Shown: piece by piece, positions 1 to 64,000 of the stretch
Layout of the letters: each line of letters opens with the position of its first letter
How positions within the stretch are numbered: the stretch's first letter is position 1
Assembly: GCA_902566515.1 (NCBI GenBank)
Contig: CACFIX010000002.1
Span: 19,566 to 83,565 of the forward strand
Origin: an uncultured Candidatus Actinomarina sp.
GTDB taxonomy: Bacteria > Actinomycetota > Acidimicrobiia > Actinomarinales > Actinomarinaceae
DNA: 64,000 nt
Reading direction: 5' to 3'
Notes under the pieces: model-generated
The model's input: the letters and a program-made list of their open reading frames with translations, nothing else
The model's database searches: none
What the model was told of the DNA's origin: nothing
Program-made: the position numbers and the translations under genes

Positions 1-82
1 AGTCTTCTATATCTATATCAACAACAGGTTGGCTTATAAAAATATTGTCAAAAGCATTCTCGTATTTTGAAAATAAGAGCAT
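1..82 (-). CDS. partial CDS (5' end only, runs off the window), unknown product
   Basis: ATG at 82 lies 4 nt downstream of the argR stop. The open frame MLLFSKYENAFDNIFISQPVVDIDIED... continues to the window edge. No recognisable motif. Confidence 0.3.
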   Translation of the reverse strand, partial: MLLFSKYENAFDNIFISQPVVDIDIED

Positions 83-86
83 TAAA

Positions 87-548
87 TTAGTTTATATTGG
101 TCTCAATAGTGTTTGCTACGTCTTTAGCTGTCGTTTCATTTGGAGTGATTATTAAAACTACATTGTCTCCGGCGATTGATGCAACTGTACCTTCAATGTA
201 CAAGTTATCAATTGACTCAGCGATTACTTGAGCAGCAGCAGTAGTGGTCTTAACAACAACTTGGTTAGAAACTGGCTCTATTTCCAAAACAAAGTCTTGA
301 AGTGCTCTTTTGGCTATTTTGTATTGAGCATTATTACCTTGATTTTTTGGTAACAAATAAACCAATCTACCATTTTTTAATCTTTTCTTAATAGCTCCAA
401 TCTCGTTTAAATCTCTTGAAAGGGTGGCTTGCGTAATTACTATCCCTTTCTTTTTAAGTATTCCTTTAAGCTGGTTCTGTGATGAAATATTTTCAGAATC
501 AATAAAATCAGCTATCAACTTTTGTCTCTGAATAGTTGCTTTTGTCAT
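87..548 (-). CDS. argR: arginine repressor ArgR
   Basis: Winged-helix 'ITQATLSRDLNEIG' and C-terminal 'GTVASIAGDNVVLII' are typical of ArgR. I place the start at ATG 548 (MTKATIQRQK) rather than the ORF-track start at 584. Confidence 0.85.
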   Translation of the reverse strand: MTKATIQRQKLIADFIDSENISSQNQLKGILKKKGIVITQATLSRDLNEIGAIKKRLKNGRLVYLLPKNQGNNAQYKIAKRALQDFVLEIEPVSNQVVVKTTTAAAQVIAESIDNLYIEGTVASIAGDNVVLIITPNETTAKDVANTIETNIN

Positions 549-584
549 ATTTATAAATATACATTTGAATGTATATTTATACAA

Positions 585-1958
585 TTATAAATTTTTATAT
601 GTTTCCTCAGCAAGTTTTAACGCGTCCTCCTTGGATACCTCACCGTCGTTGATTCTTTGTTCGTACAAGGCTTTCATAATAACTCCAACTTTAGGCCCAG
701 GTTGAATATTAAAATGTTCCATGATCTCATCTCCTGATAAAGCTGGTCTAATTTTGGAAAGCTCTTCTTTAGCTTTAACTTCTTCTATCCTTTTTTCCAT
801 TTCATCGAGATTTTCATATATTTCTTTTGCTTTTATTTTGTTTTTTGTAGTTACATCTGCTCTTACTAATTCATTTAAATCCTCAAGCATATGTCCAGCA
901 TCAACAATGTATCTTCTCACTGCTGAATCTGTCCATCCCATCTTGAAAGTATGGGGGCGTAGGTGCTGTTCAACAAGTAGCGCTATATCTTTAATTGTTT
1001 TGTTGTCATACTTCAATCCTTTTAATATTTTTTTTGTCATCCTCGCACCGACTACTTCATGATGCCTAAAATGTACTTTTCCATTTTCTATTCCTTTAGT
1101 GTTTGGTTTAGCAATATCATGTAAAAGTGCTCCCAATCTTAAGGTGAGTTTTGGTGGTACACCATCTAAAACGGCTAGTGTATGTTCATAAACATCTTTG
1201 TGGTGATGCTTTGGATCAACTTCTATTTTGAGCTCATTGATTTCTGGAATAATATATAAACTCAGACCGCTCTCAACTAAAGTTCGAATACCCATTGATG
1301 GAGTCTTGCCTACTAAAAGTTTGTTTATCTCGTCTCTAATTCTTTCTTTTGTTACAATTTTTATTCGTTCTATATTTTCTTTCATTGCTACATAGGTCTC
1401 ATTGTCTGGTGAAAATCCATGTGTGCTTACAAATCTGCATACTCTTAACATTCTTAAAGGGTCATCAGAAAAAGAGATATTTGGATCATCTGGTGTTGAT
1501 ATAGTTCCAGATGCGAGATCTTTTAAACCTGAAAATGGGTCTATTATTTCATTCGTTTCTAGTGAATATGCAATGGAATTTACTGTAAAGTCTCTTCTCG
1601 ATAAATCTGTAACGAGATCGGTGGCTTTTTCTATTTCAGGATTTCTTGAATCTGTTTCATAGGTGTCTTTCCTAAAAGTAGTTATATGCACTACTCTTTC
1701 TTGGTCATAAAGTTCAATTGTCCCAAAAGCTTTACCTACCTCAGTTGTTTTGTAATTATTTTTTTTAAGCAATTCGATTGACTCGTCTGGGGTGGCGTTA
1801 GTTGTAAAATCAAAATCGTTTGTCGGAATGTCTAGTATTCCATCTCTTACTGCACCTCCAACAAGATATAACTCAAAACCATTAGCGTAATACAAGGAAG
1901 AGAGAGTGTTTAAAAAGCTATTATTCTCAACTAATTTTAATAGTGTAATTGGTACCAT
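585..1958 (-). CDS. cca: CCA-adding enzyme / tRNA nucleotidyltransferase (PcnA family, with HD domain)
   Basis: 'GGAVRDGILD...DFDFTT' nucleotidyltransferase head and 'RMLRVCRF', plus HD region 'HHKDVYEHTL...LLHDIAKP'. Confidence 0.85.
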   Translation of the reverse strand: MVPITLLKLVENNSFLNTLSSLYYANGFELYLVGGAVRDGILDIPTNDFDFTTNATPDESIELLKKNNYKTTEVGKAFGTIELYDQERVVHITTFRKDTYETDSRNPEIEKATDLVTDLSRRDFTVNSIAYSLETNEIIDPFSGLKDLASGTISTPDDPNISFSDDPLRMLRVCRFVSTHGFSPDNETYVAMKENIERIKIVTKERIRDEINKLLVGKTPSMGIRTLVESGLSLYIIPEINELKIEVDPKHHHKDVYEHTLAVLDGVPPKLTLRLGALLHDIAKPNTKGIENGKVHFRHHEVVGARMTKKILKGLKYDNKTIKDIALLVEQHLRPHTFKMGWTDSAVRRYIVDAGHMLEDLNELVRADVTTKNKIKAKEIYENLDEMEKRIEEVKAKEELSKIRPALSGDEIMEHFNIQPGPKVGVIMKALYEQRINDGEVSKEDALKLAEETYKNL

Positions 1959-1995
1959 ATTGATAGCTTAGAAGAACTGTGGATACAATAGAAGA

Positions 1996-2421
1996 ATGAA
2001 TTCAAAAGTAGATTTTGCAGCTGGAGGAATTGTTATAGATAACAACAATGTGCTACTGGTTAAAAACAGAAAAAGTGAATATGTAGACGATCCAAAGCCG
2101 TTCTGGGGTTTCCCAAAAGGGCACCTGGAAGAAGGTGAAACACCCAAAGATGCTGCAAAAAGAGAAGTGTCAGAGGAGACCGGTTTTATCGTAGAGCTGT
2201 CTGATGAAAAACCTTTGGCTGAATCACGCTATGAAATATCGATTAACAATGAAAAAGTTAAGAAAACAGTTTGGTTTTTCAAAATGCATGTTGTGAAGGC
2301 GTTTGATAGCGAACCTGATGATGAAATTGAAGAAGTGGCTTTAGTTGATTATGAAACTGCTGCAAATCTTCTAACACACGATGAAGACAAGAAGATACTT
2401 AAGTATGTATTTAACAGATGA
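1996..2421 (+). CDS. NUDIX hydrolase
   Basis: Nudix box 'GFPKGHLEEGETPKDAAKREVSEETGF'. Divergent from cca, as in other Actinobacteria. Confidence 0.85.
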   Translation: MNSKVDFAAGGIVIDNNNVLLVKNRKSEYVDDPKPFWGFPKGHLEEGETPKDAAKREVSEETGFIVELSDEKPLAESRYEISINNEKVKKTVWFFKMHVVKAFDSEPDDEIEEVALVDYETAANLLTHDEDKKILKYVFNR

Positions 2422-3103
2422 GAAGACCAAACACAGTTCTTGGGTTGGAAGTTACCAAACAAGAAAATGGAATGATGTTACTTCGATAATTTATTTTGAA
2501 AAAGTTTATGGTGGGAGGAATCTTCTAAAAAGAATAAAACTAGAAGCTGAAAATACAGGGTTTAAATTTAATTCATCAATGATTCAAGAAAATGAAACCC
2601 ATAGTTGGTTATCATCTGGGTGGAATGCCGCTGAAAAATTAAATGTTCTGTCAATAAATTTAAGAAGTTTAGAATTAAAAAAAACTGAGCCATCGCATTT
2701 TGAAAATTTTACAAAAAACAATATCGATGAATTGGTTGATCTTGATAAATCTATATTTAGCCCTTATTGGCAAAATTCAAGGGCAGCATTTATAGAAACT
2801 CTTGATAGTTGTAATCAAAACTTTTTGTTCAAAGAATATAGCGGAGATATTCTTATTGGGTATGCAATTTTGGGAGCAACAAGAAACTTTTCATTCTTAC
2901 AAAGATTTGGAATTAGTACAGAATATCAACACAATGGTCATGGATCCAAATTGCTTAATAGTGTTCTTAACTTTGCCAAAGAAAAAAAATACATAAATAT
3001 ACGTTTAAATACACAAGAGAATAACAAGGCTGCTAAAGGCCTTTATACAAAACATGGTTTTGAATTTACAAAAACTAATTTCATAATCTTAAGTACTAGT
3101 TAG
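2381..3103 (+). CDS. GNAT family N-acetyltransferase
   Basis: C-terminal acetyl-CoA fold 'QRFGISTEYQHNGHGSKLLNSVLNFAKEKK...AAKGLYTKHGFEF'. Start uncertain: ATG 2381 overlaps the Nudix gene by 41 nt, and ATG 2405 is an alternative. Confidence 0.7.
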   Translation: MKTRRYLSMYLTDEKTKHSSWVGSYQTRKWNDVTSIIYFEKVYGGRNLLKRIKLEAENTGFKFNSSMIQENETHSWLSSGWNAAEKLNVLSINLRSLELKKTEPSHFENFTKNNIDELVDLDKSIFSPYWQNSRAAFIETLDSCNQNFLFKEYSGDILIGYAILGATRNFSFLQRFGISTEYQHNGHGSKLLNSVLNFAKEKKYINIRLNTQENNKAAKGLYTKHGFEFTKTNFIILSTS

Positions 3104-3150
3104 ATTTTTAGAACTACATTAATAATTTTTGAACGCTTAATATTAGATAT

Positions 3151-3432
3151 ATGGAACAAGAAGACAGTTTTGTAGAATCCGTAGAAAGCTTAATTGAAAC
3201 TATTAAAAGGTTAGTTGTTAAACCTGTAAAAAGAATTGCAGGAATTGCGTCAATGGGGTTTCTGTTGGTTGTTTTGCTTTTAATGGCTTTGGGATTTCTT
3301 ATTATTGGAATAATAAAAATTATGCAGGGGCTTGGGTTGTTTCTTGGAATTAATCCAACAGGCTTTGCTTTTGCCTCAATAGGACTACTCTTCTTAATTA
3401 TGTCTTTAAGAAATTATTGGAGAAAAAAGTAA
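3151..3432 (+). CDS. small membrane protein (two hydrophobic segments)
   Basis: 93 aa with two long hydrophobic stretches (GIASMGFLLVVLLLMALGFLIIGII; FAFASIGLLFLIM). Its stop overlaps the trxB ATG (TAATG). No family recognised. Confidence 0.5.
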   Translation: MEQEDSFVESVESLIETIKRLVVKPVKRIAGIASMGFLLVVLLLMALGFLIIGIIKIMQGLGLFLGINPTGFAFASIGLLFLIMSLRNYWRKK

Positions 3433-4346
3433 TGGAAAGTGTAGCGATTATTGGTTCTGGTCCGGCAGGATACACTGCAGGTATTTATGCTGGTAGAGCG
3501 AGTCTCTCTCCAGTGCTTTTTGAAGGCTTAGAATCTGGGGGTCAGTTGATGTTAACCACTGATGTTGAAAATTATCCAGGTTTTGTCGATGGCATTATGG
3601 GTCCTGAATTAATGCAAGTTTTCAAAGGACAAGCAGAAAGGTTTGGAACAGAAATTAAAACAGAAACAATAGATTCGATAGAAAAAATTGAAAACGGTTT
3701 TAAGCTAAAAAGTTCTAAGGGAGAATACCTATTTAAATCAGTAATAATTGCATCTGGGGCATCGGCAAGATGGCTTGGAGTGGAGGGTGAAAAAGAATTA
3801 CAGGGATATGGTGTTTCAGCATGCGCAACCTGTGATGGTTTTTTCTTTAAAGAGAAGATTGTTGCAGTTGTTGGTGGTGGAGATTCTGCAATGGAAGAGG
3901 CTCTATTTTTAACAAAGTTTGCGTCAAAAGTTTATGTAATACACAGAAGAGACCAGTTCAGAGCAAGCCAAATAATGCAAGACAGAGTACTGAATCATAA
4001 ACAAATAGAAGTTATTTGGAACAAAACTGTTGAAAAAATTAATGGTGATGGGAGCGTTTCATCAATTGAGTTGAAAGATATAGAAAGCAAAACAACGAGT
4101 GAATTAGAGCTTGATGGAGTATTTGTTGCCATAGGTCATGATCCAAATGTAAAATTTTTAGACGACCTTGTAGAGCTGGATGAAAAAGGATACATAAAAA
4201 CTGGGTTCACAACGGAGACAAGCACTTCAGTACCTGGTGTATTTGCAGCTGGTGATGTAGCAGATTCTTTATACAGGCAAGCAATTACTGCTGCTGGTAC
4301 CGGATGTCAAGCAGCAATGGATGTTGAGAGATGGCTTGACCACTAA
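3432..4346 (+). CDS. trxB: thioredoxin-disulfide reductase
   Basis: FAD site 'IIGSGPAGYTAGIYAGRA', redox motif 'CATCDG', NADPH site 'VVGGGDSAMEEA'. ATG 3432 is preferred over 3417. Confidence 0.9.
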   Translation: MESVAIIGSGPAGYTAGIYAGRASLSPVLFEGLESGGQLMLTTDVENYPGFVDGIMGPELMQVFKGQAERFGTEIKTETIDSIEKIENGFKLKSSKGEYLFKSVIIASGASARWLGVEGEKELQGYGVSACATCDGFFFKEKIVAVVGGGDSAMEEALFLTKFASKVYVIHRRDQFRASQIMQDRVLNHKQIEVIWNKTVEKINGDGSVSSIELKDIESKTTSELELDGVFVAIGHDPNVKFLDDLVELDEKGYIKTGFTTETSTSVPGVFAAGDVADSLYRQAITAAGTGCQAAMDVERWLDH

Positions 4347-5271
4347 TTTAAACTTTACAAAGTACTTACAAGAACTTTCAAACGAAGAGTTAGATGATTT
4401 AAATATAAAACTCAATTCCTGTGGTTATCCTGGTACTAAAAACGTTGAAGAGTTAATCAATCTTGTAGAGTTGTTTATAGAAGATCAAAACCTTTCAAAA
4501 ACCATTTCGAAAGACCATTTGTGGCTTGAACTCTTAAACAATGGTTATGTTTTAGGTGATAGGATTCTTTTATTATCAAACCCAGTTTTATATGGTTCTG
4601 ATGTAGAAGAGCTTCAAGAATATCTTTCTAGGTTGGGTTTTTACTCAGAACCGATAAATTCTGCTTTTGATAATAACGTAAGTAGGTCTGTTAAGTCATT
4701 TCAGGAAAATAGAGGCTTGTCCGTTGATGGTACGGTAGGCCTGGAAACTGCAGCTGAAATTAAAAAATTACTAAGGCCAACAATGAATACATCTTTGAAT
4801 GAAGCTGTAAAAACCTTTAAGGGGAGTTCTAGTAATCTTTCAATCTGTTTTGACATAGAAAACAGTGGAGATTACAAAGAACAGATAGGTTTATATCAAA
4901 AAATAAAAGACTTCTGTAATGAAAACAACTTAAATATTTCTTTTTCTTCAGAAATCACACAAGACGCTGATGAAGAAAATAGCATCGAGTACGTAAACAA
5001 AGTTAATCCCACTTTGTTTTTGAGTTTAAGAAACTCTGCAGATTTAAAAGTAAATTTTTTCCAAGGTAAACATTCATCAAGTTCAATTGGTGAAAGGATC
5101 TCAAGAAAGATTGAATCCTCAATGGGATTTGTTGCAGAGGGCAGGTCTTTGTCTGTTTTAAAAAATACCAAATCAGTCACTTTAGTAATAAATGGTAATT
5201 TTTACCAATATGCAGTAATCGATTTACTTGCTTGCGTTCTTGAGGAGTTGAAAGAAATTTATAAAGATTAA
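4321..5271 (+). CDS. CwlM-like protein: PG_binding_1 domain plus amidase_3-like domain with apparently lost metal ligands
   Basis: PG-binding repeat 'YGSDVEELQEYLSRLGFY...VKSFQENRGLSVDGTVGLETAAEIKKL'. The C-terminal half aligns by eye to MurNAc-L-Ala amidase: 'ICFDIENSGD' for 'IDPGHGG' and 'LFLSLRNSAD' for 'LFISIHAN'. It sits between trxB and parB, as cwlM does. Confidence 0.55.
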   Translation: MLRDGLTTNLNFTKYLQELSNEELDDLNIKLNSCGYPGTKNVEELINLVELFIEDQNLSKTISKDHLWLELLNNGYVLGDRILLLSNPVLYGSDVEELQEYLSRLGFYSEPINSAFDNNVSRSVKSFQENRGLSVDGTVGLETAAEIKKLLRPTMNTSLNEAVKTFKGSSSNLSICFDIENSGDYKEQIGLYQKIKDFCNENNLNISFSSEITQDADEENSIEYVNKVNPTLFLSLRNSADLKVNFFQGKHSSSSIGERISRKIESSMGFVAEGRSLSVLKNTKSVTLVINGNFYQYAVIDLLACVLEELKEIYKD

Positions 5272-6062
5272 GAGATTTTTTTTATAAACGAATCAAGGTC
5301 TTCTTTTGAATTTAATGTAAAACTTATTTTTGTTTTATTTTTGCTTTTTTTAAATGTGACCTTTGTTCCAAGCAGATTTTCCAACATATTTTTATAATGA
5401 AAAGACTCTTCATCTGCGTTAGTGCTGTGCAGTTGACGAACTTTTTCTTCCACATCTCTACTAGAAAGATTTAATGCAATTATATCTTTAAGCATCTTAT
5501 CTTGAACGCTGTGCTCTAAAACTATAATTGGTTTGATCTGGCCAAACGAGACCTCTTCATTGCTTAAAGCGTTTTGAACATTTGGGCTTAGGTTAGAAAT
5601 TCTAAGCATGTTAGAAATATGAGGTCTACTTTTACCAACTAAAAAGCCTATTTCATCGTTAGAAAGTTCGTAGTTTTCTTTTAGATTTTTATAAGCCAAA
5701 GCCTCTTCAATTGAATTTAACTGGCTTCTTTGAATGTTTTCAACTATTCCAAGAACTGCAGCATCTCTTTGACTTACATCCTTTATAAGACAGGGAACAG
5801 ATTCTAATTTAAGCATTTTAGATGCTCTCAGTCTTCTCTCACCGGCAATCAGTTCATATTGATTGTTTTCAAGCTTCTGAACAATTAGTGGTTGGAGTAT
5901 TCCATTTTTAGATATCGAATCTCTTAATTCCTCTAATTTTTTTTGGTCAAACTTTTTACGGGCCTGGGTTGGACTCTCCTTAATAGAGTCAATATTCACA
6001 TTTTTTATCACAAGATCTCTAGTATCGCTACTGGCTATTAGGTCGCTTAAAGTACGTTTCAT
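5268..6062 (-). CDS. parB: chromosome partitioning protein ParB
   Basis: 'LIAGERRLRASK' ParB box and an HTH region. 4-nt overlap with parA. Confidence 0.9.
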   Translation of the reverse strand: MKRTLSDLIASSDTRDLVIKNVNIDSIKESPTQARKKFDQKKLEELRDSISKNGILQPLIVQKLENNQYELIAGERRLRASKMLKLESVPCLIKDVSQRDAAVLGIVENIQRSQLNSIEEALAYKNLKENYELSNDEIGFLVGKSRPHISNMLRISNLSPNVQNALSNEEVSFGQIKPIIVLEHSVQDKMLKDIIALNLSSRDVEEKVRQLHSTNADEESFHYKNMLENLLGTKVTFKKSKNKTKISFTLNSKEDLDSFIKKIS

Positions 6063-6814
6063 AGTCCCACTTTTTCAAAAATTTCTTCGGAAAGCTTAAT
6101 AAATTCAAGCTTTGCTTTGCTGTTTTCATTGAAATCAAGCACGGTCTTAGCATAGAATGGGCTGTCAGCTATTTCAGTTAATTGGGAAATTTTTGAATTA
6201 AAAAGTTTGTCAGCCAATAAAAACCTGAGTTCGTTTTCAAAGGACTGAAAGCTTGATCTTCTAGTGTCAACTTGGTTTAAAACAACACCTAAAAATATAG
6301 GGTCCGCTTTGATAACGTTGTTTATTGTTTCCTTTGCAAAATCCATTGCTTGAGAAACTCCTTCTACAGCTAAAAATTCAGGTTTTGATGGTATCAAGTA
6401 ATAATCACTTATTGTTAAAGACTCTTGTGTTAAAGAACTTATCGTTGGTGGGGTATCAATCAAAATTAAGTCAAAGCCCTTTTCCCTAAAAAAGTTTTTA
6501 TGTTTCATGAGTTTTGATCCACCAATAATTTTTTCATTACTGTGCTTATTTATTGATTTATTTGAAGGTATCAAGTAAAGACTTTCAGAAACTTTCATAA
6601 TTTCCTTATCTAGCCTGTTTTCAAATAAATCTGTTGTGTTTAGAGCTTCTTTAGAGTTTTTATCAAAATTTAGGTATGTTGATACATTTCCTTGAGGATC
6701 TGTATCTATCAATAGAGTTTTGTAACCTTTGTGTGAAAGTAGTTTTCCTAAATTTACAACAAAAGTTGTTTTACCAACTCCACCTTTTTGGCACAATATT
6801 GTAAGAACCTTCAC
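6059..6814 (-). CDS. parA: chromosome partitioning ATPase ParA/Soj
   Basis: Deviant Walker A 'CQKGGVGKTT' and 'LIDTDPQGN'. Confidence 0.9.
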   Translation of the reverse strand: MKVLTILCQKGGVGKTTFVVNLGKLLSHKGYKTLLIDTDPQGNVSTYLNFDKNSKEALNTTDLFENRLDKEIMKVSESLYLIPSNKSINKHSNEKIIGGSKLMKHKNFFREKGFDLILIDTPPTISSLTQESLTISDYYLIPSKPEFLAVEGVSQAMDFAKETINNVIKADPIFLGVVLNQVDTRRSSFQSFENELRFLLADKLFNSKISQLTEIADSPFYAKTVLDFNENSKAKLEFIKLSEEIFEKVGL

Positions 6815-7407
6815 TTAACATTTATAACATCAATGTGTCTTATGTTTGTTGAATTAATGGTGAATTTTTCTTGTTTCACGTGAAACTTTTCTTTATTTTC
6901 GTTTAAATTTTCTCCGTTTGAAGAGACTATGTATGTTACGTTTTTTAATTGTTTTATGTTTTTCAAAACATCTTTTGATGAGATAAAGCAGCGAGAAATG
7001 TACGTACTGTTATTTGTTAAAACTGCATCGGCACTTTTATTGAGAACTTCAACATTTTCTAAATTTAATATATTTTTTAGCCTTTGAAGTTCAAAAGCTC
7101 TACTTTCGCTTATGTCGACAAGCATGAATAATTTGTTTGGGTTAGTTAAAGCAATAGGAATTCCAGGAATTCCACCGCCTGTGCCTAGATCATATATGTT
7201 TTGATCTTTATTTTTAATATTTTGCAGTATTTTTCCAAAATACAACGAATGAACTATGAATTCGTCCCATATGTACTGCAAGGGCTTTTCACTTATTAAT
7301 CCATTGTTTATGCCTGTTTTGCACAACCAATCATGATAGCTTTTGAGCCTTTCAAGATAGTTTTTGTACTCATTACCCCAAGATGGAATTTGGGGCTCGA
7401 AGGTCAT
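6811..7407 (-). CDS. rsmG: 16S rRNA (guanine527-N7)-methyltransferase RsmG/GidB
   Basis: SAM motif 'DLGTGGGIPGIPIAL'. Conserved position between jag and parA. Confidence 0.8.
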   Translation of the reverse strand: MTFEPQIPSWGNEYKNYLERLKSYHDWLCKTGINNGLISEKPLQYIWDEFIVHSLYFGKILQNIKNKDQNIYDLGTGGGIPGIPIALTNPNKLFMLVDISESRAFELQRLKNILNLENVEVLNKSADAVLTNNSTYISRCFISSKDVLKNIKQLKNVTYIVSSNGENLNENKEKFHVKQEKFTINSTNIRHIDVINVK

Positions 7408-8147
7408 TCTTCTTCTTCGGGAGCAAAAACAACTGACCTATACGGTTCTCTACCTTCGGAATAAGACCTAATTCCGTCAAAAGTTGCCGCGGCATCGTGG
7501 AGTGTTTTTCTATCAACAGAGTTCATCGGCTCTAACATAACTTCTTGTTTGTCTTCAAGAATTTGTTTACTCAATCTTTCTGCATATATTGTCAGTGCTT
7601 CTTTGCGTTTTGTAGCATAATCAGCGACATCAAGCCTAAGTCTTGTTCCGGCGCCTGTTTTTCTTTGTACTACAGTTCTTGTCAGCTCATGTATAGATCT
7701 TATAATAAAACCTTTTTCTCCAACTAATGCCTCTGTTTGTTCTCCTGTTACTTTCACAATTAGATTTTCGTCTTCTAATGTGCCTTCAACTTTACCGTCA
7801 AGTCCAAAAGACTTTACTAAACCTTCTAAAAAGTTAACAGAAACCTTCAATTGTTCGTCTTTATCAGCCTCTATACGTGGCTTTTTTGGAGAATATTGTT
7901 TTTTGTACCCGTTTTTATTACCACTATTTCTTTTATTTTTGTTGTTATAGTTTCTAGAACCACCGTTTCTTACAGAAATTCGAACAAGAGCTTTCGTTCC
8001 GCCCACTCCAAAGACACCACCTTCTGGTTCTCTTAAAATATTTATATTTGCTTGTGTTGCGTCTTCAAGGTTTAGTTCGTTTAATCCTGCTTTAATTGCG
8101 TCATCTATAGATTTTGCTTCAACCTCTACCCACTTGTTATTAGCCAT
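7404..8147 (-). CDS. Jag/KhpB RNA-binding protein (Jag_N, KH, R3H)
   Basis: C-terminal R3H region 'LEPMNSVDRKTLHDAAATFDGIRSYSEGREPYRSVV' and a basic low-complexity linker. Downstream of yidC. Confidence 0.8.
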   Translation of the reverse strand: MANNKWVEVEAKSIDDAIKAGLNELNLEDATQANINILREPEGGVFGVGGTKALVRISVRNGGSRNYNNKNKRNSGNKNGYKKQYSPKKPRIEADKDEQLKVSVNFLEGLVKSFGLDGKVEGTLEDENLIVKVTGEQTEALVGEKGFIIRSIHELTRTVVQRKTGAGTRLRLDVADYATKRKEALTIYAERLSKQILEDKQEVMLEPMNSVDRKTLHDAAATFDGIRSYSEGREPYRSVVFAPEEEE

Positions 8148-8959
8148 TACTTTCTCCTTCTTTTTTTGCGGTTTTTACGAGAATCTTCTTGAACAGGGTT
8201 TTGTTGTTGTTCCTCGTTTTCTTTTTTGTTTTCTTCTTTTTTATTAGTTTCTTTATCATCAAGCTTTACAATCAATGCTTGTTGCCCAATACGAAATATA
8301 TTTCCTGTTAGAAAGTAGACAACTAAACCTGTTGGTAAAGTCCAAGAAATAAATCCGAAAAATATAGGCATGACTTTTCCTACCATTTGCATTTGTTGTG
8401 CTTGAGGATTGTCGCTTTTTCCAGTCTTCTTAGTTATCTGGTTCTGCTGATATAAAGCAGTAAGAATAACCAATAAAATCAGCACTAAATAAGGAACTCT
8501 TTCAATCCACTCAGCAACTTCTGAGGGTGGAATTTGGAGATCCATATTAAAAAATTTAAGGCTCGTACTAACAGCTAGGCTGTTTGAAAGGTTAGAGGAG
8601 CTTGGGATAAAAGCCAAAGGCTCTCTTAGAACTCTAAAAAGAGCAAACCATATAGGCATTTGAACTAAAAGTGGAAGTATGCAACCAAGGGGATTAATGC
8701 CCTTTTCTTTATACATTGCAGCCATTGCTTTGTTGAGTTCTTCTTTGTTGTCTTTGTATTGTTTTTGAAGTCGTTTTATGTCCGACTGAGCATCTTGCAT
8801 TCTCTTTGTTGATCTAGTTTGTCTTAGTGTAAGTGGGAAAATTATTACGTTAATTATTATTGTCAAAATGACAATTGAATATCCATATGATGCTGTATAG
8901 TCATAAACATAAGAGAGTAAAAACCCTATAGCAAGCGCAAATGGTTCTAATATTGCCAA
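8147..8959 (-). CDS. yidC: membrane protein insertase YidC
   Basis: 'KEKGINPLGCILPLLVQMPIWFALF' YidC/Oxa1 core with a Lys/Glu-rich C-terminal tail. Confidence 0.9.
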   Translation of the reverse strand: MAILEPFALAIGFLLSYVYDYTASYGYSIVILTIIINVIIFPLTLRQTRSTKRMQDAQSDIKRLQKQYKDNKEELNKAMAAMYKEKGINPLGCILPLLVQMPIWFALFRVLREPLAFIPSSSNLSNSLAVSTSLKFFNMDLQIPPSEVAEWIERVPYLVLILLVILTALYQQNQITKKTGKSDNPQAQQMQMVGKVMPIFFGFISWTLPTGLVVYFLTGNIFRIGQQALIVKLDDKETNKKEENKKENEEQQQNPVQEDSRKNRKKRRRK

Positions 8960-9162
8960 TTTTTACCAATTTTCTTGTATATTGGGTTGCAAATGAATAT
9001 TCTTCTAAAAATAACTGGAATAGTCCTAATCAACCCATCTTTTTCAAAACTATCTACGATAACATTTGTACATGATGGGTAGTATATGCAGTTGCCCCCA
9101 CCTAAACCAAATAATGCCAGTAGAGACCTTGATCCTTGAAGAAAAAACCCTAATATTTTCAT
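8947..9162 (-). CDS. yidD: membrane protein insertion efficiency factor YidD
   Basis: 'CIYYPSCTNV...DGLIRT' YidD signature. Lies between rnpA and yidC. Confidence 0.75.
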   Translation of the reverse strand: MKILGFFLQGSRSLLALFGLGGGNCIYYPSCTNVIVDSFEKDGLIRTIPVIFRRIFICNPIYKKIGKNWQY

Positions 9163-9168
9163 TCTTTT

Positions 9169-9486
9169 TTAGAGTAAGGGGTGAGACTTAAAAATCTTCA
9201 AAATTTCAGATGGTTTTAGGTTTGACGAATCTTTATTTCCAACAACTAAAATGTCCAGATTTTTATTGTCTGATAGGCTCCTTACTGCTTCCCTTGTCCT
9301 TCTTTTAAACTTATTTCTAATAACTGCATTTGCATGCTTGCTTGAAATACTTATTCCAAGTCTTGAAGAGGTTGTACCGTTTTCTCTAACAAAAACCTTT
9401 AGGCCATTTGAGGCTATACAAAATTCTTCTTTTTTTAGGCTATCAAAATGATTTTTTTTATTTAGCGAAGTAAACTTCACATTCAC
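9169..9486 (-). CDS. rnpA: ribonuclease P protein component
   Basis: 'RLGISISSKHANAVIRNKFKRRTREA' RnpA motif. Immediately downstream of rpmH. Confidence 0.8.
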   Translation of the reverse strand: MNVKFTSLNKKNHFDSLKKEEFCIASNGLKVFVRENGTTSSRLGISISSKHANAVIRNKFKRRTREAVRSLSDNKNLDILVVGNKDSSNLKPSEILKIFKSHPLL

Positions 9487-9489
9487 TAC

Positions 9490-9624
9490 CTAGGCAGACA
9501 AAATTTTACGACCCTTTTTTCTTCTTCTTTTAAGAATTTCGCGTCCTGCTCTTGTACGCATTCTTGATCTAAAACCGTGTTTTCTGCTTCTTTTTCTATT
9601 ACTAGGTTGATATGTTCTTTTCAT
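9490..9624 (-). CDS. rpmH: 50S ribosomal protein L34
   Basis: Hand translation of the minus strand gives [44 protein letters not shown] (44 aa). It is below the ORF-track length cut-off. Confidence 0.9.
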
Positions 9625-9900
9625 TTAATACCTGTTTGTAAGAATAAATGAAGAAATTAATTAAACAAAACAAAATAAATTTTATTTTTAATTAGTTCGC
9701 GAAAAGAATTTTTAGCTCGCGAAAAACAAATTAATTAGCTTTAACAAACAACTTTATTAAAAATTAATATGCATAACTTGTTTAGGGATTTACTCAATGT
9801 TTATTGAGGTTTTTCAAAGTTTTAAACACTTTGTGAAATTTTAATCTGTTTTTCACACTCTATGAAAATCTTGTTTTGGTAGTTAAGTTTATATCTGATT
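9625..9900. other. rpmH-dnaA intergenic region: candidate oriC / dnaA promoter segment
   Basis: 276 nt, extremely AT-rich. Gene orientation switches here. Contains inverted TGTGAAA / TTTCACA boxes (about 9832-9859), the 12-mer tttaaacacttt shared with the dnaA-dnaN spacer, and two TTAGYTCGCGAAAA repeats. Confidence 0.45.
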
Positions 9901-11241
9901 ATGGGGAGTAGGGGAAATACTGTAATGCTTGAAGAGTTTAAGGCTTTATTAGAAAAATCTTTAACCAACAAGACAGATAGATATTGGTTAGATCAGGTTG
10001 GCCTTGAAATAAATGATGAGAAAGATCTTTGTATTATTGTTTCATCTGATTTTATAAAATCCGCTATTGAAAAAAAGGTTTATTCAAAAATTAAGTCAGT
10101 ATATCAACTTAAATACAACAACAAGGCTGATTGTGTTTTTGTTGTTGATAAAAACTTTCAAAAAACAAGTGTAGATGAATGGTCAGGGGTTAAAACAATT
10201 GTAGTTGAGAAAAAACAAAACGATATTGTTGCTGAGACCCCTTATGATTTATCCTTTTTTGATGAGCTTTTTGTTGGTGGTTGTAATAATCTGGCAATAA
10301 CAGCAGCTAAAAACGTTGTTGTATCACCCGGTAAACGGTTTAATCCACTTTTTGTTTATGGTAAACCGGGTGTTGGAAAAACCCACCTTTTGAAAACTAT
10401 TGAGGCATCAAATAAGTCTTCTTTCTATATTGACTCGGAGTCTTTTCTTGAATCATATATTTCCGGTATAAAAAATAATGATATTAACAACTTTAAAAAG
10501 AGAATTAGATCTGTAGATATTTTATTAATAGACGATATTCAGTTTTTTGTAGGCAAAAAAGGTGTTTCTGAAGAGCTTTTTCATACAATTAACTATTTTT
10601 TAAACAATTCAAAGTCTGTGGTTTTAGCCTCCGACCAGAAACCCCAAGAACTTAGTGGTTTTCCGGATCGTTTGGTTTCTAGAATTTTAAACGGACTAGT
10701 AACAGATATAGAAAAACCTGGTAGGGAAATTTTTTCTGAGGTCTTAAAAAAGAACAATGTTGAGTTTGAAGGCTTGTTGTTTTCCAAAAATGATTTAGAA
10801 ACGTTACTTTCGTTGGACTTTCAAAGCTTTAGAGAAATAAATGGTGTTGTTAATAATCTAATTATTAACAAACAAACTGGTATAAGTAATAATAAATACA
10901 TATCTGAGCTCGTTTCAATGTATAGCAACAACAAGATAATGGAGTTGACTCCGGAGTTTATTCTAAAATACTGTTCGGAGGTTTACCAGGTTGACGAAAG
11001 GCTTGTTCTTTCAAAAAATAGAAGTGAGCTTGTAAGCAACGCTAGACATCTGTTTATTTACTTGATGAGGAAACATACTGAGTACTCCTTAAACCAAATT
11101 GGTTTATATGTGGGGAACAGATCTCACTCAACGGTTCTCTCTTCTATAAAGAAGGTCGAAGGCTCAAGTTTGTTTAAAAAAGAAGTCAACATTTTCAACA
11201 ATAAAATAGATAACAGCTCAAAGAAGTTTGTTGGTGTTTAG
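9901..11241 (+). CDS. dnaA: chromosomal replication initiator DnaA
   Basis: AAA+ 'GKPGVGKTHLL' and 'LLIDDIQF'. Domain IV 'ARHLFIYLMRKHTEYSLNQIGLYVGNRSHSTVLSSIKKVE'. The start could be ATG 9925. Confidence 0.95.
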   Translation: MGSRGNTVMLEEFKALLEKSLTNKTDRYWLDQVGLEINDEKDLCIIVSSDFIKSAIEKKVYSKIKSVYQLKYNNKADCVFVVDKNFQKTSVDEWSGVKTIVVEKKQNDIVAETPYDLSFFDELFVGGCNNLAITAAKNVVVSPGKRFNPLFVYGKPGVGKTHLLKTIEASNKSSFYIDSESFLESYISGIKNNDINNFKKRIRSVDILLIDDIQFFVGKKGVSEELFHTINYFLNNSKSVVLASDQKPQELSGFPDRLVSRILNGLVTDIEKPGREIFSEVLKKNNVEFEGLLFSKNDLETLLSLDFQSFREINGVVNNLIINKQTGISNNKYISELVSMYSNNKIMELTPEFILKYCSEVYQVDERLVLSKNRSELVSNARHLFIYLMRKHTEYSLNQIGLYVGNRSHSTVLSSIKKVEGSSLFKKEVNIFNNKIDNSSKKFVGV

Positions 11242-11351
11242 AATGTTGGAAACTACTAATGTGTTTTTAAAGTCTTTTAAGGTGTTTTCTGTTTTTTTAA
11301 ACACTTTAAACAGCTTTATTATTGTTATATACATAAAAGAATAAGAGGTAT
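11242..11351. other. dnaA-dnaN intergenic region: candidate oriC segment
   Basis: This is the usual oriC position in Actinobacteria. GTGTTT-type boxes occur at about 11262 and 11282 (+), with tttaaacacttt at 11296-11307. Confidence 0.4.
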
Positions 11352-12473
11352 TTGTTGAAATTTAAAACAACAACCAAGAGTATAAAAGAATATGTTTTGA
11401 CTGTGTCTAAAGCTGTTGATGTTAAACCTTCTACTCCAGCGCTCCAAGGTCTTTATATAAAAATTAAAGAAAACCGTTGTGAGTTAACGGGTTCCGATCT
11501 GGACCTAGTTATAAAAGCCAGTTTTGAAGTAGAGTCTATTGTCGACGGAGAATGTCTTGTTAATGCAAGAATTTTTTCAGAAGTGGTAAGGAAACTACCC
11601 TCAGGAGAAGTTGTCTTTTCAGACATAGGGAACGAGATCAAGGTAGAAACAAAAAAAACAGAATATAGGCTTAGAAAACTAGATCACTTAACCTATCCTA
11701 AAACACTATTAGAAGAACAACACAATACCTCTGAAAGCAAACAACTTAAAACAACAAACCTTTTTGATGCATTAAAAAAAGTAGGTGTAGCAGCCTCTCC
11801 AGAAGGAGGAAAACCAATACTCACAGGTGTCTTCTTTGATAACGAAAACAACGAAACAAACCTCGTTTCAACAGACAGTTACAGGCTCGCAACCAATACT
11901 GTTTTTGACCTCCCCATTTCCGATGCAGGAATTGTTTCATATAAGTCTTTAAGCGAAACGATAAAAATATTTGAAGACAGTGAAGATGAAATAAACATAA
12001 ACTCAACAGAAAGAGAGCTACATTTTTACAACAAAAGATACTACACATCAGTAAGAAAACTGGAAGGAACGTTTCCAGAGTATAAAATGTTGTTTCCTAA
12101 AGAAAATCTTTTTTCAATAGAAGTTGATAAAAAAGCTATATTGGAATCATTAGATCGATCAACTGTTGTTGCAGAGGGTTTTATACCCGTAACCCTTAAG
12201 GTGGTGGATGACACAACCCTAAACATCTCCTCTACTAATAAAGATATTGGTGGTGGCAACGAAGTGGTAGATGTAAAAATATTAGGACTTGAAGTAGGAG
12301 ACATCTCTGGTTTTGAAATATCGTTTAACCCAAACTATTTAATTCAAGGAATTGAAGTTTTGGAAGGAAACAAAGCTTATCTAAGGTTTTCTGGAAACGA
12401 TAAACCAGCTGTCATTCAAGGAGAAGAAGAACACTATAAGTATCTATTAATGCCTGTTAGGACGAACCAATAA
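11352..12473 (+). CDS. dnaN: DNA polymerase III beta sliding clamp
   Basis: Three-domain clamp-like sequence. TTG start preceded by AAGAGG (11343-11348). Position after dnaA. Confidence 0.9.
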   Translation: MLKFKTTTKSIKEYVLTVSKAVDVKPSTPALQGLYIKIKENRCELTGSDLDLVIKASFEVESIVDGECLVNARIFSEVVRKLPSGEVVFSDIGNEIKVETKKTEYRLRKLDHLTYPKTLLEEQHNTSESKQLKTTNLFDALKKVGVAASPEGGKPILTGVFFDNENNETNLVSTDSYRLATNTVFDLPISDAGIVSYKSLSETIKIFEDSEDEININSTERELHFYNKRYYTSVRKLEGTFPEYKMLFPKENLFSIEVDKKAILESLDRSTVVAEGFIPVTLKVVDDTTLNISSTNKDIGGGNEVVDVKILGLEVGDISGFEISFNPNYLIQGIEVLEGNKAYLRFSGNDKPAVIQGEEEHYKYLLMPVRTNQ

Positions 12474-12755
12474 ATGTTTAACAAAGAACCCCAAAAAATT
12501 AATTCAAACGATTCAGGTATTGACTTTTCAAAATTCGAAAAGATTAAAAAACACTTTAAAAACGAGAAAACTAACTTTTACAACGAAATAATACCAGGAC
12601 CAGTTATTGGGGATGAGTTAATCCTCTATGTTGACTCAAAAAGATTGAAAAACCTAATCGAACTTCAACAAGAAAAACTATTAATTGACATAGAAAAAAA
12701 CACAAAAATAAAGTTAAAAAAACTAAATATTCAAGTAGATAATAACCAGCAATAA
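12474..12755 (+). CDS. DUF721/DciA-like small protein
   Basis: 'VIGDELILYVDSKRLKNLIELQQEKLLIDIEK...IKLKKLNIQV' fits the DUF721 pattern (G-L-V-V-S..W...L). Sits immediately upstream of gyrB, as in other Actinobacteria. Confidence 0.5.
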   Translation: MFNKEPQKINSNDSGIDFSKFEKIKKHFKNEKTNFYNEIIPGPVIGDELILYVDSKRLKNLIELQQEKLLIDIEKNTKIKLKKLNIQVDNNQQ

Positions 12756-12831
12756 TCGGCAAATCTAGTAAAATAAGAGTTCAGCAAGGGGCTGTAATAT
12801 AAGCAAAAGAAGCGTATCTTGGAGATAGTTC

Positions 12832-14757
12832 GTGTCTAAAAAAGATTCAAATAATAGTTATGATTCAAAAGATATAAAAATTCTTGAGGGTCTAGAAGCA
12901 GTTAGAAAGCGCCCTGCAATGTATATTGGATCCACGGGTCCAAACGGCTTACACCACTTGATTTGGGAAGTTTTAGACAACTCTGTTGATGAAGCTATGG
13001 CTGGAAGATGTTCAAAGATAAAAGTTAGTCTAGAAAAAAATGGTTCAGTTACTGTTGAAGACGACGGAAGCGGAATACCAGTAAAACCGCACCCCAAAAC
13101 AAAAGTATCTGCACTCACAACAGTTTTAACAACGCTTCATGCTGGTGGAAAGTTTGAATCAGGAGCCTATACCGTTAGCGGTGGATTGCATGGAGTTGGA
13201 ATATCTGTTGTTAATGCTTTATCGACCTACGTTAAAGTGGAGGTTCAAAGAGACGGTCATTTTTGGAATCAAGACTTTGACTTGGGAAAACCAAAATCCA
13301 AAATCAAAAAAGGAAAAGTTTCAAAGAAAACAGGTACAAAAATTAACTTTCTAGCAGATCCAGAAATATTTGATGAGACCCAAACATATGATTACAACAT
13401 AGTTGATGAAAGACTTAGACAAACTGCTTTTCTTAACAAAGGTTTGAAAATAATACTTGTTGACAATAGAGTTAAGCCACCTACAAAAGAAGAGTATCAC
13501 TATAAAGGCGGTCTCACAGATTTTGTTGAATATTTAAATGACGGTTTTGATCCATTGCATCAAAAAATAATTTCTTTTTCAGACCAAACAAAAGATTCAG
13601 AAATTGAAGTTGCACTTCAATGGAAAAACGAAGACGACGTAACAATAAAAAGTTTTGCTAACAACATACACACCTTAGAGGGTGGTACTCATGAAGAAGG
13701 ACTAAGAACAGCTGTCACCAAAGCAATTAATGACTTTGCAAAAAAAAGAAATCTTCATTCAGATATATCTTTAACAGGAGATGACATAAGAGAAGGACTT
13801 ACAGGTGTGGTATCTGTAAGGGTAAAAGAACCTCAATTCGAAGGACAAACAAAAACAAAATTAGGAAATACCGAAATGAAATCAAGGGTTCAAGTCTTAA
13901 TTAATGAAGAATTTCCAAAATGGTTAACCAAAAATACCAAAGAAGGCAGAGCAATAGTAGAAAGATGCGCAGTTGCTGCAAAAGCAAGAATGAGTGCAAA
14001 AAAAGCTAGAGAGCTCACCAAGCGTAAAAGCATTTTAGAGACCTCAGGTCTTCCGGGAAAACTTGCAGACTGCTCTTCAACAGATCCAACAGAAAGTGAG
14101 TTATTCATTGTAGAAGGGGACTCAGCAGCTGGTCCTGCTAAACAAGCACGAGACTCAAGAGTACAAGCAATTTTGCCGATCAGGGGAAAGATTATAAATG
14201 TTCAAAAAGTTACAGAAAACAGAGCTCTTCAAAATGAAGAGATAAGCGCACTCATTAAGGCTATTGGTACTGGTATAAAGCTTCAGTTCAATGAAGAAGA
14301 GTCAAGATATGACAAAATAATTTTCTTAACAGATGCTGATGTTGACGGTGCGCATATTAGAACATTGCTTCTTACATTCTTTTTTAAATTTATGCCTGGT
14401 TTGATAACAAGTGGAAAAGTCTGGATATCAGAACCGCCGTTATATCGAGTAAAAGCATCATCAGGAATAACATACTTAAAAGACGATGAAGCACTAAATA
14501 AATTTAAAAAAGAAAACAAAAACAAAAAGTTTGATATAAGCAGATTCAAAGGGTTGGGAGAAATGAATGCTGGAGAGTTGTGGGACACCGCAATGAATCC
14601 TGAGACTAGAACCCTAATCAAAGTTACGCTTGCAGACGCTAAAGGTGCGATGGCAAAAGCTTCTGATATGTTTGAAATTTTAATGGGAAATGATGTTTCA
14701 AAAAGAAAACTGTTTATTGAAAAGAACGCTAAAGACGTGAGGTTTCTTGACGTATAA
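12832..14757 (+). CDS. gyrB: DNA gyrase subunit B
   Basis: GHKL ATPase 'GLHHLIWEVLDNSVDEA', Toprim 'ELFIVEGDSAAG', 'DADVDGAHI'. GTG start with GGAGA RBS. Confidence 0.95.
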   Translation: MSKKDSNNSYDSKDIKILEGLEAVRKRPAMYIGSTGPNGLHHLIWEVLDNSVDEAMAGRCSKIKVSLEKNGSVTVEDDGSGIPVKPHPKTKVSALTTVLTTLHAGGKFESGAYTVSGGLHGVGISVVNALSTYVKVEVQRDGHFWNQDFDLGKPKSKIKKGKVSKKTGTKINFLADPEIFDETQTYDYNIVDERLRQTAFLNKGLKIILVDNRVKPPTKEEYHYKGGLTDFVEYLNDGFDPLHQKIISFSDQTKDSEIEVALQWKNEDDVTIKSFANNIHTLEGGTHEEGLRTAVTKAINDFAKKRNLHSDISLTGDDIREGLTGVVSVRVKEPQFEGQTKTKLGNTEMKSRVQVLINEEFPKWLTKNTKEGRAIVERCAVAAKARMSAKKARELTKRKSILETSGLPGKLADCSSTDPTESELFIVEGDSAAGPAKQARDSRVQAILPIRGKIINVQKVTENRALQNEEISALIKAIGTGIKLQFNEEESRYDKIIFLTDADVDGAHIRTLLLTFFFKFMPGLITSGKVWISEPPLYRVKASSGITYLKDDEALNKFKKENKNKKFDISRFKGLGEMNAGELWDTAMNPETRTLIKVTLADAKGAMAKASDMFEILMGNDVSKRKLFIEKNAKDVRFLDV

Positions 14758-17258
14758 TGCCAGCTAAAAAACCACCATCAAAAAAACCAGCAGCTAAAAA
14801 ACCAGCAGCTAAAAAACCAGCAGCTAAAAAATCTGTAAAAGAAGAAAAAAATACCAACAACACATCAAACGGAACTATTGCTGTAGAAGACGAAATATCG
14901 AAGTCTTTTTTAGATTATGCAATGTCTGTAATCGTGTCAAGAGCTTTGCCCGATGTTAAAGACGGTTTAAAGCCAGTTCAGAGAAGAATTTTGTATTCTA
15001 TGTATGAAACAGGCATAAGACCAACAGGTCCATTTAGAAAATGTTCAAAAGTCGTTGGTGATGTAATGGGTAATTATCACCCTCACGGCAACGATGCAAT
15101 TTATGGAACACTAGTAAGGCTTGGACAAAACTTTAGTACAAGATATCCACTTATTGAGCCTCAGGGTAACTTTGGAACACCTGACGATCCACCTGCAGCT
15201 ATGAGATATACAGAGTCACGAATGTCATCTCTCTCATCACAATTATTGGATGGAATTGATGAGGATACTGTAAACTTTGAACCAAACTACTCAGGCGAAA
15301 CATCAGAGCCTAAAGTTTTACCTGCAAGATTTCCAAACCTCCTTGTTAATGGTGCAGAAGGAATTGCTGTAGCAATGGCAACAAACATGCCGCCGTACAA
15401 CCTTAGAGAAATAACAGAAGCTGTTAAATACACTGTTGAAAACAAGGATGTAAAACCAAAAGACTATCTAAAAATAATAAAAGGACCAGATTTTCCAACA
15501 GGCGGTCTTGTTGTTGATACTCCAACAATAAAAGAAGCAATATTAAAAGGAAGAGGATCAATCAAAATAAGAGCTGTTGCTGACGTAGAAGAATTAGGCA
15601 GAGGAAGATCTGCAATAGTTGTTAAAGAATTACCCTACCAAGCCTCTACAGACCGAATTATGGAAAAAATTGCAACACTTGTTCAAGACAAGAAACTCCT
15701 CGGAATTTCTGATCTTAGGAACGAAAGCAGTGACAGAAATGGTACTAGGTTAGTTGTCGAGCTAAAACGAGATGCGGTTCCACAAGTTGTACTTAATCAA
15801 CTTTTTAAACAAACTCAACTACAAGATACTTTTTCCGTAAACTCAGTAGCCCTTGTTGAAGGAGTTCCAAAAGTACTTTCAGTTCCTGAATTAATTAAAT
15901 ATTATATTGATCATCAAATTGATGTAATACAAAGAAGAACAAAACACAGACTACAAAAAGCCGAAAATAGACTCCATATAGTAGAAGGCCTGCTTTTGGC
16001 TTTAAAAAAGATTGACCAAATTATTAAAGTCATAAAAGCTTCAAAAGATGTAGATACAGCAAGAAAATCTTTAATGACAAAATTTAAACTTAGCGAGATA
16101 CAGGCTTCTCACATATTGGATATGCCGCTTAGGAGACTAACTGCGCTTGAAATGGAAAAACTAGAAGAAGAAAAGAAAGACCTAAAAGAAACAATTAAAG
16201 AACTAAATTCGATTTTAAAAAGTCGTGCAAAACAAGATAAGATTTTAATCGAAGAATTAGAAGTAATTACCAATAAGTTTGGCGACGAAAGAAGATCAAG
16301 AATTGTTCCAGACGTTGGCGAGGTTTCAATAGAGGACCTCATTGAAGACGAGGAAATTATTGTATCTGTATCGGCAAATGGATATGTAAAATCCGTTCCG
16401 TCAACTTCATACAAAAAGCAAGGCAGAGGCGGTAAAGGCGTTAAAGCTGCTTCATCAAACGAAGACGTCATAGAGCATCTTCTTTCTACTTCTGTACACT
16501 CATATCTTTTATTTTTTACAGACCGAGGAAAAGTATATCGGGCTAAAGCACATGAAATTCCAAAAACCAACAGAACAGCAAAAGGTTCTTTAATTCAAAA
16601 CGTACTTTCGATGGGACAAGACGAAAGGGTGCAAGCAATTATTGACACAAGAGACTACGAAACTGAGAAATTTTTACTAATAATGACAGAAAAAGGAACA
16701 GTTAAAAAATCTAGTTTTAAAGATTTTGATTCGAATTACAAATCCCTACAAGCAATAAAACTAAAAGACGAAGATAGGGTTGTTTCTGTAAAAACGACCT
16801 CCGGCAAAGAAGATGTCATACTTGTTTCTCAAAACGGGCAAGCAATTAGATTTGATGAGACAAATCTTAAGCCCCAAGGAAGAACAGCAATGGGTGTGAG
16901 AGGAATAAAACTTAGAGAGGGAGACAAGGTTGTTGGTGCAGCTACCTCTAGAGATGAAACTCTTCTATTTATTACAGCCAAGGGATATGGGAAACGTACG
17001 AAACTTGATGAATTTAGAAGAGCAGGAAGAGGCGGCATGGGAGTAAAAGCTCTTAAAATTACGGAAAGTAAAGGAAATTTAGTTGGAGCAAGATCTGTAG
17101 ATGAAGATACTGAGGTTATGCTTATGAGTACAGGCGGTACTGCAATAAGATGTGCGGTAAAGCAAATAAAACAAATGAGTAGATCAGCACAAGGAGTAAG
17201 GGTCATGAAGCTATCTTCTGAAGAAGAAGTTTCAGCTTTCATACCTATAAAGAGTTAA
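14757..17258 (+). CDS. gyrA: DNA gyrase subunit A with a Lys/Pro/Ala-rich N-terminal tail
   Basis: 'AAMRYTE' catalytic Tyr region, 'DGLKPVQRRIL', C-terminal beta-pinwheel repeats. The N-terminus is KKPPSKKPAAKKPAAKKPAAKK. Confidence 0.95.
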   Translation: MPAKKPPSKKPAAKKPAAKKPAAKKSVKEEKNTNNTSNGTIAVEDEISKSFLDYAMSVIVSRALPDVKDGLKPVQRRILYSMYETGIRPTGPFRKCSKVVGDVMGNYHPHGNDAIYGTLVRLGQNFSTRYPLIEPQGNFGTPDDPPAAMRYTESRMSSLSSQLLDGIDEDTVNFEPNYSGETSEPKVLPARFPNLLVNGAEGIAVAMATNMPPYNLREITEAVKYTVENKDVKPKDYLKIIKGPDFPTGGLVVDTPTIKEAILKGRGSIKIRAVADVEELGRGRSAIVVKELPYQASTDRIMEKIATLVQDKKLLGISDLRNESSDRNGTRLVVELKRDAVPQVVLNQLFKQTQLQDTFSVNSVALVEGVPKVLSVPELIKYYIDHQIDVIQRRTKHRLQKAENRLHIVEGLLLALKKIDQIIKVIKASKDVDTARKSLMTKFKLSEIQASHILDMPLRRLTALEMEKLEEEKKDLKETIKELNSILKSRAKQDKILIEELEVITNKFGDERRSRIVPDVGEVSIEDLIEDEEIIVSVSANGYVKSVPSTSYKKQGRGGKGVKAASSNEDVIEHLLSTSVHSYLLFFTDRGKVYRAKAHEIPKTNRTAKGSLIQNVLSMGQDERVQAIIDTRDYETEKFLLIMTEKGTVKKSSFKDFDSNYKSLQAIKLKDEDRVVSVKTTSGKEDVILVSQNGQAIRFDETNLKPQGRTAMGVRGIKLREGDKVVGAATSRDETLLFITAKGYGKRTKLDEFRRAGRGGMGVKALKITESKGNLVGARSVDEDTEVMLMSTGGTAIRCAVKQIKQMSRSAQGVRVMKLSSEEEVSAFIPIKS
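14787..14831 (+). repeat. perfect 15-nt tandem repeat x3 (ccagcagctaaaaaa) inside the gyrA 5' end
   Basis: Three identical units at 14787-14801, 14802-14816 and 14817-14831, preceded by a degenerate copy. They encode (PAAKK)n. Confidence 0.9.
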
Positions 17259-17260
17259 AA

Positions 17261-17866
17261 ATGGTCAGAGTAAATAGAGTAAGAAGAATAATTAGAAAAA
17301 TAGACCCCTGGACCGTATTAAAAGTCACATTAGTACTTAATTTTGTTGTTGCATTAACTGTAGTGCTTGGATTATCAATAATGTGGGTTTTATTGGTTAA
17401 TGCAGGAGTTCCTCAAGGCCTTGAAGATATTGCAAGAAGATTGGCACTTCTTGATCAAGATGCCTCGCTTGTAGGAAATATTGAAACACTCTTTACAAGT
17501 GTAGTTTCTCTAGCAGCGGTTTATATGCTGACCCAAACAGCTCTAGCTACTATTGGCGCCTTTTTCTACAACCTAGTTTCAGATCTTGTTGGGGGTATTG
17601 AGGTGGTTGTGTTAGAGGAGTCTCATTTAGAAACACCTCAGAAGACAACATCAGAGGAAGTTAAAACTCAGAAAAAAAACGAACAAAAAGAAACAGTTCT
17701 GATGTCGATCGTAAATTCAATTAAAAAAGTGAGACAAGAATCCTCAGAAGAAGCAAGTTTGCCTAATGAAGATTTACCAAGACCAGACGTCCCAAGAGAT
17801 ATTGAAGAACCTACTCTTATGGACGCATTAAAAAACACAGAAAACGAAGAAGACGAAGAAAACTAA
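17261..17866 (+). CDS. DUF3566-like transmembrane protein
   Basis: 'RVRRIIRKIDPWTVLKVTLVLNFVVALTVVLG' plus a second TM segment and an acidic tail. Conserved position just after gyrA in Actinobacteria. Confidence 0.65.
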   Translation: MVRVNRVRRIIRKIDPWTVLKVTLVLNFVVALTVVLGLSIMWVLLVNAGVPQGLEDIARRLALLDQDASLVGNIETLFTSVVSLAAVYMLTQTALATIGAFFYNLVSDLVGGIEVVVLEESHLETPQKTTSEEVKTQKKNEQKETVLMSIVNSIKKVRQESSEEASLPNEDLPRPDVPRDIEEPTLMDALKNTENEEDEEN

Positions 17867-17883
17867 TCTGCTACTATTCATCA

Positions 17884-17968
17884 AGAATAATGGAGCGAAG
17901 TTAGTGAAAATCTAACACTGTCCCGCAACTGTAATTCGAAAGATAAGTCAGGTCGCCTTCATTATTGT
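17884..17968 (+). promoter_or_regulatory. compact cobalamin riboswitch
   Basis: 'GTGAAAATC...CTGTCCCGCAACTGTAA' core and B12-box-like 'AAGTCAGGTCGCC'. P1 pairs aataatg (17886-17892) with cattatt (17960-17966). Upstream of a BtuF-like gene. Confidence 0.75.
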
Positions 17969-18052
17969 TAAGACAACAGTCCTCGAGAGAAGGAATGAAG
18001 TTTCTAGAAATTCTTGAAGTTTCTTTATTTTCTCAAGGTAAGAAAGGAAAAT

Positions 18053-18973
18053 ATGAAAACGAAACTTATTATTCTTGCCTTGTTTGTATCAATGTGTTCA
18101 AATCAAGCGCAAGAAAAGAATGATGTAAAAATTATTTCATTGTCTACAACTCACACTGAAATTATTCAATCATTAGGTGCAGAAAATACATTAATTGCTG
18201 TTGATGCTTTTTCTGAAGTTGACTTCCCAGTCCAAAGAATTGACGCATACACAGTCACAGCTGAAGAACTCGCACCCCTTGATGCAGATATGGTAATAGT
18301 TGCTTTTGATTTCAATGGCATTATTGAAGGATTGGAAGCACAAGAGATTAACCATATCCTTTTACCTCCTGCTAGAAATCTTGAAGATGTTTATTCTCAG
18401 ATTCAAACTATTGGAGAATTAGTAGATAAAAAAACTGTTGCAGAAAAACAAATAAGAGATATGAAGCTTGCAATTAATAGAATCATAAGCAATTCAAATT
18501 ATGAAAATATTACCGTTTATCACGAAATTGGTTATTCCTATGGAATTTATAGTGTAAATGCAAACTCATTAATTGGAGAAATTTACAACTCACTTGGAAT
18601 CATAAATATTGCTAACTCCGAGGAAGATCCCTTCGGAAGTGGATACCCTGCATTAACTGAAGAAATGGTAATAGAATCAAACCCCGACTTTATTGTTGTA
18701 GGACACTCTGACTATTTAAATAAAGACCTTTCAATTAGAGATGGTTGGGAAAACATAAATGCAGTTCAGAGTTCCAATGTATATTTTTTGGATGATACAT
18801 TAGCCAGCAACTGGGGAACAACAACACTAGAGCTTGTTGAAACTTTATCAGCTACTTTTGAAGAAAGTGCTGAAACCAACCCATATTCAGACTATTTACT
18901 ATTAGTATCATTATTGTTTTTAGTAATTATGCTATTTGTACTCACACGAGACAGTACAAGGGTAAAAGTATAA
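18053..18973 (+). CDS. BtuF-like (cluster A / PBP8) substrate-binding lipoprotein with a C-terminal hydrophobic anchor
   Basis: Lipobox 'LFVSMC|S'. 'VKIISLSTTHTEIIQSLGAENTLIAVD' and 'NPDFIVV' are typical of Fe-siderophore/B12 binding proteins. Start at ATG 18053 behind AAAGGAAA. C-terminus 'YLLLVSLLFLVIMLFVLTR'. Confidence 0.7.
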   Translation: MKTKLIILALFVSMCSNQAQEKNDVKIISLSTTHTEIIQSLGAENTLIAVDAFSEVDFPVQRIDAYTVTAEELAPLDADMVIVAFDFNGIIEGLEAQEINHILLPPARNLEDVYSQIQTIGELVDKKTVAEKQIRDMKLAINRIISNSNYENITVYHEIGYSYGIYSVNANSLIGEIYNSLGIINIANSEEDPFGSGYPALTEEMVIESNPDFIVVGHSDYLNKDLSIRDGWENINAVQSSNVYFLDDTLASNWGTTTLELVETLSATFEESAETNPYSDYLLLVSLLFLVIMLFVLTRDSTRVKV

Positions 18974-18983
18974 AGGAGAGTTC

Positions 18984-19892
18984 ATGAAAGGGTATCCAAA
19001 CGACCTATATATTCTTGCATTTGACCATAGAGGCACACTAACAAAAGGCCTCCTTGGTGTTGAAGGCAGAGCTCCAACCGAGGATGAAGTTTCTCGTGTG
19101 TCTTCCATGAAAGACATTATTTTTGATGGTTTTCTTGAAGCACAAAGCAAGGGTATAAACGGCGGAGACCCAGCGATCCTTGTTGATGAGACTTTTGGTC
19201 TTCAAGTTCAAGAAAAAGCAAAAGAAATGGGAATAAAGTTTGCAGCCCCCGTTGAAAAGTCAGGACAAAAGATTTTTGACTTTGAATACGGTAGTGATTT
19301 CGGTGAAAAAATAAAAGAAGTGAACGCAGATTTTGTAAAGATACTTGTACGTTGGAATCCTAGTGATGATTCTGATACTAGACAGGTTCAAGGTGAAAGA
19401 ATAAAAACTCTTTCAGATTGGTTAGATGAAAACGAAAGAAAGTTTCTTTTAGAGTTTTTAGTACCTGCAACTGAAGAACAGCTAGCAAGTGTTGATGGAG
19501 ACCAGGCTAAATATGACTCTGAGATAAGACCTAAGCTTGCAGTCCAAGTTGTTGAGGAAATGAGAGAAAAAGGTGCTGATCCAGATATATGGAAAATTGA
19601 AGGCTTAGACACTATTGAAGATAATGAAAATGTTTCAAAAGTTATTAAAGATGGTGGAAGAGAAGAAGTAATTGCTGTTGTTCTGGGAAGAGGAGCGAAT
19701 GATGAAAAGGTTAATGAATGGCTCAGAGCAGGCTCATCTGTAGATGGCTACAAAGGATTTGCAATTGGAAGATCAATATTTTGGAACTCACTTAAAGGGT
19801 GGCACAGTGGTGATAAATCCAGAGAAGAAGCAGTTTCAGAAATTGCTGATTCTTATTTAAGTTTTATTTCGGTATATCAAAACGGGAGTTAG
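18984..19892 (+). CDS. class I aldolase-like TIM-barrel protein (LacD / DUF2090-like)
   Basis: N-terminal 'LYILAFDHRG' resembles 'ALAFDQRG' of tagatose-bisphosphate aldolase and DUF2090 proteins. Also 'DFVKILVRWNP' and 'GFAIGRSIF'. Family call is from memory only. Confidence 0.4.
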   Translation: MKGYPNDLYILAFDHRGTLTKGLLGVEGRAPTEDEVSRVSSMKDIIFDGFLEAQSKGINGGDPAILVDETFGLQVQEKAKEMGIKFAAPVEKSGQKIFDFEYGSDFGEKIKEVNADFVKILVRWNPSDDSDTRQVQGERIKTLSDWLDENERKFLLEFLVPATEEQLASVDGDQAKYDSEIRPKLAVQVVEEMREKGADPDIWKIEGLDTIEDNENVSKVIKDGGREEVIAVVLGRGANDEKVNEWLRAGSSVDGYKGFAIGRSIFWNSLKGWHSGDKSREEAVSEIADSYLSFISVYQNGS

Positions 19893-19895
19893 AAA

Positions 19896-21098
19896 ATGCC
19901 ACTAGGCAAAGCAGTTATTGGACAATCAGGTGGTCCAACAGCTGTCATAAACAGATCACTAGTGGGCTTTATTAAAGAAGCAATCAAATCAGATTTTGAT
20001 GAAATCCTAGGAGCAAAGCACGGATTAGAAGGAATGCTCAATGAAGATTTTGTAGATCTTTCAAATCTGTCTGAAGCACAACTTTATGGCATTGGAAAAA
20101 CACCTGCCGCAGCTTTAGGTTCAGTAAGAAAAAAGCCTACTGACTCAGATATAGAAAAACTTGTTTCAATATTTGAACAACAGAATATCAGAAACTTTTT
20201 CTACATAGGAGGTAATGATTCGGCTGAAACAGCTAATTTAGTTTCTGAAGGGGCAAAATCTATAGGATATGAAATGAAAGCATTTCATATTCCTAAAACA
20301 ATCGATAATGACTTACGCGAAACAGACCATTGTCCCGGATACGGTTCAGCAGCTCGATTTGTAGCTCATGCTTTTCAGGGTGATGATGCAGACAACAGGA
20401 GTCTTAGAGGTATTAAAATAAACGTTTTAATGGGCCGACATGCAGGGTGGCTTACTGCTGCAAGTACCTTGGGGAAATCTACCGAAGAAGATGGTCCGCA
20501 TTTAGTATATGTCCCTGAAAAAGTATTCAACATTGAAACCTTTTTGAAAGAAGTTAAAGAAGTATATGATTCGCTTGGAAGGTGTGTAGTTGCTGTTTCT
20601 GAAGGAATTCACAACGAAGATGGTGAATATTTTCTTCAAACATATGCTAGCGAAACAGGCTCTGGACTGGCAGGAAAAAAAGATAGCCATGGTAACATCC
20701 AACTTTCAGGCTCAGGTGCACTAGGTGATACATTAACAAATATAGTTTCACAACATATTGATGGTGCAAGAGTTAGGGCGGACACCTTTGGTTATTTACA
20801 GAGATCATTTTTAGCGGATGTATCCGATATAGATGCTGAAGAAGCCGAGAGAGTAGGACATCATGCTGTGGTTTTTTCAAAAGAATTACACAGTGGATCA
20901 GTAATTCTTAAAAGACAACTGTCAGAAACATACCACTGCGATGTTGATGTTGTAGATTTGAGCAAAGTCGCTAAACACACAAAAGACATGCCTAAGGAAT
21001 TTCTAGACGAATCCAAACCATATGTTACAAATGACTTTTTTGAATATGCCATGCCGCTTACCGGTGGAATAGAACCAAAAACCCAAATATTTGTATAA
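19896..21098 (+). CDS. 6-phosphofructokinase (possibly PPi-dependent)
   Basis: 'GQSGGPTAVINRSL', 'IGGNDS', 'PKTIDNDL', 'MGRHAGWLT'. The N-D in 'GGNDS' replaces the GGDGS of ATP-dependent enzymes. Confidence 0.85.
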   Translation: MPLGKAVIGQSGGPTAVINRSLVGFIKEAIKSDFDEILGAKHGLEGMLNEDFVDLSNLSEAQLYGIGKTPAAALGSVRKKPTDSDIEKLVSIFEQQNIRNFFYIGGNDSAETANLVSEGAKSIGYEMKAFHIPKTIDNDLRETDHCPGYGSAARFVAHAFQGDDADNRSLRGIKINVLMGRHAGWLTAASTLGKSTEEDGPHLVYVPEKVFNIETFLKEVKEVYDSLGRCVVAVSEGIHNEDGEYFLQTYASETGSGLAGKKDSHGNIQLSGSGALGDTLTNIVSQHIDGARVRADTFGYLQRSFLADVSDIDAEEAERVGHHAVVFSKELHSGSVILKRQLSETYHCDVDVVDLSKVAKHTKDMPKEFLDESKPYVTNDFFEYAMPLTGGIEPKTQIFV

Positions 21099-21533
21099 AT
21101 GTCAAAAATAAAACTATCAAAAGACCAATTCGAAGTTTTTTGGGAGGCAACAGTTCGATACTACGAACTAGATCCTCAGGGAGTAATGCACAATGCTAAT
21201 CACGTCGCATTTTTTGATCAAGCAATTACTGCCTATTTTAAGCATGTTAATTACGACTACTTGAGCGATATCGAAGAGACAAAAAAAGATTTTCACACCG
21301 TACAGGTGTTAGTTCAGTACAACAAACCTCTTTACTTTGATCAAGATATAGAAATTGGCGTCAGAGTAAAAGAAATAGGGAATTCGAGCATGACTTGGAT
21401 TATGGGAATGTTTCTAAAAGAAGCAGGGGATTTAGTTAGCTCTTGCGAGGCTGTTCATGTCTATACTGATCAAACAACAATGAAGCCAACACCCATTACT
21501 GAAGAACTTAAAGCAAAACTGAAGTTTAATTAA
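21099..21533 (+). CDS. acyl-CoA thioesterase (4HBT/YbgC hotdog fold)
   Basis: 'VRYYELDPQGVMHNANHVAFFDQA' catalytic N-terminus of 4HBT thioesterases. Confidence 0.75.
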   Translation: MSKIKLSKDQFEVFWEATVRYYELDPQGVMHNANHVAFFDQAITAYFKHVNYDYLSDIEETKKDFHTVQVLVQYNKPLYFDQDIEIGVRVKEIGNSSMTWIMGMFLKEAGDLVSSCEAVHVYTDQTTMKPTPITEELKAKLKFN

Positions 21534-21561
21534 TCACCTCTTAAGCTGTAATATTGTTCAT

Positions 21562-22653
21562 ATGAATCAAAGAAGATATGATATTGATGCATTGCGATCC
21601 ATAGCAATGTTTCTTCTTATTTTTTATCATCTCGGAATTTCATTCACTATGATTGCTCCACAAATACTCTTTGTTCAGAACAAAAGAATGTCAGGGGGTA
21701 TATGGCCGTTATTAAACATCATGAACAACTGGAGAATACCCCTTGTTTTCTTAATTGCAGGAGTCGCTCTAAGGCTTTCATTTAGCAAAAGAACTAAGAT
21801 GCAGATATTCAAAGAGAGAGCAAAAATCCTTATCTTACCCTGGTTATTTGGAACTCTTGTATTTTCAACCTCTTCTGCTTTGATTGTCGGAAGATATTAT
21901 AACTATTGGTGGCTAGACGAAATTAGCGAAGCTGTTTTCTTTGTTTTAGAGTATGACGGGCTACATCTATGGTTTTTGACTAATATTTTTGTTTACTGCA
22001 TAGTTCTTATTCCGATTTTGAATTTTATCTCAAAAGAAAACTTTATTGCTTCATTACTCAACAAACCTGGAGGCATATTTTTATTCGCAATTCCCATAAT
22101 AGCTGAGGGACACCTATTGAATCTATCAAGGTTTAAAACTGAAACATATGGAGATTATTACAACTCATATGCGCTTACAGACCATGGTTTTCTACTTGGC
22201 TTTCTATGGTTTTTTATAGGAATAATTCTCACTTCTCAGGGGGATGCATTTTGGGAATCGAATAAAAAAAATTGGCGGTTACATCTAGGATTAGGTGCAA
22301 CATCATATTTTTACAGATTTTTTAACAATTTCCTTGAAGATTACGCCTTAGACAACAGGCTGATAGCTTTTGAGTCTTTTAATTTTATTTTTGCACTTCT
22401 CGGCATTGCTGCAGTTTACCTAAACAAAGATTCACCACAATTAACATATTACAAAACAGCTGTTTTTCCTGTATATATTGTTCACCTGCCGGTACAAATG
22501 GCAGTCATGTATTTTTTTGCTGGATCAAACATTCATCCAATTATAAAATTTCCAATTGCTTTATTTTTAATTTGTTTCTTATCTCTTACTATTTACCATG
22601 CTGTAAAAAATATCAAACTATTAAGACCCTTGTTTGGTTTAAGGAATAAATAA
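21562..22653 (+). CDS. acyltransferase family 3 membrane protein
   Basis: 'DALRSIAMFLLIFYHLG' start motif and about 10 predicted TM segments. Confidence 0.7.
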   Translation: MNQRRYDIDALRSIAMFLLIFYHLGISFTMIAPQILFVQNKRMSGGIWPLLNIMNNWRIPLVFLIAGVALRLSFSKRTKMQIFKERAKILILPWLFGTLVFSTSSALIVGRYYNYWWLDEISEAVFFVLEYDGLHLWFLTNIFVYCIVLIPILNFISKENFIASLLNKPGGIFLFAIPIIAEGHLLNLSRFKTETYGDYYNSYALTDHGFLLGFLWFFIGIILTSQGDAFWESNKKNWRLHLGLGATSYFYRFFNNFLEDYALDNRLIAFESFNFIFALLGIAAVYLNKDSPQLTYYKTAVFPVYIVHLPVQMAVMYFFAGSNIHPIIKFPIALFLICFLSLTIYHAVKNIKLLRPLFGLRNK

Positions 22654-22655
22654 AT

Positions 22656-23162
22656 TTGAAAAAAGTAAATCTTTTAATTTTTATTCTTTTTATAAACTTA
22701 TGCTCAACAACCAGTAATGAAGGAGTAGCTTCTCTAACAGATACCACAACCACTTCTTTAGTAATTGCAGAAGAAGACTATCCGATCGTTTTAACTCAAT
22801 GTTTAAATGAAGAAAAGGGTTACAACATTGCAACCCCTTTTGATATACAAGACTTGAAAACAACTATTAGTCAATTAAGTAATACTAAAGATGAGGAGTC
22901 ACAGTTAGGAGAAGACATTAATTATTGTATAAATAAATATAATCTGTGGTCAGATTCATCTTCATCAAACCCAGATGATCTTGCAAAACTATATGATGAA
23001 AACCTTCAACTAGCGAAATGTTTAAGAGAAAAAGGCATCAACGTCTCAGACCCAACTCAACAAGAACCTAAAATAGATTTAAGTGAATTAGATAAATCAA
23101 AAGAGGAAATTTCTCCATTATTAAAAGAGTGTGGATATGGTGAATTAGGATATGAAAAATAA
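22656..23162 (+). CDS. acidic Cys4 lipoprotein, paralog 1 (two CxRExG..P...C modules)
   Basis: TTG start, lipobox 'INLC|S', Thr-rich linker, modules 'TQCLNEEKGYNIATP...NYC' and 'AKCLREKGINVSDP...KEC'. Confidence 0.7.
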   Translation: MKKVNLLIFILFINLCSTTSNEGVASLTDTTTTSLVIAEEDYPIVLTQCLNEEKGYNIATPFDIQDLKTTISQLSNTKDEESQLGEDINYCINKYNLWSDSSSSNPDDLAKLYDENLQLAKCLREKGINVSDPTQQEPKIDLSELDKSKEEISPLLKECGYGELGYEK

Positions 23163-23736
23163 TTGCTTAATAATCTTTATGTCTATTTTGATTGCTGCGT
23201 GTTCAGCTCCAGATAGTTCACAAGGTGTAGTTTCTACAGAAGATCTATCTACAGTCACTACAGTTACAACAATTGTAGAAAATATTATTGAAGACAATTT
23301 ATCACCTGAAGATGCCCAGCTTTTAATGGCAAGATGCTTAAGGGACAATGGCTATGACGTCAAAGATCCAAAAAATGACGAAGGTCTTAGAAGTGTTTTA
23401 ACGCCAATTTTTCTTGCAGCTAATGAAAAAGGAAGAACACAACTTTTTGAGACTATTCAAGCATGTGCAGAAGAAAACAATATACCATTAGGAGATAACG
23501 CAGATTTTGAAAATCCAGAAGATGTTGCAGATAGGCTCGATACAGAACTTGAGTTTGCTCAATGTTTGAGGGAAAAAGGTATAGAGGTTGAAGACCCAAG
23601 TGCAGACAGACCCCTAAGGCCAATTCTTGTTGGATTAGTACAGTCTGGACAATATCTTGAAGATCAAATTAGAGAAGCTGCTGCAGAGTGCTTTGATGAC
23701 CTCGGACTTGAACCGCCAGAACAAGGTGGAGGATAA
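23152..23736 (+). CDS. acidic Cys4 lipoprotein, paralog 2
   Basis: Lipobox 'IAAC|S', 'SQGVVSTED' linker, modules 'ARCLRDNGYDVKDP...QAC' and 'AQCLREKGIEVEDP...AEC'. Confidence 0.7.
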   Translation: MKNNCLIIFMSILIAACSAPDSSQGVVSTEDLSTVTTVTTIVENIIEDNLSPEDAQLLMARCLRDNGYDVKDPKNDEGLRSVLTPIFLAANEKGRTQLFETIQACAEENNIPLGDNADFENPEDVADRLDTELEFAQCLREKGIEVEDPSADRPLRPILVGLVQSGQYLEDQIREAAAECFDDLGLEPPEQGGG

Positions 23737-23761
23737 GACTAGTTTTCTTTATAATTTTCCT

Positions 23762-24361
23762 ATGTATAAAAAAGCATCAGTTGTATTAATCTTTTTAACA
23801 GCATGCTCTTTTTTTCAACAAGACGAGCAAGCTGTTGTCTCTGTTGCAGATACCGACAAAGGTAAAGAGGCAATTGCTTTGGGTGTTGACTTAGCAGACG
23901 AACGAGAAGAAATTTCAGATGAAGATGCTCCTTTAGTTCTTGTCCAATGTGTAAATGAGTCTGGTTATAAATTTAAAGAGCCAAAAAACTTTCTGGACCT
24001 ATATACGACTATAGCTTCATATTTTGAAACAATAACTGAACAAGAGGCACAAGAACTTTGGAGTATTATTGAGGAATGTGCTTTGAAGTATAACTTGTGG
24101 GGTGTGGCTGACGAAAATCAGTTTGAAGATCCTGTCCAGGTTTCAAAAGAGATTGATAGATCTCTATTCATGGCAAAATGTTTTCGAGAAAATGGCTATC
24201 CAAAAGTACCTGATCCAAACTATTTCAACAGAGAAGTTAGGTTAGATGCTTATATTGATGATGATTGGGAACTTAGAGAAGACGACCCAATTGTACAAAC
24301 ATGGCAAGCATGCGAAGAAAATCTTCCAGATGAATTAAAGGATGATGAATGGGATGAATAA
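23762..24361 (+). CDS. acidic Cys4 lipoprotein, paralog 3
   Basis: Start placed at ATG 23762 (MYKKASVVLIFLTAC|S). Modules 'VQCVNESGYKFKEP...EEC' and 'AKCFRENGYPKVPDP...QAC'. Shares 'KYNLW' with paralog 1. Confidence 0.7.
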   Translation: MYKKASVVLIFLTACSFFQQDEQAVVSVADTDKGKEAIALGVDLADEREEISDEDAPLVLVQCVNESGYKFKEPKNFLDLYTTIASYFETITEQEAQELWSIIEECALKYNLWGVADENQFEDPVQVSKEIDRSLFMAKCFRENGYPKVPDPNYFNREVRLDAYIDDDWELREDDPIVQTWQACEENLPDELKDDEWDE

Positions 24362-24424
24362 AAAACTTAATAAAATAATTTCACAGAAAGCGTGTAGATT
24401 TAATAAACTAATTGAATTAGAACA

Positions 24425-25990
24425 ATGATAAAAAATATATTTAAATTAAAAAACCTCTCCATACTAATTGCATTAGCCGGTTTGGCTTATGGCGGATATT
24501 ATTTTGGCACACAAAATACCGACACATCCTCTAATAATAAAACTTTAGAATTAACTACAGTTGCTATACAAAAAGGTGACTTAGCAAAAAAAGAAGAGTA
24601 CAACGGAACATTAAGGCAGACAGACAAAAAAGTTCTCAACTCACCAACCAATGGAGTTGTTACTTTTCTACCAAAAGAAGGGACAATAATTAACTTTGGA
24701 GAAATACTCTTCATTATTGACAATAAACCAGTAATACTGCTTGAAGGAAGTACTCCCTTTTATAGAACTCTTGATTTAAATTCGGATCCTGGTGTTGATG
24801 TAAAACAAGTTGAAGAAGCTTTAGTTTATTTAGGCTATGCAGAAAATTCTTTTGTACCAGATAATATTTTTGACGCCGAAACATCACAAATGCTAAATAA
24901 ACTATATATTGATTACGGAATTGAAACCAAATCAGAGATTACTCCAAGTGAACAAGTTTTAATAAACCAAAAAGAAAATGAAATCGAAAACCTTGAAGAA
25001 ATTGTTGCTGAAGGAGGAACAACTCTTAAAGAAGTTGATAATAAGAAAAAACTATTAGATGATGCAATAGAAAATGCAACAAAAGAAAATGCTACTTGGC
25101 AGGCTGCAGATGCAGAGATTGAAAGAATTCGTAATTTAATAGATGAGCTCAAATATGAATCTATGTCTGAAGAAACTCGAGCCGGGAAGAAGGCAGATTA
25201 TGAAGAAGACATTAAAGCACAAGAACGTATACAAAGCAGGGAAGCAGGAAAAGAATCTGGAATTGATGCTACAGAAGCCCTAGCTATTGAAAATGCACAA
25301 AAAGCTTATGAAGAAGCTCTTGAGTCTTACAATGAAGGTGTTAATAGAGAGGCTGAATTAGAAAAAGCAAGAGAAGAATTAGTTGAATTAAAATTAAGTG
25401 CTGTATCAGAAACATTTAGCCCTACTAATGCTTTTGCTTCAAAAACTTCAGTTATTGTTGGATCATACATTAATGACGTAGGGTCTGCGGTAGCTTTAAA
25501 TTCACCTTTATATAATATTTCTTCAACAGGAATAGAAGTAGTTTTTCAGGTAGATGCCTCAGACCAAGAAACAGTATCTCTTGGAGACAGTGTTCAGATA
25601 GAACTTCCAACAGACGAAAGAGTCCCAACAGTAATTACATTCATTGATCAAGTTGTGACACAAACTCAAGCAGGAGAATTTATAGAAGTAACGTTAGAAG
25701 TTCTTAACCCCGAAGAAATTGAAGCTTACGATCAAGCACCTGTAAAAGTATTTGTAACAACTGAAGTATCTCAAAATGTCTTGTATGTTCCTGTAAATGC
25801 ACTACTTGCATTGGCAGAAGGTGGTTATGCCCTAGAAGTTTATGATGGAGAAGTCGAGGGAGGTACCTTCGAGGGAGAGTCTGGAGTTGACACCAGCTAC
25901 GTTGCTGTAGAAATAGGAGTTTTTACAGACGGTTTTGTTGAAGTAAAAGGTAACATCTCAGAAGGTCAAATCGTAGTCGTTCCAAGATGA
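24425..25990 (+). CDS. HlyD/MacA-like periplasmic adaptor with peptidoglycan-binding domain
   Basis: N-terminal TM segment, PG_binding_1-like 'DVKQVEEALVYLGYAENSFVPDNIFDAETSQMLNKLYIDYGI', long coiled coil, C-terminal beta-barrel '...EGQIVVVPR'. 4-nt overlap with the ATPase gene. Confidence 0.7.
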   Translation: MIKNIFKLKNLSILIALAGLAYGGYYFGTQNTDTSSNNKTLELTTVAIQKGDLAKKEEYNGTLRQTDKKVLNSPTNGVVTFLPKEGTIINFGEILFIIDNKPVILLEGSTPFYRTLDLNSDPGVDVKQVEEALVYLGYAENSFVPDNIFDAETSQMLNKLYIDYGIETKSEITPSEQVLINQKENEIENLEEIVAEGGTTLKEVDNKKKLLDDAIENATKENATWQAADAEIERIRNLIDELKYESMSEETRAGKKADYEEDIKAQERIQSREAGKESGIDATEALAIENAQKAYEEALESYNEGVNREAELEKAREELVELKLSAVSETFSPTNAFASKTSVIVGSYINDVGSAVALNSPLYNISSTGIEVVFQVDASDQETVSLGDSVQIELPTDERVPTVITFIDQVVTQTQAGEFIEVTLEVLNPEEIEAYDQAPVKVFVTTEVSQNVLYVPVNALLALAEGGYALEVYDGEVEGGTFEGESGVDTSYVAVEIGVFTDGFVEVKGNISEGQIVVVPR

Positions 25991-26670
25991 AAACCAGTAC
26001 TAAAACTGTAATATCTATAAACAATATTTCCAAAGTTTACGAAGGTCCACCCCCCGTAAGAGCTTTAGACGGAGTATCTCTTGAGGTAAAGGAAGGTGAC
26101 TTTGTAGCGATAGTGGGTCAATCTGGAAGCGGAAAATCAACTTTACTTAATATGATTGGATTATTGGATAGCATCACAGAAGGGTCAATTGAAATTGAAG
26201 AAAGTGATGTTTCAAAACTTTCTGATAATGAACTTTCTAAATTTAGAGGAGAAAAAATTGGATTTATCTTCCAAAGTTTCTTTCTTTTACCTGGACTAAC
26301 TGCTCAAGAAAATGTGGCTGAAGGGCTTCTTTATCAAGGTATTTCAAGAACCAAAAGACTAGAAAAAGCAAAAGAAGTTTTAGATCAGGTAGGTTTAGGT
26401 GACAGATTAACTCACCTTCCAAAAGAATTATCTGGCGGACAGCAACAAAGAGTTGCAATAGCAAGAGCACTTGTTCAAGATCCAGCATTTGTGTTAGCAG
26501 ATGAACCAACTGGAAATCTTGATAAAGAATCCGGTATAAATATTTTAAACATCTTAAAAGACCTTAATAATCAAGGAAAAACGGTCATAATGATTACCCA
26601 CAACCAAGAACATGCAAATATGTTTAAAAAAGTTATCGAATTAGTTGATGGAAAAATTGTGAGCAAATGA
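25987..26670 (+). CDS. ABC transporter ATP-binding protein (MacB/LolD type)
   Basis: Walker A 'GQSGSGKSTLLN', signature 'LSGGQQQRVAIARAL', Walker B 'VLADEPTGNLD'. Confidence 0.9.
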   Translation: MKTSTKTVISINNISKVYEGPPPVRALDGVSLEVKEGDFVAIVGQSGSGKSTLLNMIGLLDSITEGSIEIEESDVSKLSDNELSKFRGEKIGFIFQSFFLLPGLTAQENVAEGLLYQGISRTKRLEKAKEVLDQVGLGDRLTHLPKELSGGQQQRVAIARALVQDPAFVLADEPTGNLDKESGINILNILKDLNNQGKTVIMITHNQEHANMFKKVIELVDGKIVSK

Positions 26671-27851
26671 AAAGAAAAAGACTAAAAACAAAAGATCTAT
26701 TCTTTGTAGCTCTATATGGAGTTCGCGCAAGGAAAGGAAGAGCAACACTTACCTCAATTGGGATAGGCATCGGTATTGCTGCAATAGTAGCTGTATCTGG
26801 AATTTCAGCATCTGGAAGAGCAGATCTTTTATCAACTCTAGAATCACTCGGCACAAATCTAGTAAAAGCATCACCACAAGCTGGATTTTTTGGGACTCAA
26901 GAAGAACTTCCAAAGGGTGTCTTGGGTATGGTTGAGAGAATTGGCCCTGTTCAAGAAGTTACTTCAACTACACAAACAGATCTCTTAGTTAGAAGAAGTA
27001 ATTTTATTTCTGAATTTGAAGGCGGAGGCATCTCAACAATAATTACTAGCGCCGAACTCCTAGATGTCATTGGTGGAGATTTAGCTGATGGAAGATTTAT
27101 TCAAGATGGACTATCTGATATCCCAGTAACGGTTTTAGGGAGTGTAACGGCTCAAAGATTGGGAATAAATAATTTAACTAAGCCTACAAAAATACTAATT
27201 GAGAATGAGTGGTTTGGTGTGGTTGGCATATTAGAAGAATTAAAAATTCACCCTGACCTAGACAGGTCTGTGTTTATTGGATATGGTGTTGCAAAAACCC
27301 TTTTTGATATTAACGAAGAACCTACAACTATATACCTAAGAGCTAACCCAACTTTTATCGAGGATGTAGTTGAAGTACTTGCTCCATCGATGAATCCAGA
27401 AAATCCTGACCAAGTTGAAGTTACGCGTCCGTCAGATGCACTTGAAGCACAACAAGCAGCTGAAGAAGCGTTTACTAATTTATTGTTAGGGTTAGGGTCT
27501 GTAGCTTTACTTGTTGGAGGGGTTGCCATAGCCAATGTTATGGTCATGTCTGTTCTAGAAAGAAGAATGGAAATTGGAGTTAGACGTTCAATTGGTGCAA
27601 CAAGAAGAGAGATTAGATATCAATTTTTATTAGAGAGCATAGTTTTGTCTGGTATCGGAGGTCTTGTAGGGGTTCTTTTGGGTACAGGCATTACACTGGG
27701 TTACACTAATTACACAAATATTGTATTCTCAATACCAGTATGGCAAATATTCGGCGCAGTGCTTCTAGCATTATTAATTGGAGCAATATCTGGGGTGTAT
27801 CCAGCAATAAAAGCTTCCAAAATTCAACCAGCAGAGGCAGTAAGAAAGTAA
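26667..27851 (+). CDS. ABC transporter permease (FtsX/MacB type with extracytoplasmic domain)
   Basis: N-terminal TM segment, about 200-aa extracytoplasmic domain, then the FtsX region 'MVMSVLERRMEIGVRRSIGATRREI' and 3 TM segments. Confidence 0.85.
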   Translation: MKRKRLKTKDLFFVALYGVRARKGRATLTSIGIGIGIAAIVAVSGISASGRADLLSTLESLGTNLVKASPQAGFFGTQEELPKGVLGMVERIGPVQEVTSTTQTDLLVRRSNFISEFEGGGISTIITSAELLDVIGGDLADGRFIQDGLSDIPVTVLGSVTAQRLGINNLTKPTKILIENEWFGVVGILEELKIHPDLDRSVFIGYGVAKTLFDINEEPTTIYLRANPTFIEDVVEVLAPSMNPENPDQVEVTRPSDALEAQQAAEEAFTNLLLGLGSVALLVGGVAIANVMVMSVLERRMEIGVRRSIGATRREIRYQFLLESIVLSGIGGLVGVLLGTGITLGYTNYTNIVFSIPVWQIFGAVLLALLIGAISGVYPAIKASKIQPAEAVRK

Positions 27852-28369
27852 GAATACTCTTTTTGTTATCAATTTTTTCTGCATGCACCATTGGGGGTGA
27901 AGAGTCACAAGGTGTTGTAACTATAGAATCTACAACAGAAACAACAACTGTAGATGAAGAAATAACTTTTGAGGAAGGTGTATTAGATTTTGCGCAATGT
28001 ATGAGAGAGGAGGGTGTTAATTTTCCAGATCCAACATTTGATATTGATGGGAACCCTCAGTTTGATAATTTAGAAATTGAAAATGAAGAAGAGTTTGAGA
28101 ACGCATTTGAAAATTGTGAAGATATATTAAGAAATGCACTTCCAGAACAATTTGACTTAGACCCAGAGGTTGAAGCCGCTTTGGTTGATGCATCTTTAGA
28201 ATTTTCTCAATGTATGAGGGAGCAAGGTATTGACTTTCCTGATCCAAAACCTGGCGAGTTTGGTTTCTTTGCCTTTAGAGATGCAGATATTGATTTTACT
28301 TCTGAAGCTGTGCAAAATGCTTTTGAAATTTGCCAACCTGAAAATCCACTAGAAGATTTAGACGACTAA
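27740..28369 (+). CDS. acidic Cys4 lipoprotein, paralog 4 (start codon unresolved)
   Basis: Lipobox 'IFSAC|T', 'SQGVVTIEST' linker, modules 'AQCMREEGVNFPDP...ENC' and 'SQCMREQGIDFPDP...EIC'. The only in-frame ATG (27740) overlaps the permease by 112 nt. The signal peptide proper begins near 27842. Confidence 0.6.
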   Translation: MANIRRSASSIINWSNIWGVSSNKSFQNSTSRGSKKVRILFLLSIFSACTIGGEESQGVVTIESTTETTTVDEEITFEEGVLDFAQCMREEGVNFPDPTFDIDGNPQFDNLEIENEEEFENAFENCEDILRNALPEQFDLDPEVEAALVDASLEFSQCMREQGIDFPDPKPGEFGFFAFRDADIDFTSEAVQNAFEICQPENPLEDLDD

Positions 28370-28860
28370 ATACCAGAATCAAAAAATCTTGGTTGGCTAA
28401 CTCCAATAGTTCTCCAACATGGCTTTTCTTCACATAACGTTTTTTCAAACACCCATGTAATCACAAAATAATTATTGTTTTTAGCCAATACTTTTACTTC
28501 GTAATGAATATTTTCATCACTCTCAAAAATGACTTCGTAAGAGTAATCTTTTAGATCAACAATGGAATCGTACGGTTCAGAAGTCAACATCATTGAAAAC
28601 CTTTCTTTGGGACCAGTTGCTTCACGGTTGTCTTCATGTGCATAATTCCATATAGTATCAATTGTTAAAGATGGATTTTCTGAAAAATTTTTATACGCAT
28701 TAAATATTTCAGTTAATATTTCTTCAGACGTAAGAGACTTTGTCTCTAAGACTTCATTTACAACAACAGTATCTTCAGAGGAATTTTCTGATACCACACC
28801 ATCTGTTGGTCCACATGAAATTACTAAAAGGAAAAAGAGAAGCTTTTTAGCCACCGACAA
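28366..28860 (-). CDS. lipoprotein with DUF4864-like (NTF2-like) domain
   Basis: TTG start, lipobox 'LVISC|G'. 'YAHEDNREATGPKERFSMMLTSEPYDSIVDLKDY' fits the DUF4864 pattern as I recall it. Confidence 0.5.
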   Translation of the reverse strand: MSVAKKLLFFLLVISCGPTDGVVSENSSEDTVVVNEVLETKSLTSEEILTEIFNAYKNFSENPSLTIDTIWNYAHEDNREATGPKERFSMMLTSEPYDSIVDLKDYSYEVIFESDENIHYEVKVLAKNNNYFVITWVFEKTLCEEKPCWRTIGVSQPRFFDSGI

Positions 28861-28985
28861 AAGTAGTTATTACAAGGTACACGTGCAAAACAAACGCAAC
28901 AAGCAAGAACCCAAAGAATGATTTCTTTTCTACTTTATTCACAGTTAAATACTAGCAACCAAGTGTTTTTTAGATAAATTAAAGC

Positions 28986-29141
28986 TTACTTGTTTGCTTG
29001 TTCGTAAGCTTGGCTATATAAAATTAAAGTTGGAGCCCATAGACCTACATATATTGCTAATTGTGAGTCATCTAAAACAATATAAATAAGTACAGAAGCT
29101 ATAACCGATACCATACTTGCGTACAATCCTAATTTTGTCAC
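28986..29141 (-). CDS. possible 51-aa membrane mini-protein
   Basis: Hand translation gives MTKLGLYASMVSVIASVLIYIVLDDSQLAIYVGLWAPTLILYSQAYEQANK (GTG start). The only support is the hydrophobic profile. Confidence 0.25.
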   Translation of the reverse strand: MTKLGLYASMVSVIASVLIYIVLDDSQLAIYVGLWAPTLILYSQAYEQANK

Positions 29142-29194
29142 ACTATCCCTTTCACAAGATTTAATTATACTACCAATATTTGTTATGATTAATT

Positions 29195-29350
29195 ATGCTA
29201 GAAACTCTAACGTCGAGCCCTTTCACTGTCATATTGTTATTTCCTGTTGCAACACTAACGATATTTGTGGTTGGACTTATCCGAATAGATATAAGAGATT
29301 TAAGAGGGCAAGAAACTGCTGGTCAAAAACTAGCGATAGAAGAAGAGTAA
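29195..29350 (+). CDS. possible 51-aa membrane mini-protein
   Basis: Hand translation gives MLETLTSSPFTVILLFPVATLTIFVVGLIRIDIRDLRGQETAGQKLAIEEE. Divergent from the 28986-29141 mini-ORF. Confidence 0.25.
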   Translation: MLETLTSSPFTVILLFPVATLTIFVVGLIRIDIRDLRGQETAGQKLAIEEE

Positions 29351-29381
29351 TTTGTCTTATTTAATTGTTTAGATAAATATT

Positions 29382-29882
29382 GTGGATCGAGAAAATCTAG
29401 AAAACTTAGATGAAGAGTCCTTGTTCAGGATTCAAAATACTATTTCAGAAATCATAAAAGAAAGAAATTTTAAAAAAGGAGACATAGAAGCAATTGTCGA
29501 TAGCTCTTTTGACATAGCTTTTCCAAAAAATGATAGTTTAGGACTAAATCCATGGGTTGAAGGATCGATGCTTATCTGTCCTGGAGCAAGGATTGACAAA
29601 ACTCAAACCAAGCATGTGTGTAAATTTGTAGTTGTTGAGGAAGATTGGTCTTGGGAGTCAGGCCACATGGTAAATGATGTTATAAGAAGAGATCAATCTT
29701 CTAAGCGTTTTAAACAACATTCAATAACTTTAATATCTCCATTCGAAGGTATGTCCGTACAGGTAATTTCACAGAAATCTCAAAACGGTAAACATTTAGT
29801 TGACAATGTAGAGTCTTTTATTTTTACAAATGGTGGCTTAGATAAAGTTATGACTAAATCTAGTAGATCTAGAGAACACTAG
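29382..29882 (+). CDS. hypothetical protein (no recognisable domain)
   Basis: 166-aa ORF with GTG start. N-terminal helix, then a beta-rich region (KHVCKFVVVEEDWSWESGHMVNDV). I recognise no family. Confidence 0.5.
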   Translation: MDRENLENLDEESLFRIQNTISEIIKERNFKKGDIEAIVDSSFDIAFPKNDSLGLNPWVEGSMLICPGARIDKTQTKHVCKFVVVEEDWSWESGHMVNDVIRRDQSSKRFKQHSITLISPFEGMSVQVISQKSQNGKHLVDNVESFIFTNGGLDKVMTKSSRSREH

Positions 29883-31456
29883 ACGAACAAAGACAAAGCT
29901 CTCCAGCCAAATAAATAAATTAAAATTACAAAAACTAAAAATAGCAGAACTACCGAAATTCTTTTAAATAATGAATTTTCTACTATCAGACCCGCATTAT
30001 CTGACTTAACTCTAGCTCGTAATAGAGTAACAAATCTTGCAAAAGGAAAATATTCGTTGGTTTTAAGATCAACAATTAGTGACTCTTTATTTTTAGAAAA
30101 TGTATGGATTCCCCTGAACATAGAATTCTCAGCTGGTTTTAATTCTCCAACTAAAGATTCTTTAAACTCATTACGACTAAGAACTTCTATTTTATTGAAC
30201 ACCAGTGAGGTTCCGTAATCAGGGAAGCAGTTTTGAGCAGGCCTAATTAGAGAATCTCCTTCTCTAAATATCGATCCACCACCACGAGAGTTGCTTAAGT
30301 TAATTTTTACAGGATTCAGATTGTGCGGAGTCCATTCACCAAGTGGATTTTTAGCATAAAATATATTCAGGTAAGAATGCCCCCCCATTCGTCCATCAGT
30401 CGCAAAAACATACCAAGCATTATTATGCTCTACAATAGTTGGATCAACACCAGCAAAATCATTGATTACTGTGTTTGCTTTCACAAGAGAATCTTTTTGA
30501 ATTTTATAAATTTCAATTTTATTGCTTTGTGCACCCTCGGGTATTAAATATGTTTCTCCTTCATATTCAAAAATACAAGGATAAGAGTAATGAATACGAT
30601 TAGAAGTTTTTATATCCTTTATACTTTTATCTTCAAAGCTATATTTTGCTAATTTTCCAGTCCCCAAAAAATAATTAAATTTTTCAAAATATAACGAGTT
30701 TTCATTTTCAGAATAAAAAGGATCTGCTTTGAAGCTCCAAGTACGATCATTGAAAACCTTTTTCACCATAGATTCATCTATAGAGTTTTGTCCAAAAATA
30801 TCTAGAATTTTTGGATATGTGTAGATACTCCAAGAAGGGTAATTGAAAATTAAAGAGTAAATTTTTTTTATTAAAGAAGAAAGCCCAAAGCTTGAAACTG
30901 AAAGAGAGCTATCCATCAATTTTTCATAATTTGTACTTATATGAGTATTTCTTTTTGTAATTAAAAACTTCAAAGACTCTAGGTGTTTTGAAATAGATTT
31001 ACTTTCACTAAACTTTGCCTCTTCAGTCCATGAAACATTTATGATTTTATTCATACTTTTATTTCTTTGAGTTAAGTATGTAATAAATTTAAGCTTATCG
31101 AAATCTCTTAAATAGTAAGATTTTTCAAATTTCTGATCACTATTTTCATTACTAAAGTAAAAAATATTATCGTTGTAAGTAAAATCTATGGATGTTTCAG
31201 ACAACCAAATCAAACTACCTGAGTATTGAGAATTTTCTATTATTGAAATTCTTTCAGTCTCTTCAAACAGTTCAGAAATATTTATTTTGAATAAGTTTTT
31301 ACATAAAAACCGGACAAATGAAAAAGCACGATAGAAATTTTTATGATTTGTTATATATATTTTATTTAGATTATTTTCTTTATACAGTTTGTCTATTAAT
31401 TGATACTTCCAGTAAGTGACTGTGTGTCCGTCTATAACTACTGATGTTTTATTCAT
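29879..31456 (-). CDS. beta-propeller (GH43-like) protein with C-terminal TM anchor
   Basis: 'SFKADPF', 'YSYPCIFEYEGETYLIPE', 'GVDPTIVEHNNAWYVFAT' and 'NPLGEWTPH' blades resemble the bacterial family labelled glucosamine inositolphosphorylceramide transferase-like (from memory). C-terminal TM segment 'ISVVLLFLVFVILIYLFGW'. Confidence 0.45.
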   Translation of the reverse strand: MNKTSVVIDGHTVTYWKYQLIDKLYKENNLNKIYITNHKNFYRAFSFVRFLCKNLFKINISELFEETERISIIENSQYSGSLIWLSETSIDFTYNDNIFYFSNENSDQKFEKSYYLRDFDKLKFITYLTQRNKSMNKIINVSWTEEAKFSESKSISKHLESLKFLITKRNTHISTNYEKLMDSSLSVSSFGLSSLIKKIYSLIFNYPSWSIYTYPKILDIFGQNSIDESMVKKVFNDRTWSFKADPFYSENENSLYFEKFNYFLGTGKLAKYSFEDKSIKDIKTSNRIHYSYPCIFEYEGETYLIPEGAQSNKIEIYKIQKDSLVKANTVINDFAGVDPTIVEHNNAWYVFATDGRMGGHSYLNIFYAKNPLGEWTPHNLNPVKINLSNSRGGGSIFREGDSLIRPAQNCFPDYGTSLVFNKIEVLSRNEFKESLVGELKPAENSMFRGIHTFSKNKESLIVDLKTNEYFPFARFVTLLRARVKSDNAGLIVENSLFKRISVVLLFLVFVILIYLFGWRALSLFV

Positions 31457-31488
31457 TAAGAACTAGTTTATTTAATTAAATGAAATAT

Positions 31489-33357
31489 TTAAACTAAATG
31501 TTTTTTATGCCAGCTTATTATGTGGTCAAACCTTTGTTTTCTATGAACAGGCGTTCCAGATCTAGATAACTCATGGCTTTCACCAGGAAATCTTAACATA
31601 GCTGTTTTTACACCTCTTTTTTTTAAGTTTGAAAATAGTTGCTCCGCTTGCTCTATTGGGCATCTATAGTCTTCTTGAGAGTGAATTATTAAAGTTGGCG
31701 TTTTTATACTTGACGCATATGTAATTGGACTCTTTTTTCTATATAGATTTATATTTTTTGACATGTCATCGAGCAAATACATTTCTGGAAAACCTATACC
31801 AATGTCAGATGTTCCAACCATAGTTTCCCAATTAAGTAAAGCCCGTTCAACAATAGCTGATTTAAAAGTATTTGGATTATGACTAATTATCCAAGATGTC
31901 ATAAATCCACCATATGATCCGCCCATTATGCCATCTTTTTTATTGATTATTCCCATCACTTTTTTCATTTTTTTAAACGAAGTAAGAACATCATGCATAT
32001 CATTTACACCCCACTTGTTACCACAAACATCTCTTAAGAATTCATGGCCTCTTCCCGTAGAACCTCTAGGGTTACAAGCAATCACATTGAAGCCTGCAGA
32101 GGCATAAGTTTGAAACTCATCAAAAAACGTAAATCCATATTGACTTGCGGGCCCACCATGAATGTTTAAGATTGTTGGTTTATCTTTTCCGACGAATATT
32201 CCCCAAGTATCAATTTCTGATTTACCTGTATCAATTCTTTCATATACGCAATCTCTTGTTTTAATATTTTTAACAAAAAAATCATTGGCTTTTGATATTT
32301 TATTTAGCTCACCATCTTTTAGTTCATACACCTCGTCTGGACTTGAGAATGAATTTGCTATTACATATGTGCTTCCATCGCTAAACGTAAAGTCTTTGAT
32401 GGTGATGTTTTCATCAATTAAGTCAATTTTTTTAGTACCATTCCGAAGAAGTGTTTTTCCAGAGTCTTCATATAGAAAATAAAGAATAGATTCGTACACT
32501 TCCGCTTTGACTATATTTCTGTCAAACAATCTATATTTAAAGGAAACTTTGCCTGATTGAGAGAATTTTAAAATTGTAGTATTGGTAGGCCATTCAAATC
32601 TATTCCTTAAGCCAACAGCATGAAGTTCGTCTTCATAGTAAAACAAATTTCCCATCATGCCTTTTGTAAATATATCTACAATTTTTTTATTTTTTAAAGT
32701 TCCAATTCTCTCCTCAAGCATTGTTCCTATTGAATTGTGCTTGTCATAAGAGAAAGTAAGAACACCATTATTTTCCACTAAAGAATCGATCGAAATAATA
32801 TTATGTTTATCACCGTCTACAACCTTCTCAGGTTTACCAGTTTCAAGGTTAACTTTGTAGACATTACCTCTTTTGTTATAGATGATTCCTCTTGTATCAA
32901 ATCTAAAAGGAAGATTTTCGTAGTACATAGGCTCAGAATCTTTTGATTGAATATTCTTAAATTCCTCATTCCACTCATTAGTAATCACATACAAAAACTT
33001 TCCATTATTACTCAGTAGATAGTTGTTGATACTTCCTTCAATTTCAAAAACTGATCTCACAGATCTTCCTGACTGCATTTCGATCGTTGAAGATGCATTT
33101 TTAGACTTACTCTTATCCTCAACAGACCTATTTGTTTTTACATAAAAAATGTCATTGCTTTTCTTTGCGAATTTTGGATTACTAAAGTTATTATTACCTG
33201 ACTTAAATTTTCTCCAGTTCCCTTTGCTCATTCTCCAAAGTTCACTTACATATGTATTAGATTCAAATTCCATACGAGTACTTTGCACGATTAAGTTTGA
33301 ATCTTTAGCTACAAGATTTGATAAAGTGTTGAATGAATTTAAATTTTCTGGTTTCAT
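31489..33357 (-). CDS. S9 family serine peptidase (prolyl oligopeptidase / acylaminoacyl peptidase-like)
   Basis: N-terminal beta-propeller region. Nucleophile elbow 'GGSYGGFMT'. Downstream 'SQEDYRCP' and 'GESHEL' supply Asp and His. Confidence 0.85.
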   Translation of the reverse strand: MKPENLNSFNTLSNLVAKDSNLIVQSTRMEFESNTYVSELWRMSKGNWRKFKSGNNNFSNPKFAKKSNDIFYVKTNRSVEDKSKSKNASSTIEMQSGRSVRSVFEIEGSINNYLLSNNGKFLYVITNEWNEEFKNIQSKDSEPMYYENLPFRFDTRGIIYNKRGNVYKVNLETGKPEKVVDGDKHNIISIDSLVENNGVLTFSYDKHNSIGTMLEERIGTLKNKKIVDIFTKGMMGNLFYYEDELHAVGLRNRFEWPTNTTILKFSQSGKVSFKYRLFDRNIVKAEVYESILYFLYEDSGKTLLRNGTKKIDLIDENITIKDFTFSDGSTYVIANSFSSPDEVYELKDGELNKISKANDFFVKNIKTRDCVYERIDTGKSEIDTWGIFVGKDKPTILNIHGGPASQYGFTFFDEFQTYASAGFNVIACNPRGSTGRGHEFLRDVCGNKWGVNDMHDVLTSFKKMKKVMGIINKKDGIMGGSYGGFMTSWIISHNPNTFKSAIVERALLNWETMVGTSDIGIGFPEMYLLDDMSKNINLYRKKSPITYASSIKTPTLIIHSQEDYRCPIEQAEQLFSNLKKRGVKTAMLRFPGESHELSRSGTPVHRKQRFDHIISWHKKHLV

Positions 33358-33366
33358 CTGTTAATT

Positions 33367-34731
33367 CTATTTGGTAAATCTGTCTGCAACAAACGTAATT
33401 ATGACTGATGATACTAAAGCAATAGCAAAAGTATTAAGATCAGCTAATCCGTAGAGATCTGTTGGAACAAATAAACCTCCAGGATTTTCTTCTAAATTAA
33501 CAAACAGATATCTGTACACAAACACTGAAATGAGGGAACCGACAAAAGGCAGAACAAGCAAAATGTCTTTGCTCGTTTTTTTAATTCTGTAAAAAGCAGG
33601 AAAAACAAGGCTTGTTGCTAGAAGATCAGCAACTAAAAATACAGTAAAAATATTAGTTACTCTTGTTGAAGCTATAAGCGCCAAGATAATAACTAATAAA
33701 GTTATATTATTAGCTTCTTTACTTCCTTTTTTAATTAAGTCTATCGATATAGTAGATGAGATAGCATTTTCCAGTGTATCAACGCTCGATGTTACCAAGA
33801 GAGTTGCTAAGGAGATTAAAACCAAGACAGTCATAGAATTTAAACTCAATTGATTTATAAAGCTTAAAGTCGGGACCTCCAAACCTTTCCCAGCACCAAC
33901 GGCACCCGCAATGCCTAATAGAAGAATTGTTATAAAAACCCCAAACCCTGAGTAGATACAAGCTTTTTTGATTGTCGTTTCATTCATAGCTGAGAAGGTT
34001 CTTTGCCAATAGCCAGTAGAAAATATTTCAGCTGCTGTAACTGCAATTATTACTGCAAGTGCTGATTTCAAGCTGTATGTTTCAAAAGTATTTAACCCAC
34101 CAAGTATTGCAAAATCTGTAATTTCGCTGATGTTATTTTGACTAAACCAAATACCAAACAAAAAGGTTAAAAGAAGTATTATTCCAATTCCTTGAATTTT
34201 ATCTGTCAGATAAGAAGCTTTAAATCCTGACTTATTAAGATACAAAAAAGTAGTAGCTGCAACTAACGCTGCAACCACAATACCTGAAACATCAGAGATT
34301 GCCTCAAATAAATAACTTATTGATGCGAACTCTGCTATCAAGAATGCACTCATGTAAATAACAGCTACTAAAGAAACAATTTTTTGTGCTACAGATCCAT
34401 ATTTTTTTTCAACAAATTGAGCCAAAGTAACACCGTTAGGAAGTAGTTTAGAAATTTTTGGGCCAAATATGTATATCAAAATAAAAGGAGTTGCAGCTGA
34501 GATTGCGTATCCATAAATATCATATCCAAGTCCATACCATGCAACTTCAGCTGGTGAAGTCAATATCCATAAACCCATGCCACTCGCGTAGAAACTCATA
34601 GTTAACCCAAAAGTTTTTTCTGTCTTATCAAGTACAAAGTATTCGCTATCAACTGTCTTAATATTTCTAGTAATAAGAAATACCATTACAAGCAAGGATG
34701 CAATTACAACATAAGCTATATTTGTATTCAT
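33367..34731 (-). CDS. sodium:solute symporter family transporter, TPP-riboswitch controlled (ThiV-like candidate)
   Basis: About 12-13 TM segments with an SSF-like profile. A THI-box riboswitch sits directly upstream on the same strand. Confidence 0.8.
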   Translation of the reverse strand: MNTNIAYVVIASLLVMVFLITRNIKTVDSEYFVLDKTEKTFGLTMSFYASGMGLWILTSPAEVAWYGLGYDIYGYAISAATPFILIYIFGPKISKLLPNGVTLAQFVEKKYGSVAQKIVSLVAVIYMSAFLIAEFASISYLFEAISDVSGIVVAALVAATTFLYLNKSGFKASYLTDKIQGIGIILLLTFLFGIWFSQNNISEITDFAILGGLNTFETYSLKSALAVIIAVTAAEIFSTGYWQRTFSAMNETTIKKACIYSGFGVFITILLLGIAGAVGAGKGLEVPTLSFINQLSLNSMTVLVLISLATLLVTSSVDTLENAISSTISIDLIKKGSKEANNITLLVIILALIASTRVTNIFTVFLVADLLATSLVFPAFYRIKKTSKDILLVLPFVGSLISVFVYRYLFVNLEENPGGLFVPTDLYGLADLNTFAIALVSSVIITFVADRFTK

Positions 34732-34759
34732 AAATAACCACCTTCAATAGTTTGTAATG

Positions 34760-34855
34760 GGGATAAAAGTTATGATTTCCCTTCGCTGGAATTACCCAAC
34801 AGGTTCATACGGTCGGTTTTTTGCAACCCTCTCAGCTTTTGCTCCCGCTAATTTA
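34760..34855 (-). promoter_or_regulatory. TPP (THI-box) riboswitch
   Basis: The minus strand reads GCGGGAGCAAAAGCUGAGAGGGUUGCAAAAAACCGACCGUAUGAACCUGUUGGGUAAUUCCAGCGAAGGGAA. This matches the conserved CUGAGA ... ACCUGAUCUGGAUAAUGCCAGCGUAGGGAA core. It is followed by GAAGGUGG RBS and ATG 34731. Confidence 0.8.
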
Positions 34856-34912
34856 ATAATAGCGAAAATTGTCAACAAGAGTTATCTTTTTGAGAGCATT
34901 AGTATTTCAAGA

Positions 34913-35824
34913 GTGAAATCATCTACGAACACACCATTACAGCCAACATTACTCCAAACCATTGTTGCTATTTTTATTGCTGCATTTATGTGGGGAATGG
35001 GCAATGTGTTATCTAGAAGTCTTCTCATAGAAGGTATTAACGAAATTTATCTTGTTACGGTAAGGGTTTGTTTGATTGGGTCTTTGTTATTTTTATATTA
35101 TGCCATTTTTATTAGAGAAGGATTTCAATCAACAATTTTTAAAGAAGCAACCATAACGGGGTTCTTTTCTGTGTTTTCAATTAGTTGGTTTTTTATATTT
35201 GCACTTCAATATATTTCTTCGGGTCTTGTGACCCTTCTCATAAGTTCCGCACCAGTATTTACTGTAATTTGGATAAAGCTACTTTTAAAGGATGAAGAGA
35301 TTTCAAAAACTAGATACTTAGCAATACTTGTAGGTTTTGCAGGTATTGCATATTTATTTTTAAGACAGGAAACTGGGCTTTTAGATGAAGGAAGCATACT
35401 CCTTGGAGGAACGTTGGCGTTTTTTGGAGTTCAGTGTATTTCATTGGCAACAGTGTTAAATAGAAAGTACGCACCCAAATACAAAGTTGCTACCTGGTTG
35501 AGCTACCAGTATCCATTGATGATTGTTGCATCATTAATTGCATATATATTTTTTGATATTGAGGCAGAAACATTAAACCTATCTCAAGCTTTGAGAATAG
35601 CTGCTTTAGTTATCGCAAACTTAAGTGCATTTACAGCTTTTACTTGGTTAATAAGAAGGGTTAGTGCACTGCAAGTTGCTTCTGTTGACTATCTAGTGCC
35701 TATTATTGGAGTGACTGCAGGTGTAGTATTTTTAGGTGAATCTTTTAATACAAATATTTTTATTGCGGGAGTTTTTATTTTTATTTCACTGTTGCTAAAT
35801 ACTAAGGAAGAATTTTCAAGTTAA
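34913..35824 (+). CDS. EamA/DMT family transporter
   Basis: Ten TM segments in two EamA repeats. Start moved to GTG 34913 because ORF-track residues 1-52 are the reverse complement of the TPP riboswitch. 'tagtat' sits 7 nt upstream of the GTG, so the transcript may be leaderless. Confidence 0.7.
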   Translation: MKSSTNTPLQPTLLQTIVAIFIAAFMWGMGNVLSRSLLIEGINEIYLVTVRVCLIGSLLFLYYAIFIREGFQSTIFKEATITGFFSVFSISWFFIFALQYISSGLVTLLISSAPVFTVIWIKLLLKDEEISKTRYLAILVGFAGIAYLFLRQETGLLDEGSILLGGTLAFFGVQCISLATVLNRKYAPKYKVATWLSYQYPLMIVASLIAYIFFDIEAETLNLSQALRIAALVIANLSAFTAFTWLIRRVSALQVASVDYLVPIIGVTAGVVFLGESFNTNIFIAGVFIFISLLLNTKEEFSS

Positions 35825-36394
35825 ATTAAGTTCTTCCTTTACTTTTTTTAGATCTTGCCATGTTAGCCATTTAGGTTTACCTTTTTCTCTTGACGGGTTT
35901 CGAAGTAAGTAAGATGGATGAAAAATAGGCATATATTTAATACCATCTTTTATTATCCATTCCCCTCTAATTTTTGATATTGGTTCAGTCACTTGAAGAT
36001 AAGATTCTACAGCAGTTGAACCTGCCAGTACAATAACTTTTGGTTGAATAAGTCCAATTTGTTTTTCTAACCAAGGGATACATTCAGATACTTCATTTTT
36101 GTGTGGCTTTCTATTACTCGGCGGTCTGCATTTAACAATATTTGAAATGTAACAATCTTTGTTTGTATCAATGCCAACTGATAAAAATGCTGAATCTAAC
36201 ATTTTTCCAGCCCTTCCAACAAAAGCAATACCTTGTTCATCTTCTTGTTGACCTGGCCCCTCACCTATTACAAACAGCTTTGAGTTTGGATTTCCTCGAC
36301 CAAAAACTACATTTTTTCGTGTTAAAGATAGAGAACATTTCTTACATTCAATGCATTTACTATTTAAAGCTTGAAATTTTATTTGATTAGCCAT
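35816..36394 (-). CDS. uracil-DNA glycosylase, family 4
   Basis: 'CIECKKC' Fe-S Cys cluster, 'GEGPGQQEDEQGIAFVGRAGKML', 'HPSYLLRN'. Confidence 0.85.
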   Translation of the reverse strand: MANQIKFQALNSKCIECKKCSLSLTRKNVVFGRGNPNSKLFVIGEGPGQQEDEQGIAFVGRAGKMLDSAFLSVGIDTNKDCYISNIVKCRPPSNRKPHKNEVSECIPWLEKQIGLIQPKVIVLAGSTAVESYLQVTEPISKIRGEWIIKDGIKYMPIFHPSYLLRNPSREKGKPKWLTWQDLKKVKEELNLT

Positions 36395-36431
36395 TTTATA
36401 AAAATACTAGCCATTTTTTGTTAAATGAACA

Positions 36432-36460
36432 CCCAAGGATATTTAGTTCCTTGGGATTTT
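36432..36460 (+). terminator. perfect 8-bp GC-containing hairpin followed by a T-run, with no obvious cognate gene
   Basis: cccaagga-tatttagt-tccttggg followed by atttt. Lies 38 nt upstream of the udg start, on the opposite strand. Confidence 0.35.
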
Positions 36461-36570
36461 GTATACCAACAAATTTGGGAGCGTTTGTTTTAATAACTTA
36501 ATTTATTTTCTACTAGAGTGTTAAATTTTTAGTAAACAGATTTTAAACAATAAGAAACTTTTCGAACAGA

Positions 36571-36633
36571 TATAAAACGAGAAAACCCTTGAAAACTCCG
36601 CAATCTGTTTCCAGATTTCCTGCCTCAAGGGTT
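36571..36633 (-). terminator. terminator-like structure downstream of cbiM/nikM
   Basis: On the minus strand, aacccttga...(31 nt with an inner atctg/cagat stem)...tcaagggtt is followed by ttttctcgtttta. Confidence 0.4.
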
Positions 36634-36727
36634 ATCTCTTATTACTTCTTGTAATGATTATCTATAAAGATTTTCTTCACAAAAAGTACTTTCAATATAT
36701 ACCTCTAAATAATAGAAATCAAAAAAA

Positions 36728-37666
36728 TTATGTGGAATTTTTCCCACTCTCACGTCTCTTCATAAACATAGCTGTAATAATTGCTATCGTTGCAATCCCA
36801 AGCAAAGCACTCAGAAATGTCGATACAAAATTATTATTGATAGTGCTTATTCCGTAATCTTCAAGTAAAAGTACTATGCCATCTGTTTCCTGAAACCCGA
36901 ATTCTTCAGCAACAGATTCTAGGCCATCTGGGGAAGAGGATGCAAATGGTGTAATTAGACTCAGTAATAAAATCAACATAATGAACAATCCATAAAAAGA
37001 AACAGCTGTTGTGTTTTTATCTTCTCTATCGTAAGCGTATATAAGATCTGGTCGAACCCTTATTAGTAATCCAACAATTAGAGCTGTGATTACTCCTTCG
37101 CCAAATCCAATTAGAAAGTGAACTGAGATCATTGCTATTAAGACTGTCCCCACCGGTATTGATATAGTTCCACCTAATATGTACTGAACCATAAATGCAA
37201 TTGATGAAAAAACAACACTAACAATTCCAGACAAAACGCTGACAATTATTAATGACGAAGAGGTTTTGCCAATAAACTTTATCCAATATTTCACGACGAC
37301 CCAGGCAGTTACAGAGGTTACAATGGCCATATTCATCACATTTATTCCCAACGCGCTTAGTCCACCATCTGCAAATAGAAGAGACTGAATTATTACAACT
37401 ACTGAAAGACAGATTAAACCAAGCCTAGGCCCAAGAACTATGACAGCTAAAGCTCCTCCTAACAGATGGCCACTAGTTCCTGCGGCAACAGGAAAATTTA
37501 TCATTTGTAAAACAAAAATTAGGGCAGTCATCATTCCAGTAAGAGCAATAAATTTATCAGCTATTAAGGAACTTGCAGATCTTATGTATGCCCATAAAGT
37601 TCCAAAGCTAATAACTCCCGTTGCTGCTGACACAGAAGCATTTATAAATCCGTCAGGTACATGCAT
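36728..37666 (-). CDS. CbiM/NikM-type metal (Ni/Co) transporter S-component fused to a PDGLE domain
   Basis: N-terminal 'MHVPDGF' metal-binding start typical of CbiM/NikM, multiple TM segments, and 'SSSPDGLESVAEEFGF' (PDGLE domain) plus a final TM segment. Confidence 0.8.
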   Translation of the reverse strand: MHVPDGFINASVSAATGVISFGTLWAYIRSASSLIADKFIALTGMMTALIFVLQMINFPVAAGTSGHLLGGALAVIVLGPRLGLICLSVVVIIQSLLFADGGLSALGINVMNMAIVTSVTAWVVVKYWIKFIGKTSSSLIIVSVLSGIVSVVFSSIAFMVQYILGGTISIPVGTVLIAMISVHFLIGFGEGVITALIVGLLIRVRPDLIYAYDREDKNTTAVSFYGLFIMLILLLSLITPFASSSPDGLESVAEEFGFQETDGIVLLLEDYGISTINNNFVSTFLSALLGIATIAIITAMFMKRRESGKNST

Positions 37667-37691
37667 AAGATAAGTTTAGAAAAGGAATAAA

Positions 37692-37714
37692 TTATTGCAA
37701 ATTATTTGCAATAA
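37692..37714. promoter_or_regulatory. perfect 10-nt inverted repeat with TTGCAA-N5-TTGCAA core (Nur-box-like operator, or hairpin)
   Basis: ttattgcaaa-tta-tttgcaataa. TTGCAA lies at 37695-37700 and 37706-37711. It sits 26 nt upstream of the cbiM/nikM ATG (37666) and just after the stop of the hydrolase gene (37717). Confidence 0.5.
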
Positions 37715-37716
37715 GA

Positions 37717-38457
37717 TTAAATTATCTGTTTTTCCCTTAACCATCTGTGTAGCTCACTCAACACAAATGGCCTAGTATCTTGATTTAGAATTTCATGCTT
37801 TGAATTTTCTACAGTTATAAACTCTACATTCTCCAATTGTTTAATACCATTCGACGCTTTAATTGGAACGATAGTATCATTTTCTCCGTGAAATAAAATT
37901 GTCGGTGTACTCAAGTTTTCAATATTATTATTTACAAATGTCTGGTTATCAATCAATTCTTTACCATATCTTGCAGTAACTGAGCGAAAAACAAGAGGAT
38001 CCTGAAAATAATCTTCAACAACTTCTTTATCTGTTGAGAGATTTTTTTTACTGACAGATGATGGAAACCTAAATTTTGGAGCTATTTTTGAAATTACGAT
38101 TGATAGTTTTTTTACTACGTTTGGATAATTGTCATCTAATGTAGGTGCTGAAAGAATTAAGTAATCGGGGTCGAGTAGCCCACTTAGTATAGAATATAAT
38201 GCAACTTGTCCACCAAAAGAGTGACCAAACAAAATTTTTGTTTCACAATGCTCAATTTTTTTAAAAGAGGTTTGTAATACACTATCAACCTCTTCCCAAG
38301 AACTAATATCTCCTTTGATTAAAGCATTTTCTCCATGACCTGGTAAATCAACAAGGTGTGATTCGATACCAAGTTTTTCGAACCATTCTTTGTTGAGTCT
38401 ATGTCTTTCTTTGTGTTCAAAAAAACCGTGAAATAATATCAGTCCAGTTTTACTCAT
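37717..38457 (-). CDS. alpha/beta hydrolase (lysophospholipase / monoglyceride lipase-like)
   Basis: 'HGFFEH', nucleophile elbow 'GHSFGG', C-terminal 'HGENDTIV' and 'KHEILN'. Confidence 0.75.
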   Translation of the reverse strand: MSKTGLILFHGFFEHKERHRLNKEWFEKLGIESHLVDLPGHGENALIKGDISSWEEVDSVLQTSFKKIEHCETKILFGHSFGGQVALYSILSGLLDPDYLILSAPTLDDNYPNVVKKLSIVISKIAPKFRFPSSVSKKNLSTDKEVVEDYFQDPLVFRSVTARYGKELIDNQTFVNNNIENLSTPTILFHGENDTIVPIKASNGIKQLENVEFITVENSKHEILNQDTRPFVLSELHRWLREKQII

Positions 38458-38482
38458 TCTAGTTATTAATTATATAGAATAA

Positions 38483-39208
38483 TTGATAATGTATTTGGAC
38501 TTCATCAAAACACCATTTAACAACAATCCTTCAATGCAAAAATATTCAGGCAGTCTGATTAGTGAAACACCCAGGAGAAGTTATCTTGAACAAAAAATAA
38601 ACCAAGTTGCTTTATACGGAAGCGATCTATATGGTGAAACAGAATTATTTCAACGATTAAACTTACTTGAAAAAGTTGAAGAAAAATTAAAAATTAATAA
38701 AAACAACTCTTTAAAAGATCTATCTTTTCAAATAGAAGAAGACATTGCTGTAATGCATAAAGGAAAACTAGAAGCAATAAGTTTTGTATTCCCAAGCGGC
38801 TGGATACCTTCAAAAGCTTTAGGGAGAAATTTTTCATTTTTACATAAACCTGTTGCAGACAATGAACTACTTATGAAATCAAGTGATAAATTAACAGAAT
38901 ATATGTGCAAAAATACAATCCAAAGGTGGGTTTGGAATGTAACTACAATTAAAGCATTAAGTAATCATCCAGAAGTAGCGAGACCTGAAGTTGTAAGTTT
39001 TGAAAATTTATTCTTTCGACTTGAATCACAAATATCTACACCACTAGATGCCAACACAAGCTTGTTTCTAGTTTTAGTTGAAGTATATCCATTAAGTGAA
39101 GTCTGGGAATCTACTATTTTAGATAGCATTAACTCTATGAGTGAAAGTATTCTGAGTTATAAAAAACTAACAGATATAAAAAAGTATTTAAATAGTTTAA
39201 AATTCTAA
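38483..39208 (+). CDS. DUF3445-like protein (heme-dependent oxidative N-demethylase alpha-subunit-like family)
   Basis: 'EEDIAVMHKGKLEAISFVFPSGWIPSKALGRNFSFLHKPV' fits the DUF3445 core as I recall it. Confidence 0.45.
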   Translation: MIMYLDFIKTPFNNNPSMQKYSGSLISETPRRSYLEQKINQVALYGSDLYGETELFQRLNLLEKVEEKLKINKNNSLKDLSFQIEEDIAVMHKGKLEAISFVFPSGWIPSKALGRNFSFLHKPVADNELLMKSSDKLTEYMCKNTIQRWVWNVTTIKALSNHPEVARPEVVSFENLFFRLESQISTPLDANTSLFLVLVEVYPLSEVWESTILDSINSMSESILSYKKLTDIKKYLNSLKF

Positions 39209-39213
39209 TACGG

Positions 39214-39621
39214 ATGAATTATGTATATATTGCAGGACCATTATTTGATGATCACGAGAGAAATTATTTAGAAAGTATCGCGGAAATATTTGAAACTAGG
39301 GGGTACAAAACTTTTTTGCCTCATCGAGATGCAGGTGTTGTTTCAGGTGTATATACACAAGAAGAAAAGAAAAAAATTTTTACAACAGACCTAAATGCGT
39401 TGAAGAAAGCAGACATAGTGGTCGCATTATTAACTGGAAGAGATGTAGATTCTGGGACTGCAGCTGAAGTTGGTTACGCATTCGCGAACAATAAACAATT
39501 AATTGGTATTGATGCAAATAATGTAAAATTTTTAAACATTTTTATTTGGGGACTAATGGATAATGGTAACAAAATAGTAAAAAACCTAAGTGATTTAGAG
39601 AGACATTTAGATGAAAAATAG
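39214..39621 (+). CDS. nucleoside 2-deoxyribosyltransferase family protein
   Basis: 'YIAGPLF', 'ADIVVALL' and 'DSGTAAEVGYAFA' match the Nuc_deoxyrib_tr signature. Confidence 0.7.
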   Translation: MNYVYIAGPLFDDHERNYLESIAEIFETRGYKTFLPHRDAGVVSGVYTQEEKKKIFTTDLNALKKADIVVALLTGRDVDSGTAAEVGYAFANNKQLIGIDANNVKFLNIFIWGLMDNGNKIVKNLSDLERHLDEK

Positions 39622-39808
39622 ATATATAAATATTTTTATAGTTTTCTTTTTCTCAGGAACAATTGTCAGTTTAATTTTTAGATTGATTGACTATGTTTTG
39701 TTTAGAAACTCTGAATTCAATCTATCTAATTGGTCTTATTCAAATTCAATACTTTTTATATTGGCACTTTTTATAACTTATTCATGGATAAGAAAGAATA
39801 AAACTTAA
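39611..39808 (+). CDS. small membrane protein (2 TM)
   Basis: 65 aa with two hydrophobic segments. Overlaps the preceding gene by 11 nt. No family. Confidence 0.35.
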   Translation: MKNRYINIFIVFFFSGTIVSLIFRLIDYVLFRNSEFNLSNWSYSNSILFILALFITYSWIRKNKT

Positions 39809-39872
39809 TATTTAAATCCTGTTTTTAAATCGGATAAATCTTTTTCTGTCTTCAAGATATAATTTTATTACC

Positions 39873-41117
39873 ATGAAAAAAGTTATAGTTGTTGGAGCAG
39901 GATTTGGTGGTTTAAATTTCATTAGAAATGCAAGTTCAAATAAAGAGATTGAATTTACTTTAATAGATAAGCAAAATCATCATCTATTTCAACCTCTCTT
40001 GTATCAAGTTGCAACAGCTGTTTTATCACCTGCAAATATTGCTTTTCCAATTAGAAGAATGTTTAAAAAATCCAAAAATGTAAAAGTAGTCTTAGGTGAG
40101 GTTACCTCTGTTGATAGGGATAAGAAGAATGTGGAATTAGATTCAGGTATTAATTTAAGTTATGATCAGTTGGTCATTGCAACTGGCTCACTTCATTCAT
40201 ACTTTGGGAATGATAGCTGGTCTAATTATTCTCAAGGGCTCAAAGGTATAAACGACGCTTTAGTAATTAGAGAAAATCTTTTAAAGGCTTTCGAAAAAGC
40301 TGAAAATGAATTAGATAATGAAATCAAACAAGAGTATTTAAATTTTGTTGTTATTGGAGGTGGTCCAACAGGAGTTGAGATGGCTGGGTCCATTGCTGAG
40401 ATAGCATATAAAAATTTAAATAAAGAATTCGAAAACTTTGACTCCGATGATCCTAATGTATATTTAATTGAAGCAAACAGTAAGTTACTTCCAATGTTCA
40501 GCAATAAATTATCAGAAAAAACAGAAAAATATTTATCCGACTTCGGTGTCCAAGTACTTAAAGACGAGAAAGTAGAAAATGTCAATAATCATATCGTTCA
40601 AACTAATAAACAAGTTATAAAATCTAGAAATATTATATGGGCTGCAGGAAATGAAGCCTCTCCATTGATTAGTAAGTTAAACACAATTACCGACGATTAT
40701 GGAAGAGCAATTGTTGATCCAGATTGTTCATTAAAAGAAGACCCTGATGTTTTTGTATTAGGTGATGCAGCAAATCATAAAGATTTAAAAAATAATTCTT
40801 TACCAGGCATTGCGCCCGTAGCTATTCAGCAGGGAAAGTATGTCGCTAAAATTGTAAAAAACAAAATTTTAAAAATTGATAGAAAGCCATTTAAATTCTC
40901 TGACAAAGGCATGATGGCAACTGTTGGCAAATATAAAGCTGTTGGAAAGATTGGAAACATTGAAGTATCAGGCTTTATAGCCTGGATTGTTTGGAGTGTA
41001 ATTCATATTGTCTATTTAATTGGTTATCGATCTAAATTGTTAGTAGTTATTGAATGGATATTTTCCTACTTGTTTAACAAAAAGGGAACAAGATTAATTT
41101 ACAGAGAAGAAGTGTGA
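39873..41117 (+). CDS. ndh: type II NADH dehydrogenase (NDH-2)
   Basis: 'VVVGAGFGGL', 'HHLFQPLLYQVAT', second Rossmann 'VVIGGGPTGVEMAG', 'VLGDAA'. Confidence 0.85.
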   Translation: MKKVIVVGAGFGGLNFIRNASSNKEIEFTLIDKQNHHLFQPLLYQVATAVLSPANIAFPIRRMFKKSKNVKVVLGEVTSVDRDKKNVELDSGINLSYDQLVIATGSLHSYFGNDSWSNYSQGLKGINDALVIRENLLKAFEKAENELDNEIKQEYLNFVVIGGGPTGVEMAGSIAEIAYKNLNKEFENFDSDDPNVYLIEANSKLLPMFSNKLSEKTEKYLSDFGVQVLKDEKVENVNNHIVQTNKQVIKSRNIIWAAGNEASPLISKLNTITDDYGRAIVDPDCSLKEDPDVFVLGDAANHKDLKNNSLPGIAPVAIQQGKYVAKIVKNKILKIDRKPFKFSDKGMMATVGKYKAVGKIGNIEVSGFIAWIVWSVIHIVYLIGYRSKLLVVIEWIFSYLFNKKGTRLIYREEV

Positions 41118-41135
41118 ACTCTTTTTAAAAAAGTA

Positions 41136-41178
41136 GTGGGCCTAGTTAGATTTGAACTAACGACCTCATCCTTATCAG
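41136..41178. repeat. 43-nt direct repeat: displaced copy of the 3' half of tRNA-Ile (att-like site)
   Basis: gtgggcctagttagatttgaactaacgacctcatccttatcag is identical to 42941-42983. Confidence 0.9.
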
Positions 41179-41393
41179 AGATTTAACATAGCATACGGAT
41201 ACCTATGAAGTCATATGGCTAATTTGGCTCCAATATTTTTAGGCTCTTATGAAAGCATCTCAAAACATATGGAGACATATGAACAAAACTTGATTCAAAA
41301 AGAGGGGGAAAAGAGGGGATATTATTCTGTCTTATGAAATTTTTAAAATGTATTAATGGGTTATTAAGGTAAAAATTACTTAAAATAGAAACA

Positions 41394-42227
41394 ATGTCAA
41401 AAGAAATAAAAATCGAAAAGCCAAGAGTATTTTTTAATTCTACTTCTCCAGTCAGTACACAAATTATTAAAGGGGACTGCTTCACGGCAATGGATAAAAT
41501 GATAAAGGAAGAGAAAAAATTCGATATGATTTTTGCTGACCCACCTTATTTCTTAAGTAATGGAGGAATCACTTGTCAATCGGGAAAGATGGTCAAGGTT
41601 GACAAAGGAGATTGGGATGCATCTCAAGGTCCTGAACTAAACCATGAATTTAATTCTGAGTGGCTTAGAAGGTGTCGAGATTTGCTAGCTGATCACGGTA
41701 CATTATGGGTAAGCGGAACAATGCATGTAATCTACAGTGTTGGTTTTGCAATGCAGCAATTAGAAATGAAGATTCTTAATAATGTAACCTGGCAAAAACC
41801 TAATCCACCCCCACATCTAGCAGGTAGATACTTTACTCATTCAACAGAGACTCTTTTGTGGGCTCGCAAGGACGAGAAAGCAAAACATAAATATAATTAT
41901 TCGCTTATGAAAGAGGAAAATGGCGGAAAACAGTTAAAGGATGTATGGACTTTTACAGCACCTAAAAAATCAGAAAAAACAGAGGGCAAACATCCAACCC
42001 AAAAACCACTAATTTTATTAGACCGAATTATTAGAGCATCAACTGATGAAGGATCAACAATACTTGATCCCTTTTTAGGCAGTGGAACAACATCTGTTGC
42101 AGCACTTCTTAACGGGAGAAATTCAGTTGGTATAGAACAAGATGAAGAATACTGTGAGTTGTCTAAAAAAAGAATTCAGTGGGCTAAAAAAGAATTAAAC
42201 AAACCAAAACAAGAAGGCCTATTCTAA
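41394..42227 (+). CDS. DNA N6-adenine methyltransferase, beta class, DpnA (M2.DpnII)-like
   Basis: Motif IV 'IFADPPYFLSNGGI' precedes motif I 'ILDPFLGSGTT'. 'DKGDWD', 'HEFN', 'KILNNVTWQKPNPPP', 'RYFTHSTETLLWARK' and 'GKHPTQKP' closely follow DpnA as I remember it. Confidence 0.9.
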   Translation: MSKEIKIEKPRVFFNSTSPVSTQIIKGDCFTAMDKMIKEEKKFDMIFADPPYFLSNGGITCQSGKMVKVDKGDWDASQGPELNHEFNSEWLRRCRDLLADHGTLWVSGTMHVIYSVGFAMQQLEMKILNNVTWQKPNPPPHLAGRYFTHSTETLLWARKDEKAKHKYNYSLMKEENGGKQLKDVWTFTAPKKSEKTEGKHPTQKPLILLDRIIRASTDEGSTILDPFLGSGTTSVAALLNGRNSVGIEQDEEYCELSKKRIQWAKKELNKPKQEGLF

Positions 42228-42845
42228 ATTTCCAAAAAGCACATAATTACTTGGGAAAAAGTTAAAATGTTTAATTTTATTGTTATCAAGATATTCCAAA
42301 GTATCTAAATAAACACTTTTATTTTTTCTATTGCCGGCTTTTTCACCTATCTCAGTGTCTTTATAGACTTTGTCAGTATAAAACCAGTCACTTAAAACAA
42401 ATAAATACTCGAATTCATAGTCATTAAGTGAATTACTTTTTGAAAGAATTTTTTTGTAATATTCTATTTTAAAATTAAAAGACTGAAGTTTTTCATCAAC
42501 AGAACCAGGTGTTTTTTGATTTTTCATCTCCACCACAAAACACTTTTTTAAATTAAAGTTTATTACAAATGTGTCTGGCTTCCACATTTTATAAAAGTAA
42601 TCTCCCCAAAAAACATTCTCTTTTGACAATAGGTCGTTATACATTTGTTTTTCGAAATACACTTCTGCAATTAATTTATCTTGACCAAGTATTTTAAAAG
42701 GTTTATTTTTAGCTTTACTATCCGTATCTATAAATTCGTAACTTAAATTTGGGTCTTGACTTACAATATTTAAAAATGAATTCTTATTCTCAAAATCAAT
42801 CCCACTTTTGGCAGCAACATCACCGCCCTTACCGCCTTCTTTCAT
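42219..42845 (-). CDS. putative Type II restriction endonuclease (PD-(D/E)XK)
   Basis: 'KPDTFVINFNLKKCFVVEMK' gives a P-D ... E-x-K arrangement. Convergent with, and overlapping, the methyltransferase gene. No similarity to R.DpnII that I can see. Confidence 0.55.
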   Translation of the reverse strand: MKEGGKGGDVAAKSGIDFENKNSFLNIVSQDPNLSYEFIDTDSKAKNKPFKILGQDKLIAEVYFEKQMYNDLLSKENVFWGDYFYKMWKPDTFVINFNLKKCFVVEMKNQKTPGSVDEKLQSFNFKIEYYKKILSKSNSLNDYEFEYLFVLSDWFYTDKVYKDTEIGEKAGNRKNKSVYLDTLEYLDNNKIKHFNFFPSNYVLFGNLE

Positions 42846-42940
42846 AATTTTATTTTATTAAGAAAGAGGGGAAAGAGAGGGGGAATTGAACTTTTCTTGC
42901 ATTGTGCAAATGTGATTTCTGAAAAACCCTTATGACAATT

Positions 42941-42983
42941 GTGGGCCTAGTTAGATTTGAACTAACGACCTCATCCTTATCAG
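42941..42983. repeat. 43-nt direct repeat (within tRNA-Ile), partner of 41136-41178
   Basis: Identical 43-mer. Similarity continues as cag-N-gat and then breaks. Confidence 0.9.
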
Positions 42984-43016
42984 GGATGCGCTCTAACCAG
43001 GCTGAGCTATAGGCCC
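42942..43016 (-). tRNA. tRNA-Ile (anticodon GAU)
   Basis: Minus strand is GGGCCTATAGCTCAGCCTGGTTAGAGCGCATCCCTGATAAGGATGAGGTCGTTAGTTCAAATCTAACTAGGCCCA. It folds as a cloverleaf with loop CU-GAU-AA. No encoded CCA. Confidence 0.9.
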
Positions 43017-43104
43017 ATATGTCTAATTAACAATAGTCTATTAAAAGAAATATTTAAATTTTTTTTTCATTTACTCTCATATCAAGGGCATAATATTAAG
43101 GCGA

Positions 43105-43177
43105 GGGGATGTAGCTCAGCTGGAAGAGCACCTGCTTTGCAAGCAGGGGGTCGTGGGTTCAAGTCCCATCATCTCCA
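43105..43177 (+). tRNA. tRNA-Ala (anticodon UGC)
   Basis: GGGGATGTAGCTCAGCTGGAAGAGCACCTGCTTTGCAAGCAGGGGGTCGTGGGTTCAAGTCCCATCATCTCCA. The G3:U70 identity pair is present. Confidence 0.9.
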
Positions 43178-43197
43178 CAGGAAGGTAATCTAGATAT

Positions 43198-43428
43198 ATG
43201 GATTATTTAATAGCGCTTTTAATTGGTCTTGTTGTTTTTAGATTTTTAAGAAATTCAATATCTTCATTAGCAAGCATTCCTCCAGAGCTTGATACAGATG
43301 ATGTTGTTGAAATTTCACAATCATTCAGTTGTAACAAGTGTGGTACACAACTTACTATCAACAGACAATCCGTTGTTGCTAATGAACCCCCTAAGCACTG
43401 CAAGGAAGAGATGCATCCACTTGATTAA
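43198..43428 (+). CDS. small membrane-anchored zinc-ribbon-like protein
   Basis: N-terminal TM segment 'YLIALLIGLVVF', then 'CNKCGTQL...PKHCKEEMH' (a CxxC ... HC pair). No family recognised. Confidence 0.4.
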   Translation: MDYLIALLIGLVVFRFLRNSISSLASIPPELDTDDVVEISQSFSCNKCGTQLTINRQSVVANEPPKHCKEEMHPLD

Positions 43429-43441
43429 TAATTCTTAACGA

Positions 43442-43696
43442 TTAGGTATAGTTTGTGGTCATTAAGAAACCACCACCAATTAAAGCTAAACCACTCCACA
43501 AATACCATTTCGATACTGAACCAGGCAAAAGTGTTAGGTAATTAAAAACTATCAACAATACTCCAATAATCATTAATGAAGACATGGTTACAACATACCA
43601 TCTTGGAGAAGGCCCTTTCCCCGAAGACATTTGAGTTGATATATTTTTTGATTGAGTAGGCCTGTTATTTTTCGTTCTTTTTTTTGATACTGGCAT
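43442..43696 (-). CDS. crgA: cell division protein CrgA
   Basis: Basic N-terminus, 'SPRWYVVTMSSLMIIGVLLIVFNY' and a second TM segment 'WYLWSGLALIGGGFLMTTNY'. This is the typical actinobacterial CrgA layout, and it lies near pknB. Confidence 0.75.
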   Translation of the reverse strand: MPVSKKRTKNNRPTQSKNISTQMSSGKGPSPRWYVVTMSSLMIIGVLLIVFNYLTLLPGSVSKWYLWSGLALIGGGFLMTTNYT

Positions 43697-43712
43697 AATT
43701 TACAACTTAATA

Positions 43713-44546
43713 TCAACCAGGATTTATTTCAACAAGATTATTTGTATTCAACTTTACTAAACCATCATTTTGCATCTTTTCTAATACTTCACTCAGTCTA
43801 TCTTGATCGGTATCCAGTTCCTGTTGTATCGTTTTGACCTTCAAATTTCCTTTTTTTAGAAGCAATTTAACCAGGTTGCCTCTAAGTTCTCTATTAGATC
43901 CTGAAAACTTTTCTTTAGGCTTTGTTTCATAATTAAAATATTTTTCACAGGTGTTTTCGAGTGGACAATCTGAACACAATGGACTTCGAGGCTTACAAAT
44001 ACTACTTCCAAAATCCATGAAAGCTTGATTTAAATTTCTCGAATTAGTATTTTTTAAAAGTAAAGATGAAAAACGATCAATATATTTCTTTGAATTTTCA
44101 ATACCAAAATATCTAGAAATAATTCGTTTAACATTTATATCTTCAGTTATTACTTGTTCATTGTATGCAAAAGACAATATTGCATTTTCTGTGTAAGGTC
44201 CAACACCTGGTAATTGTTGAAAGTCAGGATATAAATCGTCAAAAGATTTCTCAGCTATTATTTTTGATGACTCAAACATTCTTTTGGCCCTGCTGTTATA
44301 ACCTAAACCTGACCACATCTTTAAGACCTTTTTAAAAGAAGAAGTAGCCATATCATTTGGAGTAGGAAATTCTTTTATAAATTTCTTAAAATACTTATCC
44401 GCCCTATCTAACTGAGTTTGTTGAGAGATTACTTCAAGTAAGTAAATACTCCAAGGGTCAGAATTTTTTCTCCATGCATATTCTCTTTTATTATCTTTGT
44501 ACCAATGTAAAAGTACATTTTTGAAATTTTTAGTTTTAACTTCCAA
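43713..44546 (-). CDS. MutY/Nth-family HhH-GPD DNA glycosylase (MutY-like, no NUDIX-like C-terminal domain)
   Basis: 'LLHWYKDNKREYAWR', 'LLEVISQQTQ' (catalytic Glu), 'LPGVGPYT', 'DINVKRI', and Fe-S loop 'CKPRSPLCSDCPLENTC'. Only 277 aa. Confidence 0.75.
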   Translation of the reverse strand: MEVKTKNFKNVLLHWYKDNKREYAWRKNSDPWSIYLLEVISQQTQLDRADKYFKKFIKEFPTPNDMATSSFKKVLKMWSGLGYNSRAKRMFESSKIIAEKSFDDLYPDFQQLPGVGPYTENAILSFAYNEQVITEDINVKRIISRYFGIENSKKYIDRFSSLLLKNTNSRNLNQAFMDFGSSICKPRSPLCSDCPLENTCEKYFNYETKPKEKFSGSNRELRGNLVKLLLKKGNLKVKTIQQELDTDQDRLSEVLEKMQNDGLVKLNTNNLVEINPG

Positions 44547-46305
44547 AACTTAATTCAACAAACCCTTCAGGATCAATAAACTCACCTTCTCTTGGATTTT
44601 GCTCACTTACTCTTCCTCCAGTATCCCCACTTGCTGAAGGCAAGAGGCCTATTTCCTGCAATATATTAGATGCCTCTTGATAAGTAAATCCAATTAAGTT
44701 TGGTACCTCAACTTTAAGCCCAATGGAAACTATTACTTGAATTACTTGATCAATTGTTACTAGTTCACCTGCACGTGGAATTGTGTGTGATACAAGCCCC
44801 ACAGAAACATCCTCAGAGTATTCTTCTATAAACTCATATTCAAATCCAAGTGTTTCAAGAATTTGGATAGCATCAACTATAGACTTTCTTGATAGATCGC
44901 TTATTTCAATTAAGCTTGGTCCAGCTGAAATAACTAAATCTACTGTTGAGTCAGGACTCATTTTTGTTCCAGCAATTGGGTTTTGAGAAATAATAAATCC
45001 TCGAGGAATATTATCATCGTTTATTTCTAGTCGCTGTCCCACCTGAAAGCCGCTTTCATTAATAACATAAACTCCTCTTGCTACTTCAAGATCTACAACG
45101 TAAGGAACAGGGAATGCTTCAGGACCTACCGAAACAATAATAGTAACTAATGTATCAGGATTAGTAATAGTGTTTGCAGGAGGCTGTGTTGTAATTACAA
45201 AATTAGCAGGTACTGAAGAGTCAGCAGCATTTTCAATTCCCACAATAAACCCAAGTGACTGTAAATCATTGAGTGCCTGCGCTTGTTCACTTCCAGTTAA
45301 GTCAGGTATCTCAACTAACGTTGGTGCTCCACCATCAACAGGAAGACCATCAAAAACATTTGATAATGCCCATACAGTTCCAAATACAAGTGCTACTGAT
45401 ATTACTAACGCAGGCAGAGTAAATCTAAATTTTATTTTTGGGTTAGTTAAATCAATTAGATTTTCTTGAGTTTGGTTAATTTGTATTTGTTTCCTTTGTT
45501 GTAACAGTAAAGCTCTTAAATCTTCAGCGGACTTAAATCTATCGGAGGGCCTTTTTTCAAGAAGTTTTAATACTGCATTTTCTAGTGCTTTTGGTATGTC
45601 TTTTCTGTAATTTGATAATTTTTCTGGCTTATCAGTCAAGTGTTTTGTAGCAGTAGCAATCGGTGAATCACCAGTAAATGGTGGTTTTCCAGCTATTAGC
45701 TCATAAAGTACCGTACCAAGAGAATACAAATCTGATTCAAATGAAACTGGTTTACCTTGTGCTTGTTCAGGAGAGATATAGCTTGCTGTTCCAAGTACAG
45801 CTCCAGTTTTAGTGATATCACTCTCTTCATTTTGCAATGAAACTATGCCGAAATCTGTAACTTTAACTTTACCGTCTGGAGTAATCATTATATTTCCTGG
45901 CTTAATATCTCTATGAACCAAACCATGCTTATGCGCCTCTTTAAGACCATTAGCAACTTGTGATCCGATATACAAAATATCATTTAATCCGACAGTTCTG
46001 TTACCAGAGATTATGGAAGTTAAAGTCTTGCCTTCTATGTATTCCATTACAAAATATGGTTCATCTTCAATTCCCCAATCAAATATCTGGACTATATTTG
46101 GGTGGTTTAAATTAGCAGCTGTTTGGGCTTCACGTCTGAAACGATCAACAAATTTTTCCTGATTAACATAATTTGGTTTCAGTGTCTTGATTGCTACATC
46201 TCTTTGAAGTTGTTTGTCTCTTGCTTTATAGACAAAAGCCATTCCGCCCTCACCTAGGATTTCTACTATCTCATATCGCTCTTTTATAATTTGTCCAATT
46301 TTCAT
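44536..46305 (-). CDS. pknB: Ser/Thr protein kinase PknB with four PASTA domains
   Basis: 'LGEGGMAFVYKA', 'VAIK', 'HRDIKPGN', 'DFG', 'SPEQ', one TM segment, then four PASTA-like repeats. ATG 46305 is preferred (TTG 46311 in the ORF track). Confidence 0.9.
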   Translation of the reverse strand: MKIGQIIKERYEIVEILGEGGMAFVYKARDKQLQRDVAIKTLKPNYVNQEKFVDRFRREAQTAANLNHPNIVQIFDWGIEDEPYFVMEYIEGKTLTSIISGNRTVGLNDILYIGSQVANGLKEAHKHGLVHRDIKPGNIMITPDGKVKVTDFGIVSLQNEESDITKTGAVLGTASYISPEQAQGKPVSFESDLYSLGTVLYELIAGKPPFTGDSPIATATKHLTDKPEKLSNYRKDIPKALENAVLKLLEKRPSDRFKSAEDLRALLLQQRKQIQINQTQENLIDLTNPKIKFRFTLPALVISVALVFGTVWALSNVFDGLPVDGGAPTLVEIPDLTGSEQAQALNDLQSLGFIVGIENAADSSVPANFVITTQPPANTITNPDTLVTIIVSVGPEAFPVPYVVDLEVARGVYVINESGFQVGQRLEINDDNIPRGFIISQNPIAGTKMSPDSTVDLVISAGPSLIEISDLSRKSIVDAIQILETLGFEYEFIEEYSEDVSVGLVSHTIPRAGELVTIDQVIQVIVSIGLKVEVPNLIGFTYQEASNILQEIGLLPSASGDTGGRVSEQNPREGEFIDPEGFVELSFGS

Positions 46306-46307
46306 AA

Positions 46308-46961
46308 TCAAATCACATTTATTATTATTGCTGATATATTATCTTTTGGGTTTTGTAAAAGAACTTCACTAATGAGGGATTCAGCAGTAACCCCATCCAT
46401 TAATTTATTCTTTAGGTATTCATCACCTATTTCGTTATAAACTCCATCTGTACATAAAAACACCACGTCACCACTTGTGAGCTGAAAATCTTTAGTTTGA
46501 ATCTTTAGTCTTTCTTTACTACCTAAAGCCTGTGTAAGTACATTTTGATAACCCGGGACATTTTCATCTTTAGTGAGCTGTATTAAATTTCTATTACTTA
46601 GGACATAACACCTACTGTCTCCAACATGTGCAAGGTGGAGTACTTTTTCCTGATCAATTTCCACAATAGTCATTGTTGTACCCATTCCAGTTGCTTCAGA
46701 GTATTCATTTTGATAATCCAGAATGTTTTTATTAGCTAAATTTACATAATCAGTGATATCTATGAAACTATAATCCATTACCTCAGAAGCTATGAGACTA
46801 GCAACTTCACCTTTTTTATGGCCACCCATCCCATCAAATATTCCAGCTTTTATTGGTAAGCTTGAAGAGCCTGAATTATTGGGGTATATAGCATCCTCGT
46901 TTTTTTCTCTAATTGGACCGCATTCAGTTTTTACTGTCCATATCGCTTTGCTATTTTTCAT
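46308..46961 (-). CDS. pstP: PP2C-family Ser/Thr phosphatase (PstP-like, soluble)
   Basis: 'REKNEDA', 'IFDGMGGHKKGEVAS', 'GMGTTMT', 'VGDSRCY', 'LCTDGV'. No TM or extracellular part. Confidence 0.85.
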   Translation of the reverse strand: MKNSKAIWTVKTECGPIREKNEDAIYPNNSGSSSLPIKAGIFDGMGGHKKGEVASLIASEVMDYSFIDITDYVNLANKNILDYQNEYSEATGMGTTMTIVEIDQEKVLHLAHVGDSRCYVLSNRNLIQLTKDENVPGYQNVLTQALGSKERLKIQTKDFQLTSGDVVFLCTDGVYNEIGDEYLKNKLMDGVTAESLISEVLLQNPKDNISAIIINVI

Positions 46962-47053
46962 TTAGTAATAATGATAGTTGTGAAATGTATTTGTTTTCTT
47001 AGACTTAATAAAGAAGTACAATACTGTTCGTAAATACAAAAAGATCAGCGCAA

Positions 47054-48037
47054 ATGAGAAATAACATATTTAAAATAGCAGGATTAACAATAACAATCGC
47101 TTTTCTCTCATATGTTTTACTTACTTACTTTGATGAATTAAACCAAGCTGAAGAGTTTAATCAATTTTTGTCAGACGCAGCAACTATATCTGAAATACAC
47201 AATTCAAATTCAACAAACTTTAAAGATCTTCTCGACTTTTCAGAAGTTAGTAGAGAAAGATTTGAAAATAACATTAATAATATTCGTACAAACTCGCAAG
47301 AAGCATACCAACTTTTAAACTCAAGCAACACTGGATATACATCCAAGGAAAAGCAACTATTAGAAATAGCTGTCAATAGTTGGTTGGAGGGAATAGAATT
47401 ATTCGAAGTTTCAATTATTACACTTATTGATAATCCAAACTCTGTTAACATAGAGGAATCAATAGCACAAAGTATCATTGATCTTTCTATTGGTGATGAA
47501 GCATATTCTGAATTTCTATTTCTTTTAAAACAGAATGCTTCAATCGACGGAACTTTTTTACCAAATTTTTACCAAATTGAATATATAGGAATTGAAGATA
47601 ATTCATATCAATTTGCAGACTTACTCGTAGATAAAGCAAAAAGAAGTACAGGTGGTTTATTTTTACAGAAAAATCTTGCTGTTGCTGGAACTGAATTTGT
47701 TCCAATGCCAATTGCTTTTACGGAAGACGATGTAGCCGTTCTTCTTGACGAACCGGCTTCCCTTCAAGTTGTCATCTCAAATGAAGGAAATATTTATTCT
47801 TACGATATAGTGGTATTAATTTTAGTTACAGATGAGTTCGGTGATACTGTATATGAATCTCAGAATAAAATTAGTTCAATAGGACCCAAAGAAAGCAAAA
47901 TTTTTCTTACTGACCCCATTAATATAGAAAAAGGTATTCAACACGAATGGTTTATAAAAATTGAAGAAATTGAAGACGAAGAAGAACTCACAGACAACTT
48001 GTTGTCAGTTTATGGTTTCATACCACCAGAAAGTTAA
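47054..48037 (+). CDS. membrane-anchored hypothetical protein
   Basis: N-terminal TM segment 'IFKIAGLTITIAFLSYVLLTYF', a helical region, then a beta-rich (Ig/CARDB-like?) C-terminus. No family recognised. Confidence 0.5.
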   Translation: MRNNIFKIAGLTITIAFLSYVLLTYFDELNQAEEFNQFLSDAATISEIHNSNSTNFKDLLDFSEVSRERFENNINNIRTNSQEAYQLLNSSNTGYTSKEKQLLEIAVNSWLEGIELFEVSIITLIDNPNSVNIEESIAQSIIDLSIGDEAYSEFLFLLKQNASIDGTFLPNFYQIEYIGIEDNSYQFADLLVDKAKRSTGGLFLQKNLAVAGTEFVPMPIAFTEDDVAVLLDEPASLQVVISNEGNIYSYDIVVLILVTDEFGDTVYESQNKISSIGPKESKIFLTDPINIEKGIQHEWFIKIEEIEDEEELTDNLLSVYGFIPPES

Positions 48038-48040
48038 TTT

Positions 48041-48295
48041 ATGCTAGATCCTCTTATGCTTAAAAATGATTTTGATTCTCTGAGAGATAATCTAAAAAGA
48101 AGAAATCTTGACTTTGACCTAGAACAATTAATCGAACTTGATGAATCTAGAAGAAAACTAAGGTTTGAAGCAGAAAAATTAAGAGCAAAGCAGAAATCAA
48201 TAGGTAAAGATATTGCGAATGCAGAACCAAAAGAAAAAGAAGCACTACTGGAAAAAGCTTCACAAATTAGTGAAAATGTAAAAAAAACTCTTTGA
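48041..48295 (+). CDS. serS: seryl-tRNA synthetase, N-terminal coiled-coil fragment (frame broken in an A8 run)
   Basis: 'MLDPLMLKNDFDSLRDNLKRRNLD...' is the typical SerS N-terminal arm. It ends 3 codons after the A8 run at 48280-48287. Confidence 0.85.
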   Translation: MLDPLMLKNDFDSLRDNLKRRNLDFDLEQLIELDESRRKLRFEAEKLRAKQKSIGKDIANAEPKEKEALLEKASQISENVKKTL

Positions 48296-48410
48296 TGAGG
48301 TAGAGGAAAAAGATAAAGTTTTTTATGACTTATGGATAAAAATTCCAAATTTAATCTCATCGACATCTCCTGATGGTAAAACGGATAAAGACAATGCGGA
48401 AATAAAACAA

Positions 48411-49292
48411 GTGGGTGACATAAAAAATATAGATAATCCTAAAGATCACTTAGAGATTGCAGAAAAATTAGGCTTAATTGATGTTCAAAAAGCATCTGAA
48501 GTATCTGGTTCACGTTTTTCTTACTTGTTTGGTGATTTAGTAAAAATTGAATTCAATCTTGTTTCTTGGGCTTTAGATTTTCTCTCAAACAAAGGCTTCA
48601 CACCTACTGTGCCACCAGTGTTAGTAAGAGAAAATGCATTATATGGAACTGGATTTTTTCCTGATGATGCTGAGCAAGTGTATGAAATTCCAAATGATGA
48701 TTTATATTTAGTCGGAACTTCAGAAGTACCATTGGCAGCTTTGCATAGCGATGAGATTTTAGACATAGAAGATTTACCAATTAGATATGCGGGATTTTCT
48801 ACATGTTTTAGACGTGAAGCCGGAACATATGGAAAAGATACAACAGGAATATTTAGAGTACATCAATTCGACAAAGTTGAGATGTTTTCCTTCTGTAATC
48901 CTGAAAAATCTGAAGAGGAACATAAATTTATTCTTTCAATCGAAGAAGAACTCTTACAGTTTTTGGAGATTCCATATAGAGTTGTAGATGTTTGCGCAGG
49001 AGACTTAGGCGCTTCTGCTGCTAAAAAATACGACATTGAAGCGTGGATACCAAGTCAAAACACATACAGAGAGGTTACTTCTTGTTCCAACACAACAAGC
49101 TTTCAAGCAAGAAGGCTTAACATAAGAGCAAAATCAGATGGAGAAACAAATATATTACATACTCTAAATGGGACCGCCATTGCAGTGGGAAGAATTTTAA
49201 TTGCCTTAATTGAAAATAACCAAACTGAAGATGGTAAAGTCGAGTTCTCTGATACAGTTGCAGAAATTATTGGCGTTAAAAACTTAGGCTAA
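48411..49292 (+). CDS. serS: seryl-tRNA synthetase, catalytic fragment (the open frame actually starts at 48282)
   Basis: Class II motifs 'FPDDAEQVYE', 'YAGFSTCFRREAG', 'HQFDKVEMF', 'GTAIAVGRILIALIEN'. The +1 frame from 48288 reads LFDEVEEKDKVFYDLWIKIPNLISSTSPDGKTDKDNAEIKQVGD, which is the missing SerS linker. Confidence 0.9.
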   Translation: MGDIKNIDNPKDHLEIAEKLGLIDVQKASEVSGSRFSYLFGDLVKIEFNLVSWALDFLSNKGFTPTVPPVLVRENALYGTGFFPDDAEQVYEIPNDDLYLVGTSEVPLAALHSDEILDIEDLPIRYAGFSTCFRREAGTYGKDTTGIFRVHQFDKVEMFSFCNPEKSEEEHKFILSIEEELLQFLEIPYRVVDVCAGDLGASAAKKYDIEAWIPSQNTYREVTSCSNTTSFQARRLNIRAKSDGETNILHTLNGTAIAVGRILIALIENNQTEDGKVEFSDTVAEIIGVKNLG

Positions 49293-49838
49293 TAACAAGC
49301 TAGCAATCATGCTTATGCCAAGCGTTACATAAGCTGCACGAGCCACTTTCTTATTTTTTTTCAAACTATTTTGAAGCTGCTCTCCAAGTATTAACCATAT
49401 TCCTACACAAAAAGGTAAAACTAAAAAATATATCAGCGCCCCCTGATTATTTGTAATATTGAATGCCGTAAGACCAGACACAGCCATAACAACACCTTTA
49501 GGGTTTATCCATTGGAAAAGACAAGCCTGTATAAAGGTAAAAGGCTTCTCTACTGCAGAACCTTTTACATTTGTATCTAGCGAAGTAGTGGCAACCCTGT
49601 ATGCGATATATGTAATAACCGCGTAACCAACATATTGAAGATAATTAAATATTTCAACTGGTACATAGGTAAGTAAAAAACCACCTACAAAAAATAAAAA
49701 AGTGAATCCTAACCAAATCCCAAGAAAGTGAGGTATCGATGCTTTTCTTCCAAATTTTATTCCAGAGGCCATCAACAAAGAATTGTTTGGCCCAGGAGTA
49801 ATTGCAGTTACAAATGCAAAAATGAAAAACTCAAACAT
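49284..49838 (-). CDS. LysE/RhtB family amino-acid exporter
   Basis: 'FVTAITPGPNNSLLMASG' N-terminal signature with 5-6 TM segments. Confidence 0.8.
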   Translation of the reverse strand: MFEFFIFAFVTAITPGPNNSLLMASGIKFGRKASIPHFLGIWLGFTFLFFVGGFLLTYVPVEIFNYLQYVGYAVITYIAYRVATTSLDTNVKGSAVEKPFTFIQACLFQWINPKGVVMAVSGLTAFNITNNQGALIYFLVLPFCVGIWLILGEQLQNSLKKNKKVARAAYVTLGISMIASLLLA

Positions 49839-49878
49839 TTGGTTATATTAACATCAACAATTGAGATAATTAAATAAG

Positions 49879-50337
49879 ATGAAATATATATCAGATGAAG
49901 ACAAGATGAGAGTTGCTCTTGATGAAGCTAAAAAAGCTCTCGATATTGATGAAGTTCCTGTAGGTGCAGCAATATTTGATAAAGAAGATAACTTAATTTG
50001 TGCAAATCACAATAGAAGAGAATTAGACCAAAACCCAATGTCTCATGCAGAAATTTTAGTTTTAGAAGAAGCTTCGCAAATTTTAGGTACTTGGAGACTT
50101 GAAGAGACAACAATAGCTGTAACTTTAGAACCAGACCCTATGTGTGCTGGCGCTATTTCGTTATCTAGAGTTAAAAAATTAATATATGGAGCCCAAAATG
50201 AAAAAGCGGGTGCAGCATTTTCGTTGTACAACATACCTCAAGACCCCAGGTTAAATCACTTTGTTGAGATAAAAGATAATATTCTTTCGCATGAATCTAA
50301 AGATATATTATCCTCTTTCTTTGAAACTAAGAGATAA
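49879..50337 (+). CDS. tadA: tRNA adenosine(34) deaminase TadA (variant zinc motif PDPMC)
   Basis: 'HAEILVLEEA' and 'TLEPDPMCAGAI' align with the canonical HAE ... TLEPCxMCAGA. Confidence 0.85.
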   Translation: MKYISDEDKMRVALDEAKKALDIDEVPVGAAIFDKEDNLICANHNRRELDQNPMSHAEILVLEEASQILGTWRLEETTIAVTLEPDPMCAGAISLSRVKKLIYGAQNEKAGAAFSLYNIPQDPRLNHFVEIKDNILSHESKDILSSFFETKR

Positions 50338-50362
50338 CTAAAATAGAATCTCAGGTTTATTC

Positions 50363-50451
50363 GGAGGGATCGCATAGTCTGGCCTAGTGCGCACGCTTGG
50401 AAAGCGTGTAAGGGTTTATCCCCTTCGAGGGTTCGAATCCCTCTCCCTCCG
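50363..50451 (+). tRNA. tRNA-Ser (anticodon GGA)
   Basis: GGAGGGA acceptor, anticodon arm CACGC-TTGGAAA-GCGTG, long variable arm, TTCGAATCC T-loop. Confidence 0.85.
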
Positions 50452-50465
50452 CGTAAAAACGATTT

Positions 50466-50551
50466 GGAGGGATGGCCGAGCGGACGAAGGCGATAGTCTT
50501 GAAAACTATTGTATGTATTCCATACCGTGGGTTCGAATCCCACTCCCTCCG
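50466..50551 (+). tRNA. tRNA-Ser (anticodon UGA)
   Basis: GGAGGGATGGCCGAGCGG..., anticodon arm ATAGT-CTTGAAA-ACTAT, long variable arm. Confidence 0.85.
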
Positions 50552-50558
50552 CTGACTT

Positions 50559-50645
50559 GGAGAGGTGACTGAGTGGCCTAAAGTGCTCGCCTGCTAAGCG
50601 AGTGGGGAAGAAATTCCCTCGAGGGTTCGAATCCCTCCCTCTCCG
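50559..50645 (+). tRNA. tRNA-Ser (anticodon GCU)
   Basis: GGAGAGGTGACTGAGTGG..., anticodon arm CTCGC-CTGCTAA-GCGAG, long variable arm. Confidence 0.85.
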
Positions 50646-50649
50646 CAAA

Positions 50650-50723
50650 GCGCCCGTAGCTTAACTGGATAGAGCATCTGACTACGGATCAGAAGGTTGG
50701 GGGTTCGACTCCCTCCGGGCGTG
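50650..50723 (+). tRNA. tRNA-Arg (anticodon ACG)
   Basis: GCGCCCGTAGCTTAACTGGATAGAGCATCTGACTACGGATCAGAAGGTTGGGGGTTCGACTCCCTCCGGGCGT, with anticodon loop CU-ACG-GA. Confidence 0.85.
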
Positions 50724-50740
50724 CTCTATATTTTATTAAA

Positions 50741-51406
50741 TTAGTAATTCCAGAGTGGTTCTTTTAAATTCCAATTAGTTTCATTGCCCCAAGTGTTTAG
50801 ATACGTAACTTCATCTACTGGATTTCTTTTAGCTACACCCCATTTGCCTAATGGATAACCCGCAGTTACAACTGCATCTATCTTCCAACCTTTATCACTT
50901 GGAATATTTAAGATTTTAAAAGCTTGTTGTGGTTTAAACATTCCTAGTACTGTTGTTAAGCAAGTGCCAACACCATGCGCTCTTCCTGCAAGCATTAAGC
51001 TCCAAATTGCTGGAAATATAGAAGAACCAGTTGGGTCGTTTCTTGATAACACTACAAACATTGCAGGAATTCTATGAAAATTTTCTGAAAGCCAGGTAGC
51101 AGATTTGGTAATTCTAACTACTTGCTCAGCTTTTTCATCATCAAGAACATTTGAGGCTCCCAAATCAGAAGTTCCACCATAAAATTCTTTAACATAAAAA
51201 TCCCAAGCTTCTCTGTATAAATCTCCAAGTTGGTTTTTTATTTCTGGATCAGTTACTACAATAAATTTCCAACCTTGACGATTAGAACCACTTGGAGCAC
51301 GAATACTAGCATCAATCATTTGTTTTAAAACATCGTCAGGGATTGGATCTTCACTAACTCTTCGCATTGCTCTTGTTGTATATAAAGCTTCGAATACATC
51401 CATCAA
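50741..51406 (-). CDS. nitroreductase family protein
   Basis: 'RAMRRVSEDPIPDDVLKQMIDASIRAPSGSNRQGWKFIVV' is a typical nitroreductase N-terminus. Confidence 0.8.
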   Translation of the reverse strand: MMDVFEALYTTRAMRRVSEDPIPDDVLKQMIDASIRAPSGSNRQGWKFIVVTDPEIKNQLGDLYREAWDFYVKEFYGGTSDLGASNVLDDEKAEQVVRITKSATWLSENFHRIPAMFVVLSRNDPTGSSIFPAIWSLMLAGRAHGVGTCLTTVLGMFKPQQAFKILNIPSDKGWKIDAVVTAGYPLGKWGVAKRNPVDEVTYLNTWGNETNWNLKEPLWNY

Positions 51407-51429
51407 ACAATCTTACTAAGATTAATTAA

Positions 51430-52242
51430 GTGGATGATAAATTAATAAAAGAAATTAAAGGGAATGTTGCGTATATTTGGATCAATAGACCAGATAAGAA
51501 AAATGCTCTTGATTCTGATGTTTGGTTTGGACTACCAAAAATTATTGAAGAAATAAACGACAGTGATGAAGCTAATTGTATTGTTATATCTGGTAAGGGA
51601 GATAGTTTTTCCGCTGGTATAGATATAACAATGTTTATGTCCGACATGAACCTAAATGAAAACTTATCTTCTACACCTCAGGACAGGCGAGAATTAATGG
51701 GTCTTGTTGAAAGAATGCAAGGTGCATTTACAACTATAGCTAAATCTAAAATACCAACTATTGCACTTGCTCATGGGTTTTGTATAGGTGGTGCTACTAG
51801 CTTAGTATCCGCCTGCGACATTAGATTAGCCACCAAAGATGCAAAATTCTCCATCGGTGAAACAAAACTGGGTTTAGTTGCTGATGTAGGAGTTATTCAG
51901 AGAATGCCAAAAATTGTATCAAGTGGCGACATAAACGAACTCGCACTTACAGGTCGGATTTTTGACGGTGAACATGCAGAAAAAATTAGATTTGTCAGTA
52001 AGGCATATGAAAACTTAGATAACTTGTTTGAAGCAGGAGAAAAGCTTGCCAATGAAATTTCAACTAACTCTAAAAGAATTGTTCAGGCAACCAAAGAAGC
52101 ATTAGATAAAAGTGCAAATTTAACAGTTGAACAAGGACTTGAATACGCAAAACTTTGGAGTACTTCATTTTTAGTTTCTGAAGACCTCAGAGAGGGCGTG
52201 ATGGCATTTCTTGAAAAAAGAGAACCTAAATTTAATGAATAG
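51430..52242 (+). CDS. enoyl-CoA hydratase/isomerase (crotonase) family protein
   Basis: 'INRPDKKNAL', 'VISGKGDSFSAGIDI', 'GFCIGGATSLVSACDIRLA'. GTG start. Confidence 0.85.
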   Translation: MDDKLIKEIKGNVAYIWINRPDKKNALDSDVWFGLPKIIEEINDSDEANCIVISGKGDSFSAGIDITMFMSDMNLNENLSSTPQDRRELMGLVERMQGAFTTIAKSKIPTIALAHGFCIGGATSLVSACDIRLATKDAKFSIGETKLGLVADVGVIQRMPKIVSSGDINELALTGRIFDGEHAEKIRFVSKAYENLDNLFEAGEKLANEISTNSKRIVQATKEALDKSANLTVEQGLEYAKLWSTSFLVSEDLREGVMAFLEKREPKFNE

Positions 52243-53212
52243 AATTATAGGTTGAAATAGCAAACCTATCAGTCATTCCTGCGACATAGTCTACAGAATT
52301 CTGAATTTCTGATTGATCTTGTGAATAAGAACTAGGAAGCTTATCTGGATTATTCTTAAAATACTCAACTAGAACTTCTACAATTTTTTTTGCATCTGAT
52401 CTTTGTTGCATTGTTTCCTCTCTTAGATATACATTTTTAAACATGAACTCTCTTAATTCATTCATTATGTCTAGTATTTCTTGGTCCATTCCTAGATTTC
52501 CACCATTGGAACCTTTGAACACCCCAGAAATTAATGAATTTATCCAAGCTTTTCCGGGAGGACCCAGTGAAGAAATTATTTTTTTTGGTAAGTCTTTCTC
52601 AGTCAAAACACCAGCTCTGATTGCGTCTTCTACATCATGAGATAAATAAGCAATTCTATCAGAAAACCTACATATCATACCTTCAGGTGCAAACGGAGGT
52701 TCCTCGTATCTCCACGGATGTTTCTTAATACCATCTATTGTTTCTTTAGTTAGATTTAATGGCTCTATAACAGAAAGCATTTTTACAGAATTTTCTGAAT
52801 GGCTCCAGCCTCCGTCAAGTATTTCATTCAAGACGTCTTCACCCGTGTGGCCAAAAGGAGAGTGTCCTACATCGTGCCCTAAACATATTGCTTCAGTAAG
52901 GTCTGGATTAAAACCAAGTGTTTTCGCAATAGATCTTCCAATTTGAGTGACATTCAGTGTGTGTGTCATTCTTGTAATAAAATGATCACCATCCGGATTA
53001 ATAAACACCTGTGTTTTGTGTTTTAATCTTCGAAAAGTTTTTGAGTGAATGATTCTATCTCGATCTCTTTCAAAGCAAGTTCTAAAAGTATCTTGAGGTT
53101 CTTCTTGATTTCTTCCGAGTGAATCTCCAGAGAAAGTGGCGTAACTTGATAATGTTACGCGTTCATTTTGTTCTCTCCATTTTCTATCTCTTAAGATAAA
53201 AGAATCGTTCAT
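52232..53212 (-). CDS. dgt: dGTPase-like HD-domain triphosphohydrolase (short form)
   Basis: 'FERDRDRIIHSKTFRRLKHKTQVF', 'DHFITRMTHTLNVTQIGR', 'GHDVGHSPFGH'. Confidence 0.85.
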   Translation of the reverse strand: MNDSFILRDRKWREQNERVTLSSYATFSGDSLGRNQEEPQDTFRTCFERDRDRIIHSKTFRRLKHKTQVFINPDGDHFITRMTHTLNVTQIGRSIAKTLGFNPDLTEAICLGHDVGHSPFGHTGEDVLNEILDGGWSHSENSVKMLSVIEPLNLTKETIDGIKKHPWRYEEPPFAPEGMICRFSDRIAYLSHDVEDAIRAGVLTEKDLPKKIISSLGPPGKAWINSLISGVFKGSNGGNLGMDQEILDIMNELREFMFKNVYLREETMQQRSDAKKIVEVLVEYFKNNPDKLPSSYSQDQSEIQNSVDYVAGMTDRFAISTYNSIH

Positions 53213-53221
53213 ACAATTACT

Positions 53222-53773
53222 TTACAAGTTGTGTTCTTCAAGTAAAGAAGTTAATTCCATCCAGTTATTTATATCTACTGCCCCTTTTACAGGTCTGTTG
53301 TATTCTCTTACAAATCGTAAAATTAATTTATCAGGAACTTGTTTTACATAATTTTCTATTTGGTGTGGTGCATCATCTATATAAGCATCACACTCAACTT
53401 TCCACTTTTCTTCGATAAAATGTATTTCTCTCGAAGGAATTTTGTTTTCACCTAACCACATTAAGGTATCGTGTATTGACCACCATGGCTTTGAAGACAA
53501 AATAACAACCTCATGTCCTTCTTTGGAAAGCTCTGTCAAAACTTTCACAGAATTTTCGTAGGTTTCCAAGTTTCTAAAGATTGAGCTTCCACCAATGTCT
53601 TTTGCCCAATTCCAAAAATCTAATTCTGTATTGAAATGCGTCAGAGGTTTAGATAGTCCCCAATTAGTAATGTCTGATTCAGGTATTTCCTTGCCAAATT
53701 CTATTTTGTACTGCTCTGTCCATCCTTTGGTAAAATTTGCAACAACACCATCTAAGTCAACTCCTATTCTCAT
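53222..53773 (-). CDS. 5'(3')-deoxyribonucleotidase-like HAD phosphatase
   Basis: 'MRIGVDLDGVVANF' DxDG nucleophile motif at the N-terminus, so the start is moved to ATG 53773. 'DAYIDDAP' is the distal HAD motif. Confidence 0.65.
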   Translation of the reverse strand: MRIGVDLDGVVANFTKGWTEQYKIEFGKEIPESDITNWGLSKPLTHFNTELDFWNWAKDIGGSSIFRNLETYENSVKVLTELSKEGHEVVILSSKPWWSIHDTLMWLGENKIPSREIHFIEEKWKVECDAYIDDAPHQIENYVKQVPDKLILRFVREYNRPVKGAVDINNWMELTSLLEEHNL

Positions 53774-53834
53774 TTGACTTAGTTTAATTGTATAGTGCAT
53801 TATAGAAAGTAAAGATATTACCATTTATATAGAT

Positions 53835-55364
53835 ATGCAAGAAGCCTTATATAGAAAATACAGACCTGATAGCTTAAAAAAGTTAGTCGGACAACCTGAT
53901 GCTGTAACGTTAATCGAAAAGCAAATAAAGAATAATAATTTAAGTCATGCATATTTATTTTCTGGACCAAGAGGTGTTGGCAAAACTTCACTGGCAAGAA
54001 TAATTGCTACTACTTTGGGTTGCGATCCGGTCTTTGATATAACTGAAATAGATGCAGCTTCCCACAATAAAGTCGATGACATTAGAGAATTAAACGACAG
54101 TATTAACTTTATAGCAAGTAGTCCAGGTAAAAAGAGGGTATTTATTTTAGATGAGGTACATATGCTATCTAACGCAGCTTCAAATGCATTTTTAAAAACT
54201 TTAGAGGAACCACCAGAGCACGTGATATTCATACTTGCAACTACAGAACCCGAAAGAGTATTAGAAACTATTAAAAGCAGAACAACTCAAATAGCTTTTA
54301 AAAGAATTGGGAACGATGAAATTATAAGCACACTTAATGAGATTGGTAAAAATGAAAAAATAAAAATTAATGACGATGTTTTAAGCTACATTGCTAACCA
54401 AAGCGATGGTTCATTGCGTGATGCAATAAATCTTTTTGAACAAACCCACAATACATTTGGTAATAAAGCAACTATCGATGACTTGTACAGTATTCTTGGC
54501 AAAGTCTCTATCGCAGACTTACAGCAAATTATTGAGTCTATTAATACACAAGATACATCTAAGATTCTAAATATTCTCAAAGTTAATTACAGCAAAGGCC
54601 TTCAGCCTTTAGACATCCTAAATTCTATTACTGATTTATTTAGGAATATTTTTTACTTCAAATACTTGCCTGATGATGATACTTTTTTAGCTATTAGCGA
54701 AAGTGAAAACGCATTAGTAAAACACTCGAATGAATTTATAACTGCCAAGCAGTTATCCAGAGTCTTAGATTTATTAGATGAACTTAACCAAACAATTGTC
54801 AACGCACCTTCTCAAGAACTAAAGTTGGAACTATTCCTAATTAAATTAATTAAACCCCAACTGGCATCTGATATAAAATCAATTTCAAGACGAGTTGACC
54901 TTTTAGAAGGCGAACAAAACATTATAGAAGCTGTTGTTAAAGAAATTCCCTCTACCCAGCAAACGCCAAAACTAAAAAATGATACTGAAAAAAAAACTAA
55001 AAGCCCAATTAGGGCCCCAAAAAAAGATCTAGAAAATTTTGATGTATATTGGCCAAAGATACTTCAAGAAGGAAAGAATATACTTACTCCAAGAAAATAT
55101 TCCTATATTACTCTGGTAAGCCCTCAGATAGAAGATAAAGAAAACCTGACTCTTTATGTTGATGATGAGAATGAGTATTTAATTACTGAGCTGAAAAAAT
55201 CGCAGGATATTTTGGAATTTATTGAATCAGAAATTGCAAAAAAAATGGGACTAAAAGTTTCTATCCAAGTAAAGGCAGCGAAAGGTTTATCGGAAAACTC
55301 CAGTACAGAAAAAAATGTTCAGGATAATATCAGTGAAGTTTTTAATATCGAAAATATTGACTAA
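53835..55364 (+). CDS. dnaX: DNA polymerase III subunit tau (gamma possible via the A9 run)
   Basis: 'LFSGPRGVGKTS', 'ILDEVHMLS', 'SRTTQIAF'. The A9 run at 54988-54996 falls at codons 385-388. Confidence 0.9.
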   Translation: MQEALYRKYRPDSLKKLVGQPDAVTLIEKQIKNNNLSHAYLFSGPRGVGKTSLARIIATTLGCDPVFDITEIDAASHNKVDDIRELNDSINFIASSPGKKRVFILDEVHMLSNAASNAFLKTLEEPPEHVIFILATTEPERVLETIKSRTTQIAFKRIGNDEIISTLNEIGKNEKIKINDDVLSYIANQSDGSLRDAINLFEQTHNTFGNKATIDDLYSILGKVSIADLQQIIESINTQDTSKILNILKVNYSKGLQPLDILNSITDLFRNIFYFKYLPDDDTFLAISESENALVKHSNEFITAKQLSRVLDLLDELNQTIVNAPSQELKLELFLIKLIKPQLASDIKSISRRVDLLEGEQNIIEAVVKEIPSTQQTPKLKNDTEKKTKSPIRAPKKDLENFDVYWPKILQEGKNILTPRKYSYITLVSPQIEDKENLTLYVDDENEYLITELKKSQDILEFIESEIAKKMGLKVSIQVKAAKGLSENSSTEKNVQDNISEVFNIENID

Positions 55365-55702
55365 TTCTCTTTAAGATTTAACTCACTTAAAGCGACTGTT
55401 ATTCTTCGAGATCCTTGATTTTGAGCACTTTTACACAACTCTATAAAACTCCTTAATTCTCCGGTTCTAAATTTTTTTAGTTCGTCTCCAGACTCAACTT
55501 TTGTGTTTCTTTCTCTTTCAAGTAATTTTATCTCTATTTCTTTAGCTCTCGCCAGATATGTACTGCTAACTTCAAAAAGTGTATCAACCCCATCTGCAAT
55601 TGGGGGGTTAATGTGCCCCATTAACACATCTATATAATCATTTATTTCTCTGTGCAATTCTTGAGCACTGGACAAACCTTTTTTTAATGGAAATTTTTGC
55701 AT
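55361..55702 (-). CDS. hypothetical helical protein
   Basis: 113-aa ORF tightly packed after murJ (1-nt overlap). No motif recognised. Confidence 0.45.
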   Translation of the reverse strand: MQKFPLKKGLSSAQELHREINDYIDVLMGHINPPIADGVDTLFEVSSTYLARAKEIEIKLLERERNTKVESGDELKKFRTGELRSFIELCKSAQNQGSRRITVALSELNLKEN

Positions 55703-57183
55703 TAGTTTCTTTTTGTTATATTAATATATTTAAATTTTAGCAATACAAGAAAAGTAAAAGTCAAACCTACAATACTTACAAAGCTTGTTGAAAGTTGTAT
55801 GAAAGTACTGTCAAAAACTAACAATTTAGAAAGAAGGAATGATAGTACCAAAATTACACATGATTTAATAACATCTTTAACTAGAGATAGGTTAAGTATT
55901 TTTATATTTTTAACTTTTAAATTAATCAGTAAATATATTGAATAAACAAACAAAGATAATGTAATTAGTAGAGCATAAGCCTTTGCATCTTTATTGCCTA
56001 TAACAAGCAAAAGAATCGTCGTTAATACAGATATAACAGATCCGCTTATTACAGGAAACCAGAATATTTTTTGAACATAATATGATCTTGTAAGAATTTG
56101 ATTCATAGACCAAGGCAATATAGCAAAAACAATAATTGAAAATATACTGGCCACAGTTAATGTGTTTGTTGAATTAAAAGCTCCACGTTCGTAAATTATA
56201 GAAATTATAGATTCAGCATTAGCAAGACAGAAAACCATAACGGCACCATTGAATAAAAATAGATAAGAAAGCTGTTTTCTAACTAGAAGTACTAATTCTT
56301 CTATTTCGTCTGCTTTGAATAATCTTGCAAGCAATGGATAACTTGCAACACCAATTGCTTGAGCAATTATACCAACTGGAAGTATGGCAATTCTGCGTGC
56401 GTATCTAAAAGTTGCAACACTACCAACAGTAAGCATTGACCCAAAAATTCTGAAAAGCTGTTCATCTATTACAGCAATTGATTGTCCAACAACAAGGGGT
56501 AAAGAGATAAATAGATACTCTTTCAAATATCTCAGTTGAGGAGGAACAAAACTGTATTTGAGACCCGACCTCGATGCACCAATAACCTGTATTATTAAAT
56601 GGCCAATTATTGAACCGACTAAAGTCCCTATAGCGAAACCTTTAACCGTACTTTCTGGAGAGCTAGAGTTGATCCAACCAAAAAATATAATCGTACTGTT
56701 GTAAACCAGTGGTGCAAGTGATGCATATAAGAAGTTTTCCTTTAAATACTGATAAGACATAAGAATTGCACCTATAAAAAAGAATATTTGACTAAATATA
56801 ATTGGGGTAAATACCTCAATAAAAAATGCAGGTGACTCAACATTTAGAACCTCTGACAATTGGTATCTAAACAAGAAAACTATGGCTGAAAATAAAATAA
56901 ACACCAAAGACAACCCATATAAAAGTGACAAGAAATAGTTATTTAATTCTTCTTCTGACTTACTACTCATCAACGGAATCAGAGTTATAGCAAGGTAACC
57001 TCCAGCTGAAAGATAAAACAAGAAATCAGGAATTATAAATGCTAAATCAAGTGTGTCTGTCGCACCTGAAACACCAGTCCATTTAGCTAGAAGAATCTCT
57101 CTAAAAAATCCTAATAGTCTACTAGCAGCATACGAAGCTGTAACTATAGATATAGAACCCATCAATTTTTTATAGTTTTGCAT
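55702..57183 (-). CDS. murJ: lipid II flippase MurJ/MviN
   Basis: 'ASRLLGFFREILLAKWTG', 14 TM-like segments, 'PLLARL'. Confidence 0.85.
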   Translation of the reverse strand: MQNYKKLMGSISIVTASYAASRLLGFFREILLAKWTGVSGATDTLDLAFIIPDFLFYLSAGGYLAITLIPLMSSKSEEELNNYFLSLLYGLSLVFILFSAIVFLFRYQLSEVLNVESPAFFIEVFTPIIFSQIFFFIGAILMSYQYLKENFLYASLAPLVYNSTIIFFGWINSSSPESTVKGFAIGTLVGSIIGHLIIQVIGASRSGLKYSFVPPQLRYLKEYLFISLPLVVGQSIAVIDEQLFRIFGSMLTVGSVATFRYARRIAILPVGIIAQAIGVASYPLLARLFKADEIEELVLLVRKQLSYLFLFNGAVMVFCLANAESIISIIYERGAFNSTNTLTVASIFSIIVFAILPWSMNQILTRSYYVQKIFWFPVISGSVISVLTTILLLVIGNKDAKAYALLITLSLFVYSIYLLINLKVKNIKILNLSLVKDVIKSCVILVLSFLLSKLLVFDSTFIQLSTSFVSIVGLTFTFLVLLKFKYINITKRN

Positions 57184-58048
57184 ATGCTTCTTCCATTCTA
57201 GATAATAAATTTAAGGGAACTTTTATTGGATTATTTTCATAACCTATTCCGAGTAGATTACTTGGCTTATTTTCACCATGAAAATCACTCCCACCAGAAA
57301 TTAATAAATCTAAACTTTCACAAATTTCAATAAGTTGAGCCTTTGCAGAACTGTTATAACCTGGGTAGTAAACTTCTAGACCACTTAATCCCATTATTTT
57401 TATTTGTTTTAGATAATCGAAAAATTCTGAAGTAATCCAATTTTGATTTTTTTTGTATGATTCGCTACTCATAAGCGTATGAGGGTGTGCTAAAAAAATT
57501 AATGATTTTGATTCTTTTGATAATTGAATTATTTCTTCAATATCAAGTTGATGAGTATCTATATTGGGGATAATTCCATTTCTTAAAAATTTTGTAAAGG
57601 CTTCACTGACATTACTCACATATTGTTTCTCAACCATTATTTGTGCAATGTGTGGTCTACCAGGCACCTTAGTCTTTACGAGATCTAGCTCGGATTTTTC
57701 AATATCTATGCCTGATTTCTTTAAGCTTTCAAGAATTATGTAATTTCTCTCTTTTTTCTTATTTCTAATCTCTTCAAGTCTTACGTTTAAGCTTGTGTTT
57801 CTGTCTAAAAAATAGACTAAGAGATGAATACCAGCAAATGGATTTTTTGACTTTAATTCCTTCCAATCTGCACCAACTTCAATTCCTTTAATTATTTTTA
57901 TGTCATTATCGGAAGGGACCTCAGTTAAATATTCATGATCTGTTATTGATATTGCTTCTAACTGTAATTCCTTAGAAAGATTGACAATTTCCTCTACCGA
58001 GAAGGTTCCATCAGAATTAACCGAGTGAATGTGCAAATCTATACTCAT
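57170..58048 (-). CDS. PHP-domain metal-dependent phosphoesterase (TrpH/YciV-like)
   Basis: 'IDLHIHSVNSDG', 'ISITDHE', 'LAHPH', 'GGSDFHG'. Confidence 0.8.
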   Translation of the reverse strand: MSIDLHIHSVNSDGTFSVEEIVNLSKELQLEAISITDHEYLTEVPSDNDIKIIKGIEVGADWKELKSKNPFAGIHLLVYFLDRNTSLNVRLEEIRNKKKERNYIILESLKKSGIDIEKSELDLVKTKVPGRPHIAQIMVEKQYVSNVSEAFTKFLRNGIIPNIDTHQLDIEEIIQLSKESKSLIFLAHPHTLMSSESYKKNQNWITSEFFDYLKQIKIMGLSGLEVYYPGYNSSAKAQLIEICESLDLLISGGSDFHGENKPSNLLGIGYENNPIKVPLNLLSRMEEAYAKL

Positions 58049-58104
58049 AAAAACTAGAGTACTAGGGTCTTTAATTCTTTAATAAATTAATTAGAATGTT
58101 TCCA

Positions 58105-59313
58105 ATGAAATTAATCGTACAAAAATTTGGTGGAACTAGCGTAGCTGACACAAGCTCGTTAAAAATAGTTGCGGAAAGAATAATTGACCGTAAGAAAGAA
58201 GGGTATGAAGTTGTAGTTGTGCCTTCAGCAATGGGTTCCAGCACAGATGAATTAATTGATTTAGCCAATGAGCTTTCCGAGAAACCTACTCCACGTGAGA
58301 TGGATATGTTGTTATCTGCTGGCGAGAGAATAACCATGTCACTACTTTCAATGCATTTAAACAGTTTGGGTCATAGTTCATTTTCTCTTACAGGTTCTCA
58401 AGCTGGAATAATTACTACATCTAGACACGGCAAAGCAGAAATTGAAGAAATCTCAGGTGAAAGAGTTAGAGAAGGCATTGAAAGAGGAGACATTGTTATT
58501 GTTGCAGGATTCCAAGGCTTTAATCGTGACACGAGAGAAATAACTACCTTAGGCAGAGGAGGATCTGATGCCACTGCGGTTGCTTTAGCAGCTGCTCTAG
58601 GTGCTGAAAAGTGTGAAATATTTACTGATGTGGAGGGAATATTTACTGCAGATCCGAGAATTATTGATTCAGCAAAGTTAATTGATGAGATTACTTACGA
58701 CGAGATGCTTGAAATGTCTTCTTCGGGAGCAGGCGTATTAATGGCTAGGTCTGTAGAATTTGGTAGAAGGTATAATGTGCCAATAATTGTAAAATCAACT
58801 TTTACAAACAATAAAGGTACCGTAGTGAAAGAAAAAACAATGGAAGAGGCAATTGTAAGTGGGGTAACCCACAATGATAAAGAAGTAAAGTTCACACTTT
58901 TTGGCGTTCCTGATCAGCCAGGTATTGCTGGTACAGTTTTTGGATCTCTTTCAGAGATTGGAACAAATGTTGATATGATTGTTCAGAACGTTTCTAAAGA
59001 ATCAATTACTGATATTTCATTTACTGCTCCCTCCGAACAACAAAAAGATGTAGAAGATACTTTAAAAAATATTTCAAAACAACTCGATGCAAAAGGTTAT
59101 GACGTAGATGAAAATATTGCTCGAATTTCCATAATCGGAGCAGGAATGAAATCAGAATCGGGAGTTGCCTCAAAAATGTTTAAAACTTTGGGAGATAATA
59201 AAATTAACATATCAATGATATCCACTTCTCCTATTAGAGTATCCTGTGTTATCAGTAGTAATGATATTGAGAAGGCTCTTAATGTCTTACATGAAGAATT
59301 CATAACAAACTAA
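58105..59313 (+). CDS. lysC: aspartate kinase
   Basis: 'LIVQKFGGTSVA', 'VVVVPSAMG', 'TTLGRGGSD', two C-terminal ACT domains. ATG 58105 is preferred over 58096. Confidence 0.9.
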   Translation: MKLIVQKFGGTSVADTSSLKIVAERIIDRKKEGYEVVVVPSAMGSSTDELIDLANELSEKPTPREMDMLLSAGERITMSLLSMHLNSLGHSSFSLTGSQAGIITTSRHGKAEIEEISGERVREGIERGDIVIVAGFQGFNRDTREITTLGRGGSDATAVALAAALGAEKCEIFTDVEGIFTADPRIIDSAKLIDEITYDEMLEMSSSGAGVLMARSVEFGRRYNVPIIVKSTFTNNKGTVVKEKTMEEAIVSGVTHNDKEVKFTLFGVPDQPGIAGTVFGSLSEIGTNVDMIVQNVSKESITDISFTAPSEQQKDVEDTLKNISKQLDAKGYDVDENIARISIIGAGMKSESGVASKMFKTLGDNKINISMISTSPIRVSCVISSNDIEKALNVLHEEFITN

Positions 59314-60299
59314 TGAAAATAGCCATTATTGGGGCAACGGGATTAGTTGGTCGTAAAATTATAAATCTATCAGAAGAGTATTTTCCGAAAGATACTTCCT
59401 ACACTTTTTTTGCATCAAGTAAATCAAAAGGAACTGAATTAGTAATAAATAAAAATAAGTTAATTGTTCAAGAATTAATTGATGAAAATATATCCGAATT
59501 TGATATTGCCCTTTTTTCAGCTGGAGGTGATAGATCTAAAGAATTTGCTAAAAAGTTTATAGACCATGGAGCTTATGTCATTGATAACTCATCTGCTTTC
59601 AGACATGATCATGAAGTCCCGTTAGTAGTTTATGGAATTAATGAACAGACTATAAATAGCAACACAAAATTAATTGCTAATCCTAACTGTACAACAATGG
59701 GTTTAGTTATGGCTTTAAAACCTCTCCATGATAAATTTAACCTTAAATCAATTACGCCAGTTGCATATCAAGCAGTATCCGGATCAGGAACCCAAGCGGT
59801 GGACTCTCTTAGTAGAGAAATTGAAATGGGAGATGATTTGAAAAAAGATTATGCAGATGGTTTTTATCCAAGACCAATTGCAAAAAATGTTATCCCAGTT
59901 GCTGGAAATTTATTAGAGAACGGATACTCTGACGAAGAAATGAAGTTTGTAAATGAATCAAGAAAGATACTTTCTATAGACGACTTAATTGTAGAGCCTT
60001 CAAACGCTAGGGTTGGAGTAAAAACAGGGCATGGAACATTCTGTTCAGCAGTTTTTGAAAATGAAGTTTCAAGAGAGTCTGCAATTGATGCAATCAACAA
60101 TTTTGATGGTATCGAATATTGGGATGATCCATTACCTACTCCACTTGATGCTGAGGGTAGAGATGATGTTTTGGTATCAAGAATGAGAGAGGGTCTTTCA
60201 TCCAAAAAAATACTCAACTTCTGGGTTGTTTCAGATAACTTACTTAAAGGTGCAGCACTTAATGCAGTCCAAATAGCAAAATATGTTTCAGAGTTATGA
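59313..60299 (+). CDS. asd: aspartate-semialdehyde dehydrogenase
   Basis: 'IIGATGLVG', active-site 'NPNCTTMG', 'QAVSGSG'. 1-nt overlap with ask. Confidence 0.9.
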   Translation: MKIAIIGATGLVGRKIINLSEEYFPKDTSYTFFASSKSKGTELVINKNKLIVQELIDENISEFDIALFSAGGDRSKEFAKKFIDHGAYVIDNSSAFRHDHEVPLVVYGINEQTINSNTKLIANPNCTTMGLVMALKPLHDKFNLKSITPVAYQAVSGSGTQAVDSLSREIEMGDDLKKDYADGFYPRPIAKNVIPVAGNLLENGYSDEEMKFVNESRKILSIDDLIVEPSNARVGVKTGHGTFCSAVFENEVSRESAIDAINNFDGIEYWDDPLPTPLDAEGRDDVLVSRMREGLSSKKILNFWVVSDNLLKGAALNAVQIAKYVSEL

Positions 60300-60961
60300 G
60301 CGAAGCAAATTATAAAAACCTAGCAACAAAAAAAAGAAGAATTCTTGGCCCCTTTGGAAGGCTTTTAATGAAACTATTTAGATGGGAGATTAAGGGCGAA
60401 ATTCCAGATTTAAGCAAAATGATTCTTATTGGTTTACCTCATACAGCAATGAGAGATGCTTGGTATGCTCTTTTAGCAGTTTGGTCTTTAGATTTAAAAA
60501 TTAATTTTTTTGGTGCTGCATGGATATTTACACGATTACCTAGCTTGTTTACTATCTCAAAAAATTTAGACAAGCTCGGTATACCGTGGCCATTTTGGTG
60601 GCTACAGAAATATCTTTTATTAAAACTGGGCGGAATTCCTGTATATAGAGTTAATTCAAAAGGATTAATTTATGGAGCAGTCGAAGAGTTTAAAAAGATA
60701 GATAACTATATTTTAGTTATTGCACCTGAAGCGGGTACAGAGCCAGTATCTGAGTTTAGAAGTGGTTTTTACTATCTAGCAAAAGGTCTAAACATACCTC
60801 TTGTGCCTATAGCTATAGATTTCAAAAATCGTTGTTTTTCAATAAGGCAACATTATTTTGTAAAAGGCACGTTTGAGGAAGAATCTCAAAAGCTAATTGA
60901 TCAATTTGAGGGAGTTGAGGGAGCAACTAGAACATTTAAAATGCTAGAAAAAATGGAATAA
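60296..60961 (+). CDS. PlsC-like acyltransferase
   Basis: HxxxxD box 'PHTAMRD' and 'IAPEAGTE' (cf. FPEGTR). Confidence 0.65.
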   Translation: MSEANYKNLATKKRRILGPFGRLLMKLFRWEIKGEIPDLSKMILIGLPHTAMRDAWYALLAVWSLDLKINFFGAAWIFTRLPSLFTISKNLDKLGIPWPFWWLQKYLLLKLGGIPVYRVNSKGLIYGAVEEFKKIDNYILVIAPEAGTEPVSEFRSGFYYLAKGLNIPLVPIAIDFKNRCFSIRQHYFVKGTFEEESQKLIDQFEGVEGATRTFKMLEKME

Positions 60962-61619
60962 ACAAACTCAAGATATAATTTCCAACAGGAATTTGTTTGA
61001 TTCCAAGTAAATTAATTCCAACTCCTACCAATAATACACCACCAATCCCGGCTATAGAATCAGACATAGCCTGGTCGATCGATCCACCAATAGCTAAAGC
61101 GCATAAAGTAAAGAAGCCTTGGTATATCAAGATGGAAATCCCCGAATAGCCTGCTCCTTTACCACCACTCGAAGTTAAAAACAAAACTAAGAAGCAATCA
61201 AGTGCAGTTTTGATTAACAAAAGCTCAATGTTTCCCTCAACTACATCTAAGAATGGACCCACAATTGCCAGTGGACCAGTAACCACTATTAATGAAGCAG
61301 TTAAGTAACTTTCAATAAACTTATTTTTTTCTCCTTCTCCTTTTTCAAATTTTTTATGAAGATATTCTCCAAAGCTTTTAATTCTTTCTTCAATTTTTAA
61401 ATATGTACCAATAATTGCGCCAATTAAAACAGCAAAAAGTGTAACTAAAAATTCTGGACTTTTTAGCGATTCTCTAATTCCCAAAGTTAATACCAACAAA
61501 CCAAGAGGCAGTAAGTTATTTTCAAAGTTTTTAATTTCCTTTTTAATAAAAAATCTACTTAATAGGCCTACACCCATTACTGCAAAAGAATTTATTAGGG
61601 TACCAATACCTGGAATCAT
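60936..61619 (-). CDS. DUF554 family membrane protein
   Basis: '[18 protein letters not shown]' N-terminus and a 6-7 TM profile, as in DUF554/YdfK proteins (from memory). Confidence 0.6.
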
Positions 61620-62182
61620 TTATTTTTAAAATCGTTATGGCTACGGCTCGGAGTAGGCCCCTCTTGTCCCTGATATTTGCTTCCGTATACTCCTGAACCA
61701 TATTTGGATTCAGAAGGAGAATTTAAGTAATAGAAAGATATCTGACCTATTTTCATTTCAGGGTAAATTTTGATTGGTAAATTTGCTACATTTGAAAGCT
61801 CAAGTGTTAGATAACCTGAAAAACCAGGGTCTACGAATCCTGCTGTTGAGTGAATTAATAGCCCAATTCTACCTAGAGAACTTTTTCCTTCTAGCCTTGC
61901 AACTACTGTATTTGATAAAGTCACTTTTTCAAATGTAGTTCCAAGAACAAATTCCCCTGGATGAAGAACAAACGGTTCATCAATTGTTGCAGTAACCAGA
62001 GTAGTTAAATCCTCTTGCTCTGCTTTTGGATCTATATGAGAGTATTTATGATTTTCAAATACTCTAAATTCATTTCCAACTCTTAGATCTACACTTGAAG
62101 GCTGAATGTAAGCTTCGTCTAAAGGAGAGATCTCTATCTCTTTATTCTCTAGTGATATTTTTATGTCTTTGTCTGATAACAT
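61616..62182 (-). CDS. dcd: dCTP deaminase (possibly the bifunctional dCTP deaminase/dUTPase type)
   Basis: 'MLSDKDI', '[11 protein letters not shown]', '[13 protein letters not shown]', 'GFVDPGF'. Confidence 0.85.
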
Positions 62183-62227
62183 TTAAACCTTTAGTTCTTT
62201 GAATATCATAACCTATTTTTAGTATTT

Positions 62228-62428
62228 TTATCTGTTTATTAATGAAGCAATTGACCAGATAGTAATTACAAGACCAACAATTGTTAAAAAAATTGTTCGT
62301 GTAAAGAAAATTTCAGTACCCTCTTTGTTTGATTTGAGCAAAGCTGCAATATTTCCAGCTACCATTGCTGCTCCAACACCAAGAAGAAGAAGAATTATTG
62401 TTAAATCTAGTGCAAATGGATCATTCAT
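62228..62428 (-). CDS. small membrane protein (2 TM)
   Basis: 66 aa with two hydrophobic helices. No family. Confidence 0.4.
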   Translation of the reverse strand: MNDPFALDLTIILLLLGVGAAMVAGNIAALLKSNKEGTEIFFTRTIFLTIVGLVITIWSIASLINR

Positions 62429-62438
62429 AACTTATATT

Positions 62439-63296
62439 ATGATAATGAATATGATCGAATCTAGTGAAGTAGTAAAAATATTTTTAGATTATGAAATTTC
62501 TAATATTAAAGATGAAAAAAAATACACCATCTCATCCCTAGATGGAATAACAAATAATACGGTTGTTGTAGGCGTAGATAATAAAAAGTTTGTCTTGAGA
62601 ATTCCCGGAAAAAATCCAGACGTTATAAATAGAAAATCTGAAAAACTTAATTCTATTAGAGCTTATGAGGCTGGATTAACGCTTCCGTTTATACTTTTTG
62701 ATGAAATTACTGGAATTAAAATTTCAGAATATTTCGATATATATACATACAAGCAACAAGATTTTAACAATAAAGAAATGCGGATGAATGCATTTTATAT
62801 ATTAAATGAATTGCACAATTCAGATTTGGTACTTGAAGAAAATTTTTCACCTCTAAAAGTTTTTCATAATATTGCAGATGCTTCTCACTCAGTAGAAAAA
62901 GAAGCTATTGAAGTTGCTTCAAATGTTATAAAAAAGATAAACGAAATTGGAATCAAAAATGTACCGTGTCACCAAGATCTTTACCATGCAAATTTCGTAA
63001 TCTATGAAAATAAAACAATTCTTATTGATTGGGAATACTCATCTATGGGAGATAGCTACTTTGATTATGCAGACTTATTTTGGCAAAATGAATTTGATCA
63101 TAACGACGAATTTAAAAAAAGTTCATTAATAGAAATAGGGATAGAGTCTGACGAAGATATTGAAAAATTTGAGTACTTTGAAATGCTCTCTATGATTACT
63201 TGGGGCCTATGGGCGTTAAGAAGGTCTCCAAATGATAATGATGGCTTAATAGCAATAAATAATGCAATAAAATTAAGCAAAATTAAAAAACTTTGA
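62439..63296 (+). CDS. choline/ethanolamine kinase-like (APH fold) phosphotransferase
   Basis: Brenner motif 'CHQDLYHANFV' and 'LIDWEYSSMGDSYFDYADL'. Start moved to ATG 62439 because the ORF-track N-terminus is antisense to the 62228-62428 gene. Confidence 0.7.
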   Translation: MIMNMIESSEVVKIFLDYEISNIKDEKKYTISSLDGITNNTVVVGVDNKKFVLRIPGKNPDVINRKSEKLNSIRAYEAGLTLPFILFDEITGIKISEYFDIYTYKQQDFNNKEMRMNAFYILNELHNSDLVLEENFSPLKVFHNIADASHSVEKEAIEVASNVIKKINEIGIKNVPCHQDLYHANFVIYENKTILIDWEYSSMGDSYFDYADLFWQNEFDHNDEFKKSSLIEIGIESDEDIEKFEYFEMLSMITWGLWALRRSPNDNDGLIAINNAIKLSKIKKL

Positions 63297-63367
63297 AAAG
63301 ATTTTCAGTTAATGGTGAAAATCAGTTAGAATTTCGCAGTTAGGAAAAAAGGAAAAAAATTTAATTT

Positions 63368-63463
63368 ATGGGATCTTTGATCAAAAAAAGACGTAAGAAA
63401 ATGTCAAAACATAAATATCGTAAACGTCGTAAATCAAATAGACATAAGAAGAAAAGCGTCTAG
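63368..63463 (+). CDS. 30S ribosomal protein bS22 (actinobacterial 31-aa basic peptide)
   Basis: Hand translation gives MGSLIKKRRKKMSKHKYRKRRKSNRHKKKSV. Compare 'MGSVIKKRRKRM...' of mycobacterial bS22. AGGAAAAAAGGA upstream. Confidence 0.8.
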   Translation: MGSLIKKRRKKMSKHKYRKRRKSNRHKKKSV

Positions 63464-64000
63464 CTAGAGTTCTCTCTCTTCATTTAAAAAGTCTTCAATC
63501 TGCTGGACTAAATTGTCTTCAGAGAAGTTGTCCTCAATACTAACTTCGGCTTCCTCAAGCTTAGAAACATAGTCAGCTAGGTCTTGAGAGTTCTCCATAG
63601 CTTTACTTATTTTCAGTTCAAACTGCTGACCTTCACTTTGTATGCCAGAGTCATCAATATCAATTTTTAATATCTCAGAAGTTTTGTTTAAAAGTGCGCT
63701 CATTCCTTTAGGATACCCACCACTACTTAAGTAATGCGGAACAGCAGCCCAAAGACCAGAAGTCTCAATTCCATTATCTCTTAAAGATTGTCCAACAACA
63801 CTTGTTATGCCTGTTGGTCCTGAGTAATTAGGATTGAGAACATTAAAGCGAGAGTGAAATGTAGGATCCCCACTAACGCCGAAAATTGGAACAGGAAGAG
63901 TATGTGCTACTTGTCCAAAAAAAGCTCCTAAGGTAACAGCTTTTTTGACACCTAGCTCTAAAAGGGTTTCTGTTATATTTTTTGAATATTCTTTCCATCT
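63464..64000 (-). CDS. PAC2 (proteasome assembly chaperone 2) family protein, partial (5' end beyond the window)
   Basis: The minus-strand frame stays open upstream of the ORF-track Met. It reads '...ETSGLWAAVPHYLSSGGYPKG MSALL...', and 'LWAxVPHY' is a PAC2 hallmark as I recall it. Acidic C-terminal tail. Confidence 0.55.
   Translation of the reverse strand, partial: RWKEYSKNITETLLELGVKKAVTLGAFFGQVAHTLPVPIFGVSGDPTFHSRFNVLNPNYSGPTGITSVVGQSLRDNGIETSGLWAAVPHYLSSGGYPKGMSALLNKTSEILKIDIDDSGIQSEGQQFELKISKAMENSQDLADYVSKLEEAEVSIEDNFSEDNLVQQIEDFLNEEREL

What the first reader, a model, noticed from the sequence alone, without database searches (positions are those of the whole stretch)
22656..28369. 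Four paralogous acidic Cys4 lipoproteins (eight copies of an unnamed CxRExG-x4-DP...C module) bracket a MacB-type exporter with a peptidoglycan-binding adaptor
Seen in sequence:
- Four ORFs (22656-23162, 23152-23736, 23762-24361, about 27842-28369) each begin with a lipobox (LC|S, AAC|S, TAC|S, SAC|T).
- Each continues with a conserved (Q/E)(G/A)V(V/A)(S/T) stretch and a Thr/Ser/acidic linker.
- Each then carries two copies of a roughly 55-aa module. The module is hydrophobic-x-x-(A/S/T/V)-x-C-(L/M/F/V)-(R/N)-(E/D)-x-G-(Y/I/V)-x-(V/F/I)-x-(D/E/K/T)-P, then 25-45 residues, then a second Cys.
- The eight first-Cys motifs are TQCLNEEKGYNIATP, AKCLREKGINVSDP, ARCLRDNGYDVKDP, AQCLREKGIEVEDP, VQCVNESGYKFKEP, AKCFRENGYPKVPDP, AQCMREEGVNFPDP and SQCMREQGIDFPDP.
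- Every protein has exactly four non-lipobox Cys and is strongly acidic.
- Three paralogs sit upstream and one downstream of a translationally coupled trio. The trio is a TM plus PG_binding_1 plus coiled-coil adaptor (24425-25990), a MacB/LolD ATPase and an FtsX/MacB permease.

I cannot assign the module to any named domain. I have a vague memory of 'CMRxxGVxxPDP' secreted proteins next to similar ABC loci in other Actinobacteria, but cannot verify it.

Inference: this is an extracytoplasmic module stabilised by one disulfide per repeat. It may be cargo, an accessory factor or a ligand/cation-binding partner of the exporter. Fourfold amplification is conspicuous in a genome this streamlined.
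Basis: partly seen in the sequence, partly recalled or inferred. Interest (0 to 1): 0.75.

Follow-up and report, generated by a model that had tools for sequence, protein, structure and literature searches.

The report
Four-cysteine lipoproteins tied to MacB pump
Four related, very acidic surface-anchored proteins in this tiny marine actinobacterial genome belong to a large, unnamed and unstudied protein family. In Actinobacteria and Chloroflexi this family is almost always encoded as the first gene of a cell-wall-anchored MacB-type pump, so it is probably a dedicated fourth part of that machine.

Summary
Four paralogous ORFs (22656-23162, 23152-23736, 23762-24361, 27740/27842-28369) each carry a signal peptide, a GV(A/V)(S/T) motif, a Thr/Ser/acidic linker and two about 60-aa modules. 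Each module has one invariant Cys pair. The motif occurs 8 times in the window against 0.02 in shuffles.

They flank a translationally coupled adaptor, MacB-type ATPase and permease. The module has no model in Pfam or NCBIfam and no relative in the PDB. It defines a large family: 3913 clusters at 50% identity.

Linkage to the pump is very strong:
- 61 of 67 genome loci chosen through the lipoprotein have adaptor, ATPase and permease directly downstream.
- 60 of 60 metagenome loci chosen through the adaptor have the lipoprotein gene upstream.
- In 96 of 140 loci its stop codon overlaps the adaptor start.
- A two-component system is usually adjacent but is absent from this window.

One copy per locus is the norm; four is the maximum seen.

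Best reading: a dedicated extracytoplasmic partner (a tethered binder or presenter) of a peptidoglycan-anchored MacB machine. Cargo remains a serious rival. Disulfides, contacts and substrate are inferred. This is a new variant of a known kind and moderately to highly interesting.

The parts
22656..23162 (+). LpA. A 168-aa Cys4 protein with a TTG start and an atypical lipobox (INLC|S). It has a GVAS motif and two modules (22758-22955, 22977-23159). No ortholog is present in the related Actinomarina locus L081.
   Evidence: (E 1e-21 against a family HMM without window sequences)
23152..23736 (+). LpB. A 194-aa Cys4 lipoprotein with lipobox IAAC|S and a GVVS motif. Modules lie at 23293-23493 and 23521-23718. 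It overlaps LpA by 11 nt.
   Evidence: E 1e-34. AF2 model has pLDDT 81.7 overall and above 90 in the modules, with six helices.
23762..24361 (+). LpC. A 199-aa Cys4 lipoprotein with lipobox LTAC|S and an AVVS motif. Modules lie at 23906-24106 and 24137-24340. The start at ATG 23762 is supported by orthologs that begin MYKK.
   Evidence: (E 1.5e-19)
24425..25990 (+). Adaptor of the membrane-fusion-protein type (521 aa). It has an N-terminal TM anchor, a degenerate PG_binding_1 region (about residues 121-176), a roughly 135-aa coiled-coil insert (about 197-329) and a C-terminal beta-barrel part.
   Evidence: TIGR01730 1.3e-9, below cutoff; aligns in two blocks to a Streptomyces 'peptidoglycan-binding protein' that has PG_binding_1 plus HlyD_3
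25987..26670 (+). ABC ATPase of the MacB/LolD/FtsE type (227 aa). It overlaps the adaptor gene by 4 nt.
   Evidence: ABC_tran 9e-36; DarD, MacB and LolD models about 1e-66 to 1e-69, all below equivalog cutoffs
26667..27851 (+). MacB-type permease (394 aa). It has 4 TM helices, an extracytoplasmic domain of about 230 aa between TM1 and TM2, and a C-terminal FtsX domain. It overlaps the ATPase gene by 4 nt.
   Evidence: (MacB_PCD 1.7e-15, FtsX 2.5e-21)
27740..28369 (+). LpD. A Cys4 lipoprotein with a signal peptide from about 27842, lipobox FSAC|T and a GVVT motif. Modules lie at 27956-28144 and 28169-28360. It is the paralog closest to the wider family. The only canonical start is ATG 27740, inside the permease gene.
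   Evidence: (E 3e-47)

Best explanation
LpA-LpD are four paralogs of a large, unnamed family of extracytoplasmic, usually lipid-anchored, acidic two-module all-alpha proteins. I call it the 'Cys4' family.

The family is the dedicated fourth component of a conserved envelope machine of Actinomycetota and Chloroflexota. The gene order is Cys4 protein, then a membrane-anchored MFP-type adaptor, then a MacB-type ATPase, then a MacB-type permease. In the adaptor, the usual hairpin position carries a peptidoglycan-binding domain. An OmpR-type response regulator and a HAMP histidine kinase usually sit alongside.

MacB-type transporters use ATP to do mechanical work on the outer face of the membrane.

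Proposed mechanism (inferred):
- The Cys4 protein is held at the pump by its lipid anchor and a conserved GVA(S/T)(L) motif about 9 residues from the anchor.
- Its two Cys-stapled three-helix modules sit on a flexible linker of about 15-45 residues.
- They act as the pump's extracytoplasmic partner, binding or presenting the substrate to the MacB periplasmic domain and adaptor for expulsion through or into the wall. The substrate is probably cationic or amphipathic and envelope-active.
- This is a 'sequester and expel' arrangement, functionally like LanI plus LanFEG plus LanRK.

In Ca. Actinomarina the regulator has been lost. The partner has diversified into an ancestral-type copy (LpD) and a derived clade (LpA-C), plausibly widening ligand range.
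For: Shown:
- Paralogy and family membership.
- Family size: 3913 clusters at 50% identity, with 1163 at E <= 1e-10.
- 121 of 135 full-length representatives have a lipobox. 105 of 121 have exactly four further Cys. 85% have a mature pI below 5.
- Modules are predicted with confidence as three-helix units, with the invariant Cys near the ends of helices 1 and 3.
- Synteny is 61/67 for loci picked through the lipoprotein and 60/60 for loci picked through the adaptor. RefSeq Streptomyces plasmids and metagenome contigs show the same order.
- The Cys4 stop codon overlaps an in-frame adaptor start by 4 nt in 96 of 140 loci. That is typical of subunits made in fixed ratio.
- The N-terminal V[AVP][ST][LVIA] motif is present in 163 of 234 relatives against 4.4 expected. 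It lies 8-10 residues after the lipid Cys.
- The motif is kept at the mature N-terminus in Chloroflexia versions that have an SPase I signal and no lipobox.
- The permease has MacB topology.
- The adaptor is an MFP with a PG-binding domain.
- The lipoprotein stays with the pump when the two-component system is divergent, downstream or absent, as in this window.

Established knowledge:
- MacB-type pumps act on substrates already outside the cytoplasm, and Gram-positive MacAB homologs can have extra partners such as YknW (PMC5985334).
- LanI lipoproteins cooperate with LanFEG transporters (PMC4828448).
Against: - There is no direct evidence of physical contact. The only apparent lipoprotein-adaptor fusion (P0215) is a frameshift read-through.
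- No ligand-binding site or metal site is conserved. The invariant residues look structural.
- Four diverged paralogs for one pump fits several clients as well as it fits alternative subunits.
- Acidity is not universal: about 10% of relatives have pI above 7.
- Five or six of 67 loci are orphan copies away from any pump.
- There is no sequence or fold similarity to LanI, so that analogy is purely functional.
- The synteny samples are the best 80 hits of each scan and so are biased toward Acidimicrobiia-like sequences.
Confidence: 0.45

Rival explanations
1. Cargo. The Cys4 proteins are the substrates. After Sec export, lipidation and disulfide formation, the MacB machine extracts them from the outer leaflet and passes them through the PG-anchored adaptor to the wall, cell surface or medium. 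This would be a monoderm counterpart of LolCDE, of Aat/dispersin or of STII export by MacAB. The GVAS motif next to the anchor would be the export signal.
For: - Known MacB-type systems export Sec-delivered, disulfide-bonded or lipidated small proteins: STII and dispersin (PMC5985334) and the Aat lipoprotein pathway (PMC7943197).
- There is a conserved motif right next to the lipid anchor.
- Several diverged paralogs serve one pump in Actinomarina.
- The modules are small helical units joined by flexible linkers.
Against: - Near-universal single copy as first gene, with a 4-nt stop/start overlap to the adaptor, is more typical of a subunit than of cargo.
- Chloroflexia members lack the lipid anchor, so a strictly Lol-like extraction cannot be the conserved mechanism.
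- A widespread pump regulated by a two-component system, whose only cargo is one non-enzymatic acidic protein, lacks an obvious purpose.
- The mature proteins (about 15-20 kDa) are larger than the roughly 10 kDa upper range cited for MacB cargo.
Confidence: 0.22
2. Co-sensor. The lipoprotein is an accessory extracytoplasmic sensor for the adjacent histidine kinase, like HbpS-SenS, LpqB-MtrB or CseA-CseC. It would report envelope or redox state through its Cys pairs, and the pump would simply be the regulated output.
For: - A two-component system is adjacent in at least 40 of 67 loci.
- The kinases have an extracytoplasmic loop of 135-165 aa that could bind a partner.
- Invariant Cys pairs could be redox-active.
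Against: - The gene is always co-directional and coupled with the adaptor. The two-component system is often divergent, sometimes downstream and sometimes absent.
- This window and L081 keep three or four lipoproteins with no two-component system detected in 64 kb or in the locus.
- Loci picked through the adaptor have the lipoprotein in 60 of 60 cases.
Confidence: 0.1
3. Target of mechanotransmission. As FtsEX acts on EnvC, PcsB or RipC, the MacB-type complex would not pump anything. It would use ATP to switch the conformation of the Cys4 protein and the PG-bound adaptor, controlling a cell-wall process.
For: - MacB-family members include non-transporting mechanotransducers such as FtsEX (PMC5985334; PMC10694151).
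- The adaptor binds peptidoglycan, and most orthologs lack a long hairpin tube.
Against: - No hydrolase or other enzyme domain is present in the Cys4 protein, the adaptor or a conserved neighbour.
- The permease scores better against MacB than against FtsX models.
- The C-terminal part of the adaptor is of the MFP type.
Confidence: 0.1
4. Coincidental neighbours. The four genes are generic acidic lipoproteins, for example cation buffers, with no functional tie to the pump.
For: - They are the most acidic proteins in the window.
- A few orphan copies exist elsewhere in other genomes. One lies next to a HupE/UreJ metal transporter.
Against: Two-way synteny of 61/67 and 60/60 across classes and phyla, plus overlapping stop and start codons.
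Confidence: 0.03

Closest known systems
Gram-positive MacAB-like pumps: YknWXYZ (Bacillus) and Spr0693-0694-0695 (S. pneumoniae)
   Same: Both have a MacB-type ATPase and a 4-TM permease with a large extracytoplasmic domain. Both have a TM-anchored MFP adaptor in a monoderm with no outer-membrane duct. YknXYZ also has an extra non-canonical partner, YknW (PMC5985334, PMC5768738).
   Different: The extra partner here is a Sec-exported two-module Cys4 lipoprotein, not a polytopic membrane protein. The adaptor carries a PG_binding_1 domain where the alpha-hairpin normally sits, and most orthologs have no long hairpin. The distribution is Actinomycetota and Chloroflexota rather than Firmicutes.
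LanI + LanFEG + LanRK lantibiotic immunity modules
   Same: A small lipoprotein is encoded with an ABC exporter that clears a membrane-active compound from the outer leaflet, under an adjacent two-component system. The lipoprotein and the transporter cooperate (PMC4828448, PMC5786555).
   Different: There is no sequence or fold similarity. LanFEG is not a MacB-type transporter and has no adaptor. No lantibiotic genes are linked here. This is a functional analogy only.
LolCDE and the Aat (AatPABCD) / dispersin-CexE system
   Same: These are MacB-type machines whose clients are lipid-modified proteins delivered by Sec (PMC5985334, PMC7943197).
   Different: Those act in diderms, with LolA/LolB or a TolC-like duct and a dedicated acyltransferase. 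Here the hosts are monoderm lineages and no such genes are in the locus. Some family members lack a lipobox.
BceAB-BceRS antimicrobial-peptide sensing and detoxification modules
   Same: An FtsX-family ABC transporter is genetically paired with a two-component system (PMC5985334).
   Different: The Bce permease has 10 TM helices and its kinase lacks a sensor domain. Here the permease has 4 TM helices, the kinase has an extracytoplasmic loop of 135-165 aa, and there is an adaptor and a lipoprotein.
Small all-alpha disulfide-stapled binding proteins (insect PBP/GOBP, saposins, mycobacterial DUF732)
   Same: They are short helical extracytoplasmic domains held by conserved Cys pairs. There are sporadic weak Pfam hits: one relative scores 26 bits on PBP_GOBP and one scores 1e-3 on DUF732.
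   Different: Hits occur in no more than 4 of 107 members and are mostly below threshold. The Cys pattern and module length differ, and no Foldseek match was found. This is not evidence of homology.

Membership tests
MacB-type (type VII) ABC transporter | Permease with 4 TM helices, a large extracytoplasmic domain between TM1 and TM2 (MacB_PCD) and a C-terminal FtsX domain | tested here: met
   MacB_PCD 1.7e-15 and FtsX 2.5e-21, both above cutoff. TM helices at 28-46, 279-297, 320-338 and 352-370.
MacB-type (type VII) ABC transporter | Cognate ABC ATPase of the MacB/LolD/FtsE clade, encoded next to the permease | tested here: met
   ABC_tran 9.4e-36. Best NCBIfam models are DarD, MacB, LolD and FtsE at 1e-64 to 1e-69, all below equivalog cutoffs, so no specific ortholog can be assigned. 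The ATPase and permease genes overlap by 4 nt.
Membrane-fusion / periplasmic adaptor proteins (HlyD/MacA) | Lipoyl and beta-barrel core recognised by family models | tested here: inconclusive
   The window adaptor scores 37.5 bits on TIGR01730 against a cutoff of 94.9. A Streptomyces ortholog passes HlyD_3 (32.7 against 22.2), and window residues 330-521 align to it.
Membrane-fusion / periplasmic adaptor proteins (HlyD/MacA) | Alpha-hairpin docking to a TolC-like outer-membrane duct | not tested
   No duct gene was noticed in any locus, but none was specifically searched for. Most orthologs (about 350 aa) have PG_binding_1 and no long hairpin. The window adaptor has a 135-aa coiled-coil insert.
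PG_binding_1 (PF01471) domain proteins | Score above the Pfam gathering threshold | tested here: inconclusive
   The window adaptor scores 13.2 bits against 23. Orthologous adaptors score 36-55 bits. Window residues about 121-176 align to that domain.
Bacterial lipoproteins (Lgt/Lsp substrates) | Signal peptide ending in a lipobox [LVI][ASTVI][GAS]C | tested here: met
   LpB IAAC, LpC LTAC and LpD FSAC fit. LpA INLC has Leu at -1 and is atypical. 121 of 135 family representatives have a lipobox. Actual lipidation cannot be tested here.
Unnamed 'Cys4' two-module family (defined here) | Full-length match to a family HMM built without window sequences; two modules each with an invariant Cys pair and the xC[ML]R[ED]xG[VIY]..DP core | tested here: met
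   E values from 3e-47 to 1.5e-19 for the four ORFs. Invariant and nearly invariant columns in 107 sequences are C, R, G, D-P and C in each module.
Unnamed 'Cys4' two-module family (defined here) | One intramodule disulfide per module | not testable with these tools
   The Cys are invariant and lie near the C-terminal ends of helices 1 and 3 of each module.
LanI-type immunity lipoproteins | Sequence or fold similarity to NisI/SpaI-type proteins | tested here: not met
   There is no significant Pfam, NCBIfam, PDB-sequence or Foldseek match of any kind, and the modules are all-alpha.
Lol-type lipoprotein cargo | A lipid anchor present on every client | tested here: not met
   The two Chloroflexia copies in L033 have SPase I-type signals with no lipobox Cys but keep QVA(T/S)L at the mature N-terminus.
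BceAB-BceRS modules | 10-TM permease and an intramembrane-sensing kinase without an extracytoplasmic domain | tested here: not met
   The permease has 4 TM helices. The linked kinases have loops of 135-165 aa between TM1 and TM2.
DUF732 / CHCH / PBP_GOBP | Family model matched above threshold by most members | tested here: not met
   At most 4 of 107 members hit any of these at E <= 0.01. A single relative (P0316) reaches 26 bits against 22 on PBP_GOBP.

The most novel reading that the evidence does not exclude
Monoderm Actinobacteria and Chloroflexi possess a dedicated protein-release pathway. A MacB-type machine with a peptidoglycan-anchored adaptor would recognise the GVAS motif next to the anchor of its own Cys4 proteins. 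It would extract them from the membrane and deliver them into or through the wall. This would be a Lol/Aat-like lipoprotein trafficking route in bacteria thought to have none. In Ca. Actinomarina it would serve four different clients.
Probability: 0.18. Interest if true: 0.85.

Novelty: new variant of a known kind. Interest (0 to 1): 0.62.

Why it matters
MacB-type machines in Gram-positive-type bacteria are poorly understood. It is unclear what their adaptors do without an outer membrane. This locus type shows two things that have not been described in anything I could find.

First, the adaptor's hairpin position holds a peptidoglycan-binding domain. Second, there is a near-obligate fourth component. 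That component is a disulfide-type helical lipoprotein family with thousands of members but no Pfam or NCBIfam model, no solved structure and no paper that I could find.

It is kept, and amplified fourfold, in one of the smallest free-living marine genomes. It is also present in Streptomyces, Nonomuraea and other cultivable, genetically tractable actinomycetes. The question of what it does can therefore be tested directly. The answer bears on envelope defence, antibiotic and antimicrobial-peptide resistance, and possibly lipoprotein trafficking in monoderms.

Tried and rejected
- A profile of the four window proteins hit a designer pentatricopeptide protein in the PDB (6een, E 2e-6). The hit vanished with the 107-sequence profile and with Foldseek. 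I rejected it as helical-repeat noise.
- The first AF2 run used only 4 sequences and was poor (pLDDT 62). It was replaced by the 107-sequence run.
- Foldseek against the PDB gave a best E of 2.0, so no fold assignment was possible.
- The NCBIfam hits of relatives (cytochrome c551, LpqN, WKL lipoprotein and others) match only signal-peptide or low-complexity regions. I rejected them.
- P0215 looked like a Rosetta-stone fusion of lipoprotein and adaptor. It is a frameshifted read-through: Arg-rich junk is followed by the adaptor's own Met and TM helix.
- An ATA (Ile) codon at 27854 was considered as the LpD start. Population variants replace it with Val, Thr or Leu codons, so I rejected it.
- Orphan family copies show no common alternative neighbourhood.
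- The promoter and terminator scan around the locus gave counts at shuffle level.
- Seven literature searches found no paper on this family or operon type.

Full report
**1. What is in the sequence**

The window is AT-rich, about 33% G+C. Its nearest named relative among the fetched loci is a single-cell genome of Candidatus Actinomarina (L081). L081 is about 91% identical in DNA across the 191-base stretch I aligned, and it has the same gene order.

Between 22656 and 28369 the + strand carries seven tightly packed genes:
- LpA, 22656-23162
- LpB, 23152-23736
- LpC, 23762-24361
- an adaptor, 24425-25990
- an ABC ATPase, 25987-26670
- a permease, 26667-27851
- LpD, which ends at 28369

The adaptor-ATPase and ATPase-permease junctions each overlap by 4 nt.

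**2. Check of the observation**

The four Lp proteins are significantly similar to one another. BLASTP E-values run from 1e-18 to 1e-3, and LpD is the most distant. Each has a signal peptide, four Cys after the lipobox Cys, and two modules with C-x37-44-C spacing.

A regular expression for the first-Cys motif matches the six-frame translation of the whole window 8 times. Shuffled sequence gives 0.02 matches on average.

An HMM built from 103 other family members (no window sequences, though some rows are near relatives from marine metagenomes) finds the four ORFs at E = 3e-47 to 1.5e-19, and it finds nothing else in the window.

Three of the four (LpB, LpC, LpD) have the highest Asp+Glu content among 60 ORFs in the window, and all four have pI 4.05-4.29 against a median of 5.63.

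Three details need correcting:
- LpD has no ATG, GTG or TTG near the signal peptide. The only canonical in-frame start is ATG 27740, which lies 112 nt inside the permease gene. Orthologs are almost all called as 209 aa. The Ile codon that might serve as an unusual start is not conserved in population variants.
- LpA's lipobox has Leu at position -1.
- The PG_binding_1 match of the window adaptor is below threshold.

**3. The flanked trio**

The permease has MacB_PCD and FtsX domains and four TM helices. An extracytoplasmic domain of about 230 aa lies between TM1 and TM2. The ATPase scores best against the DarD, MacB, LolD and FtsE models, all below equivalog cutoffs. It is therefore a generic MacB-type (type VII) ABC system.

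The adaptor aligns in two blocks to a Streptomyces 'peptidoglycan-binding protein' that has strong PG_binding_1 and HlyD_3 domains. Window residues 27-196 cover the PG-binding region, and residues 330-521 cover the MFP beta-barrel part. The 135 residues in between are a coiled-coil insert that the Streptomyces protein lacks. In this adaptor family a PG-binding domain occupies the position where MacA-type adaptors carry the hairpin that contacts TolC.

**4. The module is unnamed but the family is very large**

- The four proteins have no significant Pfam or NCBIfam match, and neither do 107 diverse relatives. At most 4 of 107 relatives hit any one Pfam family, and only weakly.
- PDB sequence profiles give nothing credible.
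- With a 107-sequence alignment, AlphaFold2 models LpB with pLDDT above 90 across both modules. Each module is three helices. The first Cys sits near the end of helix 1 and the second near the end of helix 3. The N-terminal 50 residues are disordered.
- Foldseek against the PDB finds nothing; the best E is 2.

A profile of the eight modules finds 3913 clusters (50% identity) at E <= 1e-3 and 1163 at E <= 1e-10. Most are 170-230 aa with two modules.

Family statistics:
- 121 of 135 full-length representatives have a lipobox.
- 105 of 121 have exactly four further Cys.
- 85% are acidic.

Database names are only 'hypothetical protein', 'lipoprotein' or 'secreted protein'.

One three-module relative (P0281) carries a precomputed Pfam accession, PF28567.1. 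That accession is absent from the local Pfam copy and from the literature library. The other 119 relatives in the same table have no domain or an unrelated one, so it is unlikely to be a general model of the family. I could not identify it.

**5. Linkage to the pump**

Two metagenome or genome contigs examined first showed this order: response regulator, HAMP kinase, Cys4 protein, PG_binding_1 protein, ABC_tran, MacB_PCD/FtsX.

*Genome scan through the lipoprotein.* A scan of one genome per species returned 586 confirmed hits, and the best 80 were kept. They come from Acidimicrobiia, Thermoleophilia, Actinomycetes (Nonomuraea, Nocardioides, Asanoa, Allokutzneria), Nitriliruptoria, Coriobacteriia and Chloroflexota.
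- Of 67 loci with at least 4 kb downstream, 61 have adaptor, ATPase and permease directly after the Cys4 gene.
- A two-component system is adjacent in at least 40.

*Metagenome scan through the adaptor.* This is the reverse test. All 60 loci with enough upstream sequence have a Cys4 gene just upstream.

*Coupling.* In 96 of 140 loci the Cys4 stop codon overlaps an in-frame adaptor start by 4 nt.

RefSeq-annotated Streptomyces plasmids show the same order.

Both samples are the best-scoring 80 of each scan, so they are biased toward the queries. The result is still unambiguous.

**6. Copy number and origin of the four copies**

Copies per locus are:
- Genome loci: one copy in 71, two in 6, three in 2.
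- Metagenome loci: one copy in 58, two in 2.

Four copies is the highest number seen. L081 has LpB, LpC and LpD but no LpA.

In a neighbour-joining tree without support values, LpD groups with the general high-G+C family. LpA, LpB and LpC form a separate clade with other low-G+C marine sequences. LpD is also the best match to the family HMM.

This suggests LpD is the ancestral-type copy, moved to the 3' end of the operon. LpA-C would be a lineage-specific radiation occupying the usual 5' position.

No two-component system was detected anywhere in the 64-kb window.

**7. A conserved docking-type motif**

V[AVP][ST][LVIA] occurs within 30 residues of the lipid Cys in 163 of 234 relatives, against 4.4 expected from shuffled linkers. 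It typically lies 8-10 residues from the Cys.

The two Chloroflexia copies in L033 have no lipobox Cys and what looks like an SPase I cleavage site. They keep QVA(T/S)L at the predicted mature N-terminus. The motif therefore matters independently of lipidation, and it sits close to the membrane surface.

**8. How it most likely works**

*Established background.* MacB-type transporters do not move substrates across the cytoplasmic membrane. They use ATP to do work on the outer face. Their clients include Sec-exported, Dsb-oxidised STII, dispersin, lipoproteins (Lol), antibiotics and peptides. Gram-positive homologs have adaptors without an outer membrane and sometimes extra partners such as YknW (PMC5985334; PMC5768738).

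*Shown here.* The Cys4 protein is extracytoplasmic. It is almost always co-encoded and translationally coupled with the adaptor. It has a membrane-proximal conserved motif, a flexible linker and two rigid helical modules with invariant Cys pairs. No catalytic-looking residues are conserved.

*Inferred.* It is a stoichiometric extracytoplasmic partner. It binds or presents the substrate, or otherwise couples to the MacB periplasmic domain and the PG-anchored adaptor. The general acidity points to cationic ligands. The functional analogy is LanI plus LanFEG plus LanRK (PMC4828448). I put this at about 0.45.

*Main rival: cargo (about 0.22).* Precedents are the Aat, Lol and STII systems (PMC7943197). 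The motif next to the anchor fits, and so do multiple paralogs per pump. Weighing against it are the subunit-like gene coupling, the anchor-less Chloroflexia members and the protein size.

*Other rivals.* A kinase co-sensor role (about 0.1) is weakened because the gene follows the pump and not the two-component system, and because it persists here without one. An FtsEX-like non-transport role (about 0.1) lacks any linked enzyme. Chance neighbourhood is excluded.

**9. Novelty and verdict**

The pump belongs to a known kind. Two features are not described in anything I could find in seven literature searches or in Pfam, NCBIfam or the PDB: the Cys4 family as a near-obligate fourth component, and an adaptor whose hairpin position holds a PG-binding domain.

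I rate it a new variant of a known kind, with interest about 0.6. Three reservations remain: disulfides, physical contacts and substrate are still inferences.

Noticed in passing
window 27740-27860: LpD has no canonical start codon next to its signal peptide. The only in-frame ATG (27740) lies 112 nt inside the permease gene and would add about 36 residues before the signal peptide. Orthologs are almost all called as 209 aa, and the reading frame stays open in L081 too. This may be a real long gene overlap or an unusual (re)initiation event.
   Followed up: partly
window 28366-28860 (- strand): A convergent 164-aa ORF looks like a lipoprotein (LLVISC|G) and has its own 'DGVVSE' stretch 5 residues after the Cys. 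Its 3' end overlaps the LpD stop by 4 nt. It is conserved next to LpD in L081 (9218-9709) and has only a weak DUF4864 hit.
   Followed up: no
window 21562-22653: An acyltransferase_3 gene (OpgC/MdoC-like, PF01757 2e-15) ends 2 nt before the LpA start, on the same strand. It may be co-transcribed here, but it is not at this position in L081 or in other loci.
   Followed up: partly
P0281 (Streptosporangium) and P0001/P0003 (marine): Three-module variants were created by an exact internal duplication of one module. P0281 alone carries the precomputed Pfam accession PF28567.1, which is not in the local Pfam library and which I could not identify.
   Followed up: partly
L019 and L055 (adaptor ORFs); L056, L062, L065, L066, L073, L079 (about 12-13.8 kb): Some adaptors contain two tandem PG-binding units. 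Several loci have a second adaptor-like gene directly after the permease.
   Followed up: no
L033 8001-8579 and 8693-9322 (Chloroflexia): Two tandem family members have no lipobox Cys and an apparent SPase I-type signal peptide. Both keep QVA(T/S)L at the predicted mature N-terminus.
   Followed up: partly
L049 7902-9460: An orphan family copy, away from any pump, lies directly upstream of a HupE/UreJ-type metal transporter gene. This is a single case.
   Followed up: no
L003 13226-16081: A CsoR-CopZ-CopA copper module lies about 1.6 kb downstream of the pump locus, after an intervening lyase gene, in one soil contig. This is probably coincidental.
   Followed up: no

Follow-up and report, generated by a model that had tools for sequence, protein, structure and literature searches.

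A predicted TPP riboswitch of minimal design upstream of a probable thiamine symporter in an uncultured marine actinobacterium

Analysis of a 64,000-nucleotide stretch of Candidatus Actinomarina DNA (the window) suggests that a TPP riboswitch lacking P1 and carrying a miniature P3 precedes the gene of a ThiV/SSSP-family symporter, that this symporter imports intact thiamine, and that the riboswitch is a translational OFF switch in which a UCCC element occludes the Shine-Dalgarno (SD) sequence. We regard this reading, taken as a whole, as fairly likely. The pairing of a riboswitch with a ThiV-type transporter is an arrangement already known, of which the thiamine cargo is a refinement. In this very abundant but uncultured actinobacterium of the sea, the transporter is probably the single entry gate for vitamin B1, and its gene the only one under TPP regulation. 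A predicted need for intact thiamine and not for HMP matters for the design of culture media and for modelling of the marine B1 cycle.

The aptamer core, CGGGAGCAAAAGCUGAGAGGGUUGCAAAAAACCGACCGUAUGAACCUGUUGGGUAAUUCCAGCGAAGGGA, runs from position 34847 to 34778 on the minus strand, as defined by the RF00059 match and the RNAalifold helices, with coordinates checked. The original prediction had read on this strand a THI-box core followed by the SD GAAGGUGG (34745 to 34738, 6 nt before the start codon) and the ATG of the transporter at 34731, and this reading is exact. The riboswitch also lies, as proposed, inside an over-called open reading frame, since the plus-strand frame 34757–35824 covers the whole element. 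The expected RF00059 match is found only in part. Scanning of the whole window with Infernal at the gathering threshold returns no RF00059 match, whereas a local scan covers the full model at positions 34762–34858 (minus strand) with 44.0 bits and E = 1.5e-7. The Rfam gathering score for RF00059 is 54.3 bits; the aptamer is thus about 10 bits under the curated threshold, and a standard Rfam scan misses it. The score is low because P3 is reduced to GC-AAAA-GC and P1 is absent, and the formal failure at the Rfam threshold reflects an atypical aptamer, not a missing one. No second TPP match is present in the 837-kb draft genome. Judged by sequence and conservation, the element is a real TPP riboswitch, with the ligand predicted from the conserved TPP-contact motifs.

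RNAalifold recovers P2, P3, P3a, P4 and P5 without guidance, and in an alignment of 28 distinct leader sequences the helices P2–P5 are 97–100% paired (P2, 97%; P4/P5 cells, 99.6%). The pyrimidine-sensor arm is present as CGGGAGC...GCUGAGAGGG, invariant in the 28 leaders, with CUGAGA as J3-2. The pyrophosphate-sensor arm is present as ACCUG ... GCG(A/U)AGGGA with a 6-nt L5 of the form (G/A)UAAU(U/G). CUGAGA, ACCUG and GCGAAGGGA are all invariant among the aligned leaders, and 47 columns are invariant even though identity between the transporter proteins drops to 54%. One pair of P5 shows a compensatory exchange between AU and GC (17 versus 10 sequences); covariation within the genus is thin, with double changes at 2 pairs. 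J4-5 is shorter than the consensus by 1–2 nt and reads CCUGUUGGG here, in contrast to the canonical CCUGAUCUGG of Marine Group II (MGII) archaea.

Two parts of the usual architecture are reduced or missing. P3 consists of GC-AAAA-GC, with a possible additional A-U pair, in 28/28 leaders, which gives 2–3 bp and a loop of 4–6 nt; a P3 of about 5 bp or more for docking of L5 was not found in the 28 leaders. P1 closing the three-way junction is paired in its canonical register in only 20.7% of cells, and RNAalifold finds none. The conservation of a -10 box 8 nt upstream implies that the 5' strand of P1 is not even transcribed. The E. coli thiM riboswitch is a translational OFF switch with solved structures, which has P1 and a P3 of at least 5 bp that docks L5 via the minor groove. 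The Actinomarina element shares with it the contact motifs CUGAGA and ACCUG...GCG-AGGGA and a proposed ligand-dependent occlusion of the SD, and differs in the absence of P1 and the 2–3 bp of P3. On this comparison of sequences, the aptamer without P1 and with a mini-P3 is a natural minimal design that is predicted to bind TPP, and it is worth biophysical study.

The probable -10 box of the thiV promoter, TATTAT, is located at positions 34856–34861 of the minus strand and is conserved as a motif in the 28 aligned leaders, where the positions T, A ... A, T show little or no variation at a fixed distance of 8 nt from CGGGAGC and the flanks vary. Its position predicts a transcription start near 34848–34849, 1–2 nt before P2. 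A scan for sigma-70 promoters and terminators gave 0 sites of either kind and is uninformative for an actinobacterial promoter with only a -10 box. A TTGACA at 34870–34875 was rejected as a -35 box, the spacer being 8 nt and the motif unconserved. Downstream of the aptamer, the spacer of about 50 nt contains a conserved UAUCCC(C) element (34759–34765, minus strand), a candidate anti-SD or anti-P4 switching strand, the YCCC motif of which is kept in 25/28 leaders. A leader peptide in this spacer was also considered and rejected, as it would lack a canonical start codon and its frame is broken by indels among the orthologues.

In folds of the leader, the UCCC element has two complementary partners, AGGGA in the 3' strand of P4 and the purine-rich SD; it pairs with the SD when the aptamer is set as bound and with GGGA in about two-thirds of the free folds. 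From these folds we infer sequestration of the SD by the conserved UCCC element. The riboswitch RNA would be transcribed from the -10 box only 8 nt upstream and would start at P2. When TPP is plentiful, it would bind the aptamer and lock the P4 3' strand (AGGGA), so that UCCC would be free to pair with the SD and translation of the transporter would fall. When TPP is scarce, UCCC would be held by the GGGA strand and the SD would be open.

It is also conceivable, and in our view somewhat unlikely, that the riboswitch is real and acts via transcription (Rho-dependent or non-canonical termination) or mRNA stability and not via pairing of UCCC with the SD. The thermodynamic tests of SD sequestration, which are not significant, leave room for such a mode. 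Accessibility of the SD in a partition-function model is 0.31 bound, 0.34 free and 0.37 shuffled, with no difference between them. In an RNAduplex test with fixed segment boundaries, which cut the hairpin in one subclade, the UCCC segment with the SD beats shuffled spacers in only 5/23 leaders, and the P4 strand with the UCCC segment in only 2/23. A CUUUU tract 3' of the aptamer could be taken in the same sense. However, the stretch from the aptamer to the ATG contains no terminator-like site and no terminator-like hairpin with a U-tract; the UCCC element is kept in 25 of the 28 leaders, and in the MGII and SAR11 relatives the SD forms part of the P4 strand, a layout that is unambiguously translational.

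The gene behind the leader (33367–34731, minus strand) codes for a ThiV/SSSP-family sodium:solute symporter of 454 aa (P0001), a probable thiamine importer, assigned by TIGR00813, a family profile and the tree. P0001 matches TIGR00813 with 42 bits, below the cut-off of that model, and phmmer of P0001 against the PDB gives no match. P0001 alone has no Pfam match, PF00474 included, in contrast to its relatives, nine of ten of which match PF00474. The family profile matches SLC5/SSF structures (SGLT1, vSGLT, CHT1, DUR3 and SiaT), the E values reaching as low as 4e-28, and by this sequence evidence P0001 has LeuT-fold SSF/SLC5 homology. Its version of the family signature F-[HNS]-[QH]-[GS]-x-W-Q-R is F-S-T-G-Y-W-Q-R, and a TM8-like S-S-x-D-T-L (S314, S315, D318) is invariant and fits the Na2 site of SSF carriers.

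Genome contigs contain 585 relatives, of which the best are from Poseidoniales (33–37% identity over the full length), followed by SAR11 (34–38%); tblastn to Pelagibacteraceae loci gives E from 1e-46 to 1e-51. THI-boxes lie upstream of most of the transporter relatives, and chytrid and Vitrella homologues are among the family matches. The downstream gene is therefore, as proposed, an SSF transporter of the family of SAR11 ThiV, the two standing in a single family tree. The expected affinity to SAR11 ThiV stands as to the family and fails as to the position within it: the clade uniting its own genus with MGII has SH-aLRT support of 99–100, and SAR11 ThiV and P0001 lie on opposite sides of the tree. 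The family as a whole, a clade of PF00474-type symporters, has been described as SSSP/SSSQ/ThiV (McRose et al. 2014, PMC4260697; thiV of Rodionov et al. 2002), from which P0001 differs in being too diverged to match PF00474. SSSP proteins occur in archaea, bacteria and eukaryotes with recurrent upstream TPP riboswitches, and thiamine or HMP has been hypothesised as their cargo; Actinomarina-like or Marine Group II members are not discussed in that study (PMC4260697). The idea of a convergent scavenging system is not borne out, as transporter and riboswitch are homologous to this widespread riboswitch-linked family (PMC4260697), with MGII as the closest branch.

Thiamine auxotrophy, predicted originally, is upheld by the gene inventory. 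thiC, thiD and thiE are each found over the family cut-off in 0/41 genus genomes, an absence drawn from genomes rated 60–90% complete and backed by consistency across the 41 genomes and by a preprint (10.64898/2026.04.03.716425) in which thiamine synthesis is absent from 84 complete Actinomarina genomes. Matches to ThiG were rejected as thiazole synthase, being PdxS, and a match to ThiE is Rpe. In the five best genus assemblies thiM, tenA, ThiT, the PnuC family and ThiB are found in 0/5. Thiamine pyrophosphokinase (TPK) is present in 37/41 genus genomes, the present genome having both Pfam domains of it on a different contig, unlinked to the transporter; the TPP-dependent transketolase is present as well. 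Since thiD and thiE are absent and TPK is kept, HMP would be useless to the cell and intact thiamine the likely cargo. Genome context, together with the acidic residues specific to the clade, makes intact thiamine the most likely substrate of P0001, and the imported thiamine would be converted to TPP by TPK. A comparable logic is seen in the Bacteroides OMthi-PnuT-Tnr3 operon, where the inner-membrane carrier for thiamine is likewise under a TPP riboswitch, in an auxotroph that depends on TPK; unlike in that operon, TPK is unlinked in Actinomarina and there is no outer-membrane receptor (monoderm).

The same split of gene content is seen among the relatives. Six MGII genomes have thiD in 0/6, thiE in 0/6 and TPK in 5/6, whereas TPK is found in 0/11 of the thiD/thiE-positive carriers. 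The TPK-type clade is set apart by seven residues of its own, among them two acidic gains (D71 and E235), and the TM6 motif N-L-F-H has become E-x-F-S. Position 235 of P0001 aligns with N260 of vSGLT, a residue with a role in sugar binding. The division between TPK-type and ThiD/ThiE-type carriers, with its seven diagnostic residues, offers a cheap, testable predictor of the substrate of ThiV proteins.

A cargo other than thiamine itself, namely TMP, TPP, a thiamine analogue or degradation product, or a broad range including thiamine and its moieties, appears unlikely. The literature labels these proteins 'thiamin/HMP' or 'thiamin precursor' transporters, with substrates biochemically undefined across ThiV/SSSP (PMC11223231, PMC4260697), which would accommodate such a carrier. 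Cells that have only TPK could moreover make use of TPP as such, or of TMP or TPP once dephosphorylated. However, the acidic gains favour a cation over an anionic phosphate ester, and a cell that lacks ThiD, ThiE and TenA has no means of restoring degradation products. The solutes of SSF carriers are as a rule small and either uncharged or singly charged, which also counts against TMP or TPP.

Import of HMP (or AmMP) to feed salvage of the pyrimidine precursor, as in SAR11 and as the original prediction had it for a ThiV-like carrier, is improbable. P0001 does belong to the protein family of SAR11 ThiV, a candidate HMP carrier, and SAR11 is the one ThiV lineage with uptake data, whole cells importing HMP and being unable to grow on thiamine (PMC11452348). 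However, making thiamine from HMP needs ThiD, ThiE and a source of thiazole, none of which is over the cut-off in the 41 genomes, and the pathway is absent from the 84 complete genomes of the preprint (10.64898/2026.04.03.716425). With TPK in 37 of the 41 genomes and the ThiG matches being PdxS, HMP as the needed moiety is unsupported. P0001 also clusters with carriers of genomes that have only TPK, apart from the thiD/thiE-positive ones, and differs from the latter at conserved residues of the pocket region.

SAR11 (Ca. Pelagibacter) thiV nevertheless provides a close parallel to the Actinomarina locus, with the same transporter family and a riboswitch directly upstream (Carini et al. 2014; Meyer et al. 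2009; PMC11452348). Both organisms are streamlined, AT-rich marine auxotrophs, with a GC content of 33.7% in Actinomarina, and the SAR11 thiV aptamer is likewise under the Rfam threshold and likewise without P1. They differ in that SAR11 has thiD and thiE, no TPK, and uses HMP, whereas Actinomarina has TPK and neither thiD nor thiE. In SAR11 the SD sits in the P4 strand with the ATG 4–5 nt on, whereas Actinomarina has the spacer of about 50 nt with UCCC and a separate SD.

The ThiV proteins of MGII (Poseidoniales; loci L066-L097) are the nearest relatives of P0001. Their leaders share the mini-P3 aptamer and the layout GAGAGG-stem-CGACC, with P1 absent too, and they have in common with Actinomarina the TPK-only genome context and the residues D71, S78, E235 and S238. 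MGII belongs to the archaeal domain, and there the 3' strand of P4 itself serves as the SD (GGAGG), 5–8 nt ahead of the ATG. We advance tentatively, as a possibility to be taken seriously, that the TPK-type clade (Actinomarina-like bacteria and MGII) switched its cargo from the neutral precursor HMP to cationic intact thiamine through a few substitutions in the pocket (A to D71, N to E235 and H to S238), and that the gene moved between domains together with its minimal aptamer. If so, this aptamer, working with no P1 and only 2 bp in P3, would be the most compact TPP-sensing architecture in nature, and the cargo-switched clade would span two of the most abundant heterotrophs of the surface ocean, Actinomarina-like bacteria and MGII archaea.

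Within the genus, 36 of 41 genomes contain the riboswitch, with exactly one match per genome except in G019, which carries two matches and two transporter copies. The matches score 36–57 bits and always adjoin the transporter orthologue; in fetched loci the element is upstream of it in 30/30, at protein identity down to 54%. The gathering threshold is reached in only 6/41 genomes. In AT-rich plankton with streamlined genomes, TPP riboswitches are systematically missed at curated thresholds, as in 35/41 genomes here and at the SAR11 loci. Among genomes G001-G036, the five without the riboswitch are the same five that lack the transporter. A relic in decay or a chance match, without regulatory role, is a very improbable account of the THI-box-like sequence: its sub-threshold score, missing P1, minimal P3 and the whole-leader MFE fold, in which the aptamer is not recovered (z = -0.27), are outweighed by the 47 invariant columns, the perfect co-occurrence with the transporter, the retention of all TPP-contact motifs and the same reduced design in MGII and SAR11 leaders.

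The five genomes without riboswitch and transporter still have TPK, and therefore another uptake route may exist; one of them comprises 5 contigs. A search for the EamA orthologue that neighbours the locus returned, in these five, only paralogues of 37–39% identity and, in G005, a single fragment of the orthologue where a contig ends, an outcome that fits true loss as well as assembly gaps. The locus is present in marine metatranscriptome contigs, which are unstranded. The ends of these contigs were rejected as evidence of transcription start, 3' end or expression, their breaks overlapping by k-1 bases (34766-34795, for example).

The annotation of the divergent neighbour is corrected along with that of the riboswitch missed at the Rfam threshold. 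For the EamA-family transporter a start at GTG 34913, downstream of a TAGTAT box, had been suggested as probable, on an mRNA that may be leaderless, and the orthologues agree with this: in 29 loci the aligned start lies no more than one codon away from 34913, and most have the upstream extension broken or absent. The gene accordingly spans 34913–35824 (plus strand, 304 aa), and the orthologue is given a length of 307 aa in an NCBI record. The over-called extension of 52 codons (34757–34912, plus strand) is noncoding and is the reverse complement of the riboswitch leader. The -10-like TAGTAT (34900–34905, plus strand) lies 7 nt before the GTG, which implies that the mRNA is probably leaderless; in orthologous loci a TAnnAT-type box ends 6–8 nt before the EamA start, without an SD.

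On the other side, an S9 prolyl-oligopeptidase-family gene (31489–33357, minus strand; PF00326, 153 bits) begins 9 nt downstream of the transporter. It is on the same strand and directly downstream in 30/30 genus loci and is probably co-transcribed with the transporter, and the riboswitch would then control the carrier and, perhaps, the S9 peptidase.

The minus strand of the window carries a TPP riboswitch leader upstream of the 454-aa sodium:solute symporter P0001 (33367-34731, minus strand). Direct reading of this strand gives a TATTAT box (34861 to 34856) with an 8-base spacer, the aptamer core CGGGAGC-AAAA-GCUGAGAGGGUUGCAAAAAACCGACCGUAUGAACCUGUUGGGUAAUUCCAGCGAAGGGA (34847 to 34778), a UAUCCCC element in the spacer (34765 to 34759), the Shine-Dalgarno (SD) sequence GAAGGUGG (34745 to 34738) and the ATG of the transporter at 34731; the sequence agrees as written with the transcription of 34731-34861 in the original prediction. 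The plus-strand ORF 34757-35824, called as an EamA gene, overlaps the whole riboswitch element. Scanned against Rfam with gathering thresholds, the whole window gave no TPP riboswitch (RF00059, threshold 54.3 bits). A match was obtained in a local scan, at 34762-34858 on the minus strand (44.0 bits, E = 1.5e-7, full model covered), and it is the sole TPP match in the 837-kb draft genome (69% complete).

Of the 36 genomes sampled from the genus (Ca. Actinomarina-like), 31 have an orthologue of the transporter, and the leader is kept upstream of all 30 fetched loci, with proteins down to 54% identity. Alignment of 28 distinct leaders reveals 47 invariant columns, including CGGGAGC, GCUGAGAGGG, CCGACCG, ACCUG and the GG of AGGGA. 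From these leaders RNAalifold unaided recovers helices P2, a 3-bp P3, P3a, P4 and P5, which are 97-100% paired against 28-43% in slid controls, and one P5 pair exchanges A-U (17 sequences) for G-C (10 sequences). RF00059 matches occur in 36 of the 41 genomes of the genus, one in each apart from G019, where two matches go with two transporter copies, at 36-57 bits and always adjoining the transporter; the curated threshold is exceeded in only six of the 41. Among genomes G001-G036, the five without the riboswitch are the same five that are without the transporter. Conservation of the leader, pairing of its helices and co-occurrence with the transporter therefore establish a genuine TPP riboswitch that standard annotation overlooks.

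The low RF00059 score is due to the atypical aptamer. P3 is shrunk to a G-C and a C-G pair (plus a possible A-U pair) whose A-rich loop has 4-6 nt. P1 is absent: in its canonical register 20.7% of cells are paired, no more than chance would give. TAnnAT is invariant 8 nt before CGGG in every aligned leader, with variable flanks. We infer that it is the -10 box of the transporter gene, which would place the transcript start 1-2 nt before P2, and the 5' strand of P1 would then not exist. A sigma-70 scan for this promoter returned no -35/-10 pair, and the RNA data for the locus are unstranded contigs, which cannot show transcript ends.

P1 is likewise missing from the thiV leaders of SAR11 and Marine Group II archaea (MGII, Poseidoniales), and those of MGII have the mini-P3 too (GC-ACUU-GC). 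In both groups the 3' strand of P4 (GAGGGA or GGAGGGA) doubles as the SD, with the ATG 4-8 nt later. A normal P1 is present in the leaders of relatives from Halomonadaceae, Halopseudomonas, Spiribacter and Nitriliruptoraceae, which score above the Rfam threshold; one Chloroflexota locus and the P1-less Poseidoniales loci are above it too. In the MGII loci L067-L097, the aptamer precedes the thiV start by about 100 nt, with mini-P3, no P1, and the P4 3' strand GGAGG(G)A as ribosome-binding site 5-8 nt before the ATG, an archaeal example of a minimal 'SD inside the aptamer' design. Five SAR11 thiV leaders (L099, L101, L122, L131, L145) all have the THI-box core but stay below the gathering score; TPP riboswitches of AT-rich plankton are under-called at curated thresholds.

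Within the genus, the aptamer is followed by a spacer of about 50 nt, which holds a YCCC element in 25 of 28 leaders. This element is complementary to AGGGA of P4 (or GGGA of P2) and alternatively to the SD, and it might switch between these partners, sequestering the SD when paired with it. Single-sequence folds that withhold the aptamer strand have UCCC paired with the SD; folds that offer this strand have GGGA paired with UCCC in about two thirds of leaders. The partners vary compatibly among subclades (UCCCAUUU with AAAUGAGG, CUCUUA with UAGGAG, UCCC with GGGA). However, modelled SD accessibility was 0.31 bound, 0.34 free and 0.37 shuffled, and duplex energies were rarely better than those of shuffles; because these tests failed, we favour control by SD sequestration only slightly. 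The same failures leave some room for Rho-dependent or stability control, which we consider rather improbable, as no intrinsic terminator was found between aptamer and ATG and the closest relatives (SAR11, MGII) have leaders of plainly translational design.

P0001 matched no Pfam family, and its only model match is the TIGR00813 'sss' superfamily (42 bits). Exhaustive search of 1.84 billion representatives returned only 657 relatives, at most 36% identical outside the genus. These relatives match PF00474, and their profile detects SLC5/SSF structures with E down to 4e-28. The best in named genomes are Poseidoniales proteins (33-37% identity across the whole length), followed by Pelagibacteraceae (34-38%), Halomonadaceae and others; eukaryotic homologues are from chytrids and Vitrella, and most fetched relatives have THI-boxes upstream. 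These similarities assign P0001 to the ThiV/SSSP family. The pairing of this family with a TPP riboswitch has reportedly been described already by Rodionov in 2002, Meyer in 2009 and Carini in 2014. The arrangement is known (McRose 2014, PMC4260697), the family is riboswitch-linked in all three domains (PMC4260697), and one member has been put forward as the SAR11 HMP carrier (PMC11452348). Our analysis adds an Actinomarina-like member, which Rfam thresholds fail to catch and a mis-called ORF conceals, with a P1-less, mini-P3 aptamer and its own expression platform.

In trees from quick searches, midpoint-rooted and with long stems, the genus and MGII form one clade (SH-aLRT 99 and 100), separate from SAR11, gammaproteobacteria, Chloroflexota, Nitriliruptoraceae and eukaryotes. 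Kinship with SAR11 ThiV holds at the level of the family. The AT-rich long branches of the genus and of SAR11 are not attracted to each other, and therefore composition does not explain the clade. P0124/P0273 (MBD26183.1, from an 'Acidimicrobiaceae bacterium' MAG) is nested deep among the MGII proteins, and its contig is probably mis-binned or mislabelled.

No thiC, thiD or thiE exceeds cut-offs in any of the 41 genomes, and the five best assemblies gave no thiM, tenA, ThiT, PnuC-family or ThiB match. Thiamine pyrophosphokinase (TPK) is over cut-off in 37 of 41; the copy in the window's own genome, with both TPK Pfam domains, lies outside the window (G000:C20:5149-5742; L054:1138-1752). Transketolase is present. 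Thiamine biosynthesis is also reported absent from 84 closed Actinomarina genomes in a preprint of 2026, which mentions neither riboswitch nor transporter (10.64898/2026.04.03.716425). The need of the cell is therefore met only by intact thiamine (or its phosphates) and HMP, the pyrimidine precursor, cannot serve; the predicted auxotrophy is supported and the predicted uptake of HMP or another precursor is not. Among other candidates, a weak 'ThiE' match is ribulose-phosphate epimerase, 'ThiG' matches are a 60-residue stretch of PdxS and 'ThiL' matches are PurM-like AIRS proteins. The sole true ThiL among the sampled genomes (G064:C21:358-1305, 336 bits) is probably foreign, because it sits on a contig of about 2.1 kb in a MAG with 4% contamination.

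Six MGII genomes have neither thiD nor thiE, and five of them have TPK. TPK is absent from all eleven other ThiV carriers; thiD and thiE are both present in three SAR11, two Halomonadaceae, Chloroflexota, Limnohabitans, Marinobacter, Spiribacter and Halopseudomonas genomes, and a Nitriliruptoraceae MAG has thiE only. This split of genomes matches the deepest split of the ThiV tree, evidence that the Actinomarina-like and MGII transporter clade serves intact-thiamine auxotrophs. Seven alignment positions are conserved in the TPK-type clade and differ from the residue conserved elsewhere (D71/A, S78/G, A226/T, E235/N, S238/H, F362/L, A372/C), making them candidate specificity residues of ThiV/SSSP carriers. 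Profile alignment to vSGLT places position 235 on N260 and G74-Y75-A76 on S86-Y87-E88, residues reportedly belonging to the sugar site and gate in the vSGLT structure. The two acidic gains near the site would be compatible with a positively charged cargo, for example thiamine.

Five genomes (G010, in 5 contigs of 1.1 Mb, G005, G006, G029 and G032) are without riboswitch, transporter and neighbouring EamA orthologue, and at least the first four have TPK. In G005 a fragment of an EamA orthologue is cut off where its contig ends, so at least some absences are due to gaps in the assemblies; in G010 thiamine may enter by another uptake route.

The EamA gene is divergent and upstream of the transporter in 29 of 30 loci. 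Orthologue starts lie no more than one codon from GTG 34913 in the alignment, the start has no SD but is preceded, at 6-8 nt, by the end of a TAnnAT-type box, and the 52-codon extension is unconserved across loci; an NCBI record calls the orthologue at 307 aa. These features support the predicted start at this GTG and a probably leaderless mRNA. A gene of the S9 prolyl-oligopeptidase family (31489-33357, minus strand) lies 9-30 nt downstream of the transporter, in the same orientation, in 30 of 30 loci of the genus; co-transcription would place it behind the riboswitch, and no link to thiamine was seen. The window holds a second vitamin-sensing leader, an AdoCbl (B12) riboswitch (RF01482, 17870-18006, plus strand), which at 60.5 bits is above threshold.

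Follow-up and report, generated by a model that had tools for sequence, protein, structure and literature searches.

A very probable Type II restriction-modification (R-M) pair at the tRNA-Ile(GAU) gene of an uncultured Candidatus Actinomarina sp. appears to be carried by a non-autonomous integrative cassette, and we regard as the most probable reading that its two genes travel between the attP arms of a family of integrase (Int)/RepAM elements. The islet lies in a stretch of 64 kb (referred to as the window) and has many counterparts, which are mini-cassettes without an integrase that retain the two arms of the attachment site.

Two exact copies of the 43-mer GTGGGCCTAGTTAGATTTGAACTAACGACCTCATCCTTATCAG are present in the window, at 41136-41178 and at 42941-42983, as described in an earlier note on this DNA; no further copy was present in the 64 kb even when three mismatches were allowed, and shuffled sequences gave an expectation of 0. 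With one mismatch, the identity of the two copies runs on to 47 nt. The repeat begins with the first base in the anticodon loop and extends up to the 3' end of the tRNA. Its right copy (attR core, 42941-42983) is the functional 3' part of an intact tRNA-Ile(GAU) gene (GAT in the DNA) on the minus strand, the attB target gene, which ARAGORN and Rfam (72.9 bits) concordantly placed at 42941-43016, with the first position at 42941 or 42942. The left copy (attL core, 41136-41178) is a displaced 3' part of tRNA-Ile that begins 18 nt past the stop codon of ndh and scored 20 bits in Rfam, below the threshold for a tRNA; it is the orphan fragment that the earlier note had seen. The ndh gene (39873-41117, plus strand), encoding an NDH-2 type NADH dehydrogenase (Pfam Pyr_redox_2, 3.5e-47, and NDH2_C), is 99% identical in single-cell genomes of Ca. 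Actinomarina and is the conserved left chromosomal flank, outside the element.

A precise empty site, in which ndh is directly followed by tRNA-Ile, was found in the single-cell genomes L014 (AG-349-A01) and L015 (AG-426-D23). Compared with these, the window contains a clean insertion of 1,805 bp together with the duplicated core, flanked by sequences of 95-96% identity; 1,762 bp lie between the two 43-nt copies. The attL core has kept its connection to the sequence that natively follows the tRNA, with the junction of TTAAAAAAGTA and GTGGGCC matching the tRNA 3' end in the empty site of L014. In Actinomarinales, tRNA-Ile is reported to be a single-copy gene (PMC7771536). The insertion is recent, because the cassette is missing from sister cells with flanks of 95-96% identity, and the same two empty sites contradict an assignment of the arms to conserved host sequence. 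The direct repeat is thus identical to the 3' portion of the targeted tRNA, the tRNA is regenerated and the site is empty in relatives, which supports the attL/attR footprint proposed at the outset. The comparison of the ndh/tRNA-Ile junction in related genomes, which had been suggested as a check, also yielded occupied variants, with other cargo in L018 and with integrase-bearing elements at the same site in L019 and L110.

Between the repeats, only two substantial ORFs were detected, which converge with an overlap of 9 nt. They encode a β-class N6-adenine DNA methyltransferase of 277 aa (41394-42227, plus strand; PF01555, 3e-58) and a PD-(D/E)XK nuclease of 208 aa, a putative Type II restriction endonuclease of the PDDEXK_11 family (42219-42845, minus strand; PF20472, 7e-5, just below the cutoff). 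Searches by tblastn with two tyrosine integrases, taken from L019 and L110, retrieved no integrase from the islet or from any other part of the 64-kb window; together with the ORF and Pfam analyses they bear out the original description of two convergent genes without an integrase. Fragments of an integrase or of RepAM were not left in the islet. Promoter and terminator scans stayed at chance level, and therefore no expression signal is claimed; Rfam revealed no known RNA in the arms.

The cargo is enclosed by two attP-type arms. The left arm of approximately 145 nt (41179-41322, plus strand) begins with AGATTTAA and contains five ATAYGR-like repeats and a tandem G-rich motif, GAGGGGGAAAAGAGGGG (41302-41318, plus strand), with an 11-bp period, a putative arm-type protein-binding site. 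The right arm of about 75-80 nt (42860-42940, plus strand) ends with TTTCTGAAAAACCCTTATGACAATT and carries the tandem G-rich motif GAGGGGAAAGAGAGGGGG (42866-42883, plus strand), whose orientation and class are those of the left one. Overall, the arms are 87-92% identical to arms flanking unrelated cargo: the left one shows 87-90% identity over 145 nt to left arms around unrelated genes, and the right one 92.5% over 80 nt to that of L145, whose cargo differs. The left arm is colinear with the attP of the integrase elements L179 and L102, and the core-proximal right arm is nearly identical to theirs. A virtual attP made by joining the two ends of the islet aligned colinearly with the attP sites of L179 and L102; the cores are identical, and the motifs fall at corresponding positions. 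As expected for a cis-mobilisable element, both ends are thus homologous to the att arms of integrase-bearing elements (L179, L102 and L110).

The sequence AGGGG-N6-AGGGG occurs twice in the 64 kb, once at each end of the islet, at an expected number of 0.02. The left motif lies +167 nt from the core start (+168 in the circular elements L173-L177), and the right motif lies 74 nt before the core, likewise in L173-L177. The motif class, either GTAGGGG or AGAGGGG, agreed between left and right in 19/19 cassettes, array neighbours included (Fisher p = 1e-5); the islet of the window belongs to the AGAGGGG class. We propose that the AGGGG repeats are putative arm-type sites for the integrase or an accessory protein.

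The islet has numerous counterparts. The single-cell genome L018 (AG-447-P23) contains an islet of 1,137 bp with a different gene and with ends homologous to those of the window islet. The protein encoded by this L018 cargo gene gave a faint match to Replitron_HUH (E 0.006), which was below the cutoff and was disregarded. A metagenome scan with the attL junction retrieved 61 marine contigs with 23 complete, arm-bearing core-to-core units among them, which were 0.7-2.6 kb in size and had 1-3 ORFs, apart from a 7.7-kb integrase element. The 23 units and four other core-to-core segments gave 46 unrelated protein clusters. At least 20 further cassettes of 0.7-2.6 kb with unrelated cargo share the arms of the window islet. 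Several of them stand in tandem arrays, for example in L142 with three junctions, where cassettes of different motif classes lie side by side. An excised circle of an integrase-less cassette was not present among the assembled contigs. The contig L153 was considered as a mini-circle and rejected, as it begins and ends within the repeated core, which an assembly break would give as well. Neither the attL nor the attR junction was present in the viral contigs of IMG/VR, and only distant relatives of the integrase (25-27% identity) were found there, so a phage or satellite origin received no support.

Integrase-bearing relatives with the same arms were identified. In L110, the arms enclose a 7.7-kb element that codes for a tyrosine integrase (PF00589, 8e-18), a DUF3631/RepAM protein (4.5e-22) and an HTH protein, with lipoprotein genes as cargo adjoining the arms; L132 is an integrated copy of this element. 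The order integrase, right arm, exact core and left arm, which is the attP configuration, was found in L102 and L179, and in L102 the gene order was additionally permuted and a terminal repeat of 18 nt was present. Two sets of circularly permuted contigs from different samples had a size of 6,369 bp with terminal repeats of 127 nt (L168 and L169) and of approximately 7.35 kb with terminal repeats of 123-141 nt (L174-L177). The exact 43-mer was present in L173-L177, where tandem G-rich motifs lay at positions -74 and +168, and all of L168-L177 contained the pair of tyrosine integrase and DUF3631 known from L110. DUF3631 corresponds to RepAM (Ghinet et al. 2011, PMC3218068). The autonomous elements are accordingly 6-7.7 kb in size and combine a tyrosine integrase with RepAM (DUF3631). 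Homologs of the integrase formed only 23 clusters, the longest contigs of which were 1-8 kb and none larger than 8.3 kb. All integrase-bearing relatives found belonged to the GTAGGGG, GTGGGGG or GGGGGG class, and no integrase element of the AGAGGGG class was recovered. The island of L019, which has its own integrase (28.5% identity to the L110 type), a tRNA-Leu and an MvaI/BcnI-type R-M system, was considered as the parent of the window islet and rejected, since its ends differ and the AGGGG motif is absent.

These observations suggest the following course of insertion. A circular form consisting of right arm, 43-nt core, left arm and cargo would recombine with the identical 43-nt segment of tRNA-Ile(GAU); the copy brought by the element would restore an intact tRNA, and the old 3' part would be shifted next to ndh. 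The recombinase would be provided in trans by an autonomous relative rather than encoded by the cassette, and in each arm the tandem AGGGG repeats with their 11-bp phasing may be bound by the integrase or an accessory protein. After insertion, the methyltransferase would shield the host sites (most likely GATC, by m6A), the PD-(D/E)XK nuclease would cleave unmodified incoming DNA, and the R-M pair may stabilise its cassette through post-segregational killing.

Of the two options raised in the earlier note, a minimal cassette that is probably mobilised in trans is favoured over decay, given the intact, class-matched arms and the lack of an integrase remnant. What speaks against it is that no integrase-less cassette was recovered as an excised circle and no AGAGGGG-class element with an integrase turned up among the relatives found. 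According to the decay option, an autonomous tRNA-Ile element would have lost its integrase and replication genes, and the R-M genes would have survived by addiction in an immobile remnant. R-M addiction is known to maintain genes of this kind, the integrase is indeed absent from islet and window, and an internal deletion of an autonomous relative with cargo next to its arms, such as the lipoprotein genes of L110, could give a unit of this kind. We nevertheless consider such a remnant unlikely: at least 20 cassettes with both arms (19/19 class-matched) would need many independent arm-sparing deletions, no integrase or RepAM fragments were found, the core copies are still identical in 43/43 positions, and sister cells with flanks of 95-96% identity do not contain the cassette, pointing to a recent insertion. 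Mixed-class arrays as in L142 also resemble serial insertions. An alternative without site-specific movement of the mini-cassettes, in which arms and tRNA core merely serve as homology for cargo swaps after DNA uptake, could draw on arms of 75-145 nt with 87-92% identity and on conserved flanks, and replacement of flexible islands by recombination was discussed for these bacteria (Lopez-Perez et al., PMC7771536). It has little probability, as the first entry into an empty site of the L014 type would find no homologous arms and would share the 43-47-nt core alone, and since an exactly duplicated tRNA segment and strictly paired arm classes are what site-specific recombination of circles should produce. 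A misassembly is conceivable in principle with 43-nt repeats, which can misjoin short-read assemblies; its probability is practically negligible, because the architecture recurs in dozens of independent assemblies, the nuclease is present on approximately 45 other contigs, and the comparison of occupied and empty sites gave a clean insertion.

Regarding its function, the cargo of this non-autonomous cassette very probably represents a real Type II R-M pair, judged from sequence motifs and gene linkage: the methyltransferase has a DPPY and an AdoMet motif, and the adjacent PD...ExK nuclease is linked to methyltransferases across genomes. The methyltransferase matched MTase_II of PADLOC (2e-93), with motif IV (DPPY) ahead of motif I (FADPPY at residues 47-52 and FLGSGTT at approximately 227-233). 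The nuclease reached 23.0 bits with PDDEXK_11 (PF20472) at a cutoff of 23.7, and its residues P90-D91, E106-x-K108 and GSVDEKL are invariant across 52 homologs. Its AF2 model (pLDDT 83) gave the restriction enzymes BsoBI and MunI as top Foldseek matches, both weak. Among PDB sequences, the family profile search was empty and the single-sequence search returned only noise; no curated restriction-enzyme family matched, including the DpnII families of Pfam and NCBIfam, and no homolog was found in the phage collection. The earlier view of a 208-aa protein with a P-D...E-x-K motif that is unlike R.DpnII therefore holds, and the nuclease probably belongs to an uncharacterised family of small PD-(D/E)XK restriction enzymes, for which GATC is the likeliest target.

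Homologs of the nuclease always adjoin DNA methyltransferases, with N6_N4 and/or D12-class partners in five unrelated contexts, which comprise marine island or phage-like contigs, L161, L162 and L163, Lactiplantibacillus plasmids and the gonococcal leuS/drg locus. In the well-studied gonococcal dam/drg locus, an unannotated pseudogene was observed that belongs to the nuclease family. The islet methyltransferase is 60% and 47% identical to those next to the nuclease homologs in L161 and L162, respectively, and 62% identical to a frameshifted methyltransferase of the gonococcal NgoAXI locus. It counts against this linkage that the closest relatives of the nuclease (57-63% identity) adjoin a methyltransferase of a different subfamily (29% identity). 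One could instead assume an orphan methyltransferase with a regulatory or anti-restriction role beside a nuclease for repair or another kind of defence. In favour of this, methyltransferase relatives of 80-92% identity form a cluster of 299 members versus 13 for the nuclease, and other partners of them occur as well; the nuclease also lacks a curated family match, and its Foldseek matches are weak. We judge this separation of the two genes improbable: the nuclease genes adjoin methyltransferase genes, often translationally coupled, in unrelated bacteria and plasmids, and the same methyltransferase subfamily recurs beside the nuclease (60%, 47% and 62% identity). Combination of one methyltransferase family with non-homologous nucleases is, furthermore, normal in Type II systems.

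The methyltransferase had initially been described as DpnA-like. This did not hold at the level of the nearest solved structure, as its closest relative in the PDB was CcrM (9e-53), a GANTC enzyme, and the 'DpnA' entry scored 5e-29; it does hold via gene context. The gonococcal leuS/drg locus corresponds to the NgoAXI locus with GATC specificity (PMC6789123) and harbours a decayed copy of the methyltransferase-nuclease pair. DpnII-like trios of a Dam-class methyltransferase, a β-class methyltransferase and a nuclease were found among the relatives (L162, L155 and L156). The plausibility of GATC, suggested previously, thus derives from the Dam-class partners and the gonococcal locus, not from similarity to the nearest structure, and this context makes GATC the likeliest target site of the R-M pair. 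Word counts in the window gave an observed/expected ratio of 0.89 for GATC, a mild under-representation, and of 1.09 for GANTC; these values do not discriminate between the two sites. A weak MutH-like alternative partner (E 0.003) also speaks for GATC.

In streamlined ocean bacteria such as SAR11, Prochlorococcus and Actinomarina, the flexible gene pool is large, and recognisable mobile elements are few. In Actinomarinales, partial-tRNA direct repeats mark recent cassette insertions, with additional hot spots at tRNA-Ile and tRNA-Glu (Lopez-Perez et al. 2020, PMC7771536); the tRNA-fragment repeats around the small cassettes were left unexplained in that study, which identified no mobile elements in this group and never mentions an integrase. 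According to a 2026 preprint on 84 complete genomes of Actinomarina, the mechanism by which integration proceeds at hypervariable regions bounded by tRNAs has yet to be identified (bioRxiv 10.64898/2026.04.03.716425). The tRNA-Ile locus offers a concrete, testable mechanism: the attP architecture is defined, small circular replicons encode a candidate integrase family, and a large set of integrase-less cassettes appears to use them. Mini-cassettes having both arms of circular integrase elements point to integron-like gene swapping. Tentatively, one may extend this to an integron-like cassette economy of Actinomarina that would operate on a lambda-type attP rather than attC: hundreds of two-armed units of 1-3 genes would be captured, stacked and released at a single essential tRNA-Ile, the integrases would reside on separate circular Int/RepAM episomes of 6-7 kb, and the AGGGG repeats would be lineage-specific arm sites that match a cassette to its recombinase. 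If true, this would be the main way in which flexible genes turn over in a free-living bacterium that ranks among the smallest and most abundant. In addition, an uncharacterised family of PD-(D/E)XK restriction enzymes, probably GATC-specific and including a gonococcal pseudogene, is added to the known ones.

With DpnII-type systems, including NgoAXI, the islet shares a β-class m6A methyltransferase of the DpnA/HinfI/CcrM group; it differs in its PDDEXK_11 nuclease, which is not R.DpnII-like, and in a cassette without a Dam-class methyltransferase. The CIMEs of the streptococcal ICESt1/ICESt3 family are few and larger decay products of conjugative elements. Like the islet, they have the att sites of an autonomous element at their ends and no recombination genes, probably depend on the integrase of such an element and may stand in tandem with it, whereas the Actinomarina cassettes form a family of many tiny units whose cargo is highly varied. 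Integron cassettes likewise consist of 1-3 genes with their own recombination site, arranged in arrays at one locus with the recombinase elsewhere. In contrast to them, the Actinomarina cassettes have no attC hairpin and no IntI platform beside the array and instead use the duplex attP of a lambda-like tyrosine integrase; their arms are asymmetric direct sequences bearing tandem direct motifs, a tRNA segment forms the core, and no integrase gene adjoins the array.

By definition, the tycheposons of Prochlorococcus carry an integrase of their own together with hallmark genes (Hackl et al., bioRxiv 10.1101/2020.12.28.424599). They resemble the Actinomarina elements in having a tyrosine recombinase, a streamlined marine host, insertion at tRNA genes with partial-tRNA repeats, tandem pile-up, cargo or defence genes, and degenerate remnants alongside. 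The dominant form in Actinomarina differs from them as a unit of 1-3 genes without an integrase and with complete, matched arms, in an actinobacterial host and with a RepAM replication gene; the likeness is one of lifestyle only. AICEs such as pMEA300 and pSAM2 share with the autonomous relatives a tRNA-3'-targeting tyrosine integrase, RepAM and circular forms; a survey of AICEs found none in Acidimicrobidae, the group that includes Actinomarina (PMC3218068). The autonomous relatives differ from AICEs in their size of only 6-7.7 kb and in the FtsK/SpoIIIE transfer gene, as an FtsK/SpoIIIE-type Tra domain was absent from the seven backbone ORFs of L110 and from the Pfam matches of L168-L177. 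A close precedent is given by the genomic islands with tRNA direct repeats (PMC7771536), which agree with the islet in organism group and locus type and were described without arms, tandem motif, pairing of arm classes, R-M cargo or circular Int/RepAM elements. The tRNA-Ile repeat locus has thus been known since 2020 (PMC7771536); what is new are its arms, the family of cassettes to which the islet belongs and their integrase-bearing partners.

The 43-mer is present in the window in exactly two copies, at 41136-41178 and 42941-42983; none further was found even when three mismatches were allowed, and none is expected by chance. The right copy falls within an intact minus-strand tRNA-Ile(GAT), called by ARAGORN and Rfam (72.9 bits), of which it forms the 3' part; read along the tRNA, it begins at the first anticodon-loop base and extends to the 3' end. 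The left copy lies 18 nt 3' of the NDH-2 gene (ndh) stop and does not score as a tRNA in the Rfam scan. Between the copies, the islet contains two convergent ORFs with a 9-nt overlap, one encoding a 277-aa methyltransferase (PF01555), the other a protein of 208 aa that matches PDDEXK_11 below threshold. An earlier note on this DNA had reported the exact repeat, the tRNA-embedded right copy, the orphan left fragment and two convergent genes lacking an integrase between the repeats; all of this was reproduced. ORF and domain scans and tblastn with tyrosine integrases of related loci detected no integrase in the islet or elsewhere in the 64 kb. A possible operator or terminator is a 21-nt inverted repeat (41325-41390, 81% complementary, 24-nt spacer) located after the left-arm motif and before the methyltransferase start codon.

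The ndh gene assigns the window to Ca. Actinomarina (OCS155), with 99% identity to ndh of several single-cell genomes. The comparison of tRNA-Ile/ndh junctions proposed in the earlier note yielded two empty sites, in AG-349-A01 (L014) and AG-426-D23 (L015). In these two genomes tRNA-Ile directly follows ndh, and the flanks match those of the window at 95-96% identity. Relative to both, the window contains a clean 1,805-bp insertion with a duplicated core. The native tRNA-downstream sequence of the empty site is retained beside the orphan left core, which is what an integrating circle with its own tRNA segment would produce. The tRNA-Ile site is a hot spot. In AG-447-P23 (L018), two cores enclose a 1,137-bp islet with a single unrelated 284-aa gene, and the genomes L016 and L017 carry other content. 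In AG-349-E07 (L019), an island of ~5 kb (9166-14204) bounded by two complete tRNA-Ile genes encodes a GDSL lipase, a VWA protein, a tyrosine integrase, tRNA-Leu(TAA), an N4/N6 methyltransferase and an MvaI/BcnI-family endonuclease. This tRNA-Ile has thus received another R-M system, unrelated to that of the window. The integrase of the island is only 28.5% identical to that of the L110 type (see below), and the island ends lack the AGGGG motif. At window position 43436-43441, 0.4 kb from the tRNA pair, L015 and L016 have ~1.45 kb extra, missing in the window and L014, that codes for a 484-aa FAD-dependent oxidoreductase, which by eye looks GlpD-like.

Despite unrelated cargo, the islets of the window and L018 share their ends, ~150 nt inward of the left core and ~95 nt inward of the right core. 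Each of their arms carries a tandem, 11-bp-phased G-rich motif; AGGGG-N6-AGGGG occurs in the window only at 41303 and 42867 (expected 0.02) and in L018 is confined to the two islet ends. Arms around unrelated cargo were 87-90% identical to the window left arm over 145 nt and up to 92.5% identical to its right arm over 80 nt. The left arm also contains, at 41190-41300, about five ATAYGR-like words (ATACGG, ATATGG, TTATGA, ATATGG, ATATGA) conserved across cassettes, which may be sites for an accessory protein, e.g. an excisionase.

To survey the family, the attL junction CTCATCCTTATCAGAGATTTAA served as query in one metagenome scan and matched 61 marine contigs (Tara, GOS and JGI samples). After orientation, these displayed a recurrent layout of core, left arm starting AGATTTAA, cargo, right arm and next core, with the left motif ~167 nt from the core start and the right motif 74 nt ahead of the next core, within the right arm. 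Complete core-to-core units with arms (n = 23) spanned 0.7-2.6 kb with 1-3 ORFs, except for one 7.7-kb integrase element. Together with four other core-to-core segments they comprised 46 unrelated protein clusters; the cargo includes Ser/Thr-rich lipoproteins, small membrane proteins, a T5orf172/MUG113 protein and, in one larger segment, McrBC. Many cores lie between a right arm and a left arm, indicating tandem arrays; contig L142 contains three junctions. Two motif classes were distinguished, GTAGGGG-N4-GTAGGGG and AGAGGGG-N4-AGAGGGG, and both ends of every scorable cassette belonged to the same class (10 of one, 9 of the other, 0 mixed; Fisher p = 1e-5), also where adjacent cassettes within one array differed in class. 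It follows that every core-to-core unit is an entity of its own, with arms that belong together, as expected of one attP in a circular intermediate.

Counted from the ORF listing, 27 cargo ORFs of the metagenome cassettes lie on the tRNA-Ile strand versus 12 on the opposite one, and they often terminate just past the left-arm motif, a hint that transcription may come in from the right-arm or tRNA side. One 2,775-bp contig (L153) has the same 23 nt of core at both ends and is either a cassette mini-circle or a mere assembly break at the repeat. Two larger segments (L114, 23-5220; L100, 37-2359) start with a complete tRNA-Ile and end in the variant CTGAAAAATRCA, one of them encoding two McrB-like AAA proteins and McrC; the two segments may form a second arm family with the whole tRNA included in attP.

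An integrase backbone was located beside or between the same arms in three of the 61 contigs. It encodes a 370-aa tyrosine integrase (PF00589, 8e-18), a 306-aa protein, small proteins of 94 and 87 aa, a 387-aa DUF3631 protein (4.5e-22) and a 190-aa HTH protein. DUF3631 corresponds to RepAM, which initiates replication of pMEA300, an integrative element of actinomycetes (PMC3218068). The 7.7-kb copy of L110 is integrated within an array, and L132 also carries an integrated copy. In contig L102 (6,013 bp, 18-nt terminal repeat), the integrase is followed by right arm, core and left arm, and the gene order is circularly permuted relative to L110, as would fit either a circle carrying attP or a tandem copy; L179, from another sample, has the same attP arrangement. 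When joined (right end, core, left end), the window ends were colinear with the L102/L179 attP at 66% identity overall, with an identical core, near-identical core-proximal arms and both motifs in register.

Only 23 clusters make up the integrase family at E ≤ 1e-20, with longest contigs of 1-8 kb. Contigs of two further lineages, obtained from different samples, had constant lengths, permuted starts and terminal repeats of k-mer length (6,369 bp/127 nt; 7,365 bp/141 nt; 7,352 bp/128 nt; 7,347 bp/123 nt) and are therefore circular molecules. The 43-nt tRNA-Ile core recurs without mismatch in the ~7.2-kb circles, where tandem GTGGGGG motifs lie at -74 and +168. In the 6.2-kb circles (L168/L169, 4815-5075), tandem G-rich motifs at the same 242-nt spacing surround the 3' half of tRNA-Val(TAC) as core; thus, the element family targets more than one tRNA. 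Three motif variants thus correspond to three integrase lineages; a lineage with the AGAGGGG class of the window was not found among the recovered integrase-bearing elements.

Our conclusion is that the islet belongs to this Int/RepAM element family as a non-autonomous member. The insertion itself, the shared arms, the cassette family and the integrase-bearing partners were all observed in the sequences. The islet would have been inserted by integrase-mediated recombination between its own attP core and the tRNA-Ile attB, with proteins presumably binding to the repeats, and, because both arms are intact, an integrase acting in trans could probably excise and re-insert it. The main alternative, that the islet is a dead remnant retained by R-M addiction, appears less likely: many different cassettes have intact, matched arms, the two core copies are perfect, no backbone remnant was detected in the islet, and near-identical sister cells are devoid of it.

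The methyltransferase belongs to the beta class (DPPY precedes FLGSGTT). Its earlier description as DpnA-like holds up through gene context but not through the nearest solved structure, which is CcrM (9e-53), followed by an H. pylori 'DpnA' entry (5e-29). The 208-aa protein belongs to a compact nuclease family (175-216 aa) in which the P-D and E-x-K residues already noticed in the sequence, and GSVDEKL, are invariant; its AF2 model is confident (pLDDT 83), with weak best structural matches to the restriction enzymes BsoBI and MunI. In every context listed, a DNA methyltransferase adjoins the nuclease homologs: an N6_N4 enzyme of another subfamily in marine island/phage-like contigs, an enzyme 60% identical to that of the window in L161, and a 'DNA adenine methylase' in Lactiplantibacillus plasmids. 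Locus L162 has a trio of nuclease, Dam-class and N6_N4 enzymes (the latter 47% identical to the window methyltransferase); in L163, an N6_N4 enzyme follows the nuclease and a Dam-class enzyme lies upstream, past a GmrSD gene. Methyltransferases 83-86% identical to that of the window are found beside Dam-class enzymes in L155 and L156. In L157-L160, one with 86% identity is accompanied by a convergent, overlapping, unrelated 202-aa ORF with a faint MutH match, a nuclease replacement beside a conserved methyltransferase. The closest nuclease relatives (57-63% identity; metagenome contigs L001-L013) are located in a conserved cluster with SbcC/SbcD-like, RNase J-like, ParB_N, VWA, DarT/Macro (DarTG) and NUDIX/NrtR genes, a low-GC defence island or phage-like element; VWA genes also occur in the L019 island, as does a GDSL gene.

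At the N. gonorrhoeae leuS/drg locus (L181, 2803-3956), a frameshifted beta-class methyltransferase (62% identical over 113 aa) downstream of drg is overlapped by a truncated, unannotated 151-aa nuclease homolog (32% identical), at which the plasmid-collection table, which omits pseudogenes, has no feature. This locus is NgoAXI, with Dam (GATC) or GmeATC-specific Drg followed by a truncated methyltransferase (PMC6789123) described as DpnIIB-like (PMC4269198). It looks like a decayed DpnII-like GATC system with a PDDEXK_11-family nuclease. Word statistics in the window gave O/E values of 0.89 for GATC and 1.09 for GANTC and did not discriminate between the two sites. Taken together, the methyltransferase features, the nuclease family and the recurrent methyltransferase linkage make it very likely that the islet genes form a Type II R-M pair. 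Its most probable recognition site, in line with the earlier suggestion, is GATC, as indicated by the Dam-class neighbours of its relatives and the NgoAXI locus.

Partial-tRNA direct repeats around small Actinomarinales cassettes, with tRNA-Ile among the loci listed, were described by Lopez-Perez et al. (2020), who stated that there were no identifiable mobile elements and did not mention integrases (PMC7771536); in a 2026 preprint on complete Actinomarina genomes, the integration mechanism was still to be identified (bioRxiv 10.64898/2026.04.03.716425). In population structure, the islet family resembles integron cassettes; the islet itself lacks what defines an integron cassette, and likewise what defines an autonomous integrative element. 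Also close in concept would be AICEs devoid of their transfer module (PMC3218068). Among the closest systems in concept are tycheposons (bioRxiv 10.1101/2020.12.28.424599) and streptococcal CIMEs, and the islet shows the tested features of a cis-mobilisable derivative.
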